From the NCBI GenBank assembly GCA_949292905.1, contig CASFAV010000006.1, positions 67,456-131,455 of the forward strand: a stretch of DNA of 64,000 bases. The letters run 5' to 3'. Positions 1 through 64,000 of the stretch are shown in pieces (within the stretch, counting starts at the first letter, position 1; every line of letters begins with the position of its first letter). The DNA is from an uncultured Eubacteriales bacterium (GTDB lineage Bacteria > Bacillota > Clostridia > Christensenellales > DTU072). Both the position numbers and the translations under genes were made by a program. Under the pieces are notes generated by a model. That model saw only the letters and a list, made by a program, of their open reading frames with translations, was not told where the DNA came from and ran no database searches.

Positions 1-39
1 TTGATAATGGAGTTTCAACGACTCTTTGGCATAATCCAT
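1..39 (-). CDS. 5' end of a CDS running off the left edge (13 codons visible: MDYAKESLKLHYQ); product not assignable
   Basis: ATG at 39-37 on the minus strand, preceded by GGAGGA (complement of 51-56), and open to position 1. The N-terminus vaguely recalls malic enzymes, but 13 aa is too short to name. Confidence 0.3.
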   Translation of the reverse strand, partial: MDYAKESLKLHYQ

Positions 40-169
40 ATTTTATAATATCCTCCGGGACAGATTATTTGTTGTATAGGCGCTTATCGGCGCGCTTTTC
101 GCTAAAATGATAGCATAAGCGGTCTGTTAAGTCAATCGAACGGGTCGTTTTGATACGTTAACGGCGCTT

Positions 170-1330
170 TTACTCCGCCGCGGACGCGTTTACCGAACGT
201 GGGAAAGCGACTTTTTCTGTCTCCGCGCTTTCATCGCTCGATATGACGTACGTCGTGAAGGAGCCGTCCGTTTTAAGATCGATCACTCTCGCGTGCATGG
301 GCGTAGAAGCATCCTCGTAGGACTGCGCCTGACATGCGGGCGTTACCGCGAGCAGCATCTCTTTTCCGTCGCGTTCGTAGACGAGAGTGGCGCTGTTGTA
401 GTGGTTGTGTCCGAAGAAGACGCCCGTTACGTCGCCGCGCGTGAAGCAGGCTTCGAATATCGGCGAACGCGTATCGGCGGGGGATATCCCCGTGTAGAGA
501 CCGGCGAGCGCGCCGCCCGCTTCGTAAGCTTCCTGCACCTCTATGAAAGGAATGTGTGTGAACAGCAGCGAGGGGACGAGCCTGCCGGTTTCGCTTTCGA
601 GCCGCACGGATTCGTCAAGGTACCATTCCGTCTGCTCTTCGGTTATGCTGAGATACGGGTGACCGGACGAACGGTACGAACCGGAGTCGAGAACGTAGAC
701 GTTGTAGGCGACGGCGCCGTCCGCCGTATGGATCGGTATCGAGTAATTTCCCACGAAATCGTCCTTGGCACTTTCGTCCGCTTCGAAAACGGCGGCTTTG
801 AAGTTTTCTCCGTCCTCGAAACCGCCCACGAAATATTCGTATTCGGTGAGCACCTTCAAGAAATCCGCTTTCGAGCGTGCGGATTCGGAGTCGTGATTGC
901 CGAAAGTGCAGGTCCAGTATTGTTCGCGCGTTTCGAAAAGTTCGGCTATCGCGCGATACGTTTTGATGCTCACGCCGTCGTCGCTCAAGTCGCTCAACCA
1001 GTTGAGGCTGAAGATGTTATCGCCGCCGAGCACCACGAGATCGGGCGAATATTCGTTGAGCGCGGAATTCACGTAATCCGTAAGAAGGGGTTTCAGGTTT
1101 TCCTGATGCTCGATATTCATGAAGCCTTCCTTTTCTATTCCCATCCATTCGTGGAAATCGCACAAGTGAAGTATGCGGAAACCGCCTTCCGCGTCGAAAG
1201 AGAGGGCGGGCGTGCCTACTGAGTAGGGAAGGGGCGTCTCGTCGCGGGACGTCTTTGCGAAAGCGAAAGCCAGGACCGCCAAAGTGACAACTGTCAGCAA
1301 TACCGCCGTTAAGGTCCTTAATTTTTTCAT
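170..1330 (-). CDS. secreted metallophosphoesterase (calcineurin-like)
   Basis: 386-aa ORF with an N-terminal signal peptide (MKKLRTLTAVLLTVVTLAVLAFAFA). Metallophosphoesterase motifs are present: LCDFH, GGDNIF, GNHD, GHNH. The start lies 1 nt after the gdh stop. Confidence 0.85.
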   Translation of the reverse strand: MKKLRTLTAVLLTVVTLAVLAFAFAKTSRDETPLPYSVGTPALSFDAEGGFRILHLCDFHEWMGIEKEGFMNIEHQENLKPLLTDYVNSALNEYSPDLVVLGGDNIFSLNWLSDLSDDGVSIKTYRAIAELFETREQYWTCTFGNHDSESARSKADFLKVLTEYEYFVGGFEDGENFKAAVFEADESAKDDFVGNYSIPIHTADGAVAYNVYVLDSGSYRSSGHPYLSITEEQTEWYLDESVRLESETGRLVPSLLFTHIPFIEVQEAYEAGGALAGLYTGISPADTRSPIFEACFTRGDVTGVFFGHNHYNSATLVYERDGKEMLLAVTPACQAQSYEDASTPMHARVIDLKTDGSFTTYVISSDESAETEKVAFPRSVNASAAE

Positions 1331-1331
1331 T

Positions 1332-2594
1332 TTAGAAAAATCCTCTCGCTTTGCGCGCTTTTACCAGTCTTGCGAGCGCCACGATATACGCCGCGCTGCG
1401 CAGATCGGAGGAATACTTTTCCGCAGCGTGCACCACGTCGGCGAAAGCGCGTACCATTATGTCGCGCATTTTACCGTTGACTTCCTCTTTGCTCCAGTAG
1501 TAATTCATATTGTTCTGTACCCATTCGAAATAGGATACGACCACGCCCCCGGCGTTCACGAGAATGTCGGGGAAGACTTTTATGCCGCGTTCGACGAGTA
1601 TCGCGTCGGCTTCGACGGTAGTGGGACCGTTGGCGGCTTCGACGACGAAGCGCGCTTTGACGTCGCGGGCGTTCGCCGCGGTTATCTGATTCTCGAGAGC
1701 GGCGGGGATCAGTACGTCGCATTCGGAAGTAAGCAGTTCGTCGTTGCCAATGTGTTTCACGCCTTCGCGCGAATAATCCTTGAGAAGCCCGCCTCCGTTC
1801 ACGAAGGAAAGTATCTCTTTTACGTCCAGTCCTTTTTCGCGGTAAACGCCGCCCGACACGTCGCTCATCGCGGAAACGGTCGAACCGAGCTCCGCGGCGA
1901 TGAGCGCGGCGCTCACACCGCCCACGTTGCCGGTCCCCTGTATAGCCACGACGGCTTCTTTCGGCTTGATACCGTAACGCTTGAATATCTCGCCCACGAT
2001 AGTGCGCACTCCTCTTCCGGTGGCTTCCTTTCTTCCGAGCGAGCCGCCCAGAATAACGTCTTTACCGGTCACGAAGGCGGGTACGAAATTCCCTCCCGAC
2101 AGCACGGAGCAGGTATCCGTAAACCAGTTCATGATCTGCGCGTTGGTGCCTACGTCGGGAGCGGGGATGTCGCGCTGAGGACCTATTACGGGAAATATCG
2201 CCGCTGTATAAGCGCGCGTCAGTCTTTCGAGTTCCGCTTCGCTCAGTCCGGAGGGATCGACCGCCACTCCGCCTTTGCCGCCACCGTAAGGGATGTTGAC
2301 TACGGCGCATTTGAAGGTCATCCAACCGGAGAGCGCTTTGACTTCGTCGATATTAACGCCCGGATGATAGCGTATGCCGCCTTTGCACGGTCCGCAAAGG
2401 GAGCTGTGCTGAACGCGGTAACCGTCGTAATAATCGACGGTGCCGTCGTCGCGGCGCAGAGACAACGCCACCTTGAGCTCGCGTTCGGGGTGCTTCAGGA
2501 ATTCATAGTCTTCTTTAGCCAGCCCGCACGTCGCCGCTGCCCGGTCTATAGTGAGACACAGTTCGTTGAAAGGATTATATTTTTCGTCGCGCAT
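1332..2594 (-). CDS. gdhA: NAD(P)-specific glutamate dehydrogenase
   Basis: Glu/Leu/Phe/Val dehydrogenase signature KGGIRYHP...VVNIPYGGGKGG plus a GTGNVG Rossmann motif. I chose the ATG at 2594 (MRDEKYNPF), which has GAGGAGG 5 nt upstream, rather than the longer ORF start at 2651. Confidence 0.95.
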   Translation of the reverse strand: MRDEKYNPFNELCLTIDRAAATCGLAKEDYEFLKHPERELKVALSLRRDDGTVDYYDGYRVQHSSLCGPCKGGIRYHPGVNIDEVKALSGWMTFKCAVVNIPYGGGKGGVAVDPSGLSEAELERLTRAYTAAIFPVIGPQRDIPAPDVGTNAQIMNWFTDTCSVLSGGNFVPAFVTGKDVILGGSLGRKEATGRGVRTIVGEIFKRYGIKPKEAVVAIQGTGNVGGVSAALIAAELGSTVSAMSDVSGGVYREKGLDVKEILSFVNGGGLLKDYSREGVKHIGNDELLTSECDVLIPAALENQITAANARDVKARFVVEAANGPTTVEADAILVERGIKVFPDILVNAGGVVVSYFEWVQNNMNYYWSKEEVNGKMRDIMVRAFADVVHAAEKYSSDLRSAAYIVALARLVKARKARGFF

Positions 2595-2722
2595 ATCTAC
2601 CTCCTCACGATATATATTATACTTGTCCGCGCGCGTGAATTCAAGAGTCAAACTTTCCGAAAAAACGAAAAAAACGTTCGTAAGGTATTGAAGACTGTTC
2701 CCCGTAGTGTTAAACTGTCGGT

Positions 2723-3412
2723 ATGAAAGTGAAAGTGAACGGCGTGGAATTGTATTACGAAAGGACGGGAAGCGGACGTCCGCTCGTGCTTCTGCACGGC
2801 AACGGGGAAGATCATAAGATCTTCGACAGCTTCTTGCCGCTCGTCAAGGACGAATTCACCGTGTATGCGTTGGATTCGAGGAGCCACGGCCAAAGTTCGC
2901 GCGCAAAGCTCGATTACCGCGAGATGGCGCGCGACGTCGAGGGATTCATCGAAGCTTCGGGACTTGTGAAACCCGTCGTGGCGGGCTTTTCCGACGGGGG
3001 CATCGTAGCCCTCATGATTGCCGCAGCCGGCAGGGCGGATATCCGCGCGATAGCCGCGTTCGGCGCCAACTCTAAGCCCGAAGGGATCAAACGCCGTTGG
3101 CGATTTTTATTCAAATTGGGATACTTTTTCACACATTCCGAGTACCTTAAATTAATGATAGAAGAACCGCACATCTCGTCGGAGGAGCTTAAAGCGATAA
3201 AGGTGCCCGCGCTTATCACGGTGGGCGAACGGGATATGATATACCCCGAGCACGTCAAAAGCATCGCCGACGGTATTTCAGGCGCGGAGTTTGTCGAAGT
3301 GCCCGGCGAGGGACACGCTTCTTACGTTACCGACGGTAAGAAGCTTTATTCTGTAGCCGGAGAATTTCTCGGGAGGATGAACGATCGATATGAACGAGCA
3401 ACACGAAATTAA
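2723..3412 (+). CDS. alpha/beta hydrolase
   Basis: 229 aa with an LLHGNGEDH oxyanion region and a GFSDGG nucleophile elbow. Confidence 0.8.
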   Translation: MKVKVNGVELYYERTGSGRPLVLLHGNGEDHKIFDSFLPLVKDEFTVYALDSRSHGQSSRAKLDYREMARDVEGFIEASGLVKPVVAGFSDGGIVALMIAAAGRADIRAIAAFGANSKPEGIKRRWRFLFKLGYFFTHSEYLKLMIEEPHISSEELKAIKVPALITVGERDMIYPEHVKSIADGISGAEFVEVPGEGHASYVTDGKKLYSVAGEFLGRMNDRYERATRN

Positions 3413-4406
3413 AAAGCCCACGCCCCTTCTCGACGAAAAAGGCGCGCTCGCCGAACCGGGATATTGCAAGCGCAATCTTTTTATTTACGACCGCGCGGCG
3501 ATAACGGCTCCTTCGCTCCGGCTCAAAGAATGGGATTTCTACGAGATATCCGACGGGAAAACGATGGTGCAGGTCAATTTTGCGGACATTTCCTTAGGCG
3601 CCGCGGCTACCGCCGACGTAATAGATTTTTCGAGCGGGAAGAAACTTTCTTCCGCCAAAGTCGTGCTATTCCCGCGGAAGAGGTTTCTTCCGCTCAACGG
3701 CGACGTCGAACACCGCTTCGAATTCGTTAAGGGGAAGACGAAGCTACTTTTCGACGTCACGGAGCGTGCGCGGAAAATATACTTTTCGGACGGGAAACTT
3801 GAGATAGATATTACCGCGCGGCGCGATCCCGCCGCCGAATCGATAACGATAGCCACTCCGTTCAAAAAGCGCAACCGCTTTTTCTATACCAACAAGATAA
3901 ACTGCATGCCAGCGCGTGGCACGGTAAGATATCGCGGGGAAACATTCAAAGAGTTTTCGGAGGAAGATACCTTTGCCGTGCTCGACTGGGGCAGGGGAGT
4001 GTGGCCTTACAGCAATTACTGGTACTGGGCGAACGGCTCTGCGCGGCTTGAGGACGGTAAGCTTTTCGGCTTCGAACTCACCTGGGGTATAGGCGACGAG
4101 TCCCACGCCACGGAAACGATGCTTTTTTACGACGGCAAAGCTCACAAAATAGGCGCCGTCGACGTCGAAACGCCTCCCGACGGCAGGTGGACGGAGCCGT
4201 GGCATTTTATTTCCGAGGACGGCAGGCTGGATCTTACTATGGTGCCTTTTTACGACAACTTCAATCCCTTTAACCTCGGCGTGGTGAAATTCACCTGTCA
4301 TCAGGTGCACGGCTTGTGGTCGGGGCGCGTCGTACTCGACGACGGCAAGATTATCGAGGTCCGGGATATGTACGCCTTCGCCGAAAAAATGTACAACAGA
4401 TGGTAA
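3390..4406 (+). CDS. DUF2804-family protein
   Basis: 338 aa. The N-terminal pattern LLDEKGALAEPGY...LKEWDFYEI and the Trp-rich C-terminal half match my memory of DUF2804. GGGAGGA lies upstream. Confidence 0.7.
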   Translation: MNEQHEIKKPTPLLDEKGALAEPGYCKRNLFIYDRAAITAPSLRLKEWDFYEISDGKTMVQVNFADISLGAAATADVIDFSSGKKLSSAKVVLFPRKRFLPLNGDVEHRFEFVKGKTKLLFDVTERARKIYFSDGKLEIDITARRDPAAESITIATPFKKRNRFFYTNKINCMPARGTVRYRGETFKEFSEEDTFAVLDWGRGVWPYSNYWYWANGSARLEDGKLFGFELTWGIGDESHATETMLFYDGKAHKIGAVDVETPPDGRWTEPWHFISEDGRLDLTMVPFYDNFNPFNLGVVKFTCHQVHGLWSGRVVLDDGKIIEVRDMYAFAEKMYNRW

Positions 4407-4436
4407 GAAATTCAAATCGAATTTTCATATAAACAA

Positions 4437-4466
4437 TTGACAAAGCTTCAGGCGCGGCGTTATACT
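4437..4466 (+). promoter_or_regulatory. sigma-70-type promoter of the aromatic operon leader
   Basis: TTGACA (4437-4442), 18-nt spacer, TATACT (4461-4466). Confidence 0.6.
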
Positions 4467-4472
4467 TTAGCT

Positions 4473-4535
4473 ATGAAAAAGCAAAATCTTTCCGTTTACG
4501 CATATTACTTTTACTTTAGCTACGAGGTAGCTTGA
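4473..4535 (+). CDS. candidate leader peptide MKKQNLSVYAYYFYFSYEVA (Tyr/Phe-rich)
   Basis: 20 codons plus TGA, too short to appear in the ORF track. Codons 9-17 (4497-4523) contain 5 Tyr and 2 Phe. The ATG lies 6 nt after the -10 element, so translation would be leaderless. A terminator and the aro operon follow. Confidence 0.55.
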   Translation: MKKQNLSVYAYYFYFSYEVA

Positions 4536-4571
4536 TTTTGCGTAGACGGTAAGGTCATATCTGAGCACACG

Positions 4572-4600
4572 GAAACCGCCTCGCAAGAAGCGGTTTTTTT
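4572..4600 (+). terminator. intrinsic terminator / attenuator ahead of aroF
   Basis: AAACCGC (4573-4579) pairs with GCGGTTT (4590-4596), followed by a run of 7 T. It sits 38 nt before the aroF start. Confidence 0.75.
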
Positions 4601-4638
4601 GATAAAAACATAAACGCGAAGGCGTAAAGAGGTAAAAT

Positions 4639-5655
4639 ATGATAGTAACGATCAAAAGGAACAGCAATCCCGTACAAATCGAGAGGCTTACGCGCTGGAT
4701 CAAGAATCTCGGTCTCGAATGTCACATGAGCGAAGGCGAAAAATCCACCGTCATCGGGCTCGTGGGAGACACGAGCAAGGTGGATATAGATCTTTTGAGG
4801 TCGCTGGAGATAGTGGAAGCGGTCACGCGGATACAGGAGCCTTACAAGAACGCGAACCGTAAATTCCACCCCGACGACACGATAGTCGACGTGAAAGGGG
4901 TGAAGTTTGGCGGCAGTCATTTCCAGATAATCGCGGGACCGTGCTCCATAGAGACCGAAAAACAGGTGATAGGCATCGCCGAAGCCGTCAAGGCGGCGGG
5001 CGCGTCGGTATTGCGCGGCGGCGCTTTCAAGCCGCGCACCTCGCCTTACGCCTTCCAGGGACTGGGTCTCAAAGGACTCGAGATACTTAAGAAAGCTTCC
5101 CGCGAAACGGGACTCCCCATCGTGACGGAGATAATGAGCGAGAAGTACATCGACGCATTCGCGGACGTCGACATCATACAGATAGGCGCGCGCAATATGC
5201 AGAATTTCGATCTTCTGAAAGCGGTAGGCAAACTGCGTAAGCCGATACTTCTGAAGCGCGGGCTCGCCAACACCATAGAGGAATGGCTCATGAGCGCCGA
5301 ATACATCATGTCCGAGGGCAACAACGAGATAATCCTCTGCGAACGCGGCATAAGGACTTTCGAGCCGTACACGAGGAATACGCTCGACCTTTCGGCGATA
5401 CCGCTTCTCAAGGAGAAAACGCATCTTCCCATCATCGTCGACCCTTCGCATGCGTCCGGGCTGTCGAGACTCGTCAAACCGTTGTCGCTCGCTTCGGTGG
5501 GCGTGGGCGCGGACGGGCTCATGATAGAAGTGCACAACGATCCGCAACACGCCCTTTGCGACGGAGCGCAGTCGCTTCGTCCCGATCAGTTCGCCGACGT
5601 CGTCAAAGCCGTCGACGTGATGCTTCCGCTCGTCAATAAGGAGAGAGACAAGTGA
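4639..5655 (+). CDS. aroF: 3-deoxy-7-phosphoheptulonate (DAHP) synthase, type I-beta, with N-terminal regulatory domain
   Basis: 338 aa with the LRGGAFKPRTSPYAFQGLG motif. The roughly 65-aa N-terminal extension is like the Thermotoga-type ferredoxin-like regulatory domain. Confidence 0.93.
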   Translation: MIVTIKRNSNPVQIERLTRWIKNLGLECHMSEGEKSTVIGLVGDTSKVDIDLLRSLEIVEAVTRIQEPYKNANRKFHPDDTIVDVKGVKFGGSHFQIIAGPCSIETEKQVIGIAEAVKAAGASVLRGGAFKPRTSPYAFQGLGLKGLEILKKASRETGLPIVTEIMSEKYIDAFADVDIIQIGARNMQNFDLLKAVGKLRKPILLKRGLANTIEEWLMSAEYIMSEGNNEIILCERGIRTFEPYTRNTLDLSAIPLLKEKTHLPIIVDPSHASGLSRLVKPLSLASVGVGADGLMIEVHNDPQHALCDGAQSLRPDQFADVVKAVDVMLPLVNKERDK

Positions 5656-6506
5656 AAATCGGTATCGTAGGACTGGGATTGATAGGCGGCTCGCTCGGCA
5701 GACAGATAATACGCAATACCTCGCACACGGTGTACGGCTACGACATTTCCGAAGACGCCATGCTTAAGGCGCAGATGCTGAACGCCTGTCACGAAAGGCT
5801 TGACGTCGAAGCGGAGCGGATGGATCTGGACTTGTTGATCGTGGCGCTCTGCCCCGAAGCCGCCATAAAAGTTATTCGCGAATTCGCGCCGCGCATGAAA
5901 AAGGGCTCGATAATCATAGATACCTGCGGCACAAAGCGCAAAGTCGTCGCGGCGATGGGCGCGTTGAAGGACGAATATCCCGACGTGGGCTTCGTCGGCG
6001 TGCACCCGATGGCGGGCAGGGAATACAGCGGCATATCTCATTCCACCGCCACTCTTTTCGAACACGCTTACATAATCCTCACTCCGGTACGTACGGATCT
6101 CGAAGCCGAAGAGAAGATAAGAGCGTTTTTCCTCGAGGCTGGTTGCGAGGGGATAACCACGGCGAGCGCCGCGACGCACGACAGGATGATAGCCTACACG
6201 TCGCAACTCGCTCACGTCGTTTCCTCCGCTTATATCCGCAATCCGCTTTCGGAGACTTACGTCGGCTTTTCCGCAGGAAGCTTCAGGGATCTGACGAGAG
6301 TGGCGAAACTGAACCCCGATATGTGGACGGAACTTTTCACCGAGAATAAGGACAATCTCGTCGAATGTATAGACGTACTTCAGCAGAAATTATCGGAATA
6401 CCGCGACGCGCTCGTAGCGGGCGATAACGCTAAACTTCACGCCGCGCTCAAGGAAGGAACGATGATGAAAGAGGCGGCGGAGAAATTGAGGAGAGACAGG
6501 AAATGA
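5652..6506 (+). CDS. tyrA: prephenate dehydrogenase
   Basis: GTG start overlapping the aroF stop. MKIGIVGLGLIGGSLG Rossmann motif and the GVHPMAG motif. Confidence 0.9.
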   Translation: MKIGIVGLGLIGGSLGRQIIRNTSHTVYGYDISEDAMLKAQMLNACHERLDVEAERMDLDLLIVALCPEAAIKVIREFAPRMKKGSIIIDTCGTKRKVVAAMGALKDEYPDVGFVGVHPMAGREYSGISHSTATLFEHAYIILTPVRTDLEAEEKIRAFFLEAGCEGITTASAATHDRMIAYTSQLAHVVSSAYIRNPLSETYVGFSAGSFRDLTRVAKLNPDMWTELFTENKDNLVECIDVLQQKLSEYRDALVAGDNAKLHAALKEGTMMKEAAEKLRRDRK

Positions 6507-7762
6507 GCGTCAAAGCCGTTCGCCCGCATAGGCTCGAGGGAGTAGTAAATATCCCCGCTTCCAAGTCATACGGACACAGACTTCTTATTGAAAGTTTCGC
6601 TTCGGGTAACCCCGTGACAGTAAAAGGTAACCTAATCGGCGACGATATTGAAGCCACCGTCGGGTGCCTCAGGTCTTGCGGAACAAGGATAGAGCGCTCG
6701 GAGCGCGGTATAAAAGTGATCCCCTCCGATAAGCCCGCGAAGCGCGCCGACGTGTTCTGTAAGGAGTCGGGCTCCACGTTGAGATTTTTGATGTCGGTGT
6801 TGCCCGCCGTGGGAGTAGAAGCCTCTTTTTCGGGATCGGGCGAGCTTCCTTCGCGCCCCGTGGGCGCGCTTCTCGACTGCCTTGCCGAGGCGGGAGTTAC
6901 CGCGGACAAGCCGCGGCTTCCGTTTACGTTGCGCGGAAGCTTCGCGCGCGGAACGCGCTTCGTGCTCAAGGAACTCAAAAGCTCGCAGGACGTAAGCGGA
7001 CTTCTCATGGCTATGCCTTTGATAGAGGGCGCTTCTCTGGAGATAGAGGGCGCGCTTCCGTCCGAAGGGTACGTTTCGGTCACTCTTGAAACGCTGGAGG
7101 CTTTCGGGGTGCGTTACGAGCGGAAAGGCAACGCCTACCGTCCGTTGAACTCTTACGGCGCGCCGAGCGAGGTGGAAGCGGAAGGGGACTGGAGCAGCGC
7201 CGCTTTCATTGCTGTCGCGGGCGTGCTTACCGGTGAAACGGAGATAAAGGGATTGAAATATCCCTCCCTTCAGCCCGATTCCGCTATCGTAGGGCTTCTT
7301 AAAGAAGCGGGCGCGGATATAGGTTTTGCGGGCGGCGCGCTCGTAGCGCGTAGATCCGCGCTACGAGCGATCGAATTCGACGCCGACGGTTGCCCCGATC
7401 TGGTGCCGGCGATGTCGGTAGCTCTCGCCGCGGCGAAAGGAGTTTCCGTCATACGCGGCGTGGACAGACTGCGTTTCAAGGAGTCGGACAGGATAGCTTC
7501 CGTCATAAACATGCTTAAGGAGTTCGGCATACGCGCGGAGTACGCGGAGAACGGACTTAAAATTTACGGAGGGGAGCTCGCGGGCGGCGGAGTAGTCGAC
7601 GGCGCCGGCGATCACAGGATAGCCATGAGCGCCGCAATAGCGGCTTCGGCGGCTTCGGGAGATAAGGAAACGCTCGTTCGCGGCGCGGAATGCGTGTCCA
7701 AATCATATCCCTGTTTTTACGAAGATATCGCCGTGCTCGGAGGAATAGTGTATGAAAGGTGA
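6503..7762 (+). CDS. aroA: 3-phosphoshikimate 1-carboxyvinyltransferase (EPSP synthase)
   Basis: 419 aa with IPASKSYGHR, the ...DHRIAM motif and KESDR. ATGA overlap with tyrA. Confidence 0.93.
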   Translation: MSVKAVRPHRLEGVVNIPASKSYGHRLLIESFASGNPVTVKGNLIGDDIEATVGCLRSCGTRIERSERGIKVIPSDKPAKRADVFCKESGSTLRFLMSVLPAVGVEASFSGSGELPSRPVGALLDCLAEAGVTADKPRLPFTLRGSFARGTRFVLKELKSSQDVSGLLMAMPLIEGASLEIEGALPSEGYVSVTLETLEAFGVRYERKGNAYRPLNSYGAPSEVEAEGDWSSAAFIAVAGVLTGETEIKGLKYPSLQPDSAIVGLLKEAGADIGFAGGALVARRSALRAIEFDADGCPDLVPAMSVALAAAKGVSVIRGVDRLRFKESDRIASVINMLKEFGIRAEYAENGLKIYGGELAGGGVVDGAGDHRIAMSAAIAASAASGDKETLVRGAECVSKSYPCFYEDIAVLGGIVYER

Positions 7763-8822
7763 CGTTTTGACCGTAGAAGTATACGGCGCTTCGCACGCCG
7801 TCGCCACAGGCGTGAAAATTACCGGTATTCCCGCAGGGACGGAAATAGATCGCGCGGCGATAGACGCGCTTCTCTTAAGAAGGCGCGCGGTCAACGCCCC
7901 GTGGTCCACTTCGCGTATCGAGAAGGACGAATACGTTTTTTCGGGAGGCGTGGAGAACGGTATCGCCAACGGCGGCACGATAACCGCTGAAATACCGAAT
8001 ACGAATACGAGAAGTTCCGATTACGGCGAATTCAGGAACGTTCCGCGTCCCTCTCACGCCGACTACGCGGCGATGGTAAAGGACGGCACCCGCGAGGTAG
8101 CGCCGGGAGGGGGCAGATTTTCGGGAAGGATGACCGCGCCTCTTTGCATAGCGGGCGGTATCGCGGAAGGTATGCTCGTGAAGAAAGGAGTGTACGTATG
8201 CGCTTACGTCTCTTCGATAGGCAACGTAGAAGGCAGAAGCTATAAAGAGGGCGTTCCCGCGCGGGAAGAGGTGTCCGACGCGCAACGCTTTCCGTTACCC
8301 GCGCTCGACAAGCGTGAGGAAATGCTTGAGGAGATAATCGCCGCCGCTTCGGCGGGCGACAGCGTGGGCGGTACTGTAGAATGCGCGGTCTACGGTCTTC
8401 CCGCGGGGATAGGCGACTATATGACCGACGGCATGGAGTCCGCGATAGCGGCGAGCGTGTACGGCGTGCCCGCGGTGAAGGGAGTGGAATTCGGGGACGG
8501 TTTTTCTCTTTCGCGCATGCGCGGAAGCGAAGCCAACGATCCTTTCGCCTACAAGGACGGCAAGGTCGTCACGCTCACCAACAGAAGCGGCGGTATCAAC
8601 GGCGGTATCACCAACGGAATGCCGCTCACGCTGCGCGTGGCGGTAAGACCGACGCCGTCGATAGCGAAGGAACAGCGTAGCGTAAACGTACTGACGAGAG
8701 AGAACGTCATATTGAGAATAAAAGGGCGCCACGACGCCTGTATAGTCCCGCGCGCGGTCGCGGCGGTGGAAAGCGCGGTAGCGCTGGCGGTGCTCGATAA
8801 AATGCTTGCCGAAGGTAAGTGA
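7752..8822 (+). CDS. aroC: chorismate synthase
   Basis: 356 aa with the motifs RPSHADY, GGGRFSGRMTA and GRHDACIVPRA. Confidence 0.93.
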   Translation: MKGDVLTVEVYGASHAVATGVKITGIPAGTEIDRAAIDALLLRRRAVNAPWSTSRIEKDEYVFSGGVENGIANGGTITAEIPNTNTRSSDYGEFRNVPRPSHADYAAMVKDGTREVAPGGGRFSGRMTAPLCIAGGIAEGMLVKKGVYVCAYVSSIGNVEGRSYKEGVPAREEVSDAQRFPLPALDKREEMLEEIIAAASAGDSVGGTVECAVYGLPAGIGDYMTDGMESAIAASVYGVPAVKGVEFGDGFSLSRMRGSEANDPFAYKDGKVVTLTNRSGGINGGITNGMPLTLRVAVRPTPSIAKEQRSVNVLTRENVILRIKGRHDACIVPRAVAAVESAVALAVLDKMLAEGK

Positions 8823-8831
8823 GGAAGGGAT

Positions 8832-10313
8832 ATGGACATCAAAAATTACAGGGATAAACTCGACGTCATAGACGATCGTATCGCGGCGCTTTTCAAGGAG
8901 CGTTTAGAGGTCGTAAGAGAAATAGGGCTTTGGAAAAAATCGTGCGGCTCACCCACTTTACACGGCGACAGGGAGAAAGCCATTCTCTCAAGGCTGCTTC
9001 CCCGTTTCGACGAGGGGCTCAAAGGCTATGCGGAGCAACTTTATCTCGAAATATTCCGTTCGAGCAAGGAATATCAGCGCGGATTGCTCGGTACCTATTA
9101 CGTCGTAGGCAAAAGCCTTAAGCATACCTGGTCGCCCGATATCTACGTGCCGCTGGGACTCGATTACCGCGTCAAAGAATTCGCGGACGAAAATGAGCTC
9201 GCAGAATTCGTTAAGCGCCGCGAATATTCCGGTTTCAACGTGACTATACCGTATAAGAAAGCGGTCATGAAAATGCTGGACGAAATATCCGAAGAAGCGC
9301 GCGCGATAGGGGCGGTCAATACGGTGGTGAACCGCAACGGGAAGCTGTACGGCTACAATACCGACATAGGCGGAATGAGATACGCATTGAAGGCGGCGGG
9401 CATCGAAGTGCAAGGCAAAGCAGTCGCCGTGCTCGGAAGCGGCGGCACCGCGATGACGGCGGAGTATCTTCTCCGTACCGGCGGGGCGCGAGAGATAGTG
9501 AAGGTTTCGCGCCGCGGTCCCGTAGATTATATCTCCGTATACGATCGTAAGGACATAGAAGTTATCTTGAACACGACTCCCGTGGGGATGTTCCCCGAAG
9601 CGGAATCGACTCCGATAGACGTGACGAAATTCCCCGCGCTCGAAGGAGTTTTCGACGCGATATATAATCCGTTGAGGACGGCGCTGGTGTCCGGAGCGAG
9701 AGCTGCGGGTATCGCCGCAAGCGGCGGACTGCCCATGCTCGTGGAGCAGGGAAGATTGGCATATAACATATACAGGGATACCGAAACAGATATATCGGTA
9801 ACCGAAAATCTTATAAAACAGATTGAACTCAAAAAGTCGAACATTATTCTGTGCGGCATGCCTTCGTCGGGGAAAACTACTATAGGCAGGCTCCTTGCGG
9901 AAGCTTTGGGCAGGGAATTCTACGACGCCGACGAGGAGATAGAGAAGGCGGCGGGCATGGGTATACCTGAGATGTTCGAGCGCTTTGGCGAGGAATATTT
10001 CCGTAAGAAAGAGGTGGAAGCGATAGCCTCTCTTTCAGCTCTCAACGGCGCGGTCATCGCTACCGGCGGCGGCGCGGTGATGAACGAGATCAACCGTATG
10101 CGGCTCAAGCGCAACGGCATAGTCGTGCTTATCGAGCGCGACAACGCCGCGCTCGTTGCGGACGGCAGACCCGTCAGCAGGCGCGAAGGCATAGAGGCGC
10201 TTTATAATAAGCGCATGCCCGTTTACAGAGAGTTCGCGGATCTTTCGGTAAGTAACGACTCAGCGCCGGAGGACGCAGTGAAAAGCATTATTCGGCGGGT
10301 GTTTTCCGTATAA
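8832..10313 (+). CDS. trifunctional fusion: chorismate mutase (aa 1-85) / shikimate dehydrogenase (aa ~88-330) / shikimate kinase (aa ~335-493)
   Basis: The N-terminus (YRDKLDVIDDRIAALFKERLEVVREIG) is AroQ-class chorismate mutase. The middle has NVTIPYK, NTD and GSGGTA, as in AroE. The C-terminus has the P-loop CGMPSSGKTTIGRLLA and ...YDADEEIE, as in AroK. Confidence 0.88.
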   Translation: MDIKNYRDKLDVIDDRIAALFKERLEVVREIGLWKKSCGSPTLHGDREKAILSRLLPRFDEGLKGYAEQLYLEIFRSSKEYQRGLLGTYYVVGKSLKHTWSPDIYVPLGLDYRVKEFADENELAEFVKRREYSGFNVTIPYKKAVMKMLDEISEEARAIGAVNTVVNRNGKLYGYNTDIGGMRYALKAAGIEVQGKAVAVLGSGGTAMTAEYLLRTGGAREIVKVSRRGPVDYISVYDRKDIEVILNTTPVGMFPEAESTPIDVTKFPALEGVFDAIYNPLRTALVSGARAAGIAASGGLPMLVEQGRLAYNIYRDTETDISVTENLIKQIELKKSNIILCGMPSSGKTTIGRLLAEALGREFYDADEEIEKAAGMGIPEMFERFGEEYFRKKEVEAIASLSALNGAVIATGGGAVMNEINRMRLKRNGIVVLIERDNAALVADGRPVSRREGIEALYNKRMPVYREFADLSVSNDSAPEDAVKSIIRRVFSV

Positions 10314-10329
10314 CGCCCGTAATACGGAC

Positions 10330-10358
10330 TTGACATTTTGTCCCTTCGGCTTTAGATT
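10330..10358 (+). promoter_or_regulatory. sigma-70-type promoter
   Basis: TTGACA (10330-10335), 17-nt spacer, TAGATT (10353-10358). A GC-rich 5' UTR of about 80 nt follows. Confidence 0.5.
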
Positions 10359-10440
10359 ATAGACGTGGGGCGCGTGCCGTTCGCGCGGCCGCGAATATTT
10401 CCGCGCGCTCCCGAATAGACGTTTACGGGAGGTTTTTTCT

Positions 10441-11355
10441 ATGGACGAATTAAAAGATCTGCGCATAGTGGATAATTTTTATCAGACTTCGGCGTTTTTC
10501 CCGATGCCTACGATCCTCGTCGGCACGATTTCCGAAAGCGGTATGACCAACCTCGGCTCGTATTCGCTGTGTTTCCCTTATTATATCGCCGGCAAAGATT
10601 ATTACGCGATGCTTCTCGAATGCCGCAACAGCTCCAATACCGCGCAGAATATTCTGAGGAACAAGACGGTTTCCTTGAACTTCATACCCGATAAACGCAA
10701 GTATTTCCGCGAAGCGGTGCGACTCGGTTTTCCCGGAGAAACTACCGAACAGAAAATGAAAAACTGCATCTTCACTCTCCGTAAAGGAGAAGCGGAAGGC
10801 AGACGTCCGGAGATCGTCGAAGAAGCGTTCCAGGTATTCGAATGCACGTGGGACGATTCGCTCGAACGGGCTTTCGAGGACAAGGCGGGCAATCTCGAAG
10901 GTTACGAGCCGCCGTACCGCAATTTCAACGGTATAACCAGTAAATTCGGGGCGCATTTCATATTGAAGATCGACAAGATCCTTATGAAGGAGAAATACCG
11001 CAACGCGATAGTAGACGGCGTTAAGGCGGGTGCGTTCCCTGCGGTACCCGTGGATTACGGTTACCGCGACAGCACCAATTTCTGGTACACGAAATTCCGT
11101 CGTCCGATACCGGAGAAGATACAGGCGAAAGAGGGCGACGTCCAATCGGTGATATACGCGGCTTCGAGGATAGATCCTGCGGTGAAATTCACCGACGGTG
11201 CTTGCGCCAAGCTTACGAAGATACCGCGCGTGTTCCTGAAAGCGGCGTTGACGCAGATGGTGGAGATAGCGAAGAGCGAAGGCATAAGCGTTATCGACGA
11301 AGCGGCGCTCGACGTTATCAACGACAAGCGCAGAGAGGAGAAGAAACGTAAGTAA
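10441..11355 (+). CDS. flavin-reductase-like (FMN-binding split barrel) protein with a C-terminal PCP_red-like domain
   Basis: 304 aa. The N-terminal pattern FPMPTILVGT..G..NLGSYS is typical of flavin reductase-like domains. The C-terminal FTDGACAKLTKIPRVFLKAALTQMVEIAKSEG resembles the protochlorophyllide-reductase C-terminal (PCP_red) motif. Both assignments are from memory. Confidence 0.6.
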   Translation: MDELKDLRIVDNFYQTSAFFPMPTILVGTISESGMTNLGSYSLCFPYYIAGKDYYAMLLECRNSSNTAQNILRNKTVSLNFIPDKRKYFREAVRLGFPGETTEQKMKNCIFTLRKGEAEGRRPEIVEEAFQVFECTWDDSLERAFEDKAGNLEGYEPPYRNFNGITSKFGAHFILKIDKILMKEKYRNAIVDGVKAGAFPAVPVDYGYRDSTNFWYTKFRRPIPEKIQAKEGDVQSVIYAASRIDPAVKFTDGACAKLTKIPRVFLKAALTQMVEIAKSEGISVIDEAALDVINDKRREEKKRK

Positions 11356-11388
11356 ATATCCCGTAAGTCTCTACGGATACGTGAAGAT

Positions 11389-11796
11389 ATGAACGCAGAG
11401 GAAGTCAGAAAGCACATATACGACACATACGGAGTGGAAGGCGACCTGCCGTGGGCGGATGACGACAGCACCGTATTCCGTCATAAGAGTAACCGCAAGT
11501 GGTTTGCGCTAATCATGTTCGGGGTAGACAGGGCCCGTCTGAAGACGGCGGGCGAAGGGGCGGCGGACGCGCTCAATCTGAAATGCGAGCCGGAGCTCGC
11601 GTTGATGATACGCGACGGGAAGGGGATACTTCCCGCGTACCACATGAACAAGGAAAAATGGATAACAGTGGTGCTCGACGGTTCCGTGCCGGCGGAACAG
11701 ATAAAGGCGCTCATCGACGTGAGTTACGAGCTCACGGTAAACGCGAAGCCCGTGAAAAACCCAAAGCCGAGCGCATGTAAAAGCAGTAAAGTATAG
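11389..11796 (+). CDS. MmcQ/YjbR-family DNA-binding protein
   Basis: 135 aa. The segments ...FRHKSNRKWFALIM...LKCEPE...AYHMNKEKWITVVLDG are typical of YjbR/MmcQ. Confidence 0.8.
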   Translation: MNAEEVRKHIYDTYGVEGDLPWADDDSTVFRHKSNRKWFALIMFGVDRARLKTAGEGAADALNLKCEPELALMIRDGKGILPAYHMNKEKWITVVLDGSVPAEQIKALIDVSYELTVNAKPVKNPKPSACKSSKV

Positions 11797-11825
11797 GAAG
11801 AGTAAATGCTTTTTGCATTATAAAG

Positions 11826-11878
11826 GCGCAAACGGGAGCACTGCCCCCGCTTGCGGTCACAAAGTAAAAACAGCTCCG
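11826..11878 (-). repeat. second, decayed copy of the tRNA-Leu-proximal terminator/linker segment
   Basis: GCGCAAACGGGAGCACTGCCCCCGCTTGCGGTCACAAAGTAAAAACAGCTCCG aligns with 12083-12134 (GCGCAAACAGGTACACTGCCCCGATCTTCGGTGCCAATTAAAAACAGCTCCG). The period is about 257 nt. Confidence 0.7.
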
Positions 11879-11921
11879 AGAAGACGGGATAGAAATGCGT
11901 CGTGTATGTAAAATAAATCGG

Positions 11922-11947
11922 TTTGCCGAAGGCGGGGGCACTCGAAG
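11922..11947 (-). repeat. orphan, degenerate copy of the tRNA-Leu T-arm/acceptor 3' end
   Basis: The minus strand reads CTTCGAGTGCCCCCGCCTTCGGCAAA. The genuine tRNA 3' end reads GTTCAAGTCCCGCCTTCGGCACCA. Confidence 0.65.
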
Positions 11948-11959
11948 TTACGGAGAGGA

Positions 11960-12062
11960 GAGAAGGGGCGTGACAGGGCGCCTCGTAGCGCAGAGGTAAT
12001 ACGGAGCTTTACGTTGCCCTCGTCAGTTTTGCCGCAGGGCGGCAAAATAGTGCACCCTTTTT
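11960..12062 (-). repeat. tRNA-Leu-linked structured element (relative of the tRNA-Pro-linked cores)
   Basis: The minus strand reads AAAGGGTGCA, then hairpin TTTTGCCGC-CCT-GCGGCAAAA (12027-12047), then CTGACGAG (12019-12026), then ...GTAAAG. The TGACGAGGGC segment can pair with GCCCTGTCA further 3'. Confidence 0.55.
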
Positions 12063-12121
12063 GCTTGTACACTCAGTGTACGGCGCAAACAGGTACACTG
12101 CCCCGATCTTCGGTGCCAATT

Positions 12122-12153
12122 AAAAACAGCTCCGCGAACACGGAGCTGTTTTT
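12122..12153. terminator. bidirectional stem-loop terminator 3' of tRNA-Leu
   Basis: AAAAACAGCTCCG-CGAACA-CGGAGCTGTTTTT, with A/T runs on both sides. Confidence 0.8.
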
Positions 12154-12156
12154 AAT

Positions 12157-12243
12157 TGGTGCCGAAGGCGGGACTTGAACCCGCACGAGGTCATCCCTCA
12201 GCGGATTTTGAGTCCGCCGCGTCTGCCATTCCACCACTTCGGC
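12157..12243 (-). tRNA. tRNA-Leu (anticodon CAA), CCA encoded
   Basis: Hand-folded cloverleaf. Acceptor GCCGAAG/CTTCGGC, anticodon arm GCGGA-CTCAAAA-TCCGC, long variable arm, T-arm GCGGG-TTCAAGT-CCCGC, then ACCA. 87 nt in total. Confidence 0.93.
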
Positions 12244-12258
12244 ACGAATGCAATGATT

Positions 12259-12287
12259 ATATTAGCATATCGTTAAGTAAATTGCAA
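12259..12287 (-). promoter_or_regulatory. promoter of tRNA-Leu
   Basis: On the minus strand: TTGCAA (12287-12282), 17-nt spacer, TAATAT (12264-12259). It ends 15 nt before the tRNA 5' end. Confidence 0.6.
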
Positions 12288-12320
12288 CAGGTTTGTCGAG
12301 ATAAGCGCTTCCTTTTTTTC

Positions 12321-12349
12321 TTGACCGTATTTGCCGATCGGTATATAAT
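12321..12349 (+). promoter_or_regulatory. sigma-70-type promoter
   Basis: TTGACC, 17-nt spacer, TATAAT (12344-12349). Confidence 0.6.
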
Positions 12350-12390
12350 ATAAGAGTATTTCCGTTTAACGGCGGACACGGAGGTGGCGT

Positions 12391-13356
12391 ATGTTGTGTG
12401 CGGCGCTGGCGCCTTGGGCGATCTCGGTAATTTGCGTTGCTGCCGTCGTGGCGGTCGCGGGGCTCTACGCTCTCGGTTGCTACATCGGCTTCTACTTGAT
12501 AATAGTGAGACCGCCTCTCGTAAGCGCGGACAAGCCCAACCCATTGATGGGCGACGATTTCGTCGGCTTCGTCAAGAAAACGCGGGAAGACGCCGTTATA
12601 ATGCAAAAGCTCGAACGCGAACCAGTGGAAGTCGTTACGCGCGACGGACTTACCTTGCGCGGCGAATTCTATCGCGCGGCGGAGCCGAGCGATATAACGA
12701 TAGTGTGCTTACACGGCTATAACAGCAACGCTTACGGCGATTATTCGACGCGCGGATTGAGTTATCTCCATAGCGGATACAACGTACTGCTTGCCAATCA
12801 CAGGCACCACGGTAAGAGCGACGGAAAATATATCGGTTTCGGCGTGCTGGACCGTCACGACGTGCTTAAGTGGGTGGAAGCCGCGGCTAAACTCGTGCCC
12901 GGCGGTAAGATCTTCATATCCGGGGTATCCATGGGCGGAGCCACGGCAATGCAATGCTCCTGCCTCGCGCTGACGCCGGACGTCAAAGGCATAATCGAGG
13001 ATTGCGGATACACCACGGTCAGAGCCGAAGTAGAGTATCTTGCAAAAAAAATGTTCGGATTCGTTCCCAAGCTGACGATAAAATTTATCGAATTTTACAT
13101 GCGCAAAATAGCGGGCTACGGTATGAGCGAAGCGGACTCGCGCGAAGCGGTCAAGCATTCAAAGGTGCCGATACTGTTCATACACGGAACGGAAGACGAA
13201 TTTGTGCCGACGTTCATGGGCAACGAGTGTTACGAAGCCTGCACGGCGCCCAAAGAACTCGTACTTATCGAAGGCGCGGGACACGCTCAATCGTATTACA
13301 GAGACGCTGCGAAATGCGCCGAAGCCGTGAACGCATTCATATCTCGATACAAATAA
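12391..13356 (+). CDS. membrane-anchored alpha/beta hydrolase
   Basis: 321 aa with an N-terminal TM helix, the GVSMGG nucleophile elbow and a C-terminal ...GAGHAQ segment. GGAGGTGG Shine-Dalgarno site. Confidence 0.85.
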   Translation: MLCAALAPWAISVICVAAVVAVAGLYALGCYIGFYLIIVRPPLVSADKPNPLMGDDFVGFVKKTREDAVIMQKLEREPVEVVTRDGLTLRGEFYRAAEPSDITIVCLHGYNSNAYGDYSTRGLSYLHSGYNVLLANHRHHGKSDGKYIGFGVLDRHDVLKWVEAAAKLVPGGKIFISGVSMGGATAMQCSCLALTPDVKGIIEDCGYTTVRAEVEYLAKKMFGFVPKLTIKFIEFYMRKIAGYGMSEADSREAVKHSKVPILFIHGTEDEFVPTFMGNECYEACTAPKELVLIEGAGHAQSYYRDAAKCAEAVNAFISRYK

Positions 13357-13366
13357 CTTTTAACGA

Positions 13367-13396
13367 TTGACAATATCCTTCCCGATGTGGTAGATT
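13367..13396 (+). promoter_or_regulatory. promoter of tRNA-Pro
   Basis: TTGACA (13367-13372), 18-nt spacer, TAGATT (13391-13396). It ends 15 nt before the tRNA. Confidence 0.55.
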
Positions 13397-13411
13397 ATTC
13401 GGGAAGGAAAA

Positions 13412-13488
13412 CGAGGTGTAGCGCAGTTTGGTAGCGCGCTTGGTTCGGGACCAAGAGGTCGTGGGTTCGAATCCCGTCACCTCGACCA
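13412..13488 (+). tRNA. tRNA-Pro (anticodon CGG), CCA encoded
   Basis: Acceptor CGAGGTG/CACCTCG, D-arm GCGC-AGTTTGGTA-GCGC, anticodon arm CTTGG-TTCGGGA-CCAAG, T-loop TTCGAAT. The T-stem GTGGG/CCCGT has two G-U pairs. Confidence 0.9.
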
Positions 13489-13525
13489 CGCAAAAGGCAG
13501 CCGTCACGGTTGCCTTTTTGCGTGG
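13489..13525 (+). terminator. intrinsic terminator after tRNA-Pro
   Basis: GCAAAAGGCA-GCCGTCACGGT-TGCCTTTTTGC. Confidence 0.75.
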
Positions 13526-13564
13526 TCGGGGACGCGATAGCATACCCGTGCGCTTCAGCGCAAA

Positions 13565-13724
13565 GGGTGCGCAAGTTTGCGCAGGTAAGGCGCAAACCTG
13601 ACGAGCGTGAAAGTTGTACCTGTCCGTCAGGCGGGTGCAATCTTATACACCCTGCGTAAAAAATAACGGCTATAAATCAAATGCCGATATAACTAACGTA
13701 TCTGAGTTTCGGCGCATTTTGCGC
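13565..13724 (+). repeat. tRNA-Pro-linked 160-nt core, copy 1
   Basis: Aligns without gaps to 13832-13991; I count 8 mismatches. Paper fold: P1 AGGGTG 13564-69 / CACCCT 13648-53; P2 GTTTGCGC 13575-82 / GCGCAAAC 13590-97; P3 CCTGACG 13597-603 / CGTCAGG 13625-31. Confidence 0.9.
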
Positions 13725-13734
13725 CCGAGTGATG

Positions 13735-13750
13735 CCGTCACCTCGACCAC
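13735..13750 (+). repeat. orphan copy of the tRNA-Pro 3' end (CCGTCACCTCGACCAC)
   Basis: 16/16 identical to 13474-13489, which lies inside the intact tRNA-Pro gene. Confidence 0.85.
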
Positions 13751-13786
13751 AAAAAAAGGGCAGCATTTTCGCTGTCCTTTTTTTGT
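13751..13786 (+). terminator. second terminator-like stem-loop, following the orphan tRNA end
   Basis: AAAAAAAGGGCAGC-ATTTTC-GCTGTCCTTTTTTT. It has the same position and shape as 13489-13525 but a different sequence. Confidence 0.65.
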
Positions 13787-13831
13787 GCGTCGGACGAACG
13801 GGATAGCTTAACCCGTTTCGTATACGAAAGA

Positions 13832-13991
13832 GGGTGCGCAAGTTTGCGCAGGTAAGGCGCAAACCTGACGAGCGTGAAAGTTGTACCGGTCCGTCAGGCG
13901 GGCGCAACCTTATGCACCCTTCGTAAAAAATAACAGCTATAAATCAAATACCGATATAACTAACGTATCGGAGTTTCGGCGCATTTTGCGC
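13832..13991 (+). repeat. tRNA-Pro-linked 160-nt core, copy 2
   Basis: See copy 1. The offset is 267 nt and the first 56 nt are identical. Confidence 0.9.
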
Positions 13992-14024
13992 TCCTTCTTC
14001 ATTTTCGGAATTCGGCTATTACGC

Positions 14025-14053
14025 TTGGCAAACCCCTTCGTCCGCGACATAAT
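14025..14053 (+). promoter_or_regulatory. sigma-70-type promoter-like element
   Basis: TTGGCA, 17-nt spacer, CATAAT. Confidence 0.45.
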
Positions 14054-14077
14054 ATCGGTAAAAATAAGTAAAAACCG

Positions 14078-14587
14078 TTGCAAAAACGGGAAGAACCGCA
14101 TCCCTTCGGTTATATATTCGGTACCGATTCATATGCCGGCGGAACGGAAGTCGAGCAGTATTATTACGGTAGCAGTACTTCATACACGACGTCGACCACA
14201 TATTATATACCCGCGAGCCTACGAAGCGTCACTGTAACGGGCGGGAATATCCTGTACGGAGCGTTCCGTAATTGCTCGATGCTTACCTCGGTGACTATAG
14301 GGAACTCGGTCACAAGCATAGGAAGATATGCCTTCCGGAATTGCACGGGACTTACCTCGGTGGCGATAGGGCACTCGGTCACGAGCATAGGAAGTTATGC
14401 CTTTTGGGGGTGCACGGTTACTTCAGCCATATTCGAGGATACCGAGGGCTGGCAGGTGTCGTTGTTTAGCTCTTTCAGTAATTATACTTCGCTCGCGAGC
14501 ACCGATCTTGCGGACGCTTCCACTGCGGCTGAATATCTCATCAGGTCGACATACCACAGTTATTACTGGCGTAAGGTAGCGGCATAA
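14078..14587 (+). pseudogene. BspA-type leucine-rich-repeat protein, apparent C-terminal remnant
   Basis: Repeats of the form IPASLRSVTV..AFRNCSMLTSVTIGNSVTSIGRYAFRNCTGLTSVAIGHSVTSIGSYAFWGC. The ORF opens on TTG with no Shine-Dalgarno site, no signal peptide and no ATG for about 65 codons. Proteins of this family are normally large and secreted. Confidence 0.55.
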
Positions 14588-14614
14588 GCTTATAGCCAGC
14601 ACGACAGTAAACCG

Positions 14615-14641
14615 AACGCGGGGCGTAAAGCTCCGCGTTTT
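14615..14641 (+). terminator. intrinsic terminator
   Basis: AACGCGG...CCGCGTT followed by TTTTG. Confidence 0.5.
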
Positions 14642-14794
14642 GCGTAACGGTTAGTATGCGAAGCTACGTAGTGCAAAAAAGAGCCGGAGCGGCTACAGAA
14701 CCCGAATGCTAAGTTTATTCCTATAAATTTTCCGTCGGATATTGTAATTCGGGTAAGATTTTTGATACAATATGTGAATAAGAGGTGCGGAGCG

Positions 14795-15700
14795 ATGAAG
14801 AAAATGGTCAAAATTATCGTAATAGCTTCGGTTTGCGCGGTATTCGCCACGATCGTTATATTGGGCGGTCTCATGATAGCCGCGTACGGCGTTACCGATA
14901 ACGAAAAATATCTCGAAGGGATCGCTTTTGCCGAGGGCGACGGACTCAAAATAATGAGTTATAACATCAGAAATGTTCACGGCGAATCGAAACCCGAAAG
15001 AAACTGGTCGCAACGCAGAGCTTACGTTATGCAACAGATCAAAGAGGAAGCGCCCGATATCCTTTGCCTTCAGGAAGTGAAAGCGTTGCAGATGGGGTTC
15101 ATTGAGAAGAACCTCAAAGACAGTTACGGGTATGTATACAGATACAGAAGCGACAATTATCTCACGAAAGAGGCGGTGCCGATATTCTATAACAAAGAGC
15201 GCTTCACCCTTATAGAAAGCGACAGCTTCTGGTTGAGCGAAACGCCGGAGAAAGAATCCGTAGGCTGGGACGCCGCTTTGGAAAGGATATGCACTTATGC
15301 GCGCCTGAAGGACAACCGTACCGGAAGGGAAGTCGCCGTATATTCCGTTCATTTCGATCACGTAGGTATCGAAGCGATGAAGAACGGTTCCGCAATGGTG
15401 CTGGCAAGAATGGCACAGGACGGTATACCCGCAGTCATGCTGGGAGACTACAATATAGTCGAGCACACCGAATTGTACGATTATATCGCGGCGAGACTCG
15501 TCGATTCCAAATACGCCGCCGCGCATTCCATGCATTCCGTGACGTTTAACAGTTACGGCGGCGACGAAGCGGACGTCATAGATTACATAATGCATAACGG
15601 CGGTTTCGACGTCGATACCTACAGAGTGAGGAACGAGCTCTTTGACGGCAGATACGCTTCCGACCATTTCGCCGTGATCGCCGAAGTCCGTTACCGTTAA
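14795..15700 (+). CDS. endonuclease/exonuclease/phosphatase (EEP) family protein, N-terminal membrane anchor
   Basis: MSYNIRN...ILCLQEV...SDHFAV motifs. I chose the ATG at 14795 (MKKMVKIIV), which has AGAGGTG 7 nt upstream. Confidence 0.85.
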   Translation: MKKMVKIIVIASVCAVFATIVILGGLMIAAYGVTDNEKYLEGIAFAEGDGLKIMSYNIRNVHGESKPERNWSQRRAYVMQQIKEEAPDILCLQEVKALQMGFIEKNLKDSYGYVYRYRSDNYLTKEAVPIFYNKERFTLIESDSFWLSETPEKESVGWDAALERICTYARLKDNRTGREVAVYSVHFDHVGIEAMKNGSAMVLARMAQDGIPAVMLGDYNIVEHTELYDYIAARLVDSKYAAAHSMHSVTFNSYGGDEADVIDYIMHNGGFDVDTYRVRNELFDGRYASDHFAVIAEVRYR

Positions 15701-15715
15701 ACGAACGATATACTT

Positions 15716-16729
15716 ATGAAAAAGCTTGTTAAATACATATCGATATTGCTCCTCGCGGCGACGTTGACGGCGTGCTCTTTTGCACTCGTCGCCTGTAAAG
15801 ACAAGGAATTTACTCTCGAACATTCTTATGCCGAGGTGTACGCGAGAGGAGAAGTTACTCTGGAAGCGGATTCCGACTCCTTCCGCATACTTAAAATAAA
15901 CGACACTCATTTGATAAGCGGCTCGACGAGGAAAGACAAGAAAACGCTCGCGGAACTCAAGACAGTTCTCGACGGAACGCAATTCGATATGATAATACTC
16001 GACGGGGATATTTTCGAAGGCTACAACGCGAAACTTTCCTTCGACAAACCGGCGGCGGCAAAAACGGTGGGAGATCTGATAGACGGTTACGGCAAACCCT
16101 GGACCTTCGCGCCCGGCAACAACGACGGTCAGCGCGGAGGCTCAAACGAGGACATTATCGCTTATTGGCTCGGTTACGGGCATTTCCTTGCGGGGAATAC
16201 GGAAGGTATCAACGGCGCCATGCAGTTCTTCATCGATATAAATTACGAAGGGCGTCCCGCACACAGCATTGCGATAATGGATTCGCTTTCGCTCGACGCA
16301 GACGATAACTACGATTATATCAAACGCGATCAGATAGAAGCCCTTATCGCGGGGATAAGGGAGAGAAGTACTCTCGTAAGCATATTCTTTCATATGCCCA
16401 CGCCCGCATTCAAGAAGGCTTATACCGAAGGCGAACCATACGGGAATTTTCCGTTTTCCGACGAATACCCCGTGGACGACATTCCGGGCAACGCTCTTTT
16501 CGACGAATTGACCGCGGATATAGATAATATAGGGCTTATTTCGGTAGGACACGTGCACAGTAACAATATGGCGTATTATTATAATAACCGTTACTATCAG
16601 CTGAGCAGTCTCGGCGGCTACGGCGCGGTGGGAGCGAACAAGACATCGCCGTCCTATACCATGACGACGGTTGACCTTACGGCAACCGACTCACGCGCCG
16701 CGTACGTCTTCGAAAAGCTGTCGGCTTGA
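15716..16729 (+). CDS. lipoprotein metallophosphoesterase
   Basis: Lipobox LTAC. Motifs INDTHL, LDGDIF, GNNDG and GHVHSN. Confidence 0.85.
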   Translation: MKKLVKYISILLLAATLTACSFALVACKDKEFTLEHSYAEVYARGEVTLEADSDSFRILKINDTHLISGSTRKDKKTLAELKTVLDGTQFDMIILDGDIFEGYNAKLSFDKPAAAKTVGDLIDGYGKPWTFAPGNNDGQRGGSNEDIIAYWLGYGHFLAGNTEGINGAMQFFIDINYEGRPAHSIAIMDSLSLDADDNYDYIKRDQIEALIAGIRERSTLVSIFFHMPTPAFKKAYTEGEPYGNFPFSDEYPVDDIPGNALFDELTADIDNIGLISVGHVHSNNMAYYYNNRYYQLSSLGGYGAVGANKTSPSYTMTTVDLTATDSRAAYVFEKLSA

Positions 16730-16746
16730 AATATCGCGGAGGATAT

Positions 16747-18054
16747 ATGAAAACCGTTTATACCGGATGTGATCTTATAGACGTCGAAAACGGATGCGCC
16801 GTCGTCGGAAACGTAGACATATACGTAGCGGACGGCAGGATAGCAAAGATCACGCCGCACGGCGAAACAGAGGAAGGCTATCGCAAAGAAGATATGACGG
16901 GACTTTACGCGGCGCCGGGACTCGTGAACGCGCACGCTCATCTTTTCGGTACGGGAAGACCGTCGAAAGCGTTGAGCGGCGGGAGCGCGCAACGTCTGCT
17001 AATCAAGCTCGTTTCCACGCGCTTGGGTAAGTCGGTTCTCGCTAAGCTTGTGGAAGCTTCGGCGCGCAACGAGCTTTTATCCGGTGTTACCGCACTGCGC
17101 GCGGTGGGCGATCTGAAGTATTCGGACGTAGCGCTCAAGAAGCGTATCAAACAAGGAAAAAGTAAAGTCAGGGGTCTCAGAATACTGGTTTCGGGACCCG
17201 CTATAACCGCTCCCGGAGGTCACGGCGACGGAACGTTCGCCGATTCCGCGGATACTCCGGAAGGGCTTAAAGCGCTTGTGGACGACCGTGCGGACAATGG
17301 CGTCGACCTTATCAAGGTGTGCGTCACGGGCGGCGTTACCGATTCGAAAAAGCGGGGCGAACCGGGCGAGCTCAGGATGACCTACGAACAAGTGAAAGCG
17401 GTGTGCGATAGGGCGCACGAGAGAGGGCTCAGGGTGGCGGCGCACGCCGAATCCGCTCCCGGCGCGGAGCTGTCGGCGCGTGCGGGCGTAGACACGATCG
17501 AGCATGGCGGCAGACTGAGCGAGGAAGCTTTCCGTATGCTCGAGGAGCGCGGCGGCGCGGTGGTGGCTACCTATTCTCCGGCGATACCTTGCGCGAAGCT
17601 TCCCGCGGAGATAACGCGCTTGAGCGACATGGCGGCTTACAATTCCGAGATCGCCGCCGAAAACATGACTGCGGCGTGCCTGCAGGCTTTCGAAGGCGGC
17701 GTCGAAGTCGGTATGGGTACCGACGCTTCCTGTCCGTTCAGCACCCAATACGGAATGTGGCGCGAAATAGAATGGTTCGCTTTGATGACGGGCGAGGGCG
17801 CCGCGCGCGCTTTCGTAACGGCTACGGCTGGCAACGCGCGCGTGCTCGGCATTTACGACGAAACGGGGTCGCTTACCGTGGGCAAGCGCGCCGATATCAT
17901 ATTCACTTCCGCGAACCCTGCGGAAAACGCCGCGGCGTTATGCGAGCTCAAAGCGGTGGTCGCGGGCGGCAGACTCATCAGAAACCCGCGTCCGAAACGT
18001 ATGCCTCGGCTCGACGCCGTACTCGACAAACTTGCGGAGGAAATGAGAAAATGA
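16747..18054 (+). CDS. amidohydrolase-family metal-dependent hydrolase
   Basis: GLVNAHAHL metal motif plus ...AAHAE..., IEHG and GTDA. The start is uncertain: ATG at 16747 (Shine-Dalgarno spacing only 3 nt) or TTG at 16726. Confidence 0.85.
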   Translation: MKTVYTGCDLIDVENGCAVVGNVDIYVADGRIAKITPHGETEEGYRKEDMTGLYAAPGLVNAHAHLFGTGRPSKALSGGSAQRLLIKLVSTRLGKSVLAKLVEASARNELLSGVTALRAVGDLKYSDVALKKRIKQGKSKVRGLRILVSGPAITAPGGHGDGTFADSADTPEGLKALVDDRADNGVDLIKVCVTGGVTDSKKRGEPGELRMTYEQVKAVCDRAHERGLRVAAHAESAPGAELSARAGVDTIEHGGRLSEEAFRMLEERGGAVVATYSPAIPCAKLPAEITRLSDMAAYNSEIAAENMTAACLQAFEGGVEVGMGTDASCPFSTQYGMWREIEWFALMTGEGAARAFVTATAGNARVLGIYDETGSLTVGKRADIIFTSANPAENAAALCELKAVVAGGRLIRNPRPKRMPRLDAVLDKLAEEMRK

Positions 18055-19022
18055 ATTACGCTATAGACAAGAGCATGACCGTGATATTGAACGGCGACGC
18101 GCAGAATATCCGCATACGCGCCGCGAAAGAGGGATTGAGACCCATCCTGTTTCTACACGGCGGGCCGGGCGTTTGCGACCGTCACTGGGTATTGAAATAC
18201 CAATCCGCTTTCGCCGAGGAGTACACGATGGTGTGCTGGGATCAGCGCGGATCGGGGAAAAGCTACCGCAAAAGCATTAAAGACGAAAAACTGTCCGTAG
18301 ACGTTTACGTCGAGGACGCACGGGCGCTCGTGGAATTTCTGGTAAAAAAATTCGGATACGACAAAATAATCGTTGCGGGACACAGCTGGGGCACGATAAT
18401 CGGTACGGCTCTCGTCAGTCGTTATCCCGAGCATATCGCCGCGTATATCGGGCAGGGACAATTCGTGAACGGAACGGAAAACGAGTGGCGTTCATACCGA
18501 TTCTGCGCGGAAGAAGCGGAAAGGCGCGGTGACGCCGCGGCGGTGAAAGCGTTGAGAGACGCCGAACCCAAGGACGGCGTATATCCTTCGCACAAAGCGA
18601 TGATGCTGCAGCGCAACTATCTTTCGAAATACGGCGGATCGGAGTATCGCGAACATAAAGGTATGATAAGGTCCTTACTCATACCGTTACTGAGATCGGA
18701 TGAATATACCCTGAAGGAAATAGCCGATTACGCGAGGGGGGCGATGTATCTTACCGACGTGTTGTGGAGCGAGGTGGTAGCGCTCGAATTCGACAGAAGC
18801 GTGCGTAGCCTCGAAGTACCGTTGATAATCACTCAGGGCAGGCACGACTACAACACGCCTTCGTCGATAGCGAGAGAATGGTTCGACGCTCTCGACGCGC
18901 CGTTCAAGAAGTGGATATGGCTCGAGAATTCCGCTCATTCTCCGATAAAAGAGGAGCCGGAAATTTGGGGAAAAGCCGTGCGCGCGGCGCTCAGGGAGGC
19001 AATTAAAACCGTCGAAAGTTAA
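18051..19022 (+). CDS. alpha/beta hydrolase (proline-iminopeptidase-like)
   Basis: LFLHGGPG, WDQRGSGKS and GHSWG motifs. The ATG at 18051 overlaps the upstream stop (ATGA). The 5' part of the 477-aa track ORF is Arg-rich out-of-gene read-through. Confidence 0.85.
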   Translation: MNYAIDKSMTVILNGDAQNIRIRAAKEGLRPILFLHGGPGVCDRHWVLKYQSAFAEEYTMVCWDQRGSGKSYRKSIKDEKLSVDVYVEDARALVEFLVKKFGYDKIIVAGHSWGTIIGTALVSRYPEHIAAYIGQGQFVNGTENEWRSYRFCAEEAERRGDAAAVKALRDAEPKDGVYPSHKAMMLQRNYLSKYGGSEYREHKGMIRSLLIPLLRSDEYTLKEIADYARGAMYLTDVLWSEVVALEFDRSVRSLEVPLIITQGRHDYNTPSSIAREWFDALDAPFKKWIWLENSAHSPIKEEPEIWGKAVRAALREAIKTVES

Positions 19023-19051
19023 AATATGCGGAGAGATATCGGGGTATTTTA

Positions 19052-19080
19052 TTGACCTCAACCCGTAAACATGTTATAGT
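19052..19080 (+). promoter_or_regulatory. sigma-70-type promoter
   Basis: TTGACC, 17-nt spacer, TATAGT. Confidence 0.6.
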
Positions 19081-19123
19081 AATTACAATCCGTAATTAAA
19101 TCTTAAGTGGAGAACGGCTGATT

Positions 19124-20734
19124 ATGAGTAATAATATGGGGCAAGCGGGACTTGCCGAAACCAGGCACTTCGACGACTTGCTCAATAAAAAATATCTGGG
19201 CAAAAAGGATTATATTTGGTTTTCGCTCACGATGTTTGCGTCAAGCGCTATAACGGGTATGCTTCAGGGATACCTGTTATTTTTCTATACCGCCATAATG
19301 AATATACCGCTCGGAGCTGTCGGAACGATGTTCCTCATCGCTAAAATATGGGACGGCGTAAACGATCCGATAATGGGCGCGATAGTGGATAAGACGCGTA
19401 CCAAAATGGGTAAGATGCGCCCGTATCTCCTCTGGGGAAGCATTCCTTACGCCTTGCTCACGATACTCTTGTTCATCAACTGGAGAGGTATGAGCGAGGG
19501 CGGTAAGATAGCTTACATGTATATCACGTATATATTGATAACCACTGTGGGCACCGTAGTCGCGGTCCCGCTCGGCGGGCTTCCCACCGTCGTCTCGCCC
19601 AACGTGGACGAACGTACCAAAATGATCTCGATAAGTCGTATACTCGGTTCGATAGGGGAGCAATCGGCGCTCGTGCTCATTTCTTTGGGACTCATCGTCA
19701 CCGACAGCAATTACGAGCTTACTTATACGGGTACCGCGGTCATCATAGGCGTTATAGCGCCGATATTCATGGTGATAAGCGCTCTTACGCTGCGCGAACG
19801 TATAGAACCCACTTCCGAAACTCCCAAACTCAGAGAAGGTTTCGCGTATCTGTTCAAGAACAAACCTTTCTTCATATTAATATTTGCCAATCTTCTGACA
19901 TTCTTCCGCAACCTCGTCTCGGCGTCGATAATATACGTCGTCTGTTACATATACAATAACGGTTCGTTACAGATAGCGTTCGCGCTTCCCGGCGCGATAG
20001 CCTCGATGCTCGGAATGCTTTTCGCGCCGAAGCTCAAGCGGATGTTCAATGCCAAGCAGCTGTTTATCATAGCCACGATATGGCATTCCGTATGTCTCGC
20101 CATCGTGTTTGCGATGGGCATGAATACTCCGTGGTATATCGTAGCGGGAGTTATGTTCGTCACGATGCTTCCCGTGGGCGTATTGAACGTCGTGCCGCAC
20201 CTGATGGCGGCGGATACAATAGACTATTGGGAGCACAAGACAGGTCAGAGACAGGAGGGTATCACCTACGCTCTGATGGGGCTGAGAAGCAATATTTCGA
20301 GCGGATTGAAAGACTATTTCCTTACGTTCCTGCTCTCTTACTTCCTTTTCAGTCAGCCTCTCGGTTTCATAGACGGGCACGAGCCCGTCCAGTCCGAATA
20401 TACGAAACAGGGGTTATTCGCTATTTATACGATAATCCCCGCCGTGCTCAACCTCGTGAGCATATTGCCTATGATCTTCTATAATCTTACGGGCGAAAGG
20501 ATACATAAAATACAGGCTGAGCTTGCCGGAAGGCACGAGGCGGAGAAGCTTGCCGCAGAGCGCGCCGAGGGCGAATCGCTCGAGCCCCCCGTCGCGGTCG
20601 GCGCCGCGTACGGAGCGGAGGTGCTTCTCGACGAAATAGCCGTGGAAAACAGAGTCCCCGAGGGCGTTTCTGAGGAGACAGAGGCGATAGCCAGAGCGGC
20701 GAGTACCGTTTCCGGAGGTGGCGACGATGAATAA
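19124..20734 (+). CDS. glycoside-pentoside-hexuronide (GPH):cation symporter family transporter with acidic C-terminal tail
   Basis: The IAKIWDGVNDPIMGAIVDKTRTKMGKMRPY motif is typical of MelB/YicJ-type GPH carriers. About 12 TM segments, plus a hydrophilic tail of about 70 aa. Confidence 0.88.
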   Translation: MSNNMGQAGLAETRHFDDLLNKKYLGKKDYIWFSLTMFASSAITGMLQGYLLFFYTAIMNIPLGAVGTMFLIAKIWDGVNDPIMGAIVDKTRTKMGKMRPYLLWGSIPYALLTILLFINWRGMSEGGKIAYMYITYILITTVGTVVAVPLGGLPTVVSPNVDERTKMISISRILGSIGEQSALVLISLGLIVTDSNYELTYTGTAVIIGVIAPIFMVISALTLRERIEPTSETPKLREGFAYLFKNKPFFILIFANLLTFFRNLVSASIIYVVCYIYNNGSLQIAFALPGAIASMLGMLFAPKLKRMFNAKQLFIIATIWHSVCLAIVFAMGMNTPWYIVAGVMFVTMLPVGVLNVVPHLMAADTIDYWEHKTGQRQEGITYALMGLRSNISSGLKDYFLTFLLSYFLFSQPLGFIDGHEPVQSEYTKQGLFAIYTIIPAVLNLVSILPMIFYNLTGERIHKIQAELAGRHEAEKLAAERAEGESLEPPVAVGAAYGAEVLLDEIAVENRVPEGVSEETEAIARAASTVSGGGDDE

Positions 20735-21611
20735 GCGTTTCAAACTCGTGGCGATAATTCTGGTAGCGTTGACCGTAGCGGGCGTGCTTGCGGGCTGTAA
20801 CGTGAAAGCGGGGCAGGAGGCGGGTATCATATCGGACGCCGTAGCGGCGACCAAAGCCGCAGGCTTCAACGTAAAATTCGACGTCGAAGTCAGCACGCTC
20901 GTACTTTATCCCGGCAAACAGCTCGAAAAATATACCAAGGAAGCGGACGAAGCAAAAAAGACGCCTTACTGCTTCAGCGACGATCCCGTCGTCAACCGCG
21001 AGATGGGCATAAACCGCACCAACTGGGAGGATGAGGACAGCACCGAATGGGTGACGTACACATATTCCTACGATTTGGTGTATTCGGGCGGTTACGGCGG
21101 TAGCGCCAACTTGAAAAAACCGCAGGAAAAAGATCCCGTGAGCGGAGAAGCCGTCGAGGGCAGCACGGAATCCACGGAGCCGTACGGAGACCTGAGCTGG
21201 CTTGAGGACGTATTTGCGTTTTCGGTGGCTTCGACGGATACGTCGTACGTCGAATACACCGGCGTTAAACGCACGGGAAAAAGCATAATACGCGCCGAAA
21301 TCACCCGTATTTTACTTGACGACGGCAGTTACGCCGTGGTACAACAAGACGGAACTTTCGTAAAGGCGGACGGCACCGTGCTCAAGAAAGCGGGCTCCGA
21401 GGAATACGCCTTTACCGAAGGTATAGAGCAACTCGTCATCGACCGCGTCGACTACACCGTAAGCGACGGTAAGATAGAGTCGATAGAATTCTACAGCGAA
21501 ACTATAGGTTACAAAGAATGCGACCAACGTAATTACCTTAAATCCGGTAGGATATATACCGCGTATAAGGCGATGATCGTCGGGCGTACTCACGCAATAA
21601 TAAATTTCTAA
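20727..21611 (+). CDS. lipoprotein of unknown function
   Basis: Lipobox LAGC after a hydrophobic h-region. ATG at 20727 has GGAGGTG 6 nt upstream and overlaps the transporter stop by 8 nt. Confidence 0.7.
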   Translation: MNKRFKLVAIILVALTVAGVLAGCNVKAGQEAGIISDAVAATKAAGFNVKFDVEVSTLVLYPGKQLEKYTKEADEAKKTPYCFSDDPVVNREMGINRTNWEDEDSTEWVTYTYSYDLVYSGGYGGSANLKKPQEKDPVSGEAVEGSTESTEPYGDLSWLEDVFAFSVASTDTSYVEYTGVKRTGKSIIRAEITRILLDDGSYAVVQQDGTFVKADGTVLKKAGSEEYAFTEGIEQLVIDRVDYTVSDGKIESIEFYSETIGYKECDQRNYLKSGRIYTAYKAMIVGRTHAIINF

Positions 21612-21623
21612 AAAGGAGTTACT

Positions 21624-22496
21624 ATGAAAGATTTTAGCGGTGTGTACGCGGCACTGTTGACCGCGTTCGATGCAAAAGGCGCCGTCAATTTCGACGCAGT
21701 AGGCAAGCTCGTTGAGCGCAATATCGCTTCCGGACTGGACGGAATGTACGTCGCGGGAAGTTCGGGCGAGGCTATCCTCATGAGCGAAGAAGAGCGTATA
21801 GCCATACTCGAATTCGTGGCGAAAAAGACCGCAGGCAGAGTTAAACTCATAGCGCACATCGGTTCCGCTTCGACGGACAGCGCCGTGAGAATGGCGAAAT
21901 GCGCCGAGAAATTCGGCTACGACGCGATAAGCGCGGTCGCACCGTATTATTACGCTTTCTCCAAGGAAGCCGTCAAAGGATATTATTCCGACATCATCAA
22001 CAGCACGAGCCTTCCGATGATCATCTACAATTTCCCCGGCGCCAACGGCTTCGGCGGAATGCTCGAACTCGTCGACGAGCTTATCGACAATCCCAAGCTC
22101 ATGGGCGTTAAGCACACTTCCGTCAACCTCTTCGACCTCGAACGCTTCAAACACCTCAAGAAGCCTCTCGTCGTTTTCAACGGCTACGACGAGATGCTCA
22201 TCGCGGGGCTTTCGATGGGCGCCGACGGCGGCATAGGCAGCACCTACAACTTCCTCGGCAAAGAGATCGTCGCTATTTATAAAGCGTTCAAAGCGGGCGA
22301 CCTGAAGACCGCTCAGGAGATCCAGACTAAAGTCAACCGTATCATCGAGACGATGATACCTTACGGCGTATTCGCTATGGAGAAAGCCGTACTCACCGAG
22401 CTCGGAATACCCATGGGCGATTGCCGCAAGCCTTTCCTCCCGCTCAGCGAGGAAGGCAAAGCCGCCGCGAAGAAGATCGCCGCGGCTCTCAAATAA
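21624..22496 (+). CDS. nanA: N-acetylneuraminate lyase
   Basis: Collinear with E. coli NanA as I remember it: AALLT.FD, GSSGEA, KLIAH.G, NGYDE, GADGGIGSTYN, CRKPF. Confidence 0.85.
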   Translation: MKDFSGVYAALLTAFDAKGAVNFDAVGKLVERNIASGLDGMYVAGSSGEAILMSEEERIAILEFVAKKTAGRVKLIAHIGSASTDSAVRMAKCAEKFGYDAISAVAPYYYAFSKEAVKGYYSDIINSTSLPMIIYNFPGANGFGGMLELVDELIDNPKLMGVKHTSVNLFDLERFKHLKKPLVVFNGYDEMLIAGLSMGADGGIGSTYNFLGKEIVAIYKAFKAGDLKTAQEIQTKVNRIIETMIPYGVFAMEKAVLTELGIPMGDCRKPFLPLSEEGKAAAKKIAAALK

Positions 22497-22514
22497 CCTT
22501 CGTATCGCAAAAAC

Positions 22515-22546
22515 AAAAGCGGCGTCCCGTAGGACGCCGTTTTTTG
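22515..22546. terminator. bidirectional terminator between convergent nanA and the hemolysin-III gene
   Basis: AAAAGCGGCGTCC-CGTA-GGACGCCGTTTTTT. Confidence 0.85.
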
Positions 22547-22583
22547 TAAAAGCAAACCTCTTACGCGCTTGCGCGCGCAGAAT

Positions 22584-23243
22584 TCAGAACAAATATACCG
22601 TTCCGGTCATAAAAAGCACGGGACCTATCAGCGTGAGGATATGGAAAAACGTGTGCGCGTAGCGCAGGTTTTTCAGGCAATAGGGGAGGATACCGAGCAC
22701 GCAGGAAGCGAGCGCCGCGGCGTATATCCAAGTGGTTTCGGCGGGGATAAGATCTGCGTTCACGCAGAATGCGGACAATCCGAGCGCTCCGATAACGACG
22801 TTGAACACAACGCCGAGCTTTTTGAATTTCATCAGATCGATAAAGCAAAGCGTCGCGTCGAGGGCGCATATCGCAAGACAGAGCGCAAGGCTCACGTAAT
22901 TCCAGAAATGCGTGCTCAGCATGAGCATGTACGGCACGCTGCACGCCGTTACGAGCAGACCGATGTTGGCGTGGTCCAATTTGCGTGCGATACGTTTATA
23001 AGATTTTACGGTCAGCGCGTGGTAAACGCAGGAGGTGGTATATACGAGCATCGCCGCAAGACACATGAAAAGCGCCGTCGCCACCTGTGCAAAGGTCGTT
23101 GCGACTATCAGGAAATAGATCATGAAAGCCAACGCTATCGGCGTGCCGATACCGTGAGTGATCGCGTTGGCGACTTCTTCCCGCGGAGTGTAGTACTGAA
23201 GTTGCATCGCTTCGTACTCGGCGCGTATGTCGGCGTTACTCAT
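22584..23243 (-). CDS. hemolysin III / PAQR family membrane protein
   Basis: 219 aa with 7 TM segments. N-terminal REEVANAITHGIG motif. AAGGAGGA Shine-Dalgarno site. Confidence 0.88.
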   Translation of the reverse strand: MSNADIRAEYEAMQLQYYTPREEVANAITHGIGTPIALAFMIYFLIVATTFAQVATALFMCLAAMLVYTTSCVYHALTVKSYKRIARKLDHANIGLLVTACSVPYMLMLSTHFWNYVSLALCLAICALDATLCFIDLMKFKKLGVVFNVVIGALGLSAFCVNADLIPAETTWIYAAALASCVLGILPYCLKNLRYAHTFFHILTLIGPVLFMTGTVYLF

Positions 23244-23437
23244 AATGGGATTCCTCCTTACGGCGTTCGTTAAGATTATATAACAGACGTTGCGTAAATG
23301 TCACTTTCGCGAGCATATAAATATTATTTTCCCGCAAAAATTTTTCCGTTATGACGATCGTTTCTCACGGCTCGCGCCGCGCGACGGGAAGAACGGATAT
23401 TATTTTTTTCAGGCGAATATTTTTTTCTTCGAAACGG

Positions 23438-23466
23438 TTGACAAAATTCCGGCGCGGTGGTTTAAT
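23438..23466 (+). promoter_or_regulatory. sigma-70-type promoter of the Fur-family/rubrerythrin operon
   Basis: TTGACA, 17-nt spacer, TTTAAT. Confidence 0.55.
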
Positions 23467-23480
23467 AGTAATAGTTACTG
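23466..23480 (+). promoter_or_regulatory. candidate Fur/PerR-box operator
   Basis: AT-rich imperfect 7-1-7 inverted repeat TAGTAAT-A-GTTACTG, abutting the -10 element. Confidence 0.35.
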
Positions 23481-23497
23481 ATAGCAATAGGGAATAC

Positions 23498-23890
23498 ATG
23501 CGTAATACGGTTCAGAGAGATTTGATATACAAAGTGGTGTGCGATTCGTCGGACCATCCCGCCGCGGAAACGGTCTATTCGAGGGCGCGCGCCGTCATGC
23601 CGAATATCTCTCTCGGCACCGTCTATCGCAATCTCAAATTGCTTGTGTCCCTCGGCAGGATACGCGAAATACCGCTTGCTTCCGGAGGAAGCAGATTCGA
23701 TAAGACCGTGATGGCGCACGCGCATTTTCGTTGCAGGGTGTGCGGCGAAGTGACCGACGCGGAAGTGAACTCTGTAGATTCGCTCGCGGCGGAGTTGAGA
23801 GCGGGCTCCGGATTCGAAGCGGAGAGCACCGAAGTAATGTTCACCGGGATATGCGCTAAGTGCAGGGAAAAGGAGAAGAAAGCCGTATGA
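23498..23890 (+). CDS. Fur-family transcriptional regulator (PerR-like by context)
   Basis: 130 aa with ...TVYRNLKLL..., [10 protein letters not shown]...CAKC. ATG at 23498. The upstream part of the track ORF has no homology-like features. Confidence 0.85.
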
Positions 23891-25077
23891 ATATCATGAA
23901 TTACATCACCTACGGGCTGTACGTGCTGTCCGTCAGAGAGGGCGATAAAGACAGCGGTTGTATGATCAACACGCTGTTGCAGCAGACTTCGCAACCGGAG
24001 CAGGTGAGCGTGACGGTCAACAAGGCGAATTATACCGCCGAGATACTTATGCGCACCCGTAAGGCGAGCGTCGCGATGTTGTCCACGGCGACGACTTTCG
24101 ACTTTATCAAAGGCTTCGGCATGCGCTCCGGAAGGGATTCCGACAAGTTCGAGGGAGTGGAAGCCAAACGCGCGGAAAACGGGATTTTGGTACCCACGGC
24201 AAGCATAGTCGGATACCTGAATATCGAAGTTAAGGAAACGCTCGATCTCGGTACGCACATACAGTTTCTGTGCGGCGTGACGGGTTCGGAGGTGTTCGGC
24301 GGAGAGCCGCTCACATACGCTTACTATCACGCCAACGTCAAGCCTCGTCCCGCGGCGCAGGCGGGCTCGGACGATTACGTGTGCACGATTTGTGGTTACG
24401 TCAGGAAGGGAAAACCCGAAGCGGATTACGTCTGTCCGATATGCAAGCACGGCGCGGAAGTGTTCGTGAAAGCGGACGGCGCAGCCGGGAATGTAAAAGA
24501 AAAAATAACCTCTAAAGGAGAAACAAAAAATATGGCAAAATTCGTATGTACAGTATGCGGTTACGTTCACGAGGGCGACAGCGCGCCTGAGTTCTGCCCG
24601 ATCTGCAAAGCTCCGGCAGAAAAATTCGTTAAGCAGGAAGGCGAAATGACCTGGGCTTCCGAGCACGTGGTCGGCGTCGCCAAAGGCGTAAGCGAAGACA
24701 TCATCATGGATCTCAGAGCCAATTTCGAAGGCGAGTGCAGCGAAGTGGGTATGTACCTTGCTATGGCGAGAGTGGCTCATCGCGAAGGCTATCCCGAAGT
24801 CGGTCTTTACTACGAGAAGGCGGCTTGGGAAGAAGCGGAGCATGCCGCCAAATTCGCGGAGCTTCTCGGAGAAGTCGTGACCGACAGCACCAAGAAGAAT
24901 CTCGAGATGCGCATCGAAGCCGAGAACGGCGCGACCGCAGGTAAGACCGACCTTGCCAAACGCGCGAAGGCTCAGAACCTCGACGCCATTCACGACACCG
25001 TACACGAGATGGCTCGCGACGAAGCGCGTCACGGCAAAGCTTTCCTCGGTCTGTACAACAGATATTTCAAAAAATAA
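23887..25077 (+). CDS. fusion protein: flavin reductase-like domain + rubredoxin + rubredoxin + rubrerythrin (diiron ferritin-like) domain
   Basis: 396 aa. Residues 1-160 form the flavin-reductase-like domain (YGLYVLS...MINT). Rubredoxin CxxC pairs are CTIC/CPIC (aa 166-186) and CTVC/CPIC (aa 221-240). Diiron ligand motifs are EGECSE, EEAEH, E..ENGA and DEARH. ATGA overlap with the regulator gene. Confidence 0.85.
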
Positions 25078-25105
25078 GTCGGTAGCCGTACGACCGACTA
25101 ACGGG

Positions 25106-25134
25106 GAGCCGCGCGCGAGCGCGGCTCTTCTTTT
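25106..25134 (+). terminator. intrinsic terminator
   Basis: GAGCCGCGC-GCGA-GCGCGGCTC followed by TTCTTTT. Confidence 0.75.
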
Positions 25135-25177
25135 GCGCGCAAACCGCGCGCACGTATAAATTCGCACGCCGTAATTC

Positions 25178-25206
25178 TTGACAACGCGCGCGTAAAAGTG
25201 GATAAT
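25178..25206 (+). promoter_or_regulatory. sigma-70-type promoter of aroB
   Basis: TTGACA, 17-nt spacer, GATAAT. Confidence 0.6.
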
Positions 25207-25223
25207 AAATCAAACGAGGAATT

Positions 25224-26264
25224 ATGCAGAAAGTTGTCGTAAATACCGAGACCCCATACGAAGTCCTTATAGGCGCGGGCTTGCTCGCGCGTTCGGGCGA
25301 ACTGATAGCGAAGGCGATATCTTCCGAAAAGATCGCGCTTTTCAGCGACGATACCGTTTACGGGCTGTACGGCGAGGTTGTCGCCGCTTCGCTTCGCGGC
25401 GCGGGTAAAAAGGTTTATCCTTTCGTGTTCCCGCACGGCGAAAGCAGTAAGCGCGCCGAGTATTATCTCAAAGGGCTCGACTTCTTGGCGGAACACGGCT
25501 TCGACAGAACGGACGCCGTGGCGGCTCTGGGCGGCGGCGTGACCGGAGATCTCGCGGGATTCGTGGCAAGCACCTATCTTCGCGGGATAGCTTACGCGCA
25601 GATACCGACCAGTCTTCTCGCGCAGGTGGACAGCAGCGTCGGCGGCAAGACGGGCATAGACCTCGAGGCGGGTAAAAATCTTGCCGGCACGTTCTGGCAA
25701 CCCCGCATAGTCATAGCGGACACGGACGCGCTCGCCACGTTACCGGAGAGCGAACTTTTCAACGGCATAGGCGAGCTTATCAAATACGCCGTGCTCGACG
25801 GCGGGGAAATGTATTCGCTCATGTCGGAAGGCTTCGAGGGGCGCGAAGAAAGAGTGGTGACTCTTGCCGTCGACATCAAGCGGCGCGTCGTGGAGGCGGA
25901 CGAGAAAGAGGGCGGCGTGAGAAGGCTTCTCAACCTCGGTCACACCGTGGCGCACGCCGTCGAGAAATTGTCCGGCTACACCGTGGGACACGGCGCCGCG
26001 GTGGCTACCGGGATCGCGTATATAGCCCGCGCAAGCAGAAAGTATTTCGGGCTTTCTTCCAGCGATTACGAAGCGGTCGCCGCATTATTGAAGAGGTATT
26101 CCGTCGAAGAATACTCTTCTTACGGCGCGAAAGAGCTTTGCGCCGCGGCTGCCGTGGACAAAAAGACCGCCGGAGACTTTATCAATCTCGTGGTGATAGG
26201 AAAAATAGGCGGTTGCCGCACCGAAAAAATACCGATGACCGAATTGGAGGAATTTCTTTCGTGA
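25224..26264 (+). CDS. aroB: 3-dehydroquinate synthase
   Basis: ALGGGVTGDLAGFVASTYLRGI, GGKTGI, GKNLAGTFWQP and HTVAHAVE motifs. Confidence 0.93.
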   Translation: MQKVVVNTETPYEVLIGAGLLARSGELIAKAISSEKIALFSDDTVYGLYGEVVAASLRGAGKKVYPFVFPHGESSKRAEYYLKGLDFLAEHGFDRTDAVAALGGGVTGDLAGFVASTYLRGIAYAQIPTSLLAQVDSSVGGKTGIDLEAGKNLAGTFWQPRIVIADTDALATLPESELFNGIGELIKYAVLDGGEMYSLMSEGFEGREERVVTLAVDIKRRVVEADEKEGGVRRLLNLGHTVAHAVEKLSGYTVGHGAAVATGIAYIARASRKYFGLSSSDYEAVAALLKRYSVEEYSSYGAKELCAAAAVDKKTAGDFINLVVIGKIGGCRTEKIPMTELEEFLS

Positions 26265-26704
26265 GCGTGAAAATTCTCGTTATCAACGGCGCAAATCTCA
26301 ATATGCTCGGAATACGCGAACCGGAGCTTTACGGCAGGCGCGATTATAAGGCGCTCGTGGAGGCGATAGAAACGCACGCCGCGCGACGCGGCGTGAGCGT
26401 GACCGTTACGCAAAGCAATTCGGAAGGCGAGATAGTGGGTTTCATACAGAAAGCCTACGGCATTTTCGACGGCATAGTGATCAATGCGGGCGGCTATACG
26501 CACACGAGCGTGGTTATATTGGACGCTCTCAAGGCGGTAGGGCTTCCCACGGTGGAAGTGCATCTTACCGACATTCATTCGCGCGAAAAATTCCGCGATT
26601 TCAGTTATATCAGCCTTTATGCGGAAAAGTTTATAGCGGGTAAAGGCTTCGACGGCTATCTCGAGGCGATAGATTATCTAACGGATAGAATTACCTGCAA
26701 ATAA
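26261..26704 (+). CDS. aroQ: type II 3-dehydroquinate dehydratase
   Basis: KILVINGANLNMLGIREPELYG and INAGGYTHTSV motifs. GTG start at 26261 overlaps the aroB stop, with GGAGGA 9 nt upstream. Confidence 0.9.
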   Translation: MSVKILVINGANLNMLGIREPELYGRRDYKALVEAIETHAARRGVSVTVTQSNSEGEIVGFIQKAYGIFDGIVINAGGYTHTSVVILDALKAVGLPTVEVHLTDIHSREKFRDFSYISLYAEKFIAGKGFDGYLEAIDYLTDRITCK

Positions 26705-26720
26705 ATTATTCAATACTGCG

Positions 26721-27725
26721 ATGTCGAAGAAAAACAATCAGAAGATAAAAATAATGGCGTTATACGATATCCTTCGCAGGGAGACCGACGAGGAACATCC
26801 GATGTCCACGGCAGAGCTTATCGCAAAGCTCGCCGATATGGGCATACCCGCCGAGCGTAAATCGCTTTACGAGGATATCCGCGTACTCAACGAATTCGGC
26901 TACGAAGTGCTTACCGTGCGCGAGAAAGCGAACATGTATTACGTCGTAGACCGCGCTTTCGACACGGCGGAACTGAAAATACTGCTCGACGCCGTTCAGG
27001 CGGCGCCGTTCGTCACCGAGAAAAAGACAGACGTTTTGGTCGATAAGATCGCTTCGCTCGCGGGAGCGCACCGCGCCGAGCTTCTCAAGGAAAACATCGT
27101 TTGTTTCGATACCGTGAAACATACCAACGAAAACGTATTCTATTCCGTCGACACGATAGACACCTGCATACTTACCGGAAGGAAGTGCTCTTTCGGCTAT
27201 TTCGATTTCGATTTCGAAGGGCAGAGGGTTTACCGCAAAGGCGGCGAAAGATACCTTGTCAACCCGATAGCGCTCGTATTCAGCAACGACAACTATTATC
27301 TTATGGCTTACGGCGACAAATACGAGAACGTAGCCGTTTACCGCGTGGACAGAATGGACAAGGTGGAGGCGGAAGGGGAATCGGTTACCCGCGCCGACTG
27401 GCTCGATCCGGACGACGTAGCTTCGTACAGGAAGCGCGCCTTCTCGATGTTTGCGGGGAAGACCGAGGAAGTTTCGCTCGTCGCGGACAAATCCGTGACC
27501 GACGTCATCGTCGATAAGTTCGGCGAGCGCGTCAACATGCTCAAGCTCGACGAGAATACCTGCCGCGTAAAAGTTAAAGTGCAGGTGAGTCCCACCTTTT
27601 TCGGCTGGCTCGCGACTTTCCCCGGCAAGATAACGGTGAGCGCGCCAGAAAGCGTGCGCGATGCCTATCTCGAACATCTCGAGAGGGCGGTTTCGGCTCA
27701 GCAAGAGGAGAAAAAAGATGATTAA
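26721..27725 (+). CDS. HTH + WYL-domain transcriptional regulator
   Basis: N-terminal winged HTH (ALYDILRRETDEEHPMSTAELIAKL). Central WYL-like segment (..VNPIALVFSNDNYYLMAYG..YRVDRM). Confidence 0.8.
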   Translation: MSKKNNQKIKIMALYDILRRETDEEHPMSTAELIAKLADMGIPAERKSLYEDIRVLNEFGYEVLTVREKANMYYVVDRAFDTAELKILLDAVQAAPFVTEKKTDVLVDKIASLAGAHRAELLKENIVCFDTVKHTNENVFYSVDTIDTCILTGRKCSFGYFDFDFEGQRVYRKGGERYLVNPIALVFSNDNYYLMAYGDKYENVAVYRVDRMDKVEAEGESVTRADWLDPDDVASYRKRAFSMFAGKTEEVSLVADKSVTDVIVDKFGERVNMLKLDENTCRVKVKVQVSPTFFGWLATFPGKITVSAPESVRDAYLEHLERAVSAQQEEKKDD

Positions 27726-28203
27726 CGTATTGTTCGTATGCAGCAGTAACGTATGTCGCAGTCCGTACTGCGAGTATATTTTCAAAAGAATGGTGAAAGA
27801 AGACGCAGCGCTCGCGGCTGTCGTGGGCAGAGTGGAGTCCGCGGCGGTACTCAACCATTCTAAAAAGTTACATTCCAAAGCGCGCGCGAGCCTGCTCGCC
27901 GAGGGGTTCGCGCCCGAGGAGCTCGACGCGCACCGTCCGAGGCATATACGCGATTATCCCGAACTCACGCACGGAGCGGACGTGATAATCGGCATGACCG
28001 CCTGGCACAGATTACTGATACCGAAAGCGGACAAGGCGAAGTACGTCAATCTCTCCGAGGCGGCGGGCGAGAGCTATAAGGCGGTGCCGGATCCCTTCCT
28101 CGCGCGCAGTCAGGAAAAATACGACGCGGCGATGGCGGTGATCAGAAGATATCTGAAGGGGTTTGCGGATAAACTCAAAAAGGAGAACGGATATGAGCGT
28201 TGA
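27718..28203 (+). CDS. low-molecular-weight protein phosphatase (LMW-PTP / arginine-phosphatase family)
   Basis: MINVLFVCSSNVCRSP contains the CX5R(S) P-loop, and a DP motif lies near the C-terminus. The start overlaps the WYL gene end. Confidence 0.85.
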   Translation: MINVLFVCSSNVCRSPYCEYIFKRMVKEDAALAAVVGRVESAAVLNHSKKLHSKARASLLAEGFAPEELDAHRPRHIRDYPELTHGADVIIGMTAWHRLLIPKADKAKYVNLSEAAGESYKAVPDPFLARSQEKYDAAMAVIRRYLKGFADKLKKENGYER

Positions 28204-28789
28204 GGAGAATAACGGAAAAAGCAAATTTACCGTGACCGCGGAGGAAGAAGTAAAGGTCGCGTCGTACTCTGTTACGGCGGACGAAGGCGACGGGAACGGC
28301 GCTCGCGCCGCTGCGGAGGAGAACGCGCATAATGCTGTCGAAGTCTCGTCGGAGATCAAGCCCGATACCGTAAAGAAATCTTCCGTGAAAGGCGAGGGCA
28401 TCGTTTCCATACCCGCCAACAATTCTCCCAAGAACTATACCAAAGAATTAATCTATATTGCGTTATTGGTGGTTTTGTGCGCCGCAGGAGCGCTTTTGGC
28501 ATACTTTGTCGCGACTTACAAGTACGCGGGCATAATCCTTGCCGTGCTTTCCCTGCTTGCCGCGGCGGCGCTCGTCAAGCACGTTTTCGAAAGCAAGAAG
28601 GTGAGCGCACTCGTGTCTTCCGGCAAGTGTAAGACGATCACGGAGCTGATGAGCGCGATGAAAAAGACCAAGCGCGCCGACTTTCTGCGCACGATAGGCG
28701 GAATGATCAAGGACGGTCATCTTACCGGGTACGCCCTCCTCGACGACGAATATTTCGTATCGCGTTCGCCCGAAAGCGCCGACCGTTAA
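28193..28789 (+). CDS. two-TM membrane protein with acidic N-terminus and small C-terminal wHTH-like domain; unknown function
   Basis: ATG at 28193 follows AAGGAG. Two hydrophobic helices (LIYIALLVVLCAAGALLAYFV and IILAVLSLLAAAALV). Confidence 0.65.
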   Translation: MSVEENNGKSKFTVTAEEEVKVASYSVTADEGDGNGARAAAEENAHNAVEVSSEIKPDTVKKSSVKGEGIVSIPANNSPKNYTKELIYIALLVVLCAAGALLAYFVATYKYAGIILAVLSLLAAAALVKHVFESKKVSALVSSGKCKTITELMSAMKKTKRADFLRTIGGMIKDGHLTGYALLDDEYFVSRSPESADR

Positions 28790-28899
28790 ATATAGGTGAA
28801 ATTTCCGCGCGCGGTTTCTACGGCGCGAAGTTTTATGATAAAATATTATTCAACGCACAGAACGTAAGCACAGGGTAGTTTTTCCCTTCCGAGGTCGAA

Positions 28900-30339
28900 A
28901 TGAAAAAGAAATTCTGGACCAAACAGAACATTATCATCGTCGTTATATGCGCGATACTGGTAGCCGCTATCGTCACGGTGAGCGTCGTGTTGAGTGAAAT
29001 GAGCAAGAAAGAAAAGACGGCGGAAGCTTCGGTGGCGCGCGGTTCGCTTTCGAATAACGTCAATTCTTCGGGCACGATCGTCGAAACGGGGATAAGCGGA
29101 GCGGTGCCTCTGTACGCCTGCGCGCAGGGCGTCACCGATATGGAAGTGCTCGAAGATTACGACAGCAATTTCAGCTGGTCTAGTTACATATTCGACGCCG
29201 TGAGGAACGAAACGCCGCTCATGTATTACGTCGTTTACGCCAATCCCGCGATGCGCGGCACCCGAAATTATTTCCATACTTCCGACGAATCGGAAATAAT
29301 TTTCACCGCTTCCCCGATGACCTTGAATACCGAAAAACTCGTCGAGGATTACGAAGCCGCCAAAGCTTCAGGAGAAATAACTTCGGATATAGCGTTGTAC
29401 GATTTCTTTTTCCTCGTGATACTCGGTTCGGGCGCCGACAATCCCGGAGATATTCCCGTTAAATATCTGAAATTCGATATTTCGAAAACCGTTGTCGTGA
29501 CCACCGCTTATCTTAAAGAACTTATCGAAGTAAACGCTTCCCCGGAGGAAACCGACTCTTTCGAATACACGATAACCAATTTTTCGCTTAAAGAAGGCGA
29601 CGTCGTGAGCCTCGACAAGAGAGTGTTCAATTTCGCAGTAAGTCAGTTGTATACCACCTTCACCGTCACCGAATACGACGTCGCGAGCATTGACGCAAAG
29701 CTGCGCGAAGCGGAAAAGCTTTCGCTCGAAGACGGTAAGAAGCACGGCGTATACGCCGCGGTTTCGATCAACGCGCTCGACGGCAGGAAAGTGGTGGCGG
29801 AGATATTGAGCGTCGTCAAAGGTAGCTACAGCGGCGGCATATCCTATTATTCGGTGCAAGCGAAAATAATTTTCGCTTCGGAGACCGAACTCGACCTGAC
29901 CGTCGAGGAGAACCGTTCGCTCAAAGTTGCGAGGAGCGCGCTGCAGGCGGATCCCGACGCCACGAGCGTGATTTGCGGCGACTACACGTATTACGATCCG
30001 GAGCTCACGCCGGAAGCGGTGGAAGCGCTCGACGTCGATCTTGCCGACTCGGTGTTGCGGGAGGAAGTGCTCGTAAATTATTCCGTTTCGGTAAGAGTTC
30101 AGAAAACGGTCGTCTATAATAAGCTCATCGTTCCCACCAAGTGTATTTTCTACGACGGGAGCAAACAGCCTTACGTTATCGTCAAAGACGGCAACAAGGA
30201 GACGCGCGTTTACATAAAGATACTGCTTTCGACCGGTTCTGAAGCGGCTGTGGAAGTCGGCGAAGGCTATTCGCTCAACGAGGGCGATAAGGTGGTTTAT
30301 AAGGCAGACTCCGGTCTTATCAGTTCGCTTTTGGGATAA
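28900..30339 (+). CDS. membrane-fusion (HlyD/MacA-like) adaptor protein, unusually long
   Basis: N-terminal TM anchor. The start (ARGSLSNNVNSSGTIVE) and end (VIVKDGNKETRVYIKILLSTGSEAAVE..GDKVV) look like efflux adaptors. It sits directly before the macB-like genes. Confidence 0.65.
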   Translation: MKKKFWTKQNIIIVVICAILVAAIVTVSVVLSEMSKKEKTAEASVARGSLSNNVNSSGTIVETGISGAVPLYACAQGVTDMEVLEDYDSNFSWSSYIFDAVRNETPLMYYVVYANPAMRGTRNYFHTSDESEIIFTASPMTLNTEKLVEDYEAAKASGEITSDIALYDFFFLVILGSGADNPGDIPVKYLKFDISKTVVVTTAYLKELIEVNASPEETDSFEYTITNFSLKEGDVVSLDKRVFNFAVSQLYTTFTVTEYDVASIDAKLREAEKLSLEDGKKHGVYAAVSINALDGRKVVAEILSVVKGSYSGGISYYSVQAKIIFASETELDLTVEENRSLKVARSALQADPDATSVICGDYTYYDPELTPEAVEALDVDLADSVLREEVLVNYSVSVRVQKTVVYNKLIVPTKCIFYDGSKQPYVIVKDGNKETRVYIKILLSTGSEAAVEVGEGYSLNEGDKVVYKADSGLISSLLG

Positions 30340-31116
30340 ATGGCAAGAGGTACCGTACTGCTCTCGATGAAGGGCATCAACAAAATTTACGAGATGGGCG
30401 AAAACTCGTTGCACGTTCTCCACGACGTGGATTTCGAGGTGCGCGAAGGAGAATTCGTGTCGATACTCGGGCCGTCGGGCTCGGGTAAGTCCACGCTCAT
30501 GAATATCATCGGTTGTCTGGACGTTGCTACCAGCGGAACGTATATCCTCAACGGGAAGGACATAGGCAAAATGAAGGAAAAGGAGCTGTCGAGGGTAAGG
30601 AACAAGGACATAGGCTTCGTATTCCAGCAATTCCAGCTTTTGCCGAGGATGACCGTCATCGACAACGTGGTGCTTCCGCTCATCTACGCTCGCGTTTCGA
30701 GCAGAGAACGTAAGGCGCGCGCGATGGTGTTGCTCAACAAAGTCGGTCTGGGCGACAAGATAACCAACCGCCCGAAGCAGCTTTCGGGAGGACAGCAACA
30801 GCGCGTGGCGATAGCGAGGGCCATGGTGACCGATCCCGCGATATTGCTTGCGGACGAACCTACCGGCGCGCTCGATCAGGCGACCGGCATGCAGATAATG
30901 GAGCTTTTCAAGCAGCTCAACAAAGAGGGCAAGACCATAATCATGATTACGCACGACTCAAAGCTCGCCAGACAGGCGAAACGCATCGTGCACATACTTG
31001 ACGGCAGGATGTATTCCGCGGAGGAATACGCGGAGATTTACGACGAGGAAGGCGTCAGATGGGAGGATAAACCTACCTTGCGCGAAAAGAGAAGAAGGAG
31101 GCTCTCGGATGATTAA
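30340..31116 (+). CDS. ABC transporter ATP-binding protein (MacB/LolD type)
   Basis: Walker [11 protein letters not shown]-loop, signature LSGGQQQR and Walker B ILLADEPT. Confidence 0.93.
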
Positions 31117-32305
31117 AGACATTATCAGAATGAGTTTCCAGAATCTCAGGATGAACAAAATGCGTACCTTCCTCACGACTCTCGGGATCATAATAGGTAT
31201 CGCCAGCATAATCGCGCTCATCACGATAGGACAGGGCGTGACGAGTTCCGTCATAGAACAGCTTTCCGGGCTCGGCGGCAACAGAGTCACCGTGTCGATA
31301 ACGGATACGAAAGCCATACCGGGCTTCACCGACAGCAATCTCAAAGAATTCACGGCGCTCGACAACGTCGAAGGCATTTCGCCCTCTCTGCGTTCCTACA
31401 AGCCGGTCACGCTCGTTCCCGGCGAAACAAACAGCCTTTACAATTACGTCTACACTTCTTCCGCGAGCGTTATGGGTGTGAATAATTATTACTTTTCGCT
31501 GTTCGCGGGCGGCAATATGAAAGCGGGAAGGGCGATCAACGACGACGACGTGGCTTTTTCTACGCACGTGTGCGTTCTCGGAGAGTCGGTCTGGAAAAGC
31601 CTTTACGGCAATTATAATCCCATAGGCGAAACCATCAGGATACAGAATATGGATTTCGTGATAGTGGGGATACTCGATAACCTCGTCGGTCTGGAAACGA
31701 GAGGCAATTATTCGGTGATAGTTCCCTATACCGTCGCGATGACCGATCTGCAGATGGGACTCATAACCACGTTCGACGCGATAGTTTCGGACACCGAATC
31801 GATGAATATCACCGTTTCGCAGATGAGCGATCTTTGCGCCGACATCGTCGGCTCCACTCAAGGCTACTCGGTGACCAATCAACAGGAAGTAATGGATATA
31901 GTCGTCACGATCACCGACCTTATACTCGGTATGCTCGCGGGTATCGCCGCGATAGCTCTTCTGGTAGGCGGTATCGGCATCATGAACATGATGCTCGTCT
32001 CGGTCTCGGAGCGCACCACGGAGATAGGCTTGAGGAAAGCGCTCGGCGCCAAACCTTCGGTGATAATGATCCAATTCCTCGTCGAAGCCGTCATCATCAG
32101 TATTCTGGGCGGGATACTCGGCGTGGCTTTGGGCATCGCGATCGCTTACGTCGCCTCACTGCTCATCGGGTATAAGTTTACGTTCCAGATGACTACCGTA
32201 TTACTCGCGGTGGGCTTTTCGGCGGCGGTTGGGCTCATCTTCGGGATCTTACCCGCTCGGAAAGCGAGCAAGTTGAACCCGATAGATGCCTTACGCGCGC
32301 AATAA
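31109..32305 (+). CDS. ABC transporter permease (FtsX/MacB type)
   Basis: [34 protein letters not shown], then a large periplasmic loop, then a C-terminal FtsX 3-TM bundle ending ...PARKASKLNPIDALR. Confidence 0.92.
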   Translation: MIKDIIRMSFQNLRMNKMRTFLTTLGIIIGIASIIALITIGQGVTSSVIEQLSGLGGNRVTVSITDTKAIPGFTDSNLKEFTALDNVEGISPSLRSYKPVTLVPGETNSLYNYVYTSSASVMGVNNYYFSLFAGGNMKAGRAINDDDVAFSTHVCVLGESVWKSLYGNYNPIGETIRIQNMDFVIVGILDNLVGLETRGNYSVIVPYTVAMTDLQMGLITTFDAIVSDTESMNITVSQMSDLCADIVGSTQGYSVTNQQEVMDIVVTITDLILGMLAGIAAIALLVGGIGIMNMMLVSVSERTTEIGLRKALGAKPSVIMIQFLVEAVIISILGGILGVALGIAIAYVASLLIGYKFTFQMTTVLLAVGFSAAVGLIFGILPARKASKLNPIDALRAQ

Positions 32306-32355
32306 AACGGCGTCGCGGGGCTCGAAAATTTTTATCGTAAATGAGAAAAAAACCG

Positions 32356-32385
32356 TTGACAAAATAAACTTTGCGGTGCTATCAT
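32356..32385 (+). promoter_or_regulatory. sigma-70-type promoter of the T-box leader
   Basis: TTGACA, 18-nt spacer, TATCAT. Confidence 0.6.
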
Positions 32386-32391
32386 TGCACC

Positions 32392-32668
32392 AACAACCAT
32401 AAACCGTTGACGCAGAGTAGTAACTCGAGGGAAGCGCAGAGAGATATCCGGTACGGTGTGACGGAGAAGCGGAATCCGAGCGAATGGACTGCCGAGGGTC
32501 GGTGCGAACGCATCAGTCAGTAGTGCCGGACGGGAACTCCCGTAACAGAGTCAGGATATGACGGTATCCGTGAATTAAGGTCGGACTCGAGGTCCGGCGA
32601 AGTCGGGTGGCAACACGAAACGATATGATTCGTCCCGACGCAGTAACAGTCTGCGTCGGGATTTTATT
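32392..32668 (+). promoter_or_regulatory. T-box riboswitch, Trp specifier (UGG)
   Basis: Stem I elements AGTAGTA, AGAGA and GGTGTGA. Specifier GAA-TGG-A (TGG at 32485-32487). T-box sequence AAGTCGGGTGGCAACACG (32600-32617). Terminator TCCCGACGCAG / CTGCGTCGGGA plus a T-run (32633-32668). Confidence 0.85.
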
Positions 32669-32707
32669 ATACAAAAATCAAAACTTACTCAAAGGAGGCA
32701 CACAACA

Positions 32708-34087
32708 ATGACCAAAACGACGGACATTCCCTACAAGATCTATTTAACCGAAGACGAAATGCCGCGTAGCTGGTACAACGTCCGTGCCGATATGCCGGAA
32801 AAGCACGATCCGATGCTCAATCCCGCGACGCTCGAACCCGCGACGAGAGAGGAACTCGAGAAGGTATTTTGTTCCGCGGTGGTGGAGCAGGAGCTCAACC
32901 AGACGGACAGATACATAGAGATCCCCGATGGCATAAGGAATTTCTACAAGATGTACAGACCTTCGCCCCTGGTAAGAGCGTATTGCCTTGAGAAAGCGCT
33001 CGGCACCCCCGCGGAGATATACTACAAATTCGAGGGCAACAACACTTCGGGGTCGCATAAGCTCAATTCGGCGGCGGCGCAGGCATATTACGCCAAGCAG
33101 GAGGGACTCACCTCGCTCACTACCGAAACGGGAGCGGGACAATGGGGTACCGCGTTGTCGATGGCGTGCGCCTTCTTCGGACTCGACCTGACCGTATTCA
33201 TGGTAAAGGTCAGCAGCGAGCAGAAGCCGCACCGCAGAGAGGTCATGCGCACCTACGGCGCCAAGGTCATACCTTCGCCTTCGGACACCACGGAATGCGG
33301 CAGGGCGATACTCAAAGCACATCCCGGAACGGGCGGCTCGCTCGGATGCGCCATTTCCGAAGCCGTAGAAGTGGCGGTATCCACTCCCGGCTGTCGTTAC
33401 GGTCTGGGCTCCGTACTCGATCACGTTCTCCTGCATCAGTCTATAATAGGCTGCGAGAGCAAGATAGCCCTCGACAAGTACGGCGTACACCCCGATATGA
33501 TCATCGGTTGCGCGGGCGGCGGCTCCAACCTCGGCGGACTTATCAGTCCGTTTATGGGGGAGAAACTGCGCGGCGAACGCGATTACCGTTTCATCGCCGT
33601 CGAGCCCGTTTCCTGCCCTTCGCTCACGAGAGGCAAATACCTTTACGACTTCGGCGATACAGGCAAGATAACTCCTCTCATGAAAATGTATACCCTGGGT
33701 TGCGACTTCATACCCTCCGCCAATCACGCGGGCGGGCTACGTTACCACGGAATGAGCGCGGTGATAAGCAAACTTTATCACGACGGATTTATAGAAGCGA
33801 GAAGCGTGGAACAGACCTCCGTTTTCAAAGCCGCGGAAGCTTTCGCGCGTACCGAAGGCATACTGCCCGCCCCCGAATCCTCTCACGCCATACGCGTGGC
33901 GATAGACGAGGCGTTGAAGTGTAAGGAGACCGGCGAAAAGAAGGTGATACTTTTCGGACTTACCGGAACGGGGTATTTCGATATGACGGCGTATAAGAAA
34001 TTCAACGACGGCGAGATGAGCGACTATGTCCCCACCGACGAGGAGATAGAGAAGAGCGTCGCGCAACTCGAGCCTTACAACAAATAA
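32708..34087 (+). CDS. trpB: TrpB-like PLP enzyme, TrpB2 (long) subfamily tryptophan synthase beta chain
   Basis: 459 aa. The N-terminal extension (...EMPRSWYNVRADMPEKHDP) is typical of TrpB2. Motifs HKLNSA (PLP lysine) and GCAGGGSN. Confidence 0.88.
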   Translation: MTKTTDIPYKIYLTEDEMPRSWYNVRADMPEKHDPMLNPATLEPATREELEKVFCSAVVEQELNQTDRYIEIPDGIRNFYKMYRPSPLVRAYCLEKALGTPAEIYYKFEGNNTSGSHKLNSAAAQAYYAKQEGLTSLTTETGAGQWGTALSMACAFFGLDLTVFMVKVSSEQKPHRREVMRTYGAKVIPSPSDTTECGRAILKAHPGTGGSLGCAISEAVEVAVSTPGCRYGLGSVLDHVLLHQSIIGCESKIALDKYGVHPDMIIGCAGGGSNLGGLISPFMGEKLRGERDYRFIAVEPVSCPSLTRGKYLYDFGDTGKITPLMKMYTLGCDFIPSANHAGGLRYHGMSAVISKLYHDGFIEARSVEQTSVFKAAEAFARTEGILPAPESSHAIRVAIDEALKCKETGEKKVILFGLTGTGYFDMTAYKKFNDGEMSDYVPTDEEIEKSVAQLEPYNK

Positions 34088-34126
34088 CGCCGTATCCCGA
34101 CGTAAGACACGAATACGTCCGCACGT

Positions 34127-34156
34127 AAAAAAGGGCTGTCACAGTCCTTTTTTCTT
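34127..34156 (+). terminator. intrinsic terminator
   Basis: AAGGGCTG-TCA-CAGTCCTT followed by TTTT. Confidence 0.75.
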
Positions 34157-34268
34157 GCGCGCGGAATTTGCGGATACCGAGCCGCTTTCGTCTTTAATTT
34201 CGCGGTTTTGCGTAATGCTTTACCACGGATATGCGAAGCGGATATGAGAGCGCGTGCTTTCAAGCGTA

Positions 34269-34297
34269 TTGCAAAATATATGCGCGCGTGTTATAAT
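34269..34297 (+). promoter_or_regulatory. sigma-70-type promoter
   Basis: TTGCAA, 17-nt spacer, TATAAT. Confidence 0.6.
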
Positions 34298-34333
34298 CGG
34301 TATAATAAACGGAATTTATTTGCGGAGGCATTT

Positions 34334-35530
34334 ATGAAACCCATTGAATATAAAGAATTGTTCGAACGCGAATTGTTCGAATCCTGCATACCCTTCTGGC
34401 TCGCGCACGGCGTGGACGAGGTGAACGGCGGACTGTATTCCTGCCTCGACCGCGAAGGCAACATCTATTCCACGGACAAGAGCGTGTGGATGCAAGGGCG
34501 TTGCGCATATATGTTCAGCAAGCTTTCCGATACTTTCGGCGCCCGCAAGGAGTGGCTCGATCTGGCGAAAAGCTGTCTCGATTTCCTCGAAGAACACTGC
34601 ATAGACTCCGACGGCAGGATGTATTTCACGGTGACCAAGGACGGCAGACCCCTGCGCAAGAGAAGATATATGTTCTCCGAGACCTTCTATATCATAGCCA
34701 ACGCCGAATATTATAAGGCTACCGGCGACGAAACGGCGCTCAAACGCGCGCGCAAATATTACGATTTTGTGTGCGCGATGTACGACGATCCGGCAACCGA
34801 TCCCTATAAGATCACCCCGAAAAGCGTTCCCGGCGTGCGCGACACGAAGGCGCTTGCGGTCCCGATGATACTTCTGAACGTCACCGCCGTTATGTTCAAG
34901 GCGGATAAAGAGCGTTACGATCTGTACGACAAGAGGGCACGCTCTCTCGTGGAAGACGTCAAAAGCTTCCGTTTCGGCGATACCGGCTTCATGCTCGAAT
35001 CCGTAGGGCTCAACGGCGAATATTACGGCGAGGTTTCCTCCGCCCGCGTCGTCAATCCCGGTCATTCGATAGAATTGAGCTGGTTCCTTATGGACGAAGC
35101 CGAACGCGAAGGCGACGACGAACTTTTCGCTTACGCGGAGCGTATATTCAATACGGCGATAGATTTCGGTTGGGACGCCAAATACGGCGGCATACTCTAT
35201 TTCCGCGATCTCGAGGGCAAGCCCGTCGAGGCTTACGAACACGACATGAAACTCTGGTGGCCTCATAACGAAGCGGTCATCGCCTCTCTTAAACTTTATA
35301 AAAAGACGGGGAACCCCAAATACTGGGAGTATTTCGAACGCGTAGCGGACTACGCTTTCAAGCATTTCTCCGATTTCAAATACGGCGAATGGTACGGCTA
35401 TCTCAGAAGAGACGGCAAGCCTACCGAACCCCCGTGCAAAGGTCATACCTATAAAGGACCTTTCCACGTGCTCAGAATGCTCACGCAGGGCATTGAGATT
35501 TTGACGGAACTCGCCGCGGAAGACAAATGA
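34334..35530 (+). CDS. AGE-family epimerase/isomerase (N-acylglucosamine 2-epimerase-like)
   Basis: 398 aa with an alpha/alpha-toroid-type sequence (..FWL.HG.D...GG...CLDREG...KS.WMQGR..; LWWPHNEA). ATG at 34334 follows GGAGG. Confidence 0.8.
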   Translation: MKPIEYKELFERELFESCIPFWLAHGVDEVNGGLYSCLDREGNIYSTDKSVWMQGRCAYMFSKLSDTFGARKEWLDLAKSCLDFLEEHCIDSDGRMYFTVTKDGRPLRKRRYMFSETFYIIANAEYYKATGDETALKRARKYYDFVCAMYDDPATDPYKITPKSVPGVRDTKALAVPMILLNVTAVMFKADKERYDLYDKRARSLVEDVKSFRFGDTGFMLESVGLNGEYYGEVSSARVVNPGHSIELSWFLMDEAEREGDDELFAYAERIFNTAIDFGWDAKYGGILYFRDLEGKPVEAYEHDMKLWWPHNEAVIASLKLYKKTGNPKYWEYFERVADYAFKHFSDFKYGEWYGYLRRDGKPTEPPCKGHTYKGPFHVLRMLTQGIEILTELAAEDK

Positions 35531-35564
35531 TCTGCGGACGGAATAAATTATTCGGAGGTAAACG

Positions 35565-37079
35565 ATGAAAAGAAAATTTATATTGGCGGTTTGCGCCCTA
35601 CTTACGTCGGTATTGCTGTTAGGCGTGCTCGCAGGCTGTAACGCTACGCCGAAAAGGGTGGCGGGAAGCGGAATTGCCGCAGGCTATCCCACAGTCACCA
35701 CGACCGTTGCGGAGCTTGACGGCGCCAACATAGTCGCCTACGACGGCGAACTCGCAGTCGTTACGAAACAGGATTCGAACACGAATTCCACTCTGACGGG
35801 AGTTTACAATTTTAAATTGTGCAAATTCGTGGTGCCGTTTGACGCGCAGAACGTCGACCTCGACGTGGACGCAAACGGTAACGTGTTCTGCACCGAAGAC
35901 GCGGACACCGGCAAGCTCACTTATTACGACAGAACGGGCGTCGTACTCGCGCAGAACGTCACTCCCGGCACCGTATTCAATGCGGGCGTTAACTTCGTGG
36001 AGATAGGCAACAACCTTTATAACGTGGCGGACGGCGCGCTGAAAAGTCAGGTGATCAAGGGCTTCGGTTACGACTCCGACATACTCCTCGCTTCCGTCGA
36101 GAGCGATAACTATTTTTACTACTTCGTAAGCACGGACTGCTTGAAGATATTCTCCAAGGAAACGGGCAGCGTCGCCACCATAATCGAAGCGGGCGATCTC
36201 GAATACAATTCTACCGTCGACACCTCCGTATTCGTGCTTTACGGAGATACGTTGATACTTCAATACGTCGACCGTCTGCCCGACGACGCGACCAAGTACG
36301 ATTTTGCCGAGTCCAACTCGAAATACGACATTCGCCACTATCTTTACGACGTGGAGAAGAATAAGACCAAGGAAATCAGAAAATTCAATTATTTCATTCA
36401 ACTGGCAAAAGTGCCCGCGGTAAACGAAGAGTATTACGGCGAATACGACGAGGACATCGTCAACGTGCTCGCGGTCAACAAGATCGAGGATAAAAAACTC
36501 AAGACGAATATTTCTCACCTGTCCGTCAGCGACACGTTGAAAGTGAAATTCGATTTTGACGACATAACCGAAAGAGCGGAATATGCCGTCGCTTTCGGCG
36601 AGGGCTACATCGTGACCACCAACGAAGGCTACAATTACGTATACAGCAAAAACAACAAGTTCGTGGCGCCTCTCGGCGACGCGGCAGTCAGCGGCAAATA
36701 CGCCGTAGTGGGCGGCAACATTTATACGCTCGAAGGCAAAGAGATGGTGAAGAAAGCCTCTTACGACGCCAATACCTATAATATAGTTTCGCTTGCGGGC
36801 GACTACGTATTGCTTGCGGGCGTGGCGGACGGAAAGTATTACGGATGCAACGTCGGCGCTCAGCCGCAGGCTTTCAGCGGAACGGTGAGCTATATAGCCG
36901 ATAGTCGCATATATGCCGTGACCGACGGCACGGGCGCCGTAGCGCTATATTCTCTTACCGGAGAGCAGCTGCTCAACGGTCTGAGCTCGTTTGACGTTCA
37001 GGCGACCTACACGGGAGAGGACGGCAAGGTCACCACGCTTGCGCTTATCAACGGAAGTCAGTATATAGTTATCAAATAA
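35565..37079 (+). CDS. lipoprotein of unknown function
   Basis: Lipobox LAGC. The 504-aa mature part is rich in beta-strand-type repeats. GGAGGT Shine-Dalgarno site. Confidence 0.7.
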   Translation: MKRKFILAVCALLTSVLLLGVLAGCNATPKRVAGSGIAAGYPTVTTTVAELDGANIVAYDGELAVVTKQDSNTNSTLTGVYNFKLCKFVVPFDAQNVDLDVDANGNVFCTEDADTGKLTYYDRTGVVLAQNVTPGTVFNAGVNFVEIGNNLYNVADGALKSQVIKGFGYDSDILLASVESDNYFYYFVSTDCLKIFSKETGSVATIIEAGDLEYNSTVDTSVFVLYGDTLILQYVDRLPDDATKYDFAESNSKYDIRHYLYDVEKNKTKEIRKFNYFIQLAKVPAVNEEYYGEYDEDIVNVLAVNKIEDKKLKTNISHLSVSDTLKVKFDFDDITERAEYAVAFGEGYIVTTNEGYNYVYSKNNKFVAPLGDAAVSGKYAVVGGNIYTLEGKEMVKKASYDANTYNIVSLAGDYVLLAGVADGKYYGCNVGAQPQAFSGTVSYIADSRIYAVTDGTGAVALYSLTGEQLLNGLSSFDVQATYTGEDGKVTTLALINGSQYIVIK

Positions 37080-37151
37080 TGTGCGGCGGGGCGGCGGCAA
37101 GCCGCCCCGCGTCCTGCCCAAACGTTTAACGCTATCGACGGAGCGGCATTT

Positions 37152-37583
37152 ATGGAATATGTGAAAAAGGGCGGCGTTATAGCTGTGCGGCTCGTAAAGG
37201 GCGAAGAAATAGTCGCTTCGGTAGCGGCTGTGGCCGAGCGGGAAAATATTTCCGCGGCTTACGTGAGCGGAATAGGCGCGGTAGGGCGCGCCACGATAGG
37301 CGTGTTGCGTACCGCGGATAAGAAATACATTAAACGCGACCTCGAAGAAGATATGGAAATAGCTTCGCTTACGGGTAACGTTTCCGTAGGCGCGGACGGG
37401 AAACCGTATCTTCATCTGCACGTCGTTCTGGGCGGCACGGGGAGCGTTTACGCGGGACACCTGAACGAAGCGCTCGTGAGCGCCACCGCAGAGATATTCA
37501 TAACCACGTTCGACGCGGGAATAGGAAGATATTACGACGAAGATACCGGACTTAACCTTATGAAATTTGAAGAACTGAAATGA
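37152..37583 (+). CDS. PPC (DUF296) domain protein
   Basis: ...RLVKGEEIVASV...ISAAYVSGIGAV...HLHVVLGG pattern. Confidence 0.75.
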   Translation: MEYVKKGGVIAVRLVKGEEIVASVAAVAERENISAAYVSGIGAVGRATIGVLRTADKKYIKRDLEEDMEIASLTGNVSVGADGKPYLHLHVVLGGTGSVYAGHLNEALVSATAEIFITTFDAGIGRYYDEDTGLNLMKFEELK

Positions 37584-38008
37584 AAGCGCTTATATTGCTC
37601 GGTAACCGCATGAACGACGACGGCAGTCTGAGCGAGGCGATGCTCATAAGGCTTGCGCTCGCGGAAGCGCGTTACCGCAGAGGGGACGTGGATCTGATAA
37701 TAGTTTCCGGAGGGCTCGCCAATCCGGTGGCGGGGCTGACCGAAGCGCGCGCGATGAAGAAGGCTCTCACGGCGCGCGGCATACCCGCCGACGCCGTGGC
37801 GGAAGAGGACGATTCGCTCACAACCGTGCAGAACGCGAAATACGCGGTGCCTCTCGCTCGCGCAAAGGGCGCCGACGAGATCGTGCTCTGTTCTTCGCGC
37901 GAGCATATAGAAAGGTGGTATCTCAATCCCGTGCGCCTTTTCAGGCGCGCCATGCGGAAAGCGGGTTATGCTAAAAACGCGCTCGAAGTCTTTACCGACG
38001 AGCGATAG
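37580..38008 (+). CDS. YdcF/DUF218 family protein
   Basis: LILLGNRMNDDGS...IIVSGG...TEA..M motif. ATGA overlap with the previous gene. Confidence 0.75.
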   Translation: MKALILLGNRMNDDGSLSEAMLIRLALAEARYRRGDVDLIIVSGGLANPVAGLTEARAMKKALTARGIPADAVAEEDDSLTTVQNAKYAVPLARAKGADEIVLCSSREHIERWYLNPVRLFRRAMRKAGYAKNALEVFTDER

Positions 38009-38030
38009 CGGAATATGAACGCAGACGAAT

Positions 38031-38062
38031 AAAAGCCGCCCGTGAGGCGGCTTCGTTGTTTA
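38031..38062. terminator. stem-loop terminator between convergent genes
   Basis: AAAAGCCGCC-CGTG-AGGCGGCTT followed by CGTTGTTT. Confidence 0.65.
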
Positions 38063-38076
38063 ACGCGGAATGCGTG

Positions 38077-38778
38077 TCAGACTTTGCCCGAAAAATCGAA
38101 ATTCGTCGTAATGTAATCGACGCCGTAACGCATATAGTGGCGGGCGACGGCGCGCGAATTCACCGTCCATAGATTGACTTCGTGACCTATTTTGTGCGCC
38201 CTGCGTATGAGCGCGCCGCTACAGAAAGTGAACATAAGATCTATGTCGTAGCCTTTGGCGAGATACGCTCTACCCGACGTGGGGTATTTGCCGAGCACCT
38301 GAAGGCGTATCCTTCTGTTCATCGCTCTCAGTCTGGCGATGTTGACGAAATGGAAGCTTATGAATATGGCGTTGTCTATGCCTACGGTAGAGTCCACTAT
38401 TTCTACGAGCTCTTTGAGCTTTGCTTTGGAAGGCTTGCATTTCAGCTCGATGACAGGCACTTTGTTCCCGTCGCGGCAGATCTCCAGATAGGTTATCATC
38501 GGGCAGATGTAGCTCTCCGTCGCATTCTTTACGCTGCCCATCTTATTGAGATTCATCGGGAGAGTAAGGGCTTCCTTAAGCGTGATTTCGGATATCGAAA
38601 CCGACTCGTCTGCGAAAGGATTGTTGTCGTGACAGCATACCCATTCGTTGTCGGAGGTAAACCATACGTCCGTTTCTATGCCGTAAAAAAAGGGACTTGC
38701 CGCCGCCGCGCGGAAGGCCTTTTCGCTGTTCTGATAATATACCGAGCTCAATCCTCTGTGTGCTATAAATCTGGTCAT
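38077..38778 (-). CDS. glycerophosphodiester phosphodiesterase family protein
   Basis: FIAHRG....ENS..AF....GIETDV and ...NLWTVN motifs. Confidence 0.85.
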   Translation of the reverse strand: MTRFIAHRGLSSVYYQNSEKAFRAAAASPFFYGIETDVWFTSDNEWVCCHDNNPFADESVSISEITLKEALTLPMNLNKMGSVKNATESYICPMITYLEICRDGNKVPVIELKCKPSKAKLKELVEIVDSTVGIDNAIFISFHFVNIARLRAMNRRIRLQVLGKYPTSGRAYLAKGYDIDLMFTFCSGALIRRAHKIGHEVNLWTVNSRAVARHYMRYGVDYITTNFDFSGKV

Positions 38779-38784
38779 AATGCC

Positions 38785-38814
38785 TTGACTTCTCCGTAGT
38801 GCTTCTTATATAAT
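38785..38814 (+). promoter_or_regulatory. sigma-70-type promoter
   Basis: TTGACT, 18-nt spacer, TATAAT. Confidence 0.55.
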
Positions 38815-38894
38815 ATATTACTAAATTAAGCTAAAGTCAACAGTAAAATCGAAGCGGATGAAGGCAAGTTCGCATAAGGACAATAATATATCCT

Positions 38895-39647
38895 ATGAAA
38901 TTGTACGGCGATTATCACACGCATACTTTATATTCGGACGGGGTGGGCTCCATCGAAGCCAACCTTAACGCCGCACGTAAAAAGGGCTTGTCCGCAATCG
39001 CCATATCGGACCACGGCTTCAATAATCCGAGCCCGTTCTCTCTCCGCTACGCCACGGCGCAGATGCAGTCCCGAAGACTGGAGATTCTTCGCGACGACTA
39101 CAGAGATCTCAGGATATATCACGCCATAGAAGCGGATATCATCAGTACCGAGGGCGATATAGACATGCGCCCCGAGCAATTCGAGCTGTTCGATTTTATA
39201 CTGGCGGGTTTCCACCGCTTTGCGCGTCCCTGGTCGCTCAAGGATTTTTTCAAGCTCTATATTCCCGCATACATCAGCGACGTCATACGTCCTTCCGGAG
39301 ACGTTATCCGCAGGAATACTCGCGCTTTCTGTCAGATGATAAAGCGGTATCCCGTAGGGATCCTCGCGCATATCGACGATATGTGCATAGTCAGCGCGCG
39401 CGAGGTCGCGAAGTGTTGCGCCGATTACGGCACCCTTCTCGAACTCAACGCAAAGCATATAGATCTTACCTATCGCTCCTTCGATCAGATACTTTCCACC
39501 GACGTGAAACTGATAGCCGATACCGACGCGCATTATCCGCAGAGGATAGGCTGTTTCGAACACGTCATAGAGTATCTTCTTCCTTATCCCGAAATATGGG
39601 AAAGAGTGGTAAACGCCCGTACGGAGGAAATAAAATTCAGGAAGTAA
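38895..39647 (+). CDS. PHP-domain (histidinol-phosphatase-like) metal hydrolase
   Basis: YGDYHTHTLYSDG, ISDHG and ...DTDAH motifs. No clear Shine-Dalgarno site. Confidence 0.8.
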   Translation: MKLYGDYHTHTLYSDGVGSIEANLNAARKKGLSAIAISDHGFNNPSPFSLRYATAQMQSRRLEILRDDYRDLRIYHAIEADIISTEGDIDMRPEQFELFDFILAGFHRFARPWSLKDFFKLYIPAYISDVIRPSGDVIRRNTRAFCQMIKRYPVGILAHIDDMCIVSAREVAKCCADYGTLLELNAKHIDLTYRSFDQILSTDVKLIADTDAHYPQRIGCFEHVIEYLLPYPEIWERVVNARTEEIKFRK

Positions 39648-39663
39648 GAATACTAATTCAGAT

Positions 39664-41187
39664 ATGGATAAGAGATCGGACGTTGCGGCTACCGTGAATA
39701 CCTCGGATAAAATGGGCAACATGTCCATCCCGAAACTGCTTTTCGGGATGTCGCTTCCGGCGATGTTTTCAATGCTCGTCCAGGCGTTGTACAACATAGT
39801 CGACAGCATATTCGTGGCGCGGATAAGTCAGGACGCGCTCACGGCGCTGACGCTCGCCTTCCCGATGCAGATGGTGGTGACCGCGTTCGCTATAGGTACG
39901 GGCGTCGGCGTCAACTCGCTCGTTGCGCGCAAGCTCGGAGAGGGTGACAAGGAGACCGCGAGCCAGGTAGCGCAGTTAGGGCTCATGCTCGCGCTCATAA
40001 TAGCGGCGTTTTTCGCGGGGATAGGCTACGTCACCGCCAAATATTATATCGGGCTTTTTACCGACGACGCCGTCATTTACGAAATGGGCTTCAACTACCT
40101 TGCGATAGTGATGACCTTCTCTTTCGGGCAGTGCATAGAGGTAATTCTCAACAAAACTCTCCAGGCTACCGGCAACATGCTCACACCGATGATCTCGATG
40201 CTGTGCGGGACAGCCACCAATATCATACTGGATCCGATACTTATCTTCGGCTACGTCGGCGCTCCCGCGATGGGTATCCGCGGCGCGGCGATAGCCACCG
40301 TTATAGGGCAGATAGTGGCGCTTATCGTTACTCTCACAGTGCTCATATTCCGCAAGCAGGAGATACACATTTTCTTCCGCAAAGGGTTCAGACCCACCAA
40401 AGAGAATTTCTTCGGTATAATGAAGGTGGGCGTGCCGTCGATAATCCTCAACGCCATAGGTTCGGTCACCACTACCGTCATGAACGCGATACTGATAGCA
40501 TATTCCAATACCGCGGTTGCGGTGTACGGCGCGTTCTATAAATTGCAGTCCTTCGCTTTCATGCCCATATTCGGACTTAACCAGGGCTCCATGCCGATAA
40601 TGGGTTACAATTACGGCGCGCATAACCGCACGAGGTTCGTAGCGACTTTCAAGCTCGCGCTCGTTGTGGCGGTGGCGATCATGTGTCTCGCTACGGCGCT
40701 GTTTATGTCGATACCCAACCTTTTCCTGATGCTTTTCAACGCCGACGCCAATATGATGTCGATAGGCGAAAGGGCGTTCAGGATGTTATCGCTCGGCTTT
40801 GTACCTGCGGCGTTCTCCGTCATATATACGGCGATGTTCACTTCGGTGGGCTACGGCACCCGCTCGATGTTGCTGATGCTTTTAAGACAGCTTATACTTT
40901 GCGTGCCGTTCATTTATGCGCTCGGCAAGCTTTTCGGTCTCGATTACCTGTGGCTCGGTTACGGTACTGCGGAACTTATCTCCGCTATAGCCTTCACTCC
41001 GGTCGCGGTATATACTTATCGTAAAATTTTTCCGGGTGCAAAATTGCGTGAATTGTTCGGAAGGGTGATAGAATCGCTTAAAGAAGCCGACGAAACGCCC
41101 GTCGAAGCCGGCGCGGAGAGAGCGGCGGGAGGCGCGGATACGACGGAGAGAGGATACGATCGCCCGGAAGAGGAAAGTAAAGAATAA
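39664..41187 (+). CDS. MATE family efflux transporter
   Basis: 12 TM segments. The PAMFSMLVQALYNIVDSIFV motif is duplicated in the second half. The start is uncertain (39664 or 39712). Confidence 0.9.
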   Translation: MDKRSDVAATVNTSDKMGNMSIPKLLFGMSLPAMFSMLVQALYNIVDSIFVARISQDALTALTLAFPMQMVVTAFAIGTGVGVNSLVARKLGEGDKETASQVAQLGLMLALIIAAFFAGIGYVTAKYYIGLFTDDAVIYEMGFNYLAIVMTFSFGQCIEVILNKTLQATGNMLTPMISMLCGTATNIILDPILIFGYVGAPAMGIRGAAIATVIGQIVALIVTLTVLIFRKQEIHIFFRKGFRPTKENFFGIMKVGVPSIILNAIGSVTTTVMNAILIAYSNTAVAVYGAFYKLQSFAFMPIFGLNQGSMPIMGYNYGAHNRTRFVATFKLALVVAVAIMCLATALFMSIPNLFLMLFNADANMMSIGERAFRMLSLGFVPAAFSVIYTAMFTSVGYGTRSMLLMLLRQLILCVPFIYALGKLFGLDYLWLGYGTAELISAIAFTPVAVYTYRKIFPGAKLRELFGRVIESLKEADETPVEAGAERAAGGADTTERGYDRPEEESKE

Positions 41188-41209
41188 CGTATAAGGCTTC
41201 GCCTTTATA

Positions 41210-41239
41210 AAAAGCGCCCGTTCGGGCGCTTTGATTTTT
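41210..41239. terminator. terminator between convergent MATE gene and gat operon
   Basis: AAAAGCGCCC-GTTC-GGGCGCTTT followed by GATTTTT. Confidence 0.75.
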
Positions 41240-41248
41240 CTGACGATC

Positions 41249-41674
41249 TTAACGGGAAGTGAGCTTATCCGCTATATCGGCGGCGGTCCTCACGCAAGTG
41301 ACGCAGGAGACGCGCTTCGCGTAATATTCGGGAGTGCGTTCGGAGGGGACCGAGGAAGCTTCCGACGCCGTTTTGAGGATGTCACGGCAAACGTAGCTGC
41401 CGAGCTCCGATTTGAATTCTTCCATGGCTTCGCGTGAGAGAGCGTAAATTTCGCGTTTGGAAAGCTCCGGACGGGCGTAGCCTACGATCATCAGCATGCC
41501 GCTCACGGCTCCGCATACTTCGCGCGCTCGCGCGAAGCCCGCTCCGAAAGGAGCCGACAAGGCTTTCATCATGTTTTCGTCCAGTCCCACTTTGGGAGCG
41601 AGCGCCATGGATACCGCTTGCGCGCAGGAAAGCCCCGTACGGAACAGCTCTTCCGCTTTGTCGGCATATCCCAT
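41249..41674 (-). CDS. C_GCAxxG_C_C family (putative redox-active) protein
   Basis: ...GLSCAQAV...CGAVSG...C...C pattern. The start lies 3 nt after the gatB stop and has an AGGAGG site. Confidence 0.8.
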   Translation of the reverse strand: MGYADKAEELFRTGLSCAQAVSMALAPKVGLDENMMKALSAPFGAGFARAREVCGAVSGMLMIVGYARPELSKREIYALSREAMEEFKSELGSYVCRDILKTASEASSVPSERTPEYYAKRVSCVTCVRTAADIADKLTSR

Positions 41675-41677
41675 ATA

Positions 41678-43093
41678 TCAGCCTCCTATAAGAGCGACGA
41701 GCTTTTTCTCCACCGCGGCGGCGTCCGCTTTGCCGCGCGTGGCTTTCATCACGTAACCGACGAGCGCCTTGATAGCCTGCGCTTTGCCGTTCCTGTAGTC
41801 GTTCACGGCGCGCGCGTTCGAAGCCACCGCTTCGGCGCACAGCTTGTCTATCGCGCCTTCGTCCACGCCCGCAAGATCTTCGGCAGTAAGATACGCCGCG
41901 GCGTCCTTGCCTTCCGCAAGCATCTTCTGCAAAGTCTGCTTCGCTATCTGAGCGTTGATCTTGCCTTCGTCCTGTAGTTTGACGAGCGCTACGAGTTGAG
42001 AGGGGGTTATTTTCAATTCGAAAGCTTCCTTCTCCTCCTCGGTCTGCATACCGCGGAATATCTGTCCGAGTATGAGGTTTGCGGCGAGCTTGGGATTCCC
42101 TTCGCGGGCGCAGGCGTTGAAGAAGTCAGATATCTTCTTGTACTTGACGATAAGGTCTGCTTCCGTCACGCCGAGCCCGTATTCTTCCACGTAACGCTTC
42201 TTGAGCGCTTGCGGGAGCTCCGGCATCGACAAGCGTATCGCCTCCACGAATTCGTCGGATACCTCTACGGTCAGTATGTCGGGTTCGGGGAAATACCTGT
42301 AGTCCTGAGCGTCCTCTTTACTGCGCATACTTTCGGTTGTTTGGGAACCCTCGTTATATCGTCTGGTTTCCTGGATAACCTTTTCTCCGCTGTCCAGCAC
42401 GTCGCATTGACGGGCGTATTCGTAGGCGAGCGCTTTCTCCATGAAGGAGAGCGAGTTCATATTTTTGATCTCAGTGCGCGTGCCGAAAGGTTCGCCTTCC
42501 TTATGAACCGAGATGTTGACGTCGCAACGCATGCTGCCTTCCTGCATCTTGCAGTCGGATACTCCGATATGGCGCATCGTTATCTGGAGCTTCTCCATAT
42601 ATTCGCGCGCTTCGGCGATGTCCGTGATGTCGGGTTCGGACACTATCTCGATAAGCGGCACGCCGCCGCGGTTATAGTCGATATAGGTGTAACCGTCTTC
42701 GTGAACGAGCTTTCCCGCGTCCTCTTCGACGTGGATATGATTTATCCTTATGCGTTTGCCGCTTGCAAGCTCCACGTAGCCGCCGACGCATATCGGTTCG
42801 TCGAATTGCGAGATCTGATAAGCTTTGGGGAGGTCGGGATAGACGTAATTCTTGCGGTCGAGGTGAGTGATCCTGCTTATCCTGCAGTTTGTCGCGAGCC
42901 CCGCGCGTATGGCGTAGGCGAGCACTTCCTTATTGAGTACGGGAAGGCTTCCCGGCTCTCCCGTGCATACCGGACAGCAATGCGTGTTCGGCTCCGCGCC
43001 GAACGCGGTGGGACAGGAACAGAATATCTTTGATTTAGTCTGTAGTTCGACGTGGGTTTCCAGTCCTATAACGAGTTTGTAGTCGCTTTTCAT
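41678..43093 (-). CDS. gatB: Asp-tRNA(Asn)/Glu-tRNA(Gln) amidotransferase subunit B
   Basis: MKSDYKLVIGLETHVELQTKSKIFCSC... The ATG at 43093 overlaps the gatA stop. The 94-codon Arg-rich extension of the track ORF is rejected. Confidence 0.95.
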   Translation of the reverse strand: MKSDYKLVIGLETHVELQTKSKIFCSCPTAFGAEPNTHCCPVCTGEPGSLPVLNKEVLAYAIRAGLATNCRISRITHLDRKNYVYPDLPKAYQISQFDEPICVGGYVELASGKRIRINHIHVEEDAGKLVHEDGYTYIDYNRGGVPLIEIVSEPDITDIAEAREYMEKLQITMRHIGVSDCKMQEGSMRCDVNISVHKEGEPFGTRTEIKNMNSLSFMEKALAYEYARQCDVLDSGEKVIQETRRYNEGSQTTESMRSKEDAQDYRYFPEPDILTVEVSDEFVEAIRLSMPELPQALKKRYVEEYGLGVTEADLIVKYKKISDFFNACAREGNPKLAANLILGQIFRGMQTEEEKEAFELKITPSQLVALVKLQDEGKINAQIAKQTLQKMLAEGKDAAAYLTAEDLAGVDEGAIDKLCAEAVASNARAVNDYRNGKAQAIKALVGYVMKATRGKADAAAVEKKLVALIGG

Positions 43094-44544
43094 ATTGTCA
43101 CCCCCATATCGAGAGTTACGTCGACGCTTCCCGCGCGCTCGAACGCTTCGGCTACGCGCAACACGGTGAGTTCGTCGAATTTTTTGCCTATTATCTGCAT
43201 TCCTATCGGCAAGCCTTTGCCGTCTTTGCCGCAGGGGAGAGATACGGCGGGCAGTCCCGCGATATTGACGGGGACGGTGCATATATCCGACATATACGTT
43301 TCTATCATATTGTCGGCGGTGTAATTCAGCGGGAAAGCGGTAGTGGGCGCGACGGGAGCGATAAGCACGTCGCATTTCCCGAATATGCCCGCAAAAGCGG
43401 TAACTATGCTTTCGCGCAGTCTGAGCGCTTTCTTGTAGTAAGCGTCGAAATAGCCTGAACTCAAAACGTAAGTACCCAGCATTATGCGGCGTTTGACCTC
43501 TCTGCCGAAGCCTTCGCTTCTGGTGCGCATCATCATGTCGTTGACGTCGTCGTAATGCGCGGCGCGGTATCCGTAACGGATGCCGTCGTATCTGCCGAGG
43601 TTACTGCTCGCTTCGGCGCAGGCGATAATATAATAAACGGGGAGGGCGTCCCTGAGCATCGGAAGGGAGACCTTCACTATTTCCGCGCCCGCTCCGGCGT
43701 AGAAATCCACGGCTTTGAGGACGGCATTCAGCGTTTCCTCGGAAATGCCTTCGAAATATTCTTCCGCCACGCCTATGCGCAGACCTTTGACGTTGCCGTC
43801 GAGTTTATCCGCCGCGGGCTCCGTGCCGCCCGAGGAAGTCTGATCGCGCTTATCCGCGCCCTTGATCGCGTCGAAAACTATCGCGGCGTCCTCCACGGAA
43901 GCGGCGATGGGTCCTATCTGGTCGAGAGAAGAGCCGTACGCTATGAGCCCGTAACGGCTTACCGCGCCGTAGGTTGGCTTGAGCCCGACAACTCCGCAGA
44001 ACGCAGCGGGCTGACGTATGGAACCGCCCGTATCCGAGCCGAGCGCGTACGTCGCGATACCCGCCGCTACCGCCGCCGCTCCGCCGCCCGAACTGCCGCC
44101 CGGAACGTAGCCCCTGTCGTGCGGGTTGTATGCGGCGCCGTAACAGGAAGTTTCGGTGGAGGATCCCATCGCGAATTCGTCCATATTGTTTTTGCCGAGC
44201 ACCACGGCGCCGTGAGCGCACAGCTTTTCGTAAACGGTGGCGTCGTAAGTGGGTTTATAACCTTTCAGTATCCGCGAACAGCAGGTCGTTTCCTCGCCTT
44301 TGGTGGCGATGTTGTCCTTGATCGCGAAAGGTATCCCCGTGAGAGTATCCGCTTCTCCGCGCGCGATCCGTTCGTCGGCGGCATTTGCCGCTCGCAACGC
44401 TTTTTCTGCGTTTACGGAAACGTAAGCGTTGATTTCGGGATTCAGAACTTCGATTTTTCTGAGGTATTCTTCCGTCAGTTCCACGGAAGATATCTTGCCC
44501 GAACGCAACAGATCGGCATATTTTCTTATCTTACCTGTTCCCAT
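43090..44544 (-). CDS. gatA: Asp-tRNA(Asn)/Glu-tRNA(Gln) amidotransferase subunit A
   Basis: Amidase signature GGSSGGGAAAVA and ...GSDTGGSIRQPA. Confidence 0.95.
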   Translation of the reverse strand: MGTGKIRKYADLLRSGKISSVELTEEYLRKIEVLNPEINAYVSVNAEKALRAANAADERIARGEADTLTGIPFAIKDNIATKGEETTCCSRILKGYKPTYDATVYEKLCAHGAVVLGKNNMDEFAMGSSTETSCYGAAYNPHDRGYVPGGSSGGGAAAVAAGIATYALGSDTGGSIRQPAAFCGVVGLKPTYGAVSRYGLIAYGSSLDQIGPIAASVEDAAIVFDAIKGADKRDQTSSGGTEPAADKLDGNVKGLRIGVAEEYFEGISEETLNAVLKAVDFYAGAGAEIVKVSLPMLRDALPVYYIIACAEASSNLGRYDGIRYGYRAAHYDDVNDMMMRTRSEGFGREVKRRIMLGTYVLSSGYFDAYYKKALRLRESIVTAFAGIFGKCDVLIAPVAPTTAFPLNYTADNMIETYMSDICTVPVNIAGLPAVSLPCGKDGKGLPIGMQIIGKKFDELTVLRVAEAFERAGSVDVTLDMGVTI

Positions 44545-44824
44545 CCGGCTTCCTCCTTTTTACGGGGAAATACCCGTTCTCGCCGCCGTTTACGTTGGAC
44601 AGCACGAGGTCTTGCGGCGAACATTCGCCGACGACGTCTTCGCGGAGAGCTTCCACGGGAGTCACCACTCCGCGGTAGGCTTCCGTTCCGGACACGGCAG
44701 AATCGATACGACCGGCAAACTCAACTATCTCTTCCATATCTTCGGTGAGACTTTCGAGTTCGTCGTCGCTCAATTTAAGCTTCGCGAGGCGCGCGAGCCA
44801 TTCGACTTCTTTTTTCTCTATCAT
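44531..44824 (-). CDS. gatC: Asp-tRNA(Asn)/Glu-tRNA(Gln) amidotransferase subunit C
   Basis: 97 aa with ...VEWLARLAKLKLSDDELE.., lying upstream of gatA with an overlap. Confidence 0.9.
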   Translation of the reverse strand: MIEKKEVEWLARLAKLKLSDDELESLTEDMEEIVEFAGRIDSAVSGTEAYRGVVTPVEALREDVVGECSPQDLVLSNVNGGENGYFPVKRRKPDGNR

Positions 44825-44905
44825 AATTCCTTCCGTTGAATGCCGCCCGCGACGCGGGCGGCAGAGGTGGTGGTTATTAGGTTGGCGTTAAGGTTATTCG
44901 GTAGA

Positions 44906-46660
44906 TCAGTCCCTAACCTTGATGTGTATCTCGCGCAGTTGCTGTTCGGTAACTTCGCTCGGCGCTCCCATGAGGAGATCCTGCGCGTTCTTATTCATCG
45001 GGAAAGCGATGACTTCGCGGATATTGCTTTCGCCGGTAAGGAGCATCACTATGCGGTCCACTCCGGGCGCCATTCCCGCGTGCGGCGGCGCGCCGTATTT
45101 GAAAGCGTTGTAAAGGGAAGTGAATCTCTTTTCGAGCACTTCGCGGGAATAGCCCGCTATCTCGAAAGCCTTTTCCATGGTGCGGATCTCGTGGTTACGT
45201 ACCGCGCCGCTGGAGAGCTCCACGCCGTTGCATACGACGTCGTACTGGTATGCGAGCACCGCGCCGGGATCGTCGCCCGTAAGCGCTTCGTATCCGCCCT
45301 GAGGCATGGAGAAGGGGTTGTGGGTGAAAGCCCATTTACCCGTTTCCTCGTCTATCTCGTACATCGGGAAATCGACTATGAAGCACATTCTGAAAGATTT
45401 TTCGTCGATTAGGTTGAGCCTTCTGCCGAGTTCCGAGCGTATCGCGCCGGCATAGGCTTCCGCTTTTTCTTTCTTGTCCGCGATGAAGAAGAGAAGATCG
45501 CCCGCTTTGAGCTCGGCGTGTGCGGCAAGTTCCGCTTTGAGGTCCGCGGGGATGAATTTGTCGATAGGTCCTTTATAGGTCATGTCGGCGTTTACGGTGA
45601 CGTAACCGAGTCCCTTCATGCCGAGTTCTCCAGTGGCGAAGGCGAGCATCTGCTCGTGGAAGCCTTTGGAAAGCGTCGCTCCGCCGGGCACTTTGATCGC
45701 GCGCACGCATCTGTTCTTGAAAGGCGCGAAATCGCATTTCATGAAGAAATCCGAAAGGTCGATGATGAAAAGCGGGTTCCTGAGATCGGGTTTGTCGGTG
45801 CCGTAGCGAAGCATCGAATCCCTATAGGTGATGCGCTCGAAAGGCGGCTTCGATACTTCGAGGTCGCTGAATTTCGTAAAGATCTTATAAAGCGCGTTTT
45901 CCGCTACGCGGAGCACGTCCTCCTGCGTCGCGAAAGACATCTCGAAGTCCATCTGATAGAATTCGCCGGGCGCGCGGTCCGCTCTCGCGTCTTCGTCGCG
46001 GAAGCAGGGAGCTATCTGGAAATATTTGTCGAAGCCCGACACCATGAGCAACTGCTTGAATATCTGCGGCGCCTGGGGAAGGGCGTAGAATTTGCCTTTG
46101 TGTTTGCGGCTCGGCACGAGATAGTCGCGCGCGCCCTCGGGAGAAGAAGCCGTAAGTATGGGCGTGGTTATCTCGAGGAAGCCTTCTTCGCGCATTATCT
46201 CGCGCATGTAAGCCACTACCGCCGAACGAAGTATTATCCTGTCGTGCAACTCTTTGTTGCGCAGATCGAGGAAGCGGTATTTGAGTCTCAGTTCCTCTTT
46301 GGTCTCCCTTGCAGTGGTGACGTCGAAAGGAAGCCGCTCGCTGACTTCGCCGAGTACGGTGACCGATTCGCTCACGAGCTCCACTTTGCCCGTCGCGATG
46401 CGCGGATTGTAAGTCGATTCGTCGCGCGTGCGCAATTTACCCGTGACGCTTACGCAGGTCTCGCGGGTGAGTCTGTCGAGGACGGAGGTGTCCTCTATGA
46501 CCACCTGCAAGGTGCCGTAATGGTCTCTGAGGTCGATAAACGATATGCCGCCGTGATCGCGGATGTTCTCCACCCAGCCGGCGACGCGGATCTCGGAGCC
46601 GATGACGTCGTCGTTTATCTCCGAAACGTTGTGTGTGCGGTAAATGTTGGCTTTGGTCAT
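44906..46660 (-). CDS. aspS: aspartate--tRNA ligase (bacterial type; probably non-discriminating given gatCAB linkage)
   Basis: 584 aa with an OB-fold N-terminus (GWV...RDHGG..FIDLRD) and class II motifs (FRDED.R.DR.PEF.Q.D.E; GGGIDR-like GVDRIVML). Confidence 0.95.
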   Translation of the reverse strand: MTKANIYRTHNVSEINDDVIGSEIRVAGWVENIRDHGGISFIDLRDHYGTLQVVIEDTSVLDRLTRETCVSVTGKLRTRDESTYNPRIATGKVELVSESVTVLGEVSERLPFDVTTARETKEELRLKYRFLDLRNKELHDRIILRSAVVAYMREIMREEGFLEITTPILTASSPEGARDYLVPSRKHKGKFYALPQAPQIFKQLLMVSGFDKYFQIAPCFRDEDARADRAPGEFYQMDFEMSFATQEDVLRVAENALYKIFTKFSDLEVSKPPFERITYRDSMLRYGTDKPDLRNPLFIIDLSDFFMKCDFAPFKNRCVRAIKVPGGATLSKGFHEQMLAFATGELGMKGLGYVTVNADMTYKGPIDKFIPADLKAELAAHAELKAGDLLFFIADKKEKAEAYAGAIRSELGRRLNLIDEKSFRMCFIVDFPMYEIDEETGKWAFTHNPFSMPQGGYEALTGDDPGAVLAYQYDVVCNGVELSSGAVRNHEIRTMEKAFEIAGYSREVLEKRFTSLYNAFKYGAPPHAGMAPGVDRIVMLLTGESNIREVIAFPMNKNAQDLLMGAPSEVTEQQLREIHIKVRD

Positions 46661-46721
46661 ATTAACGTGAATTCCTTTCGGTTTGGATGATTTGTTGTCA
46701 ATTCGTTTTGACGCTCTTAAA

Positions 46722-46751
46722 ATATTACCATACGCGCGAGTGTAAAGTCAA
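46722..46751 (-). promoter_or_regulatory. promoter of the aspS-gatCAB operon
   Basis: On the minus strand: TTGACT, 18-nt spacer, TAATAT. Confidence 0.5.
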
Positions 46752-46837
46752 TTTATTACGCGCATATTTAATTTTGCGCCCGTCGCGTGTCATTTCGCCC
46801 GTGCGAGCGCGCTTGAACGCGCTTATGCGCGTTTCGG

Positions 46838-46866
46838 TTGATTTTCCGAAGCGGATATGGCATAAT
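46838..46866 (+). promoter_or_regulatory. promoter of the ABC exporter gene
   Basis: TTGATT, 17-nt spacer, CATAAT. The -10 element ends only 9 nt before the ATG at 46876. Confidence 0.5.
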
Positions 46867-46875
46867 ATATCCATT

Positions 46876-48609
46876 ATGAAGATCCTTATCCGTTTGGCTA
46901 AAGAAGCAAAACAATACAAAACTCATTACGTCACGGGCATACTCGCGGTCATGGTTACGACCGCGGTGAGCCTTGCCGCGCCGAAGATACTTTCTTCGAT
47001 GACGGGGATGGTGTCCGCAGGCATCACGGAGGAGGGACTCAGACTCATCGCCGTCTACGTGGGGATACTTACCGCGCTGTATCTCGTCAAATGGCTGAGC
47101 AGATTCGTATCGACGTATATGTTGCACGTGGCGGCGTGGAACCTCGTCAATAATACGAGGGTGAAGCTGTACGATCACATACAGCTCTCCTCGATGTCCT
47201 TTTTCAAAGACAAGCAGACGGGCGATCTTCTGAGCCGCGTGGTGAACGACACGGCTAATTTCGAAATGCTCTACGCTCACGTGATACCGGAATTCATCAC
47301 CAACACGCTGACATTCGCCGGAGTCCTGGTGATACTTCTCGTGATGAACTGGAAACTCGCGCTGATAACGGCGGTGGTGATACCGCTCGTCGCCGTGGCG
47401 TGCGTGTATTACGCGAAGAAAGTGCGACCCAATTTCAAAGCGGCGCAAAGACTTGTGGGCGATATTTCCGCGGAGATACAGGATAACATAAGCGGAGTGT
47501 ACGAGATACAGGCTTTCGGTCAGGAGGCACAGGAGCATACGCACGTCGAGGAACGCGCGAAGAAGCATACCGTGGCGATACTGAAAGCGCTCAAAACTTC
47601 GGGGGTATTCCATCCGCTCATCGACTTCGTGTCTTCCATGGGCACGGTGCTCGTAGTGGGCGCGGGCGGCTATCTGGCGTACAAGCATCAGGTGGACGTC
47701 GAAGACATCGTGGCGTTTTTGCTTTATCTGACGCTGTTCTTCACGCCGATGCAGAACCTCGCGAGGCTCGTCGAAGACATGCAGACGGCGTACGCTTCGG
47801 GCGAACGCACGGTGCAGATACTCGATTCCCCGATAGAGATACACGACGCGCCCGACGCCGTGGACATAGGCAAAGCGCGCGGCGAGATAACGTTCGACGA
47901 CGTGAGCTTCGACTACGGCGACGGCAAGGACGTGTTGCACGACGTAAGCTTCACTTGCAAAGCGGGCGAAATGATAGCGCTCGTCGGAGCTACCGGCGCG
48001 GGCAAGACCACGATAACGAAACTCATACCGCGCTTCTACGAGCCGATATCGGGCAGCGTGAAGCTCGACGGCGTGGACGTAAGGAAGATAACGCTCAAAA
48101 GTTTAAGAGGGAATATAGCTCCCGTACTGCAGGACACCTTCCTTTTCAATGGTACCGTGGCGGAGAATATCGCCTATGCGCGTCCGACCGCGAAATTTGA
48201 CGAAATTGTAGCTGCTGCTACCAAAGCGCACATTCACGATGAGATCCTCGAGATGCCCGACGGCTATCAGACCAAAGTGGGCGAGCGCGGGATGCGGCTT
48301 TCCGGCGGACAGAAGCAGAGGCTTGCGATAGCGCGCGCGATACTGCGCGACGCGCCCGTCATCATTCTTGACGAAGCCACGGCGTCGGTGGATTCGGATA
48401 CCGAAAGGCATATCCAGCAAGCCATCAACGAGATCAACGGGAAGCACACCATCGTCGCGGTGGCGCACAGACTCTCCACCATAAGGAACGCGGACAAGAT
48501 ACTCGTTCTCAAGGACGGCAGGATAGCGGAGAGCGGCAACCACGAAGAGCTGATGGCAAAGGGCGGTATCTACCGCGATCTTTACGTCAAAAGCGGCGGC
48601 GGCGAATGA
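46876..48609 (+). CDS. ABC exporter, fused permease/ATPase (MsbA/type I exporter fold)
   Basis: 6-TM domain plus a nucleotide-binding domain with GATGAGKTT, LSGGQKQR and ILDEATS. I chose the start at MKILIRLAKEAKQYK. The upstream part of the 640-aa ORF lacks any Shine-Dalgarno site or homology-like features. Confidence 0.9.
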   Translation: MKILIRLAKEAKQYKTHYVTGILAVMVTTAVSLAAPKILSSMTGMVSAGITEEGLRLIAVYVGILTALYLVKWLSRFVSTYMLHVAAWNLVNNTRVKLYDHIQLSSMSFFKDKQTGDLLSRVVNDTANFEMLYAHVIPEFITNTLTFAGVLVILLVMNWKLALITAVVIPLVAVACVYYAKKVRPNFKAAQRLVGDISAEIQDNISGVYEIQAFGQEAQEHTHVEERAKKHTVAILKALKTSGVFHPLIDFVSSMGTVLVVGAGGYLAYKHQVDVEDIVAFLLYLTLFFTPMQNLARLVEDMQTAYASGERTVQILDSPIEIHDAPDAVDIGKARGEITFDDVSFDYGDGKDVLHDVSFTCKAGEMIALVGATGAGKTTITKLIPRFYEPISGSVKLDGVDVRKITLKSLRGNIAPVLQDTFLFNGTVAENIAYARPTAKFDEIVAAATKAHIHDEILEMPDGYQTKVGERGMRLSGGQKQRLAIARAILRDAPVIILDEATASVDSDTERHIQQAINEINGKHTIVAVAHRLSTIRNADKILVLKDGRIAESGNHEELMAKGGIYRDLYVKSGGGE

Positions 48610-48682
48610 GCCGCCGTACGTTTTGATATCGTTTTCGCGTAAGCGCCCGCTTTTTTTGCGTCCGGGCAAATTTGCAATTCTG

Positions 48683-48712
48683 TTGCAATTTATTTATCGC
48701 GCGTGATATAAT
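48683..48712 (+). promoter_or_regulatory. extended -10 promoter
   Basis: TTGCAA, 18-nt spacer, TGaTATAAT. Confidence 0.55.
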
Positions 48713-48714
48713 AA

Positions 48715-48731
48715 TCACAAATAATTTGTGA
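48715..48731. promoter_or_regulatory. perfect 17-bp palindrome, candidate operator
   Basis: TCACAAA-TAA-TTTGTGA lies between the -10 element and the GAGGAG Shine-Dalgarno site of the next gene. Confidence 0.45.
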
Positions 48732-48741
48732 GGAGTGCGCT

Positions 48742-49248
48742 ATGGCACAATACAGGATCAGACAAAAGTATTTCTCGTTCAAGGATTCCTTTACCGTCAC
48801 CGACGCATACACCGGCGAAGAGCGTTACGCTTGCAGAAGCAAAGTCGTCACTCTGCCCAAAAAATTCTGGGTAGAGCGTATAGACGGAACTCCCATGTAT
48901 TTCGTACGTCAGCAGATGTTCCGTTTTCTTCCCCGTCTGGATATTTACAGGGGCGTGGACAAGGACGGACAGCACGTCGCCACGGTAAAAGCGAAATTCT
49001 CTCTATTCCGTAAAAAGTGTATCGTTCACAGCGAGCAATACGGCGATTTCTTCATTTACGGCAACATTTTCGCTTGGGATTTTTCGATCTATGCGGGACA
49101 TAACGCCGACGGAGAGCTCGTTGCGACGATAAACAAGAAGGTTTCGCGTATCGCGGACACTTACGATATAAATATTCTTGCGGGCAAAGAAGGCTTTATG
49201 CTCACGCTCTGCATAATCATAGACTATTTGTATCAGAAAAAGCATTAA
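48742..49248 (+). CDS. LURP-one-related / tubby C-terminal-like (DUF567, YxjI-like) protein
   Basis: 168 aa. MAQYRIRQKYFSFKDSFTVTD..GEE......K..TL.KKF.V....G and a repeated F.IY.. pattern. Confidence 0.7.
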   Translation: MAQYRIRQKYFSFKDSFTVTDAYTGEERYACRSKVVTLPKKFWVERIDGTPMYFVRQQMFRFLPRLDIYRGVDKDGQHVATVKAKFSLFRKKCIVHSEQYGDFFIYGNIFAWDFSIYAGHNADGELVATINKKVSRIADTYDINILAGKEGFMLTLCIIIDYLYQKKH

Positions 49249-49440
49249 TATTCCGGTATACGGGTACCGTCTTCGCTTCGCGAAGCACGGCAGGCAATGC
49301 GTAAGAAACGACGCAGACAGGCGGTAAGCGATAAGCTTGCGTAAGTTATGCGTCGCGATATGTTTACGTCGTGCGGCGGTACGCAGAACGGCATAATCAA
49401 TTTATCCGAAATTATAAAAGACAATAAAAGGAGAATATCT

Positions 49441-50472
49441 ATGGCAAAAGTAAAAGTTGGCGTAGCGGGATACGGCGTGATCGGTCAGCGTCTCGCGGAC
49501 GGCGTAGCCCGTCAGAAGGATATGGAACTCGTCGGCGTAGCGGACGTTGCGCCCACGCTTGCGGTGAGAGCGCTTTACGAGAAGGGAATGCCCTATGCGC
49601 TTTATCTTGCCTCCGAGGACAAACGCGCCGAATTCGACCGTCTCGGCATACCCGTATCCGGCACTATGGAAGACATGGTCAAAAAGTGCGACGTCGTGCT
49701 CGACAGCTCGCCCGGCGGAATAGGCGCGCGCAATAAAGAGCTTTACGTCCGTCTCGGCAAAAAAGCGATATTCCAGGGCGGCGAGAAGAATTCCGTCGCC
49801 GACGTATTCTTCCACGGATACGCCAATTACGAGAAGGGACTCGGCAAAGACTTCCTGAAGCTCACTTCCTGCAACACCACCGGACTCATCAGGAGCGTGG
49901 ACTGCCTCGATAAGGCTTACGGCATCGAGCGCGTGGCGATAACGATAATCCGCAGAGTGGCGGATCCCGGCGATTATCACAGAGGTCTTACCAACGCCCT
50001 CCAGATAGACAAAGCTCCTTCGCACCAGGCTGTGGATCTCATGACGATAATGCCGCACGTGGAAGCCACCGGCATACTCGTACATACGCCCATCACGCAC
50101 GGGCACATAATCACCGTAGTCGCTACCGGTAAGCAGAAGATCACCAAGGAAATGGCGCTCGAAGCTTTCTCCAAGCATCCGCGTATCCGTATAGTCAGCA
50201 TAGCCGACGGTTTCCTCGGCAATGCGTCGCTGTTCCGTTACGCTCGCGATCTCGGTAATCCCCGCGGCGATATGTACGAAATAGCTTTGTGGGAAGACTC
50301 CATCGTGGAGACGGGCGACAGCATCATGTACGCCATCAATATCCCGCAGGAAGCGGTCACGATACCCGAAACGATGGACGGTATCCGCGCGGTTATGAAC
50401 ATGCAGGCGACTTCCGAGGAAGCGACCGCAGTCACCAACAGCTATCTCGGCATAGGAAAATGGAAAAAATAG
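49441..50472 (+). CDS. gap: type II (archaeal-type) glyceraldehyde-3-phosphate dehydrogenase
   Basis: 343 aa. VGVAGYGVIGQRLADGV, IFQGGEK, active-site SCNTTGL and ...IPE... are collinear with archaeal GAPDH as I recall it (e.g. Methanothermus). The bacterial SCTTNC motif is absent. AAAGGAGA Shine-Dalgarno site. Confidence 0.85.
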   Translation: MAKVKVGVAGYGVIGQRLADGVARQKDMELVGVADVAPTLAVRALYEKGMPYALYLASEDKRAEFDRLGIPVSGTMEDMVKKCDVVLDSSPGGIGARNKELYVRLGKKAIFQGGEKNSVADVFFHGYANYEKGLGKDFLKLTSCNTTGLIRSVDCLDKAYGIERVAITIIRRVADPGDYHRGLTNALQIDKAPSHQAVDLMTIMPHVEATGILVHTPITHGHIITVVATGKQKITKEMALEAFSKHPRIRIVSIADGFLGNASLFRYARDLGNPRGDMYEIALWEDSIVETGDSIMYAINIPQEAVTIPETMDGIRAVMNMQATSEEATAVTNSYLGIGKWKK

Positions 50473-51701
50473 GCATTAAAAATCTTATAGGCGCGGACGT
50501 ACGCGGTAAGCGCGTACTGTTCCGCCCCGACATAAATTCTCCCGTGAACGCCGAAGGCGAAATAGTCAACGACAACAGGCTCGATAAGACGATACCCACG
50601 TTGAGGTACCTCGTCGAATCGGGCGCGAAAACGGCGATCATTGCGCATCAGGGCGACACGCTGGACTATCAGAATCTTATCCCGCTTGCGGCGCACGCGA
50701 AAAGGCTCACCGAACTCAGCGGCATAAAGGTGGATTATATCGACGACGTATGCGGCGACGCGGCTATAGAGAGGGTGAAAGCGCTTAAAGAGGGCGAAGT
50801 CATAATCCTCGGTAACCTCCGCTATCTCACGGAGGAAGTTTCCACTTTCGAAAAGGACGTCAAACTGACCGCCGAGGAGATGGAGAAGACCTATCTCGTG
50901 AGAAGGCTGGCGCCGCTTTTCGACGTTTACGTCAACGACGCTTTCAGCGCGGCGCACCGCAACGCTCCGAGCATGGTGGCGTTCGAAAGGCTCATGCCTT
51001 CTTACGCGGGACCGCTCTTTTTCAAAGAGTACGAAGCGCTTTATACGGTCATGCACAACGCCGACAAGCCCGTCGTATTCGTATTGGGCGGAGCGAAGAT
51101 ATCGGACGCTTTCGGCATGATGGACAAGGTGCTCGCGGACGGCGTCGCGGACAAGATCGTTACCTGCGGAGTCACGGGCGTCGTGATGCAACTCGCACGC
51201 GGCGTAAAAGTGGGCGCGAAATACGAAAAATGGCTTGCCGACAAGGATCTTACCGTGTTCGTGGAGCAGGCGAAGGGCTTGCTTGCGAAATATTCGGACA
51301 AGTTCGTGCTTCCCGTCGATTTTGCCTATGAAAAAGGCGGCGCGCGCGCCGAAGCGAATTTATCCGAGCTTCCCATAGACGACGCCATGTTCCTCGATAT
51401 AGGCGCAAAAAGCATATCCGACGCCGAGAAAGCGATAGCTTCGGCGGGAACGATATTCGTCAACGGTCCCGCGGGCGTGTACGAAAACCCGATGTTCGCC
51501 GAAGGTACCGACCGCGTATGGAACGCGATAGCGAAAGCGAAAGGATATTCGGTGATAGGCGGCGGTGACACGGTAACGGCGGCGGCTAAATTCATCGAGC
51601 TCAAAGATATAAGCTACGTCTGCACGGCGGGCGGGGCGATGGTGCGCTTCCTGAGCGGCAAGAAACTTCCGCTCATCGAGGCGATGACTTCTTCGAAATA
51701 A
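50460..51701 (+). CDS. pgk: phosphoglycerate kinase, archaeal-type sequence
   Basis: 413 aa. GKRVLFRPDINSPV...AIIAHQG...NLRY... and FVNGPAGVYE, GGGDT. The RxDINSP block is the archaeal form, versus the bacterial DFNVP. The start overlaps gap by 13 nt. Confidence 0.85.
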   Translation: MEKIGIKNLIGADVRGKRVLFRPDINSPVNAEGEIVNDNRLDKTIPTLRYLVESGAKTAIIAHQGDTLDYQNLIPLAAHAKRLTELSGIKVDYIDDVCGDAAIERVKALKEGEVIILGNLRYLTEEVSTFEKDVKLTAEEMEKTYLVRRLAPLFDVYVNDAFSAAHRNAPSMVAFERLMPSYAGPLFFKEYEALYTVMHNADKPVVFVLGGAKISDAFGMMDKVLADGVADKIVTCGVTGVVMQLARGVKVGAKYEKWLADKDLTVFVEQAKGLLAKYSDKFVLPVDFAYEKGGARAEANLSELPIDDAMFLDIGAKSISDAEKAIASAGTIFVNGPAGVYENPMFAEGTDRVWNAIAKAKGYSVIGGGDTVTAAAKFIELKDISYVCTAGGAMVRFLSGKKLPLIEAMTSSK

Positions 51702-51753
51702 CATAAGCGCGTCGCGCGGCGTTGTCCCGGCGCGCGTACGCCGGAGCATAACG

Positions 51754-52662
51754 ATGCGCGAATTCAAAATAATGCAATTCACCGATTGCCATCTCGACGA
51801 CGCGACCGCGGAAGCGGGACTCGGGCAGATCGCCGCTCTGTGGGACTACGGCAAAGCCGATCTCGCGGTATTCACCGGGGACGTGGTATTCGGTAAGAAC
51901 GATCTCGCTTTTTACGACAGGCTGGACGAGTTTTTCCGCATGAGGAACGCGCCTTTCGCGGTGGTGCTCGGTAATCACGAGGGTGAAGCGAACAGTACCG
52001 ACAGGCGCGGTATCATGGAAAAATGCGCTTCGCTCGGCAACTGTATCACCGAAGTCAATCCGATAGGAAAGCGTTACGGTAATTTTATTTACGACACTCC
52101 GTTCGACGGGGTGTCGCTCGCTATGCTGGACTCCGGCGACTACGCGCCCTGGTACGAGAAGCTGCGTCATCCGATCAGATCGAAGTACGCCGCCGTGACC
52201 GAAGAACAGATCTCGTGGTACGCCGACGCCGTCAAAGACAAAAAAGCGGTATTCGTTTTTCTACATATTCCCTTGCCCGAATACGAACGCGCATATTACG
52301 GCGCGCTCGCGCGGGGCGAAGTCGTGTACGGTGCTTTACGCGAAAACATCGCTTCGGACGGCAGTCTGAAGCGCCTTTCCGACGTAGTGTGCTCTTCCGC
52401 CGTCAACACGGGATTTTTCGAAAGAGCGCGTTCGATAGGGAATCTGAAAGCTATATTCTGCGGACACGATCATCTGAACGACTATTACGTGGAATACAAG
52501 GGAGTAGGGCTCGTTTACGGGCAGAAAACGGTGGGTTTCGCAGGCTCCGGATACGCCTTTGACGGCAGGGGATTCCCCGACTATACGGGAGCTACGCTCG
52601 TTACCGTTTGCGAAAACGGCGATTATACGCCGCGACAAATATATTATAAGGATATCCGATGA
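51754..52662 (+). CDS. metallophosphoesterase (cytoplasmic)
   Basis: FTDCHLDD, FTGDVV, GNHEG and GHDHLND motifs. Confidence 0.85.
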   Translation: MREFKIMQFTDCHLDDATAEAGLGQIAALWDYGKADLAVFTGDVVFGKNDLAFYDRLDEFFRMRNAPFAVVLGNHEGEANSTDRRGIMEKCASLGNCITEVNPIGKRYGNFIYDTPFDGVSLAMLDSGDYAPWYEKLRHPIRSKYAAVTEEQISWYADAVKDKKAVFVFLHIPLPEYERAYYGALARGEVVYGALRENIASDGSLKRLSDVVCSSAVNTGFFERARSIGNLKAIFCGHDHLNDYYVEYKGVGLVYGQKTVGFAGSGYAFDGRGFPDYTGATLVTVCENGDYTPRQIYYKDIR

Positions 52663-53777
52663 TCTGCGATCTCATAGTCATAGGCGGCGGCGTGAGCGGA
52701 ATGGTAGCCGCGATATGCGCATCGAGGCGAGGAAAGAAGGTGCTCATACTCGAGAAGGGCGAGCGCGTAGGGCGCAAGCTTCTCGCTACCGGTAACGGCA
52801 AATGCAACCTTGCCAATACCGCGCCCGTCGCGGGTAAATACAATTCCGACTTTGCCCTGACGGCGTTGCGTGAGTTCCCGCTCGAAGCCCAACTGGACTT
52901 CTGGAGAAGTATAGGGCTCGTGACGAGAGTAGCGGAAGGCAGGGTATATCCTTATTCCGAGCAGGCCTCGGGAGTCCTCAACGCACTACGCGCGGCGCTC
53001 ACGAAAAACGACGTCGCAACGCTCGTTTCCTCGGGCGCGGAAAAGATAGAAGGAAGATATACGGTCAACGGCGCTTATCGGGCGAAAGCGCTTCTGCTTG
53101 CCACCGGCAGCAACGCCTCTTTCGGATACGAAAGCTTGGATCTGCTCGCCCCGTACGGACATCGCGCTACGCGCAGAATACCGGCTTTGGTACCCTTGTT
53201 GACGGATAAAAGCAACCTGAAAGGCTTAAAAGGCGTGAGAGCGCATGCTCAAGTCGCGCTCAAGGCGAACGGGAAGGAAATAGCGCGTACTTCGGACGAG
53301 ATACTGTTCAAGGATAACGGCGTGTCCGGAACGGCGGTCTTTACGCTTTCGGGAGCGCTCGCGAGAGCGGGCGTCACAGACGGGAGCGCTTCGCTCGAGA
53401 TAGATTTCGCTCCCGATTTCATCGAGAAGGATCTGGACGCGCTTTTTATAGGCGGCGTAGAGCCGGAAGGGATGTTCCATAAGGAGATAGCGGCGGCGAT
53501 AAAGAGGGCGGCTGCCGAGAAGGGTTGCAAGTTGGCGCACGCAGCCAAACGCTTTACGCTCGGACGCGTGATCCCCGGTCCGAAAGAGCTTGCGCAGGTA
53601 ATGTGCGGCGGACTCGAAACGGAAGGATTTTATCCCGACACTCTCGAATCGCGTTTCTCGCCCGGCCTGTACGCCGCGGGAGAGGCTCTCGACGTGGACG
53701 GAGACTGCGGCGGATTCAATCTTATGTGGGCGGTTGCGTCCGGAATGGCGGTGGGTAAGAAATGCTGTTCAAAGTAA
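52659..53777 (+). CDS. HI0933/BaiN-like FAD-dependent oxidoreductase
   Basis: DLIVIGGGVSGMVAA...ILEKG.R.GRKLL.TGNGKCNL motif. ATGA overlap with the previous gene. Confidence 0.85.
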   Translation: MICDLIVIGGGVSGMVAAICASRRGKKVLILEKGERVGRKLLATGNGKCNLANTAPVAGKYNSDFALTALREFPLEAQLDFWRSIGLVTRVAEGRVYPYSEQASGVLNALRAALTKNDVATLVSSGAEKIEGRYTVNGAYRAKALLLATGSNASFGYESLDLLAPYGHRATRRIPALVPLLTDKSNLKGLKGVRAHAQVALKANGKEIARTSDEILFKDNGVSGTAVFTLSGALARAGVTDGSASLEIDFAPDFIEKDLDALFIGGVEPEGMFHKEIAAAIKRAAAEKGCKLAHAAKRFTLGRVIPGPKELAQVMCGGLETEGFYPDTLESRFSPGLYAAGEALDVDGDCGGFNLMWAVASGMAVGKKCCSK

Positions 53778-55318
53778 AGGATCTGAGACTCAAGCCGGGA
53801 TATTCCGACGAGGAACTTAAGCGAGCCGTTCTGAAACGGCTCAATACTTATGCGGAGAACGTGGAAACGGTCACGCTCCTGCGTAAGAGCGTCGACGCGC
53901 GCAACAGAAGCGACGTCCGCGTCGTGCTTACCGTCGCGGCGAGGGTGCGTTCGGCAAAAGGTATACGCGCCGAAGAGTACGTCGCGCCGCCGTCGAGGCT
54001 GAAGGATCTCGGGCTGAAAGCTAAAAAAAGAGACGCGAAGATCGTCGTCGTGGGCAGCGGACCCGCAGGACTTTTCGCCGCGCTCACGCTTGCGGAAGCG
54101 GGACTCGCTCCCCTGGTGATAGAGAGGGGCGGCGACGTGGACGAGCGCGTGAAAAAAGTGGATATCCTGCGCAGGACGGGGATATTGGATACCGAATGCA
54201 ACGTGCAGTACGGGGAAGGCGGCGCAGGAACATTCTCCGACGGAAAGCTGAATTCGGGTATCGATAAAGAATACTTCAGTATACTATTTGGTGAATTTAT
54301 AGCGGCCGGAGCTCCAGCCGACATAGCTTACGACGCCAACCCGCACATAGGCACGGACGTATTGCGCTCCGTGGTGAAGAACCTGCGCGGACGTATCGAG
54401 GAGCTTGGCGGCAAAATTCGTTGTCACGCTAAACTTACCGACGTCGAGGTGCGCGACGGCGCTCTCGCGGGCATAGTCGTCAACGGGTGCGAAAGGATAA
54501 AGGCGGACTTTATGGTGCTTGCCATAGGGCACAGCGCGTACGACACTTTCCGTATGCTCCGCGCGCGAGGACTCGACATGGCGCCGAAGCCTTTTTCCGT
54601 AGGCGTGAGAGCGGAGCACGGGCAGGAGCTCATAAGCCGGGCGCGTTACGGGGATTTCGCGCCGCTTCTGCCGCCCGCCGACTATAAATTCAGTACGCAC
54701 CTTGCGGACGGCAGGGGAGTTTACACCTTCTGTATGTGTCCCGGCGGCGAAGTGGTGTGCTCTTCGTCGGAAGAAGGCACGATAGTTACCAACGGGATGT
54801 CCTACCGCGCGCGCGACGGAGAATTCGCCAACAGCGCGGTGCTGGTGTCCGTCGCGCCGAGCGATTTCGGCGGAGGACTATGGGGAGGCTTCGAAGGCAG
54901 AGCGGCGATAGAGCGCGCCGCATTCGCGGCTGGCGGAGGCGGATACCGCGCCCCGGCGCAATATTACGGGGATCTAATGAAAGGTAAGGAAACTTCCGCC
55001 GAGATAAGATCTTCCTACGCTCCCGCGCTCACCGCTACGTCGCTCGCTCGTTGCCTTCCGCGTCACATCCTCGAGGATATAAAAGAAGGTATAGCCGTTT
55101 TCGGCAGGAAATTAAAGGGGTTCGATTCGTCCGAAACCGTATTGATAGGCGCGGAAACGCGCTCTTCCTGTCCCGTCACGATTCTGCGTAACTCTTCCGG
55201 AGAGGGAAGTATCGGCGGTATATATCCCGTCGGAGAGGGCGCGGGGCATGCGGGAGGCATCACTTCTTCGGCAGTCGACGGTATCCGCGCCGCGATCGGG
55301 ATCTGCGGGAAATCATGA
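53762..55318 (+). CDS. FAD-dependent dehydrogenase (COG2509-like)
   Basis: VVGSGPAGLFAAL dinucleotide motif about 90 aa from the N-terminus. 518 aa, with C-terminal ..YPVGEGAGHAGGI. Confidence 0.8.
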   Translation: MLFKVKDLRLKPGYSDEELKRAVLKRLNTYAENVETVTLLRKSVDARNRSDVRVVLTVAARVRSAKGIRAEEYVAPPSRLKDLGLKAKKRDAKIVVVGSGPAGLFAALTLAEAGLAPLVIERGGDVDERVKKVDILRRTGILDTECNVQYGEGGAGTFSDGKLNSGIDKEYFSILFGEFIAAGAPADIAYDANPHIGTDVLRSVVKNLRGRIEELGGKIRCHAKLTDVEVRDGALAGIVVNGCERIKADFMVLAIGHSAYDTFRMLRARGLDMAPKPFSVGVRAEHGQELISRARYGDFAPLLPPADYKFSTHLADGRGVYTFCMCPGGEVVCSSSEEGTIVTNGMSYRARDGEFANSAVLVSVAPSDFGGGLWGGFEGRAAIERAAFAAGGGGYRAPAQYYGDLMKGKETSAEIRSSYAPALTATSLARCLPRHILEDIKEGIAVFGRKLKGFDSSETVLIGAETRSSCPVTILRNSSGEGSIGGIYPVGEGAGHAGGITSSAVDGIRAAIGICGKS

Positions 55319-55340
55319 AACGCTCTCGGGAGATATGTAT

Positions 55341-55931
55341 ATGAACAAACATCTCAAAACAATGTCCTTGACCGCGCTTTTCGCGGCTCTCATATTAGTG
55401 TCTACCGCTTACGCAAAGATACCCATAGGCTTCGGATACGTGCACGTGGGCGACATATTCGTTATGACGGGAGCGTTCTTTTTGCCTCCCGTCTACGCGG
55501 TGCTTTCCGCGGCGATAGGCAGCATGCTTGCCGATCTCATCGCGGGTTACGTCATTTATATGCCCGTTACGTTCCTCGTCAAAGGGTTGATGGCGTTTAT
55601 ATGCAGTCTGTCTTTCTATAAAAAATGCAAATTGGTCCGTCTGGTCGCGGGTACGGTTGCTGCTTCCGTCGTGATGCTTGCGGGCTATTTCGTATTCGAA
55701 GGCTTTTATTACGGTTGGGCGGGAGCGATAGGCAATATCCCGCTTTCGCTCATACAGCCCGCCGTTTCCGTGCCGTGCGCCGTATTGCTCACGCTCGCTT
55801 TGAGCAGGATACCGTACCTAGCGGAATTAAAGGAAGAGATAGCGCCGCGTAAAAAAGCTCACGCGGTCGATCCCGACTCCGAGGAAAACGCCCGCAAGGA
55901 CGCAGGAGGCGACGCGGACGCTTCCGATTGA
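55341..55931 (+). CDS. ECF-transporter S (substrate-capture) component, substrate unknown
   Basis: About 6 TM segments, with ..LTALFAALILVST.Y.KIP.....H.GD and ..ADL..G. GGGAGA lies 7 nt upstream of the ATG at 55341. Confidence 0.7.
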   Translation: MNKHLKTMSLTALFAALILVSTAYAKIPIGFGYVHVGDIFVMTGAFFLPPVYAVLSAAIGSMLADLIAGYVIYMPVTFLVKGLMAFICSLSFYKKCKLVRLVAGTVAASVVMLAGYFVFEGFYYGWAGAIGNIPLSLIQPAVSVPCAVLLTLALSRIPYLAELKEEIAPRKKAHAVDPDSEENARKDAGGDADASD

Positions 55932-56080
55932 GCGTAAAAAGGTACCCTAATCGGCTGTTTGGAAACACGTTTTGACGCCTGCGGAACGGAATGTTGTCGA
56001 AAATACTTGTGTTCGGCACGTCGTTTCTGTATAATAATATATAGTAAGGTCACGGTTCGTGTGGCAAACGGAGAACGGAT

Positions 56081-57055
56081 ATGGAAAGCAATACTAAAAA
56101 ATATGTCAGCAAATACGACGCCAAAAAGTTATTCGAAGAGAGCGGCATCGGCGCCGCCGAAATAGTGAAGGAATGCGAAACGGGCGAATTCAACACCGTG
56201 TATTCCGTCAAGAGCAACGGCAAAAAATATTATCTCAAATTCGGTAACGACGCTTCCACTCCCACGTTGAGTTACGAAAAGGATATGCTCAAAGCGGAGC
56301 TGGCGGCTTACGCGGCGCTCGAGGGCACCGACGTATTGCGCCCCGCGATAGTTTTCGCGGACACTTCGCGCGAGAAGATCAACGTGGATTATTTTATTTC
56401 GGAGGGTCTGGACGCGCCTTTACAGGGACTTACCTTCCCCAATCTTAAAGCCCGCAAGAGGGTGATGTACCAGCTCGGAGCGGACGTTGCGAAAATACAC
56501 GCCGTCAAGGGAGAGGATTTCGGATACTTCCAGCTGGGCAAGGAGCCCACGTGGGCGGAAGCCTATAAACTCATGATAGACAAGATCGTCGCGGACGCGA
56601 CGGTGCATAACGTGCGTCTCGACACTTTCCGCGTGTACGCGGTGCTCGACAGGGTGAAGGATATCCTTTCCGATGTCACCGAGAGCTCTCTCGTCCACGG
56701 CGATTTGTGGGCGGGCAACGTCTTCGTGAACCGTAAGAATTTCACTTATCAGGGACTTATCGACTGGGAGCGCGCCTTCTGGGGCGATATAGCGGCGGAC
56801 TTCGCCACTCTCGCGCCTTGCGGCAACATAGAACGCAACCGTTATTTCGTCAAAGGCTACAACAGCGTCACGCCCATCGAATTCAACGCCAAACTCCATA
56901 CCCGCATCAACCTTATGAAGCTGTATTACGGAATGGTGATGCTCACCGAGCCCGAGCTCCGTTGGAAGAAAGGTTCGTTCCAGTACAACGTGCATAAGTA
57001 TTACGGAAGAAAGGTATTCAACAAAGCGTTGAAGGCTCTCGAGAAGCCCCTTTAA
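56081..57055 (+). CDS. APH / fructosamine-kinase-like phosphotransferase
   Basis: Kinase core LVHGDLWAGNVFV ... IDWERAFWGD. Confidence 0.8.
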   Translation: MESNTKKYVSKYDAKKLFEESGIGAAEIVKECETGEFNTVYSVKSNGKKYYLKFGNDASTPTLSYEKDMLKAELAAYAALEGTDVLRPAIVFADTSREKINVDYFISEGLDAPLQGLTFPNLKARKRVMYQLGADVAKIHAVKGEDFGYFQLGKEPTWAEAYKLMIDKIVADATVHNVRLDTFRVYAVLDRVKDILSDVTESSLVHGDLWAGNVFVNRKNFTYQGLIDWERAFWGDIAADFATLAPCGNIERNRYFVKGYNSVTPIEFNAKLHTRINLMKLYYGMVMLTEPELRWKKGSFQYNVHKYYGRKVFNKALKALEKPL

Positions 57056-57087
57056 CGGTTTTCGGTCAAGCACGTCGATCCCACGAC

Positions 57088-57121
57088 AAAAAAGCCGCGT
57101 TACGGAACGCGGCTTTCTTTA
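57088..57121. terminator. bidirectional terminator between convergent genes
   Basis: AAAAAAGCCGCG-TTACGGAA-CGCGGCTTTCTTT. Confidence 0.8.
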
Positions 57122-57141
57122 TGCTCGCGGAAGGGCGACGG

Positions 57142-57894
57142 TCATTTCAAGAATTTGAATATTTTAGACTTGATCGAGGTCTTTGCTTTAGAGAGGTTCT
57201 CCGCGGGCGCAGCGAGCCGCGTGGGAGTCGCCCATCTGACGGCGTTGAGCAGTACGCGTTTGATCACTTCGTCGTGATAGACGGGGTAGGTCTCGTGCCC
57301 GGGTTGCAAATAAAATATTTTGCCCGCACCGCGTCTGAACGTAACGCCGGCGCGCACGGCGCTGCCGCCGCCGAACCAGCCCATAAATATCGTTTCGTCA
57401 GGTTCGGGTATATCAAAGTATTCGCAATAGGGTTCCTCATTTGGCAGAACGTACCCGTTCGGGAAACCTTCCGCAATGGGGTGAGAGGGACAGCAAACGT
57501 AGAGTTTTTCCGTTTCGCCGCCTTCACCGGCGCGCACGTTCGGATTGGTGGCGCAAGTGGTGCCCATCAGCTTACGGAAGGGCTTGGAGTTTTTTCCGGA
57601 ATGGAGAAAGACGGCGCCCATGCCTTCGAGTACGCGCGACGCCACTTTGTCGGCGACGCTTCCGAGAAGCTCGTTATGCCAGTCCTTCGACCACCATACG
57701 AGCACGTCGGTAGAGTCGAGCACTTCGTCGGTGAGTCCGTGTACCGGTTCCTCCTGCGTTGCCGTTCTGATCTGTACGTCGGGCAGTTGCCCGAAAAGCT
57801 CCGCAAGCGTTTTATGTAAGCCTCCCGGATACGTTTTGGCGGCTTTGCCGCTCTGTTCGTTGGGATGATATTCGTTGAAGATCGTAACGTTCAT
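57142..57894 (-). CDS. ThuA-domain (trehalose-utilisation-like) protein
   Basis: MNVTIFNEY.HE....A...YP.G.H and ...WW....H... pattern. GGAGG Shine-Dalgarno site. Confidence 0.8.
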   Translation of the reverse strand: MNVTIFNEYHPNEQSGKAAKTYPGGLHKTLAELFGQLPDVQIRTATQEEPVHGLTDEVLDSTDVLVWWSKDWHNELLGSVADKVASRVLEGMGAVFLHSGKNSKPFRKLMGTTCATNPNVRAGEGGETEKLYVCCPSHPIAEGFPNGYVLPNEEPYCEYFDIPEPDETIFMGWFGGGSAVRAGVTFRRGAGKIFYLQPGHETYPVYHDEVIKRVLLNAVRWATPTRLAAPAENLSKAKTSIKSKIFKFLK

Positions 57895-58014
57895 ATTTGC
57901 CTCCTGTGCGTATGTCGATTATACTACACTCGCGGATTTTTTGCAACATGCGGAAAAACGCTCTTATTTATACTTTAATTTATCCGCGCGACGCTATTTT
58001 AATTAAAATCGGTA

Positions 58015-58043
58015 TTGACATCGTATATTTTTTTATTTATAAT
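58015..58043 (+). promoter_or_regulatory. consensus sigma-70 promoter
   Basis: TTGACA, 17-nt spacer, TATAAT. Confidence 0.7.
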
Positions 58044-58092
58044 CTAAACTATACTGGTTTACCGCCAAGTAATGCGAGAAGGAGATTGCGAA

Positions 58093-59640
58093 ATGGTCAA
58101 AACAAGAAGAAAAATTACCACTTTGCGCGTTTTGCAGGTTTTGTTTTACGCGCTCGGCTTCCCGCTCTTCGTGCACCTCGTAATGCTCGTCGCGAGACCG
58201 CTTTCCGATAGTAACCTTACTACCGGCATCAACGGCTCGTTGAGCATACTGATTGCTGCAGCGATGTGGGTAGTCGTTATTATCGTACAACTTTTGATGA
58301 GCGCCGTCTGCCGTAAAAATCGTATGGCGCGCGCGGTTGTCGTGGCTCTCGTCGCCGCGGTGATCACGATCGCCCCGATACTTTACAGCGACTTCCTGTT
58401 GAAGGGCAAGTACGAGGAAGATGTAAAAGCTGCTGCGGAAAAGGGCGTAGAAGCCGAAAATTATGAGGTTCAGCTCACCGAATATGCCGAATACGTAAGC
58501 GCCACCAATGCTGAGATCAACGCTTTCCTCGAGGTATTCAATATCGAGTTTGCTTCCAGAGATTACAATAGAGGCGGCGCCAATACCGACCTTTCCGAAG
58601 TAACTTACGATCCCGAGAAAGACGTTTACCTGAGCCCCAACGGAATGTATTCCGACGGTTACAGGTTCGGTTATTATGCGGCTAAAGAGGTCCTCACCAA
58701 TTATTATTCCAACAAACTCGCATACGAAGCGGAAGGCAAAGACATCGACGTGGAACTCGCGAAAGCCGTAGCAGAGCTCGAGTCGAATCCGTCGAGCGAC
58801 TGGAATAAGTACAAGAGCGGAGCGTCCGAGTCGAGTTTCGCTAAAGAAGGCTTCGAGTATATCACTTCTTCCACCGAGTACGAAGACGCTTACGGCGAGG
58901 ACGGCAGCGCGACCAAGTATTATCTTACCGAAGAAAGACTCAACGCCATCCTCAGCGTCATAGGCGATAAATTCGGCAACAACGCCGAGCTTAAGATGCT
59001 GCTTAACTTGTTTACCGGAAGAGGCGACGGCGGCGAAGGCATCGGCGCGATCGTGGATAAAGTTCTCGCCATACTGAATAAAGACCTCGACATCGACACT
59101 CTTCTCGGCGTTGTCAACGAGATAGAATTGAGCGGACAATCTCTCGGCGCCATGCTCGCGGGTCTGCTCGGACAAGAGGGCGTTACCGAATTGACTAAAG
59201 ATATGCTTTTCGGTCTTCTCGTCAATTTCAGCAGCTATCAGTCCCCGATGACATATCCCGTTTATTACTTCATAGAGGACGCCGATCTGCGCGACTACGC
59301 TTACGCTAAGTATTACGCCACCGTTCACGGCGCGACTTTGGGCTCCGTACTCGTTGGCACTCCCGATGCCAACGGCAACGAGTATGTAGGCGAAATTACG
59401 ATGAGCACGAGCGGCACGCTCAATCCTTACAGCGGCGAAGATCTGCTCTATATGTTCAACAAATGGGATTTCGATCAGAAATTGCAGAATGAATATTATC
59501 CCGTTTTCGCGGTTCGCGAAATAGCTCTCAAGATGAGCGCGGTCATAGTATTCACTTTGATGGCGGCTTACTTCTTCACTGCGTTGATAGACAAACAGTA
59601 CGCCAAACTCACCCTCAAAACGGAAGGAGGTAACCGGTAA
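58093..59640 (+). CDS. membrane protein of unknown function (3 N-terminal TM, ~380-aa external domain, C-terminal TM)
   Basis: ATG at 58093 lies 8 nt after AAGGAG. Hydrophobic helices sit at both ends, and the central part is Asp/Glu/Tyr-rich. Confidence 0.7.
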   Translation: MVKTRRKITTLRVLQVLFYALGFPLFVHLVMLVARPLSDSNLTTGINGSLSILIAAAMWVVVIIVQLLMSAVCRKNRMARAVVVALVAAVITIAPILYSDFLLKGKYEEDVKAAAEKGVEAENYEVQLTEYAEYVSATNAEINAFLEVFNIEFASRDYNRGGANTDLSEVTYDPEKDVYLSPNGMYSDGYRFGYYAAKEVLTNYYSNKLAYEAEGKDIDVELAKAVAELESNPSSDWNKYKSGASESSFAKEGFEYITSSTEYEDAYGEDGSATKYYLTEERLNAILSVIGDKFGNNAELKMLLNLFTGRGDGGEGIGAIVDKVLAILNKDLDIDTLLGVVNEIELSGQSLGAMLAGLLGQEGVTELTKDMLFGLLVNFSSYQSPMTYPVYYFIEDADLRDYAYAKYYATVHGATLGSVLVGTPDANGNEYVGEITMSTSGTLNPYSGEDLLYMFNKWDFDQKLQNEYYPVFAVREIALKMSAVIVFTLMAAYFFTALIDKQYAKLTLKTEGGNR

Positions 59641-60959
59641 TGAAAAGATTTCTTAAAATAATTTTGTTCCTTATTGGCTTCCCTGCGTTGCTCGGGTTCG
59701 TGGTATGGAAATCGCTTACCGTCATACAGGAAGGTTCCACTTACGGCTTCTGGCCTTATGTCGGAATAATCCTCGCCGGAGTGTTTGCGTTGGTATACCT
59801 TATCGCGTTCATAATTACCGGCGTCAAAGCCAAGAAAAACGCCGGCAACCGTAAGAAGGTCATGGGCGGCGTGGTAGCGCTCGTGATCGTGTCTTTCGTA
59901 ATGACGGCGGGTCTGTGGCTCGTTATCGATATACCGAAGCTGCTTCCCGACATTCTCAATTCCGCGACTTCGGGCACGATAGGCTTCGACGACCTGCGCG
60001 AAGACTATGCGGCGAATGCCGAAGTACACGGCAATCTGCTCGACGAGTTCATCAGACTCAACTATCAGAATAAGAACCTCGACAACTCTTATACTCTCGA
60101 TTCGTGGCTCGAAGAGGGCTACAGCGCTCCCGAAGTTCAGGAGCTCATAGCCACCAACTTCGCTTCCATGGACAAGAACGGATACGTTACCTTCAAAGGA
60201 CCGTGGATAAATCTTGCGGACGGCGGCCGTCTGACGATACCGGTGCTTGTGCATCTTATCATCAACGAACGCGAATTCCAGGATCTGCCGTATATGCTCG
60301 AATACGACCTTATACCCAATCCTTATAAAGACGACAACTTCAACGACAAATTCCAAAACGAAGATAACTATCCGAAGCACGATCAGGAATATCTTGTGAA
60401 GTGGTCGATTCTCGATATGCAGGGCACGCCCATGGAGATCGACCTCGGCGGAATACTCCCCGATGATATCAAAACTTTGATCCTCGGAGTGACCTCGCTC
60501 ATGCCGGAAACGATCGTGTCCGTACTGAACACCCTCAACGAATGTATAGAGGACGACGCGCTGGCAGGCACGCCCATCTATATCGGCATAAACGCGCAGA
60601 ACGGCGACTTCAAACTCGTTATTTCCTCTACCGTCGAGTCCAGAGGTATGTGGGACTATAAGAAGAGCGCGTGGCTCAACAGTAACCATCTCCTGTTCGC
60701 GGTCATCTCGATATTCCCCGCACGTCAATGGCTCTATATCTGGGGCGGAATAGTGATATTCACGAGCGTTGCGATAGGCGCACTCCGTCTTAAAGAATTC
60801 GGCGGCGAAGAGGAAGAAGAAGGCGAGAATGAGCAAAAGCAAGCGGCGTACGTTCCCGCCAAAGTCGATTACAGCGAGATCGACAAAGAAGTAACCAAGG
60901 GAATGTCTCCCTACGAGCGTAATTTCTATTACGCCACGCAGGAGCGGTTGAGACGATAA
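59640..60959 (+). CDS. membrane protein of unknown function, paralogue of the preceding gene
   Basis: The start shares 1 nt with the upstream stop (TAATG). Same topology as the preceding gene. Shared N-terminal strings (..GFP.. in TM1; R..VVALV in TM3). Acidic C-terminal tail. Confidence 0.7.
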   Translation: MKRFLKIILFLIGFPALLGFVVWKSLTVIQEGSTYGFWPYVGIILAGVFALVYLIAFIITGVKAKKNAGNRKKVMGGVVALVIVSFVMTAGLWLVIDIPKLLPDILNSATSGTIGFDDLREDYAANAEVHGNLLDEFIRLNYQNKNLDNSYTLDSWLEEGYSAPEVQELIATNFASMDKNGYVTFKGPWINLADGGRLTIPVLVHLIINEREFQDLPYMLEYDLIPNPYKDDNFNDKFQNEDNYPKHDQEYLVKWSILDMQGTPMEIDLGGILPDDIKTLILGVTSLMPETIVSVLNTLNECIEDDALAGTPIYIGINAQNGDFKLVISSTVESRGMWDYKKSAWLNSNHLLFAVISIFPARQWLYIWGGIVIFTSVAIGALRLKEFGGEEEEEGENEQKQAAYVPAKVDYSEIDKEVTKGMSPYERNFYYATQERLRR

Positions 60960-60975
60960 AGTTTTCGCATTGCTG

Positions 60976-61008
60976 TAAAAAAGGCTCTCCGAAAGGGGAG
61001 CCTTTTTG
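60976..61008 (+). terminator. intrinsic terminator
   Basis: AAAAAAGGCTCTCC-GAAA-GGGGAGCCTTTTT. Confidence 0.8.
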
Positions 61009-61213
61009 GTCGGTCGGTAACGCCGAAAGCTTCACGGACTTAATACCGGATCATTATAGATACGGCGCTGCGACGCGCTACGGAAGAAATTCTGAATTTG
61101 CGACGGAGAAAAATTTTGCACAAAGGCAAAAGCTAAAAAAGTTGTAACGGTTTAAGGCATTCGGGTAACCTTATTATTATATAAAGATACCTAAATACAA
61201 ATCTATAGGCACA

Positions 61214-61240
61214 TAAAAACGGCGCCGTCGAAGGCGCCGA
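61214..61240 (-). terminator. intrinsic terminator of the 61278-61799 gene
   Basis: The minus strand reads CGGCGCC-TTCGAC-GGCGCCG followed by TTTTT. Confidence 0.7.
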
Positions 61241-61277
61241 AAGAGTTAGTCATATTGTATAACGGGACCGTATACGG

Positions 61278-61799
61278 CTATTTTTTCTTTTTACCGAAAT
61301 CCGCGTTGAGCTTTTCTGCGGCGAGGCAGATCATGAAGACGTACAGGAGATTGCTGTTTTCGTTGACGCGCACCTGATAGATCTCGTCGTCCGCCGGATA
61401 GGGTATCACGTTCGCCACTATGTCGGAGCCGTCGTATATGTCGAAGCCGTAAGCCGAGGGTCTGCCCCATACCGAAAACTTGTGCGCTGCTTTGCCACGG
61501 ACCTTGGAGATGTACGCGTCGTCCCCGCGGTCGATGACGTTGGCGTCGAATACGAAATCGTCGACGTTTACGGCAGTCATCCTTATCGTCCCGGGATAGG
61601 TCGGAAGATCGCTTATGACCGAGAGCATCGCGGAATTGTCTCCGTTGAAGACCAATTGCGCTATCTGCGATCCGCGTTTATTGTAGATGTAATAGCCTTG
61701 TCCGACGTATGCGGCTTTACATATCATATTGCCGATCTCGTCGCGAAGGGCGAAATCTCCGTTTTTTTCGTATAAACGTTTGATGACTCTGAAAATCAT
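61278..61799 (-). CDS. hypothetical protein, possibly a second LURP-one/tubby-like beta-barrel protein
   Basis: 173 aa with a GAGG Shine-Dalgarno site. The pattern F.LRDE.G..I... / F.V.G....GFDIYDG..IVA is reminiscent of DUF567, but the resemblance is weak. Confidence 0.6.
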   Translation of the reverse strand: MIFRVIKRLYEKNGDFALRDEIGNMICKAAYVGQGYYIYNKRGSQIAQLVFNGDNSAMLSVISDLPTYPGTIRMTAVNVDDFVFDANVIDRGDDAYISKVRGKAAHKFSVWGRPSAYGFDIYDGSDIVANVIPYPADDEIYQVRVNENSNLLYVFMICLAAEKLNADFGKKKK

Positions 61800-62012
61800 T
61801 TCTCGTACCTCGCTGTCTATATTCGCATTTTACAATATTTGCGCCCCCGTGTCAAGGTCTTATTACGCTTAACGCCCGTTATCAGAGTGAATTTACTGCC
61901 GTAATCCGTATTTTAGCGCACGGCGCGCGCCTTGCGCACTCGCGCGCGTGGGTCGGTTTCGGCGCGATCGACGCCAAGTATAAAATAATTCATAAAAAAT
62001 ACCGCGAAGTAT

Positions 62013-62041
62013 TTGACAACGTAGGCAATAGATGATATTAT
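62013..62041 (+). promoter_or_regulatory. rRNA/tRNA operon promoter with AT-rich UP-like element
   Basis: TTGACA, 17-nt spacer, TATTAT, preceded by GTATAAAATAATTCATAAAAAAT. Confidence 0.65.
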
Positions 62042-62101
62042 AACAAAGCTGCCGATTAAACAGGCAGCGTTCGTACCTTACAAAGACGGCACTTGCGGCA
62101 T

Positions 62102-62177
62102 GGGGGTATAGCTCAGTTGGTAGAGCACCTGCTTTGCAAGCAGGGGGTCTGCGGTTCGAATCCGCATATCTCCACCA
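62102..62177 (+). tRNA. tRNA-Ala (anticodon TGC), CCA encoded
   Basis: GGGGGTATAGCTCAGTTGGTAGAGC..CTTTGCAAG.. with the G3:U70 identity pair. Confidence 0.93.
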
Positions 62178-62186
62178 ATCGGATAT

Positions 62187-62263
62187 AGGCTGGTAGCTCA
62201 GCAGGTTAGAGCACGCGCCTGATAAGCGCGAGGTCGGTGGTTCGAGTCCACTTCAGCCTACCA
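62187..62263 (+). tRNA. tRNA-Ile (anticodon GAT), CCA encoded
   Basis: AGGCTGGTAGCTCAGCAGGTTAGAGC..CCTGATAAG..GGTTCGAGTCC. Confidence 0.92.
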
Positions 62264-62456
62264 GAACCGCGTAAGCGGCGAACTCCTGCACCTTGACAAC
62301 TGCATAAAGAGTAGACATAAAATGATCTTAAAATATCTAGAAATAACGTTTCAGAGTAATACGAATTGAACGTAGAAACTAGCTGGAATAAATTGCGAAG
62401 ATATTTTGCTGAGGATTAAACCGAGATAATGTTTCTTTAATAGAGAATCAAGACGA

Positions 62457-64000
<1,544 letters not shown>

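Follow-up and report, generated by a model that had tools for sequence, protein, structure and literature searches.

A probable leader-peptide attenuator reading tyrosine and phenylalanine codons before the aroF operon of a Christensenellales bacterium and in related genomes

The 64,000-nt stretch of Christensenellales DNA analysed here (hereafter, the window) carries a five-gene aromatic operon beginning with aroF, and the question it raises is how transcription of such an operon is adjusted to amino acid supply. T-box leaders (RF00230) are the usual solution in Bacillota. The window contains a single T-box, at 32398–32640; it is a Trp T-box, as the initial annotation had recognised. In positions 4380–4680, around the start of the aroF operon, no T-box match was obtained even at E ≤ 10, and Rfam returned no match for the aroF leader at gathering score, be it riboswitch or T-box. 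At E ≤ 10, the only Rfam matches (OrzO-P, Phe_leader, and LhrC) were at chance level and were discarded. What does precede aroF is a short ORF dense in Tyr and Phe codons and followed by a terminator, and comparison with relatives points with high probability to a genuine ribosome-sensing switch of the textbook kind that has not yet been catalogued.

The components are arranged as first annotated (Table 1): a promoter with an 18-nt spacer, a 20-codon ORF with five Tyr and two Phe codons in a single run, and a downstream operon of the order aroF-tyrA-aroA-aroC-(CM-aroE-aroK) are all present. The promoter matches the consensus at 11 of 12 positions, and a scan of positions 3800–5200 returned it as the sole promoter-like site. 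Tyr or Phe occupies seven of nine consecutive codons of the leader ORF. The operon products are DAHP synthase, prephenate dehydrogenase, EPSP synthase, chorismate synthase, and a CM_2/AroE/SKI fusion. The upstream neighbour is a DUF2804 gene (3390–4406). Elsewhere in the window, a second aromatic-rich short ORF (14019–14132, minus strand) lies inside a plus-strand ORF and was dismissed as a chance occurrence.

Table 1. Positions of the leader elements and of the operon within the window (SD, Shine–Dalgarno sequence; MFE, minimum free energy)
Feature	Position	Strand	Remarks
−35 hexamer TTGACA	4437..4442	+	Perfect; same relative position in 10 related loci
−10 hexamer TATACT	4461..4466	+	18 nt past −35 and 6 nt before ATG; predicted +1 = A4473
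Leader ORF MKKQNLSVYAYYFYFSYEVA with TGA stop (4533–4535)	4473..4535	+	20 codons; without SD; leaderless 5′-AUG predicted
Region 1, 5′ arm of long 1:2 hairpin	4486..4507	+	Core 4492–4502; overlaps start of Tyr/Phe run; MFE structure
Regulatory codon run Y-A-Y-Y-F-Y-F-S-Y	4497..4523	+	Codons 9–17; 5 Tyr, 2 Phe; predicted ribosome stall sites
Inner hairpin AGCUAC-GAG-GUAGCU, end of ORF	4518..4532	+	MFE structure; helix 5 of the CM-fitted alignment
Region 2	4538..4555	+	Partner of region 1 (4539–4555) or, via 4538–4550, of region 3
Intrinsic terminator, regions 3:4	4568..4601	+	Core 4571–4579 with 4590–4598; U tract 4594–4600
Region 3, terminator 5′ arm and loop	4575..4586	+	Antiterminator partner of region 2
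aroF ribosome-binding site and start	4627..4641	+	AAGAGG 4627–4632, ATG 4639–4641; left unsequestered by leader structures
Regulated operon, five genes	4639..10313	+	aroF 4639–5655 (DAHP synthase), tyrA 5652–6506, aroA 6503–7762, aroC 7752–8822, CM_2-AroE-AroK fusion 8832–10313

Conservation of the leader was assessed in the best 80 of at least 596 aroF hits, taken at species level from Christensenellales-like and Oscillospirales-like genomes. An automatic criterion, requiring upstream of aroF a short ORF that starts with ATG and has 6 or more aromatic codons in 10, was satisfied in 66 of 77 aroF-upstream windows (86%) and in 9 of 2356 control windows of 400 nt (0.38%). Manual checks brought the count to about 72 of the 80 related loci, and both the small ORF and its aromatic run, whose persistence in relatives the initial annotation had proposed as a check, are thus conserved. 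At two loci that seemed to lack it (L029 and L031), the leader was found about 480 nt upstream; the idea that a T-box replaces the leader where none is apparent was rejected, as none of these loci carries one. Leader copies also occur in contigs labelled as other phyla, and cultured carriers include Oscillibacter valericigenes Sjm18-20 (L077) and Angelakisella massiliensis (L041).

What is kept among these leaders is composition. The 69 distinct leaders together contain 278 Tyr, 278 Phe, and 6 Trp codons; all but one (68/69) have at least two Tyr plus at least two Phe, and the dose per leader is 6–9 aromatic codons, roughly four of each kind. Both Tyr codons are used (TAT 131 times, TAC 147 times). 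Length ranges from 14 to 41 aa, and nucleotide and peptide sequences otherwise vary widely among relatives; the 20-aa peptide of the window is itself absent from a collection of 15 billion proteins. Because only the Tyr/Phe composition is kept and both Tyr codons occur, the pattern fits a sensor that would act at the level of codons or tRNA, rather than a peptide or RNA-sequence motif.

The predicted initiation signals of the leader ORF take two forms. Most other relatives have a normal SD in front of it: in a per-locus tally, an SD 4-mer at −4 to −17 was present in about 48 of about 70 leaders, as compared with 10.9% of all ATG triplets. The SD-less leaders—those of ten species and the L008 paralogue—all share one layout, in which TTGACA is followed after 17–18 nt by the −10 element and after a further 6–7 nt by the ATG. 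Promoters ending 5–8 nt upstream of an ATG are scarce, occurring at 20 of the 15064 ATG triplets (0.13%) in all the sequence examined, and 11 of these 20 are leader ATGs. All eleven leaderless-type leaders open with AUG followed by A-rich codons. The claim that the window leader is translated from a leaderless transcript is supported by the gap of 6–7 nt between −10 element and ATG and by the lack of an SD, both recurring in ten species and the paralogue. An attenuator that is real and yet not leaderless is the strongest competing account, although an unlikely one: transcription might start further upstream or read through from the DUF2804 gene, with the ATG used independently of an SD, or the +1 might lie a few nt off A4473. 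The ordinary SD-led leader of most relatives speaks for this, as does a terminator scan in which no strong terminator was found between the end of the DUF2804 gene (4406) and the leader promoter; the recurrence of the short gap with a perfect TTGACA, the rarity of such promoters at other ATGs, and the uniform AUG and A-rich opening speak against it and favour the leaderless start.

Folding of the window transcript (4473–4605) gave an MFE of −40.4 kcal/mol (z −4.0), which none of 200 shuffles equalled. The pairing annotated between 4492–4502 and 4539–4549 is the core of a long 1:2 hairpin joining 4486–4507 to 4533–4555; its duplex energy of −22.3 kcal/mol, against −10.95 kcal/mol in shuffles (z −5.4, 0/1000), bears it out. 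Since region 2 begins 5 nt past the first nt of the stop codon, a terminating ribosome would cover most of it. The terminator that follows has a modest stem of 8–9 bp (−11.8 to −14.1 kcal/mol) and is missed by a simple terminator scan because its loop is 10 nt and interrupted. It was originally described as followed by seven T residues; terminator and T7 (4594–4600) are both present, but the T7 overlaps the 3′ arm of the stem.

Region 2 has, as proposed, an alternative partner in the 5′ arm of the terminator, and the initial description of this helix was too small. It spans 11 bp between 4538–4550 and 4575–4586, with one bulge and one mismatch, the pairs running from U4538-A4586 to G4542-C4582, through A4544-U4581 and G4545-C4580, and from C4547-G4578 to U4550-A4575. 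Its energy, the negligibility of which had been named as grounds for doubt, is −13.8 kcal/mol as a duplex and −12.1 kcal/mol in context (range −12 to −13.8 kcal/mol) and is non-random family-wide, even though the window 2:3 duplex taken alone does not stand out from dinucleotide shuffles (z −1.25 to −1.8). When region 1 was masked, the 2:3 helix entered the MFE structure only if the 3′ arm of the terminator was withheld as not yet transcribed. The terminator persisted through every progressive 5′ truncation under equilibrium folding, and masking of region 1 left the terminated fold (−19.2 kcal/mol) more stable than the antiterminated one (−12.5 kcal/mol). Equilibrium folding always keeps the terminator, and therefore the switch must act kinetically. 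The trp attenuator of E. coli is likewise a kinetic switch.

The same architecture is found across the family. A terminator lies 3′ of the leader in 62 loci (nearly all), with a median energy of −18.5 kcal/mol and, counted from the first nt of the stop codon, a median distance of 39.5 nt to its 5′ arm, and fixed criteria identify an antiterminator in 55 of the 62. In 50 of these 55, region 2 starts inside the ORF or no more than 13 nt past that same stop-codon nucleotide. The spacing, on this count, takes two layouts: region 2 starts 3–16 nt downstream (median 8.5) in the Christensenellales-like set and lies inside the 3′ end of the ORF in the Oscillospirales-like set. In both layouts it is placed such that a terminating ribosome would cover it, and the expectation that the distance from stop codon to region 2 would be conserved is thereby borne out.

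The pairings themselves co-vary over the roughly 70 species. For 1:2 and 3:4, 90% of cells in a CM-fitted alignment were paired, and both partners had changed in 32 of the 39 pairs, a result that none of 500 shuffles equalled. Within this alignment, the four multi-pair 1:2 helices were 83%–97% paired with many compensatory changes. The inner hairpin was 96.5% paired, with both partners changed in 5 of its 6 pairs; for the terminator helix, the figures were 92% and 9 of 13. A covariance model, R1, built from the window, L001, and L039 recovered only 13 true leaders, plus two spurious matches at E > 0.6. A MAFFT alignment of ten leaderless-type leaders misaligned the terminators and was excluded from the pair counts. 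On the R1 alignment, which is fitted to 1:2 and 3:4, the 2:3 helix at fixed register has 58% of cells paired, and 24 of 500 shuffles reach its covariation score; register-free swap and shuffle tests were used for 2:3 instead of this fixed-register count. Swapping the 2:3 partners among loci weakened the mean energy from −12.27 kcal/mol (native) to −8.93 kcal/mol (z −10.4, 0/20000 permutations), and swapping those of 1:2 from −12.27 to −9.68 kcal/mol (z −7.9). Composition-preserving shuffles of region 2 in the 62 loci gave a mean z of −1.55 (Wilcoxon p = 3e-9), with p ≤ 0.05 in 24 loci where 3 are expected.

The element thus contains the features by which a leader-peptide attenuator is recognised, namely an aromatic ORF, an initiation signal (at sequence level), a terminator, 1:2 pairing, 2:3 pairing (family-wide), and a suitably placed stop codon. 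That it is a ribosome-mediated transcription attenuator, matching expression of the aroF operon to how much charged tRNA-Tyr and tRNA-Phe is available, is highly likely on this comparative evidence. In the proposed mechanism, transcription would begin at A4473 or an adjacent nucleotide, so that the mRNA opens with the AUG of the 20-codon leader ORF, which would be translated free of any SD. When Tyr and Phe are plentiful, the ribosome is predicted to reach the UGA and cover region 2; after its release, or where the leader goes untranslated, region 1 would capture region 2. Either way, region 3 would be left free, the 3:4 terminator with its U tract would form, and transcription would stop before aroF. 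When Tyr or Phe is scarce, a ribosome would stall on the codon run and mask region 1, and region 2 could then pair with 4575–4586 once this has been transcribed, such that the terminator is kinetically blocked and read-through follows. The signal fits the pathway, as the operon makes chorismate, prephenate, and Tyr, and Trp has its separate T-box.

A very unlikely alternative is that the ORF is incidental and that the U/A-rich triplets and hairpins bind a protein, tRNA, or ligand in a translation-independent switch of the TRAP, T-box, or riboswitch kind. Such systems are common in Bacillota, and the 1:2 hairpin and the terminator would form without translation; against this stand the Rfam searches described above, the aromatic triplets, whose reading frame always links an ATG (with either type of start signal, SD or leaderless promoter) to a stop codon beside region 2, and the variation of synonymous codons over an unconserved nucleotide sequence. 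Marginally less probable still is that the product matters as a molecule, either as a functional aromatic-rich small peptide or as a TnaC-like nascent-chain arrest peptide sensing free amino acids rather than through the reading of codons. The leader peptides are indeed hydrophobic and aromatic, and some versions of 30–35 aa are annotated as genes in public assemblies; their length and sequence nonetheless vary, with only the density of Tyr and Phe and the position relative to the RNA helices kept, they match no family in Pfam or NCBIfam, and the element is always coupled to a terminator before aroF. A chance ORF in an intergenic region with a promoter and a terminator or insulator is effectively refuted by the control-window and swap tests: although, in the window alone, a 20-codon ORF and a modest hairpin could be random and the 2:3 pairing is marginal, aroF-upstream windows contain the leader far more often than control windows do (86% and 0.38%, respectively), and regions 1, 2, and 3 co-vary over 62 loci.

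A broader proposal can be made more tentatively, and we hold it slightly more doubtful than probable: that the window is the type example of an uncatalogued and widespread family, found in at least 70 species-level Christensenellales- and Oscillospirales-like genomes, which reads Tyr and Phe jointly by equal codon dose and is leaderless in one clade. On the attenuator reading itself, classical leader-peptide attenuation is no oddity in Bacillota; in two large orders of gut Clostridia, for which T-boxes would have been the expectation, it prevails as the means of controlling the common aromatic pathway. The equal dose of Tyr and Phe, with Trp left out, predicts a logic in which scarcity of Tyr alone or of Phe alone would suffice for induction. 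For annotation, a terminator preceded by a short ORF rich in Tyr and Phe, both ahead of aroF, would be a simple rule applicable to hundreds of MAGs.

The leaderless clade would further imply that promoter escape, loading of 70S ribosomes on a 5′-AUG, and the termination decision all take place within about 130 nt. This would demand tight synchrony of ribosome and RNA polymerase in a phylum to which 'runaway transcription' has been assigned at phylum level (PMC13323073), and such synchrony would therefore need a local pause. SD-led and leaderless leaders would also provide a natural comparison of one switch in two forms, bearing on how ribosome and RNA polymerase are synchronised.

Among the closest known systems is the trpL/hisL class with E. 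coli pheL-pheA (Rfam Phe_leader, RF01859). The window leader shares with it a short ORF rich in codons for the end product, the 1:2, 2:3, and 3:4 helices with a terminator ahead of the first biosynthetic gene, and the positioning of the stop codon, from which a terminating ribosome would cover region 2. There is no homology of sequence or structure to pheL: the RF01859 model scores 19.3 bits against the window (E = 0.63), below its gathering score of 55. Whereas pheL contains a run of Phe codons and controls pheA, the window leader has Tyr and Phe, in equal dose family-wide, and controls aroF and the common pathway; the hosts differ too, that of the window being of the class Clostridia, with a start predicted to be leaderless in its clade.

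Leaderless leader ORFs are common in Actinobacteria. In mycobacteria, leaderless polycysteine short ORFs are described as Cys-responsive attenuators (bioRxiv 10.1101/834739); like the window leader, these are short ORFs at the 5′ end of a leaderless transcript through which amino acid supply is sensed, and they differ in their actinobacterial host and in sensing Cys. The aroR leader of Corynebacterium glutamicum (Neshat et al. 2014, as summarised in PMC11802643) contains Phe and Tyr codons, precedes a DAHP-synthase operon, and works by ribosome stalling. It differs in having a single Phe-Tyr-Phe triplet, as opposed to 6–9 aromatic codons in the window family, and in its phylum. According to the same source, expression in the aroR system was affected by Phe only and not by Tyr (PMC11802643), and dual Tyr/Phe sensing is for this reason not assured.

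Within the literature surveyed, which placed most subscription journals outside its scope, no Tyr/Phe leader is described for Christensenellales or Oscillospirales. Two sets of predicted attenuators come from Bacillota or a related lineage. The predicted uORFC-13-1 (Brewer et al. 2021, PMC8632094) precedes an intrinsic terminator upstream of aroF in Acholeplasma and environmental DNA, with attenuation by the speed of Phe incorporation proposed; its 24 representatives, reported only from Acholeplasma and unassigned environmental DNA, are described as having an RBS and a stretch of U that encodes one or more Phe. It resembles the window leader in lying upstream of aroF, directly before an intrinsic terminator, in a Bacillota-related lineage, and is set apart, by description only, by its RBS and by the lack of any mention of Tyr codons. 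His leader-peptide attenuators have been predicted in the B. cereus group, Peptostreptococcaceae, and Erysipelotrichales (PMC2965389, PMC9413887). As presented in the available portions of these sources, they too are of the classical leader-peptide type, replace T-boxes, and were found by comparative genomics; they concern another amino acid and another operon, and the same portions report no leaderless start. Against the initial view that leader-peptide attenuation is unusual for Bacillota, such attenuators had already been predicted in the phylum, and aroF leaders were already known (Corynebacterium) or proposed (Acholeplasma).

The comparison with T-box leaders is one of shared logic and distinct means. 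Both they and the putative attenuator of the window sense tRNA charging and choose between a terminator and an antiterminator; T-boxes bind uncharged tRNA directly and need no translation, unlike the window leader, in which the charging state would be read by a translating ribosome.

The leader upstream of aroF is very probably a ribosome-mediated attenuator of the aroF operon, an interpretation made in the initial annotation and now supported by conserved leaders and terminators and by pairings stronger in native than in permuted loci. Promoter, ORF, aromatic codon run, hairpin and terminator are all present in the window sequence where they were first placed. The promoter matches consensus at 11 of 12 positions and is the sole sigma-70-like site found by a promoter scan of 3800-5200, and the RNA of 4473-4605 folds with a minimum free energy (MFE) of -40.4 kcal/mol (z -4.0). 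Gene annotation also bears out the aromatic-pathway genes listed downstream: DAHP synthase, prephenate dehydrogenase, EPSP synthase and chorismate synthase, followed by a chorismate-mutase/shikimate-dehydrogenase/shikimate-kinase fusion. Directly 3′ of this operon lies an ORF of 304 aa (10441-11355) with no Pfam or NCBIfam match.

Features of the leader locus in the window
Feature	Position	Strand	Detail
-35 hexamer TTGACA	4437-4442	+	from sequence
-10 hexamer TATACT	4461-4466	+	18-nt spacer after -35
Leader ORF, product MKKQNLSVYAYYFYFSYEVA	4473-4535	+	ATG at 4473; from sequence
Tyr/Phe codon run	4497-4523	+	codons 9-17; 5 Tyr and 2 Phe
Long hairpin	4486-4507 with 4533-4555		core 4492-4502 with 4539-4549; from folding
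Terminator hairpin	4568-4601		U tract 4594-4600
aroF start	4639	+	

From this anatomy and its conservation, both of which are observed, we infer where transcription starts, that the leader is translated, that ribosomes stall on it, and the physiological response. Four RNA regions would take part, forming a 1:2 hairpin, a 2:3 antiterminator or a 3:4 terminator. When charged tRNA-Tyr and tRNA-Phe abound, the ribosome would reach the UGA at 4533-4535 and cover region 2; after its release, regions 1 and 2 would pair, and hence 3:4 would stop transcription. Scarcity of either Tyr or Phe would stall the ribosome within the codon run (4497-4523) and mask region 1, so that 2:3 would be first to form and RNA polymerase would continue into aroF. 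An untranslated leader would adopt 1:2 and 3:4 and terminate. Immediately 5′ of the promoter is a gene for a DUF2804 protein (3390-4406), separated from the -35 element by a weak AT-rich inverted repeat alone (about 4408-4426); DUF2804 read-through transcripts would thus enter the leader and, being untranslated, would be expected to terminate there.

Comparison covered the best 80 aroF loci (L001-L080) from species-representative genomes, most of them metagenome-assembled and labelled Clostridia, Christensenellaceae or Oscillospiraceae, with Oscillibacter valericigenes Sjm18-20 and Angelakisella massiliensis among them. A leader was defined as an ATG-initiated ORF no longer than 45 codons, lying no more than 400 nt 5′ of aroF and having 6 or more aromatic codons in some stretch of 10; such ORFs occur at 66 of 77 aroF loci versus 9 of 2356 control windows (0.38%). 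Manual checks added L010, L039, L040 and L049 (frame open upstream, or contig end) and L029 and L031 (leader ~480 nt from aroF), bringing the total to about 72 of the 80. A 37-codon ORF on the minus strand of the window (14019-14132; 6/10 aromatic codons, …FTYFYRYYVA…) lies inside the plus-strand ORF 14078-14587 and is dismissed as chance, since about one such match is expected per 64 kb.

The leader peptides differ widely in sequence and length (for example MKKSIYAKFYAFYYFYRKTV, MKKVFNYYFYNFYFFRPY, MSKFAFAAEYFYFYFTNFFGKVKLNFAVNM and MSSAAQFYFYYYYFFTQKK). Their composition is constant: across the 69 distinct leaders Tyr and Phe codons number 278 each against 6 for Trp, Tyr is encoded by TAT (131) as well as TAC (147), and 68 of the 69 hold at least two Tyr plus at least two Phe. 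Neither a functional peptide nor an RNA sequence motif predicts constant composition with variable sequence; a codon-level sensor of tRNA charging would predict this. No leader peptide matches a Pfam or NCBIfam family. Of five leaders looked up in a collection of 15 billion proteins, two of 20 aa, including that of the window, are absent, and three of 30-35 aa are present without a name.

Downstream of the leader, 62 loci have a U-run terminator (median stability -18.5 kcal/mol), whose 5′ arm starts a median of 39.5 nt after the first nucleotide of the stop codon. When the RNA is masked to 12 nt beyond the last aromatic codon and the terminator 3′ arm is withheld, an upstream segment, region 2, pairs with 5 nt or more of the 5′ arm at 55 of these 62 loci, and in 50 of the 55 region 2 would be covered by a ribosome at the stop codon. 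Region 2 changes together with the terminator sequence, which differs among loci, and the register of the 2:3 helix also varies. Native duplexes are stronger than those of permuted loci both for 2:3 (mean -12.27 versus -8.93 kcal/mol; z -10.4, 0 of 20000 permutations) and for 1:2 (-12.27 versus -9.68 kcal/mol; z -7.9). As GC correlation within a locus could inflate this swap test, 2:3 was retested by within-locus dinucleotide shuffles, which give a mean z of -1.55, with p≤0.05 in 24 of 62 loci versus 3 expected and a Wilcoxon p of 3e-9 once near-duplicate loci are removed. Thirteen leaders were recovered with a covariance model built on the terminated state (1:2 plus 3:4). In the fitted alignment, which is biased in favour of that structure, paired cells make up 90% and 32 of 39 pairs change on both sides, equalled by 0 of 500 shuffles. 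A 2:3 helix counted in one fixed register of this alignment has 58% of its cells paired, and 24 of 500 shuffles attain its covariation score.

In the window itself, the 1:2 duplex, at -22.3 kcal/mol, is strong and well beyond chance (-10.95 in dinucleotide shuffles; z -5.4). The 2:3 pairing of the initial annotation is longer than proposed there, joining 4538-4550 to 4575-4586 across the terminator 5′ arm and loop in a helix of 11 bp interrupted by a single bulge and a single mismatch (-13.8 kcal/mol). It is the MFE structure with region 1 masked and before transcription of the 3′ arm. This helix is the weakest link of the window's switch: taken by itself it is no better than shuffles (z -1.25 to -1.8), and at equilibrium the terminator persists under every 5′ truncation, with the terminated fold favoured even when region 1 is masked (-19.2 versus -12.5). 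The switch would thus need to act kinetically, as the E. coli trp attenuator is accepted to do.

The window leader is quite probably translated from a leaderless mRNA, as first suggested from its promoter spacing. By a tally of loci, about 48 of about 70 leaders carry an SD-like 4-mer at -4 to -17 (background over all ATG triplets, 10.9%), with a -10 element 20-30 nt upstream. In ten loci without an SD (the window, L001, L002, L007, L008, L014, L015, L016, L019 and L039), the ATG instead follows a -10 hexamer by 6 nt (in one case 7), and a spacer of 17-18 nt separates that hexamer from a perfect TTGACA. L008 has a second aroF paralog whose leader is laid out identically. Such a promoter precedes only 20 of 15064 ATG triplets in all sequence compared, and 11 of the 20 are SD-less leader ATGs; in 11 of 11 the AUG is followed by A-rich codons. 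With a 6-nt gap, the canonical +1 of a sigma-70 promoter is the A of the AUG. That the two layouts are mutually exclusive across species speaks well, if indirectly, for the leaderless reading.

The L008 paralog (406-1422, within 406-1640 of the minus strand) comes with a Tyr/Phe leader of its own at 1519-1575 (MKNKEMAFAYYFYFNYAS), a promoter of this leaderless type (TTGACA-17-TAAACT-6-ATG), an antiterminator and a terminator, and this genome thus holds two copies of the switch. In L029 (2517-3000) and L031 (2525-3000), leader and terminator are followed by a ~350-nt spacer before aroF, conserved among L029, L030 and L031. The spacer matches nothing in Rfam (best E = 0.09) and lacks a convincing ORF; possibly it is a further, tandem regulatory element. 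Leaders of the Oscillospirales-like loci (L034-L080) are longer (25-41 aa); they share an F-A-A-(A/E)-E-Y-type motif ahead of the aromatic run and are extended at the C terminus, for example by GKAYFGLAENECV. Region 2 starts 3-16 nt after the first nucleotide of the stop codon in the Christensenellales-like set and lies within the 3′ part of the longer ORF in the Oscillospirales-like set, which is a second architectural subtype. Tyr/Phe leaders also precede aroF in L044, L056, L035, L055 and L068, several including a Trp codon, on contigs labelled Bacteroidaceae, Oligosphaeraceae, Veillonella, Peptococcaceae and Anaerovoracaceae; aroF and its leader could have been transferred together horizontally, or the bins could be mislabelled.

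Rfam gives no match at gathering score at the leader site, neither a T-box nor Phe_leader (19.3 bits, threshold 55), and the best sub-threshold matches are at chance level. A T-box with a UGG (Trp) specifier does occur in the window (32398-32640, within the region 32398-34087; 94.4 bits), 5′ of a stand-alone 459-aa PLP-dependent enzyme (Pfam PALP, TrpB-like) with no trp operon; the next ORF encodes a GlcNAc 2-epimerase-family protein, and a 504-aa ORF without a Pfam match lies at 35565-37079. In a literature search of incomplete coverage, no Tyr/Phe leader was found described for Christensenellales or Oscillospirales. His leader attenuators are predicted in several Bacillota (PMC2965389, PMC9413887), and mycobacteria have leaderless Cys short-ORF attenuators (bioRxiv 10.1101/834739). 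At phylum level, PMC13323073 places Bacillota among 'runaway transcription' organisms, which makes a conserved ribosome-dependent attenuator there somewhat notable. The mechanism is a known one, with the mode of working of pheL, trpL and hisL. The Corynebacterium glutamicum aroR leader (Phe-Tyr-Phe) also precedes aroF and reportedly responds to Phe only (PMC11802643), and the uORFC-13-1 motif occurs 5′ of aroF in Acholeplasma and unassigned environmental DNA (PMC8632094). The family described here is uncatalogued, occurs widely in gut Clostridia and includes a probable leaderless sub-type; its precedents in function are the His and Cys attenuators, aroR and uORFC-13-1, of which the last two, by description, share its position upstream of aroF.

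Follow-up and report, generated by a model that had tools for sequence, protein, structure and literature searches.

Integrative elements that target tRNA genes, and the non-autonomous, CIME-type derivatives of such elements, have been reviewed (PMC5704250). The short units that we find behind tRNA genes of uncultured Clostridia resemble them in their apparent insertion at the tRNA 3' end, in the preservation of an intact tRNA by a copy that the element brings along, in the direct repeat of the 3' end downstream, in tandem accretion and in the presence of empty sites in relatives. They differ in being only 210–270 nt long and free of genes, with no integrase nearby, and each unit has an inverted copy of the attachment sequence (X') and a covarying core, with the same backbone occurring behind several tRNAs.

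Other resemblances are partial. The core sites of integron attC are R''/R', with the sequences RYYYAAC / GTTRRRY. Like attC arrays and the attP site of CTX phage, the units contain long imperfect hairpins in which sequence varies and structure is kept, and, as in attC arrays, short units stand in tandem with degenerate distal members. In contrast to these sites, the units lack R''/R' (GTTRRRY) boxes, an integron integrase and a dif site, and the arms of their hairpins are copies of the neighbouring tRNA 3' end; we rejected an attC identity on these grounds, the GTTRRRY fit having been judged by eye. With the primer-binding sites of LTR retroelements and the small, non-coding TRIM/SMART elements the units share an 18-nt complement to the 3'-terminal 18 nt of a tRNA, CCA included (a criterion of about 18 nt that is met in loci L001, L025 and L014), as well as a purine-rich stretch, GAGCGAGUGA, immediately before the downstream repeat. 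Unlike LTR elements and TRIM/SMART, they have bacterial hosts, no usual LTRs and no reverse transcriptase seen at the loci, and a unit adjoins the gene of the very tRNA that it complements. Class C group II introns also lie directly after an intrinsic-terminator hairpin and recognize their target partly by pairing, but the units have no intron domains and no Rfam intron match, and are several-fold smaller. Arrays that grow next to a fixed "leader" (the tRNA in the present case), duplicating a short repeat and ending in a degenerate one, recall CRISPR and casposon insertion, and some casposons have been reported to target the 3' end of tRNA-Pro. However, cas1 or casposase genes and terminal inverted repeats are absent, and the units are homologous to each other rather than captured spacers.

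The unit family, which is apparently mobile, is previously undescribed: it is absent from Rfam, and no matching description was present in the papers searched. Candidate RNAs that lie near uvrC (PMC8040213) come from Prevotella and have no relation to the units.

Units behind tRNA-Leu(CAA) and tRNA-Pro(CGG)

A unit consists of X (the last 18 nt of the tRNA, positions 59–76), a terminator hairpin, X' (X in reverse complement, lengthening that hairpin), a core, a variable region, CGAGUG and a further copy of X. It is about 210–270 nt long and encodes no protein. The core contains the covarying helices P1, P1a and P2 and the motif CUGACGAG. In this unusual architecture, a terminator is surrounded by the tRNA's last 18 nt in sense and antisense form, with a conserved folded core beside them; it points to target recognition through nucleic-acid pairing or a folded single strand.

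In the window, the whole 64-kb stretch of DNA that was analysed, the intact tRNA-Leu(CAA) occupies positions 12157–12243 of the minus strand (ARAGORN; 55.8 bits with the Rfam tRNA model) and is trailed by a complete unit (about 257 nt) and a truncated one, both on the same strand. X, tRNA positions 59–76 (GTCCCGCCTTCGGCACCA, 12157–12174), forms the outer left arm of a long hairpin, with 15 of its 18 bases paired with X' in the fold. The intrinsic terminator (12119–12156), identified as an inverted repeat and by folding, is made up of an A-run, a 12-bp GC stem, the loop TGTTCG and a T-run. The sequence-only reading had described a smaller terminator and a linker after it. The terminator is larger than that because its stem continues into the tRNA 3' end, giving 27-nt arms that are 93% complementary (12108–12134 and 12141–12167; inverted repeat and fold), and fold and duplex energies identify the supposed linker as X', an inverted copy of the last 18 or so nucleotides of the tRNA. 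This X' (12100–12118, TGGCACCGAAGATCGGGGC) is a decayed reverse complement of X; its duplex with the cognate tRNA-Leu end has an energy of −21.6 kcal/mol, compared with −11.7, −13.5, −14.1 and −10.9 kcal/mol for the Pro, Glu, Gly and Ser ends.

Next, at 12059–12099, folding places the P1 5' strand (AGTGTACC) with P1a as a nested hairpin. The core proper (12019–12058), supported by pattern and profile matches, covariation and 96–100% conservation between species, contains the 3' strand of P1 (GGGTGCAC), the hairpin P2 (TTTTGCCGC..GCGGCAAAA) and then CTGACGAG. Beyond a variable 3' region (11948–12018), delimited by alignment and per-segment identities and including the conserved block GCGAGGCGCCC, come the conserved unit end CTTCGAGTG and X(end), in which the tRNA 3' end is repeated directly (CCCCCGCCTTCGGCA; together 11924–11947). 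In the spacer at 11879–11923, seen from the sequence, the left hairpin arm of the next unit has been lost, an arrangement also present in L002 and in the close relative L023. The truncated second unit (11825–11878) retains the right terminator arm and T-run, a second X', the P1 5' strand and the start of P1a, and stops where GTTTGCGCC meets TTTATAATGC; its extent is based on direct repeats, alignment score and the truncation point in L023.

Everything that had been read from the letters alone at this locus is there, close to the positions given. A structured element is present, and its helices covary across the family. The proposed degenerate tRNA 3' end contains an exact 13-mer, CCCGCCTTCGGCA, at 11924–11936, and scores 26 against 12.9 ± 2.0 for shuffled sequence. 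The proposed second unit, with its period of about 257 nt, is recovered as direct repeats (11825–11887 and 12082–12143) with a spacing of 256–257 nt and identities of 71–90%; aligned locally, they score 56, whereas dinucleotide shuffles score 14.5 ± 2.3. In both comparisons all 1000 shuffles were beaten.

The sister array follows tRNA-Pro(CGG) (13412–13488, plus strand), whose placement, like that of tRNA-Leu, is confirmed by ARAGORN and Rfam, with X at 13471–13488. Its first unit (13489–13731), delimited by direct and inverted repeats, core pattern and fold, comprises a terminator hairpin (13489–13522), X' (13523–13538), P1/P1a (13539–13564), the core (13565–13605), the 3' region after it and CCGAGTG (13725–13731). 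An internal copy of the tRNA-Pro 3' end (ATGCCGTCACCTCGACCA, 13732–13749), identical at 17 of 18 positions with a chance expectation of 0.03, separates it from the second unit (13750–13992; direct and inverted repeats). There, the terminator (13750–13787) and X' (about 13785–13804) differ from those of unit 1, the core lies at 13832–13872 and the 3' part is 95% identical to unit 1. Unit 2 stops at the junction of GCGCATTTTGCGC with TCCTTC, without a terminal X, and a terminal X copy is likewise absent from the Pro arrays of the relatives examined; the single Pro unit of L023 has the same right junction as unit 2 of the window. Across Pro arrays position 61, at the junction with X, varies (G/C/U/A), while the remaining 15 nt are invariant. 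The gene after the array differs, being an LRR gene in the window and a TIR-domain gene in L035.

The Leu and Pro elements share AAAGGGTGCRC..TTTGC-hairpin-GCAAAMCTGACGAG, with an alignment score of 26 against 16.8 ± 2.4 for shuffles, 3 of 1000 of which reach it. By itself this pairwise sequence similarity is modest; the relatedness is convincing because the same core is recovered behind tRNAs in other genomes. The common layout that the sequence-only reading saw at both tRNAs, for which it offered no mechanism, is supported, and so is its remark that the rRNA-linked tRNA-Ala and tRNA-Ile are untagged, the core profile having only three matches within the window and none at those genes.

Structure and distribution of the family

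In all 12 tRNA-adjacent units that were folded, X, terminator and X' form one hairpin in which pairing begins at tRNA position 59, and the 58/59 boundary recurs for five tRNAs. Pairing of X with X' is perfect in L001 (18/18, a 33-bp stem) and nearly so in L025 (17/18), while L014 has an X' perfectly complementary to the tRNA-Gly end with no adjoining tRNA. Cognate duplexes have energies of −19 to −36 kcal/mol in eight of nine units, non-cognate ones −7 to −16 kcal/mol; the exception is the Ser unit, with a cognate duplex of just −11.6 kcal/mol. The 5' end of the unit directly abuts the terminator T-run. GC hairpins with T-runs, fulfilling the criterion for intrinsic terminators, occur both after the tRNA and after internal X copies, and internal hairpins retain the T-run of the tRNA-sense strand even without an A-run. 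P1 and P2 are 88% paired across the family, with a covariation score of 0.293 compared with 0.132 for shuffled alignments (0 of 500 reach it) and at most 0.09 with slid partners; P1a is represented by seven different hairpin sequences. Folding energies of the two strands, −789 and −786.5 kcal/mol, reveal no strand bias, nor do the pairs themselves assign a strand (16 G-U and 10 A-C cells). The units were also without a recognizable promoter; expression as RNA is therefore unproven.

No RNA family of Rfam accounts for this fold. With all unit types as queries, only tRNAs match in Rfam 15, anything else being far below gathering scores; group I and II introns, retrons, T-boxes and omega/HEARO RNAs are unmatched on every unit type. 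The motif CUGACGAG resembles CUGAUGAG of the hammerhead ribozyme, but the sequence after it is unconserved, the stem II/GAAA geometry is lacking and Rfam gives no match. In a retron ncRNA reading, X' and X(end) are indeed complementary in young copies, but X' decays, X(end) is conserved and an adjacent reverse transcriptase is absent. An IS200/IS605-type element with an omega or re-RNA was discarded, with no TnpA, TnpB or IscB nearby and no Rfam match of any unit type at E ≤ 1–10. A tRNA-like minihelix is disfavoured, as is a stem closed by X' and X(end), given an X' that decays (44% identity) beside an invariant X(end) and that, in young copies, also pairs with CCA. Pairing of X(end) with a segment upstream of it, as a pseudoknot or in the manner of a T-stem, was judged by eye; it is seen in some of the Pro units alone and is no general feature.

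When 185,579 species genomes were scanned with a pattern, 10 genuine loci emerged. Every one belongs to uncultured Clostridia, and in six a tRNA of the same orientation (Leu-CAA, Pro-CGG, Glu-CTC, Gly-CCC or Ser-CGA) directly precedes the unit; further arrays were reached via neighbouring proteins. Whole genomes of the host clade were not covered, and relatives were compared as loci. Matches in other phyla (L004, L005, L008, L011, L016–L022) are due to chance, and a metagenome scan gave chance matches and a duplicate of L007 only. In total 14 tRNA-adjacent arrays, including the two of the window, involve five tRNA species, so the pattern extends beyond the Leu and Pro pair from which it was proposed. 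In the collections searched, the family was seen only in a small group of uncultured gut Clostridia.

Corresponding sites without units, which have ordinary short terminators and no core match, exist for tRNA-Leu (L027–L029), tRNA-Pro (L027 and L028) and tRNA-Glu (L038–L040). Occupied sites vary in unit number: behind tRNA-Pro there are two units in the window, one in L023, a truncated one in L002, three in L006 and two in L035, and behind tRNA-Leu L023 has two full units and one truncated unit, compared with one of each in the window. The truncation point of the third Leu unit of L023 is identical to that of the second unit in the window, which, to judge from this comparison of sequences, is a deletion derivative of a longer array. 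Units truncated inside the core occur in several genomes, and decay increases from the tRNA-proximal to the distal unit, distal units being decayed or truncated. The same backbone is found behind different tRNAs, and units are mosaics of one another: those of L006-Pro, L009-Gly, L003 and L013 have one common 3' region, whereas that of the window Pro unit differs from the L006-Pro type and is shared with unit 2 of L013. X' and the downstream X copy nevertheless match the local tRNA, the weak X/X' duplex of the Ser unit apart.

Mobile element, host RNA or guided insertion

We consider it somewhat less than an even chance (roughly 45%) that the unit is either a non-autonomous element homing to tRNA 3' ends with a structured RNA inside it or, on an equal footing, a mobile cassette for an RNA gene, the manner of insertion being unresolved. 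Two hallmarks of tRNA-targeting integrative elements are observed. Filled and empty sites exist at Leu, Pro and Glu, and direct repeats of the tRNA 3' end flank the insert with the tRNA intact, although the Pro arrays have no terminal repeat. A unit would enter at the T-loop boundary of the tRNA, between positions 58 and 59, supplying a terminator and a tRNA 3' end of its own, by which the tRNA would be kept intact and the older 3' end displaced downstream. The logic of insertion would be that of tRNA-targeting integrative elements, shrunk to about 250 nt, with an enzyme encoded elsewhere and acting in trans. The long X-terminator-X' hairpin could represent the attachment site folded as a single strand, or else its guide; a version that specifies a recombinase acting in trans and an attachment site in folded form is possible but doubtful. 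Recombination between units may expand and contract the arrays, the Leu array of the window being a putative deletion product, selection may maintain core, CGAGUG and X(end), and the unit would probably be transcribed on the tRNA-sense strand through read-through, its expression being unproven. If mobile, these would be the smallest known tRNA-gene-homing elements, and gene-free.

Several points count against mobility. A classical double-strand attachment site needs no X', and joint retargeting of X and X' is awkward for a recombinase of fixed specificity. The terminal X is missing from the Pro arrays. Genes for an integrase, reverse transcriptase or transposase adjoin none of the arrays examined (neighbours only; Pfam scans of the window, L001, L003, L009, L010, L012, L013, L014, L025 and L035), and no autonomous parent was found in viral contigs by pattern scans or in phage and plasmid collections by BLAST.

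The absence of mobility genes nearby would fit a host small-RNA gene, each unit giving a terminator-bounded sRNA through read-through from the tRNA promoter, with the core and a tail mimicking the 3' strand of acceptor and T-stem acting on the partner tRNA in processing, as a decoy or in sensing. Between the Leu units of the window and L006, X(end), core and CGAGUG are 100%, 96% and 92% identical, compared with 46% for the terminator, 44% for X' and 37–58% for the flanks; as far as sequence conservation can tell, this suggests a function beyond mobility, and such an sRNA would explain it, together with the covarying helices and the tRNA-sense T-run kept where the A-run is lost. Tandem duplication would create the arrays, and copies would decay from proximal to distal because each terminator lowers expression of those downstream. 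Duplication alone is insufficient, however, because the same backbone occurs behind different tRNAs with X and X' matched. Related species have empty sites at three tRNAs, several genomes have units truncated inside the core, L014 keeps its perfect anti-tRNA-Gly X' without an adjoining tRNA, and neither a promoter nor a strand bias in folding was found, so that we regard this account as unlikely. If it were correct, the units would represent a new RNA class whose members each serve a particular rare (C34) tRNA.

Retroviral primer-binding sites are complementary to the same last 18 nt of a tRNA that X' covers (nucleotides 59–76, with CCA), and X' might itself be a guide or primer-binding site of 18 nt that pairs with the tRNA 3' end or its gene, directing insertion behind that gene without a protein of its own. 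Reverse transcription could be primed by the tRNA or by the terminator hairpin, or an RNA-guided enzyme could use the invariant T-loop (TTCGA) as an anchor beside the variable 18 nt; copying a new tRNA end would reprogramme the unit. An X' that is perfect in L001 and L014, matches at 17 of 18 positions in L025 and is decayed in other copies is what would be expected if it were templated at insertion and unconstrained afterwards. The exact abutment of the 5' end on the T-run, the single backbone serving several tRNAs and the variable junction base of the Pro arrays (position 61) beside 15 invariant nucleotides also agree. The boundary at 58/59 in five tRNAs does so too, but it would equally be expected from tyrosine integrases that cross over in the T-loop. 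With no reverse transcriptase, TnpB, IscB or Cas gene near the copies and no match to guide-RNA, retron or intron families of Rfam, guided insertion seems improbable to us; a target set solely by X/X' sequence would, if true, be of interest for genome engineering.

That the arrays are attL/attR scars left behind tRNA genes by deleted prophages or islands can hardly be upheld: the tRNA 3' end is directly repeated and the genes after the Pro array differ (LRR, TIR-domain), but random deletion would not yield the same covarying module of about 250 nt behind five tRNAs in several species, there is no phage or plasmid similarity, and within the window there is no remote second att copy to delimit a large island. 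The 321-aa ORF between tRNA-Leu and tRNA-Pro, considered as a possible retron-type reverse transcriptase, encodes an alpha/beta hydrolase instead.

Tandem units behind tRNA-Leu and tRNA-Pro

The tRNA-Leu(CAA) gene occupies positions 12157–12243 of the minus strand and the tRNA-Pro(CGG) gene 13412–13488 of the plus strand (ARAGORN and Rfam). Behind tRNA-Leu, on the minus strand, lie a hairpin with 27-nt arms of 93% complementarity (12108–12134 and 12141–12167), a conserved block terminating in GCAAAACTGACGAG (12019–12032) and a stretch at 11947–11924, CTTCGAGTG then CCCCCGCCTTCGGCA, that contains an exact 13-mer of the tRNA-Leu 3' end. The terminator and following stretch of a partial second unit (11825–11887, compared with 12082–12143) recur on the same strand at a spacing of 256–257 nt, with 71–90% identity. 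The sequence-only reading had proposed this layout of terminator, structured element, tRNA 3'-end copy and partial second unit, and both the repeats and a comparison with 1000 dinucleotide shuffles (mean ± standard deviation) bear it out: the second unit aligned to the first with a score of 56 (14.5 ± 2.3 when shuffled) and the tRNA-end copy scored 26 (12.9 ± 2.0), neither being reached by any shuffle.

The same layout had been claimed for tRNA-Pro, where there are two units with a period of 267 nt, 95% identical over a 161-nt stretch, and an internal copy of the tRNA-Pro end (13732–13749, plus strand; 17 of 18 nt identical). Alignment of the Leu and Pro elements scored 26, against 16.8 ± 2.4 for shuffles, 3 of 1000 of which scored as high. 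A profile of the unit core matched the window only three times, always within these two arrays and never near the rRNA-linked tRNA-Ala and tRNA-Ile, which had rightly been described as untagged. What had been called a linker after the terminator does exist as a stretch, but is no linker: it is an inverted copy of about the last 18 nt of the tRNA, X'. An 18-nt inverted repeat of 94% complementarity (11811–11828 and 12591–12608) flanks the entire tRNA-Leu locus; since its two arms fall in the YjbR gene's terminator and inside the hydrolase coding region, respectively, it is probably due to chance.

Architecture and fold of the units

In all 12 tRNA-adjacent units folded, the end of the tRNA (X, positions 59–76), the terminator and X' form a single long hairpin, in which tRNA pairing always starts at position 59, immediately 3' of the T-loop's invariant UUCGA. 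X' is followed by helix P1, in which GC.CACCC pairs with GGGUGCGC, with the hairpin P1a nested in the P1 region, and by hairpin P2, composed of AAGUUUGC, a variable part and GCAAAC. The invariant CUGACGAG lies 3' of P2 and precedes 70–110 variable nucleotides; the unit ends with a conserved (G)CGAGUG and X(end), a direct copy of X. Pairing in P1 and P2 amounts to 88%, and four pairs have compensatory changes; their covariation is 0.293, compared with 0.132 after shuffling of partners (none of 500 shuffles as high) and at most 0.09 when the partners are slid by one to three columns. P1a is represented by seven unrelated hairpin sequences across the family and is missing in Ser-type units; P2 is variable distally, in length as well as in sequence. 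As the palindrome spacing varies while the arms remain complementary, sequence comparison indicates that the core helices are a folded single strand, of RNA or DNA, unlike a double-stranded protein-binding site.

Cognate X/X' duplexes have energies of −19 to −36 kcal/mol in eight of the nine units tested, against −7 to −16 kcal/mol for non-cognate ones; the exception is the Ser unit, with −11.6 kcal/mol. Pairing is 18/18 in the locus L001 and 17/18 in L025, and by sequence comparison the X' of L014, which no tRNA adjoins, is perfectly complementary to the end of tRNA-Gly(CCC). The internal X copies of the Pro arrays read AU-N-CCGUCACCUCGACCA, with any of the four bases (G, C, U, A) at N and no variation at the remaining positions. 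Between the Leu units of the window and of L006, a relative's locus, identity is 100% for X(end), 96% for the core, 92% for AACUUCGAGUG and 89% for P1/P1a; it is 56–58% for the variable regions, 46% for the terminator hairpin, 44% for X' and 37% for the stretch after X(end). Judged by these identities, constraint acts on the core and on the tRNA end in its sense copy; some copies have a perfect X', which otherwise drifts.

Occurrence and turnover among relatives

When 185,579 species genomes were scanned for an exact pattern, 14 loci matched: four chance matches in other phyla and 10 genuine ones, all from uncultured Clostridia (Candidatus Stercoripulliclostridium pullicola, S. merdigallinarum, 'Catabacter' and 'Oscillospiraceae' MAGs and several 'uncultured Clostridia bacterium' MAGs). 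A co-oriented tRNA, Leu-CAA, Pro-CGG, Glu-CTC, Gly-CCC or Ser-CGA, lies directly upstream in six of the 10. Each of these five tRNA species has a wobble-position C and a stand-alone gene, a bias that may merely reflect tolerance of such genes for a terminator-bearing insert. No relatives were found in viral contigs by pattern scans, nor in phage and plasmid collections; no Rfam 15 family matched any unit type, and the literature searched yielded no description of a similar element.

Orthologous loci were reached through the alpha/beta-hydrolase gene between the two tRNAs. In L023 (hydrolase 94% identical), the Pro array has one unit, with the right junction of window unit 2, and the Leu array two full units and a third truncated exactly at the window's truncation point. 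From such relatives, the window Leu array is inferred to be a deletion derivative, formed by recombination between units. L002 has one Pro unit, cut within P2, and two Leu units; L006 has three Pro units in the order [B, A, B] and at least one Leu unit. L035 (87%) has two Pro units, [A, B], with the right junction of L006, and Leu units beside a damaged tRNA. L025 (61%) retains a diverged Leu unit with perfect X' and a decayed second unit, and in L027–L029 (57%) an ordinary short terminator without core match follows tRNA-Leu, as it does tRNA-Pro in L027 and L028. L001 has a filled tRNA-Glu(CTC) site; three relatives, with UvrC 79–81% identical, have an empty one.

One 3' region is common to the L006-Pro, L009-Gly, L003 and L013 units; the window Pro unit has a different one, common to L013 unit 2, and window Pro unit 2 differs from unit 1 in its 5' part (terminator and X'), where it is like the L013 units. 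From these shared 3' regions and the mixed Pro unit, backbones do not follow targets: units occur behind different tRNAs and also swap segments.

Two independent assemblies of the relative with the 87% identical hydrolase each have a damaged tRNA-Leu(CAA) beside the array, and the damage differs: the gene is cut after nucleotide 25 and fused to a unit 3' region in L035 (1–420, minus strand), and has a 16-nt deletion in the D-arm in L036 (1–570, minus strand). Either the tRNA is dispensable and truly decaying, or the assemblies are in error at the repeats. The tRNA-Pro flank is a variable region: genes for a TIR-domain protein and an acetyltransferase follow the array in L035 (2141–3226), with the same right flank in L006, and a BspA-type LRR protein gene in the window (14078–14587) and L023. 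This LRR_5 (BspA-like) gene contains two tandem 69-nt repeats, 84% identical, at window positions 14261–14398. An Abi_2 (abortive-infection-like) gene (L013, 529–1473, minus strand) lies just upstream of an orphan array without intact tRNA. At the edge of the L012 sequence examined (2420–2782), the unit's left flank and hairpin recur behind it as an inverted copy, which may be an assembly artefact from the 40-bp perfect hairpin. Downstream of the otherwise 'empty' tRNA-Pro of L027 (8220–8270 and 8505–8550) is a repeat of another sort, whose arms are inverted (GCGAAG..CGGAACCGTAG..), homologous to sequence after L013 unit 2 (2140–2260; ..GCAGGGTGTAA..); it may represent another type of small element that occupies tRNA flanks.

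Nature of the units

These comparisons establish a family of small gene-less units of defined architecture, strictly located behind stand-alone tRNAs, with sense and antisense ends matched to the local tRNA; they also establish that insertions are polymorphic, that arrays are dynamic and that distal units decay. Of the general explanations, the best supported, at a probability of roughly 45%, is that the units are non-autonomous elements, or mobile RNA gene cassettes, homing to tRNA 3' ends. The most likely mechanism, inferred by analogy and not demonstrated, is integrative-element-like. A trans-acting enzyme would insert the unit at the tRNA position 58/59 boundary, with the X-terminator-X' hairpin as folded attachment site; the incoming unit would make the tRNA 3' end whole again and bring a terminator with it, moving the previous 3' end further downstream. 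In its working, the unit comes closest to tRNA-targeting integrative elements and their non-autonomous derivatives, but it fails membership on integrase and size. Four points count against this mechanism: no recombinase was detected near any array examined, no autonomous parent element was found, Pro arrays lack a terminal X, and the joint change of X and X' is hard to reconcile with a fixed-specificity recombinase.

A host sRNA dedicated to its partner tRNA is unlikely but not to be discounted. The T-run of internal hairpins persists on the tRNA-sense strand, including in hairpins that no longer have the A-run, which suggests sense-strand termination. Unit folding energies have no strand bias and no promoter was found inside the units; expression, which is unproven, would be by read-through from the tRNA gene. 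RNA-programmed homing, with X' as primer-binding site or guide, is doubtful; the 18-nt tRNA complement including CCA recalls retroviral primer-binding sites, whose defining criteria are unmet. That the mechanism is of a new type is a small but real possibility. Scars of large integrated islands are highly improbable. The unit likewise recalls att sites that act as folded single strands (integron attC, CTX phage), class C group II introns, which insert after terminators, and CRISPR and casposon arrays (growth beside a leader and degenerate terminal repeat), without their defining criteria being met.

Elsewhere in the window, at 62102–64000, a 23S rRNA gene comes directly after tRNA-Ala and tRNA-Ile. 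As Rfam detected no 16S rRNA anywhere in the upstream 62 kb and 60959 is the end of a protein ORF, the 23S and 16S genes appear to be unlinked. An ordinary-looking T-box leader (32398–32640; Rfam, 94.4 bits) lies upstream of a 459-residue ORF (32708–34087).

Follow-up and report, generated by a model that had tools for sequence, protein, structure and literature searches.

The hairpin motif that lies behind the tRNA-Leu(caa) and tRNA-Pro(cgg) genes of the 64-kb stretch of DNA analysed here (the window) is, with a probability that we put at about 0.45, the self-folding core of a miniature, non-autonomous, non-coding integrative element residing at tRNA 3' ends. The window contains three copies of the motif, one behind tRNA-Leu and two in tandem behind tRNA-Pro. 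It is ordinary chromosomal DNA that includes genes of the shikimate pathway and further housekeeping functions, and in it the two tRNA genes diverge around an alpha/beta-hydrolase gene. The units that carry the motif measure about 200-270 bp, are often tandem and are non-coding, no coding capacity having been found in them. Given the absence of an Rfam match and of any description of such elements in a full-text literature search, the family is apparently undescribed so far.

Kinship, distribution and plan of the units

A preliminary description had compared a Leu-linked with a Pro-linked element, and the motif features that it assigned to them are all present (Table 1); a third copy, in tandem with that of Pro, was not part of that description and occupies 13829-13872. 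The box CTGACGAG occurs six times in the window against 2.0 expected. By blastn the two elements share 49 nt at 69% identity with an E-value of 0.11, a likeness that is marginal, and the case for their kinship was therefore made to depend on evidence from outside the window. A covariance model (R2) was built from 10 copies found at L053, L069, L146, L148, L149, L150 and L153 only, the window and its close relatives being excluded from the training set. On the 64-kb window this model returns exactly three copies (68.6, 59.4 and 53.3 bits), whose E-values, rough because the calibration was shortened, are 2.7e-18, 1.5e-15 and 8.6e-14, the next match standing at 0.14. Since a model without window sequences recovers all three copies, and since a common unit plan recurs at several tRNAs, the Leu- and Pro-linked elements belong to one family, as had been proposed.

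Altogether at least 18 copies, 17 of them distinct, come from 10 sources (the window and nine loci), every one of them in the orientation of the tRNA and immediately following either it or another unit. Their host tRNAs are Leu(caa), Pro(cgg), Gly(gcc), Lys(ctt) and Ser(tga), two further host tRNA ends being cut off by contig edges, and the unit plan is common to these five identified species and two unidentified tRNA 3' ends. A scan of species-representative genomes gave mostly chance matches; the true members among the matches listed were L031, a Ca. Stercoripulliclostridium pullicola MAG that is syntenic with the window, and L053 and L069, from two uncultured Clostridia MAGs. A tighter pattern, applied to metagenome contigs, yielded four more members (L146, L148, L149 and L150), and tracing homologues of the hydrolase beside the units gave orthologous loci at L151 (94% protein identity), L153 (61%) and L155-157 (57%); beside more distant hydrolase homologues (L158-L166) the element is absent. 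The hosts are uncultured gut Clostridia that form a clade related to Ca. Stercoripulliclostridium, and the 17 distinct copies amount to about nine independent lineages of related sequences, all from metagenome assemblies.

Each unit begins immediately downstream of the tRNA or of a short copy of its 3' end, and opens with an intrinsic terminator of its own, a hairpin with flanking A- and T-runs. There follow an inverted repeat of the tRNA end (IRL), the hairpins P1/Pa and Pb with the box CTGAYGAG, a spacer, the T-loop-like word (TT)CGAGTKAT and, after this word, the right direct repeat. The spacer is ~62-76 nt long in most tRNA types and 117 nt in Pro, and its sequence differs between types. 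In the window, the Leu IRL lengthens the terminator hairpin into a long palindrome that takes in the tRNA end; the truncated second Leu unit resembles the first over 63 nt (78% identity by blastn) and has the same junction in L151. The second Pro unit is 86% identical to the first over 238 nt and ends in ..CATTTTGCGC at 13991, where a third tRNA-end repeat is absent; its right junction is the same in L151, which has one copy.

Table 1. Annotated parts of the units in the window (positions counted from its first nucleotide; E-values from the R2 covariance model are rough)
Feature	Position	Strand	Sequence, score or method
Motif, Leu copy	12060-12052; 12047-12027; 12026-12019	-	AAAGGGTGC; hairpin TTTTGCCGC-CCT-GCGGCAAAA; CTGACGAG
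Motif, Pro copy 1	13562-13570; 13575-13597; 13598-13605	+	AAAGGGTGC; hairpin GTTTGCGC-AGGTAAG-GCGCAAAC; CTGACGAG
tRNA-Leu(caa), host	12157..12243	-	ARAGORN; Rfam tRNA 55.8 bits
Left direct repeat, Leu	12172-12157	-	Last 16 nt of tRNA, CCCGCCTTCGGCACCA; repeat search
Leu unit, intrinsic terminator	12122..12153	-	AAAAACAGCTCCG-TGTTCG-CGGAGCTGTTTTT; read from sequence
Leu unit, IRL	12101..12120	-	ATTGGCACCGAAGATCGGGG, imperfect reverse complement of tRNA-Leu 3' end
Leu unit, structured core	12016..12106	-	R2 53.3 bits, E 8.6e-14
Leu core, P1/Pa; Pb; box	12100-12048; 12047-12027; 12026-12019	-	Long hairpin with AAAGGGTGC as 3' strand; Pb; CTGACGAG
Leu unit, spacer	11947..12018	-	72 nt; comparison of all copies' downstream parts
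Leu unit, right end	11946-11937; 11936-11924	-	T-loop-like TTCGAGTGCC; direct repeat CCCGCCTTCGGCA
Second Leu unit, truncated	11825..11923	-	Half terminator, IRL, P1 start; stops at ..CCCGTTTGCGCC
tRNA-Pro(cgg), host	13412..13488	+	ARAGORN; Rfam 67.6 bits
Left direct repeat, Pro	13473-13488	+	Last 16 nt of tRNA; repeat search
Pro unit 1, terminator	13490-13521	+	
Pro unit 1, IRL	13520-13538	+	GCGTGGTCGGGGACGCGAT, complementary to tRNA-Pro 3' end
Pro unit 1, core	13532..13608	+	Pb 13575-13597; CTGACGAG 13598-13605; R2 68.6 bits, E 2.7e-18
Pro unit 1, spacer and right end	13609..13750	+	CGAGTGATG at 13726-13734
Second tRNA-Pro 3'-end copy	13735-13750	+	1 mismatch over 16 nt searched
Pro unit 2	13751..13991	+	R2 59.4 bits, E 1.5e-15
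Pro unit 2, parts	13751-13787; 13798-13875; 13842-13864; 13865-13872	+	Terminator (then IRL); core; Pb; CTGACGAG (then spacer)

Three hairpins hold their pairing through changes in sequence

All three hairpins of the unit (H0, which is formed with the tRNA end and is described below, P1/Pa and Pb) hold their pairing through sequence change. Pb, the hairpin of the preliminary description, has stem strands as different as UUUUGCCGC/GCGGCAAAA, GUUUGCGC/GCGCAAAC, GUUCGCGC/GCGCGAAC, GUUCGC/GCGAAC, GUUUGCC/GGCAAAC, GUUUUCGC/GCGGAAAC and UUUUUGACGGC/GCCGUCAAAAA, closed by loops of 3-10 nt. In the model-fitted alignment of the 17 distinct copies, which leans towards the model, 94.9% of Pb cells are paired and six of the eight pairs have changed on both sides; over the core as a whole the corresponding figures are 86.5% and 13 of 22, with a covariation of 0.403 against 0.161 for shuffled alignments (a value reached by none of 500 shuffles) and 0.03-0.11 for slid controls. 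When the copies were aligned by MAFFT only, 80.2% of core cells were paired, 13 of 22 pairs had again changed on both sides, and covariation stood at 0.343 against 0.142 (0/500 shuffles), with slid controls at 0.03-0.10. Compensatory changes thus exceed both kinds of control, which bears out the earlier proposal that the stem differs in sequence while selection on structure keeps it paired.

P1 joins GGGUGC(NN) to an upstream (NN)GYRYACCC and encloses Pa, a second variable hairpin (GCGC-UUCA-GCGC, UUUCG-UUCA-CGAAA, UAUGC-UUCA-GCAUA and GUACAC-UGA-GUGUAC are examples); in L153, P1 and Pa merge into one continuous stem of 19 bp. P1 and Pb abut, with a gap of 0-2 nt. The two sequence blocks that flank Pb had both been described as conserved in sequence. 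AAAGGGTGC, just upstream of Pb, is the 3' strand of P1, a second covarying helix, and does not stand as an unpaired block; the box after Pb is unpaired, reading CUGACGAG or CUGAUGAG in 17 of the 18 copies and CUGGCGAA in the diverged Leu unit of L153. GGGUGC, the A before Pb and CUGAYGAG are the invariant unpaired or junction nucleotides. Within P1, C-G alternates with U.G (7 vs 7 copies) and A-U with G.U (12 vs 5), and in 15 of 17 copies the core is more stable on the tRNA-sense strand than on the antisense strand, by 3.5 kcal/mol on average. The G.U pattern and the stabler fold both argue that the folded strand is the tRNA-sense strand, and the variation of the Pb loop over 3-10 nt is unlike a palindromic or dimer protein site of fixed spacing on duplex DNA. 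As a side observation, two P1/Pa variants co-occur in tandem at the window Pro site and at the Gly site of L053.

Several further pairings did not prove general. The helix of CTGAC with a downstream GTCAG or GTCA, which the preliminary description had given for both elements, exists only in the window and L151 Pro copies, and at the Leu type (window, L031 and L151) it shrinks to the four nucleotides GTCA against CTGAC; the block G(T)AAAG is present in both window elements and missing from about one third of the copies. As family features both were rejected, being local to the lineages of the window. A closing helix of AGGGTGC with GCACCCT downstream was likewise discarded, since it is found in the window Pro copies and missing in other members, AGGGTGC pairing instead with an upstream GCRYACCC; so was a helix of CUGAYG with the inverted repeat of the unit, which appears in the Pro and Lys folds and not in the Gly, Ser and Leu types. 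Neither is Pb an intrinsic terminator: CTGAYGAG follows it in place of a T-run, and terminator scans flag only the hairpins that open the units.

Comparison with Rfam, which had been suggested as a check, gave no match to a known family at the gathering threshold or at E up to 10. With Rfam 15, only tRNAs pass the gathering thresholds in the window and six further loci, and the sub-threshold matches are far below, with spurious hits of miRNA-precursor models to the long palindrome. One known RNA nevertheless comes to mind, since the eight-nucleotide CUGAYGAG directly 3' of a hairpin equals the CUGANGA(G) box of the hammerhead core, its variable C/U falling at N7, so that Pb would be stem I of a hammerhead-type self-cleaving ribozyme. 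This reading is essentially excluded. Ribozyme models, that of the hammerhead included, find no match at E up to 10 in the window or up to 5 in six further loci; the sequence after the box is unconserved and shows no stem II followed by a GAAA box, nor is there a stem III; and in most copies the junction of P1 and Pb is devoid of the A15.1-U16.1 pair and the single H17, the cleavage-site geometry being absent. Other ribozymes were rejected along with it.

Residence at tRNA 3' ends and how the units may have arrived there

The IRL is an imperfect reverse complement of the T-stem and acceptor 3' strand of the host tRNA, ending in ..CGGGAT, and together the tRNA end, the terminator and the IRL make up H0, a single imperfect palindrome of 19-36 bp. 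When compared with the ends of the various tRNA types, the IRL was best complementary to that of its own tRNA in nine of nine elements, and it therefore tracks the identity of the target. Direct repeats of the tRNA 3' end, 9-18 nt long, flank the units (18 nt in L069 and L149, 16 nt at the window Pro site, 15 nt at the Lys site of L053 and 13 nt at the window Leu site), and are shorter, degenerate or missing at some array ends. Repeats of this kind, of 13-18 nt, are the classic footprint of a tyrosine integrase. The host tRNA genes are intact (53-71 bits with the Rfam tRNA model), and in L069 the native terminator sits after the right repeat, as insertion would predict.

The arrays also change in size between closely related genomes. 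The window, L151 and L031 are ~87-94% identical yet differ in copy number: at the Pro site the window has two units and L151 has one, and the unit of L031 is cut short after its first ~95 nt; at the Leu site the window has one unit and a stub, L151 has two and a stub, and L031 has two, followed by an insert with TIR and GNAT genes. The tRNA-Leu of L155-157 is followed by a terminator only, an empty site whose flanking hydrolase is just 57% identical and which is not strictly isogenic with the occupied ones. When the window is compared with L151, identity reaches 98.3% for the Pro unit, against 94.5% for the hydrolase gene and 91.5-94% for the flanks, which points to constraint or recent exchange. 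Unequal crossing-over alone could suffice for the changes in tandem copy number.

It was further observed that the last unit of most arrays is truncated and breaks off at a TTTGC[GC][GC] word (at 11825 and 13991 in the window, in L031, L146, L053 and L153, and possibly at the L069 flank), and that L031 has a deletion between two similar GCGCA.TTTGCGC words.

The integrative reading could account for this residence as follows. Site-specific recombination at the duplicated tRNA end would bring about the insertion, multiplication and loss of units, and its enzyme, most likely an integrase of the tyrosine type, would be supplied in trans from elsewhere in the genome. The hairpins and CTGAYGAG would serve as the cis-acting recognition signals of the element, most likely read on the tRNA-sense strand as single-stranded DNA, and H0, once folded, would rebuild a duplex copy of the tRNA-gene target. 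Folded palindromes that rebuild a duplex target have precedents in integron attC sites and in the attP hairpin of CTX phage. A Pfam search found no recombinase in 27 ORFs of the window or in 10 ORFs beside the copies of L031, L069 and L153, where the neighbouring ORFs include TIR-domain and GNAT genes (L031) and one with a weak GIY-YIG match below the Pfam cut-off (L153; E about 5e-4), and the sequences searched hold no full-size relative with the same unit ends. With neither helper gene nor full-size relative found, mobilisation in trans is best regarded as a hypothesis. The missing terminal repeat of the window Pro array and the truncations at TTTGC[GC][GC] are not predicted by a simple integrase model, and hairpins are unusual in the arm regions of integrases.

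The main alternative, to which we give a rather low probability, is that P1/Pa, Pb and CUGAYGAG form a small structured non-coding RNA carried as cargo by the mini-element. Read-through from the tRNA promoter, or else an unrecognised promoter, would give rise to such an RNA, and its action would be either in trans or on the transcript of the tRNA itself; its inverted repeat could, for example, pair with the tRNA 3' end. The three covarying helices with G.U alternation on the sense strand are what this reading expects, the invariant unpaired and junction nucleotides have counterparts in many RNAs that bind proteins or ligands, conservation is higher in the unit than in its flanks, and a terminator, native or that of the next unit, stands after each unit. 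Indeed, G.U-tolerant folding of the sense strand is no less expected of RNA than of single-stranded DNA. However, the core begins 10-20 nt past a strong, canonical terminator, and no sigma-70-like promoter precedes it in the three loci scanned (the window, L053 and L069), where the promoters found belong to the tRNAs and the hydrolase, apart from one weak site in the L069 spacer that faces away from the core. No Rfam family matches. The tRNA-specific palindrome straddles the T-run of the terminator, an odd arrangement for an RNA element, and because the base of H0 lies past this T-run it would fold in RNA only after read-through; and the spacer, which keeps its length and not its sequence, is a better fit to a DNA architecture. 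Because the core is promoterless behind a terminator, because H0 extends past the T-run and because attC and CTX phage offer precedents, we think that a reading as single-stranded DNA is more likely than a free-standing RNA gene, although this is the weakest inferential step of the argument.

If the folded strand is DNA, it may have been read by an enzyme other than an integrase. The hairpins and CTGAYGAG could be a rolling-circle or transfer origin (an oriT or single-strand origin) for a helper relaxase or Rep protein, the mini-element consisting of an att site and an origin and being copied as single-stranded DNA from tandem arrays, as CTX phage and its satellite RS1 are. Tandem arrays are frequent here, and strand-specific hairpins followed by a conserved single-stranded box recall nic sites, since in MOBQ, MOBP and MOBF oriTs a hairpin lies 5' of nic; on the antisense strand, a hairpin followed by TTGCGCACCCTT is loosely like the MOBQ nic region, AAGTGCGCCCT. 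That word, however, lies on the less well folding strand and inside helix P1 and not in a single-stranded tail; no relaxase or Rep gene was seen in the window or in the neighbouring ORFs of L031, L069 and L153; and a replicon of 200 nt would have to obtain all its functions in trans. When viral contigs were scanned with patterns, the matches, if any, were due to chance or lay in coding DNA, and distant blastn searches of phage and plasmid collections gave no match, so that an origin of the units in phages or plasmids was rejected. We consider the replication or transfer origin improbable.

Alternatively, the units could be inert scars of larger islands integrated at tRNA genes, in which complementarity arose by template-switch 'quasipalindrome correction' and not by selection, and tandems by unequal crossing-over. 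Templated mutation is known to favour palindromes, truncated units and units without a terminal repeat are numerous, no helper gene was found, and the deletion in L031 between similar words would be in character. This is nonetheless hard to reconcile with a unit plan and core that recur behind at least five tRNA species in several genomes with ends matched to the tRNA of each, or with a unit more conserved than the neighbouring coding DNA. Stable G.U positions and bulges also persist, which correction should remove, and the unpaired boxes CTGAYGAG and TTCGAGTKAT are conserved as well. Scars of this kind are thus quite unlikely, if a little less so than the origin just discussed.

Finally, a bolder form of the preferred reading, which we hold to be unlikely, would make these ~200-nt units a new minimal kind of mobile DNA that homes, folded and single-stranded, to tRNA 3' ends. 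The palindrome might then be a self-made duplex att site, or a guide complementary to the target tRNA in the manner of a primer-binding site, and P1, Pb and CTGAYGAG might be the handle for a recombinase or nicking enzyme. If true, this would mean single-strand recombination of the attC or CTX kind in Firmicutes, aimed at tRNA genes.

Relation to known mobile elements

The units resemble the genomic islands and cis-mobilizable elements (CIMEs) that tyrosine integrases insert at tRNA 3' ends in their placement at the tRNA 3' end in fixed orientation with 13-18-nt direct repeats of it, in leaving the tRNA intact while the element supplies the replaced end and the terminator, in their tandem accretions and in presence/absence polymorphism at the same site (the Pro and Leu arrays); like CIMEs, they have att sites and no integrase of their own. 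Islands and CIMEs, in contrast, span kilobases and carry genes, whereas the units, of 200-270 bp, are non-coding, contain covarying hairpins in a conserved core, repeat the att site in inverted and target-specific form, and are accompanied by no cognate autonomous element or integrase in the neighbouring ORFs scanned.

With attC sites and the attP(+) of CTX phage the units share an imperfect palindrome with internal bulges, conservation of structure over sequence, strand-specific folding and arrays of short units that bear palindromes, and their folded palindrome would similarly rebuild a target-like duplex. The core sites of attC follow the R''/R' consensus RYYYAAC ... GTTRRRY. No such consensus is found in the units, whose palindrome has tRNA-derived feet (ATCCCGT.. 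/ ..ACGGGAT), and the GTT..AAC foot of Pb has the opposite order. Their arrays start at a tRNA gene, with no integron integrase, attI or Pc promoter, and while integron and CTX sites target attI or dif, the units target the tRNA end with a palindrome that doubles as terminator.

MITEs and REPINs are likewise short, non-coding, hairpin-forming and multi-copy, are often found just after genes, and rely on a protein encoded elsewhere, as the units may do. The units differ from both in their strict place and orientation at tRNA 3' ends and in ends adapted to each tRNA. They differ from MITEs also in that their repeats are tRNA-derived and 9-18 nt long, as against short target duplications of fixed length, and in that no inverted repetition links their left end, the terminator A-run, to their right end, CGAGTKAT.

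If the units are mobilised in trans, an att site with a few structured signals can be a selfish unit, as MITEs are for transposases, and in that case we know of no smaller site-specific integrative elements. They also offer a compact and alignable substrate, with three covarying hairpins, two conserved boxes and a target-matched palindrome, for finding and testing a recombinase aimed at tRNA ends in a poorly known group of gut Clostridia, and they are candidate folded-strand recombination sites that belong neither to integrons nor to Xer-exploiting phages. For annotation, it matters that several tRNA genes owe their working terminators to units, and that the tRNA-fragment repeats which they make would be misread as island borders by island-finding software. 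In L148, a lone Pb-like module of 38 nt with CTAATGAG lies inside a duplicated 5' fragment of tRNA-Ser; the module is missing in L150.

Hairpin variants and the junction between P1 and Pb

The P1/Pa hairpin of the unit core occurs in two variants, GCGC-UUCA-GCGC and UUUCG-UWYA-CGAAA, which lie side by side in the Pro-linked array of the window (13532-13875). They are also adjacent in the Gly array of L053, a locus with copies from another source (1956-2241), although there their order is reversed relative to the Pro array. At window positions 13570-13583, the last bases of P1 and the first of Pb together make up an inverted repeat of 6 bp around a 2-nt center (GCGCAA-GT-TTGCGC), so that alternative pairings, or a palindromic site in the duplex, are possible from the sequence. 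Equivalents of this inverted repeat are present in the Gly and Ser unit types and absent from the Leu, Lys and L069 types.

Far ends of the arrays and adjoining genes

At their far ends, the arrays carry truncated units that halt at the word TTTGC[GC][GC] (table), with junctions such as ..CCCGTTTGCGCC|TTTATAATGC and ..CATTTTGCGC|TCCTTCTTC. These stops could mark either a second site of recombination or, at the feet of the hairpins, a hot spot for deletions.

Array-end stops and RNA features
Feature	Sequence	Position	Remark
TTTGC[GC][GC] stop	window	11825
TTTGC[GC][GC] stop	window	13991
TTTGC[GC][GC] stop	L031	~2680
TTTGC[GC][GC] stop	L146	~310
TTTGC[GC][GC] stop	L053	~2300
TTTGC[GC][GC] stop	L153	~1416
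TTTGC[GC][GC] stop	L069	~4090	possibly
T-box leader	window	32398-32640	Rfam 94.4 bits, barely above the threshold of 93; upstream of ORF 32708-34087
Partial rRNA operon	window	62102-64000	tRNA-Ala(tgc), tRNA-Ile(gat), first 1.5 kb of 23S rRNA

No element lies behind either tRNA of the rRNA operon in the window.

Immediately past the Leu-linked array of L031, genes for a TIR-domain protein and a GNAT acetyltransferase (4719-6384) occupy the place held by a YjbR gene in the window and in the orthologous locus L151, and this pair may be a small defense-type insertion at the end of the array. In L153, also orthologous to the window, the Leu-linked units are adjoined (8-1153) by a protein whose match to a SegE-type GIY-YIG nuclease domain is weak and falls below the cut-off (E about 5e-4) and by a small HTH ORF (GerE/sigma-70 region 4-like), where the contig stops. 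Immediately past the Pro array of the window lies an ORF with BspA-type leucine-rich repeats (14078-14587), within whose region blastn self-matches revealed internal DNA repeats of ~90 nt (14261-14417).

A lone module and an "empty" site

In L148, a lone 38-nt module, CAA-GTTTGGC-TCT-GCCAAAC-CTAATGAG (1022-1066, minus strand), was matched by the covariance model of the core (R1) at 17.8 bits (E 0.009). It lies upstream of tRNA-Ser(tga) (852-940), past nt 12 of a duplicated 5' fragment of that tRNA, the upstream region of which is likewise duplicated; the related contig L150 is without the module.

In L155, an orthologous locus, the "empty" tRNA-Leu and its terminator are followed, about 60 nt downstream of the tRNA, by TTCGGCATCA (~2690-2700, minus strand), in which 10 of the final 12 nt of that tRNA recur. 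This partial repeat of the tRNA end may be an old scar or may be due to chance.
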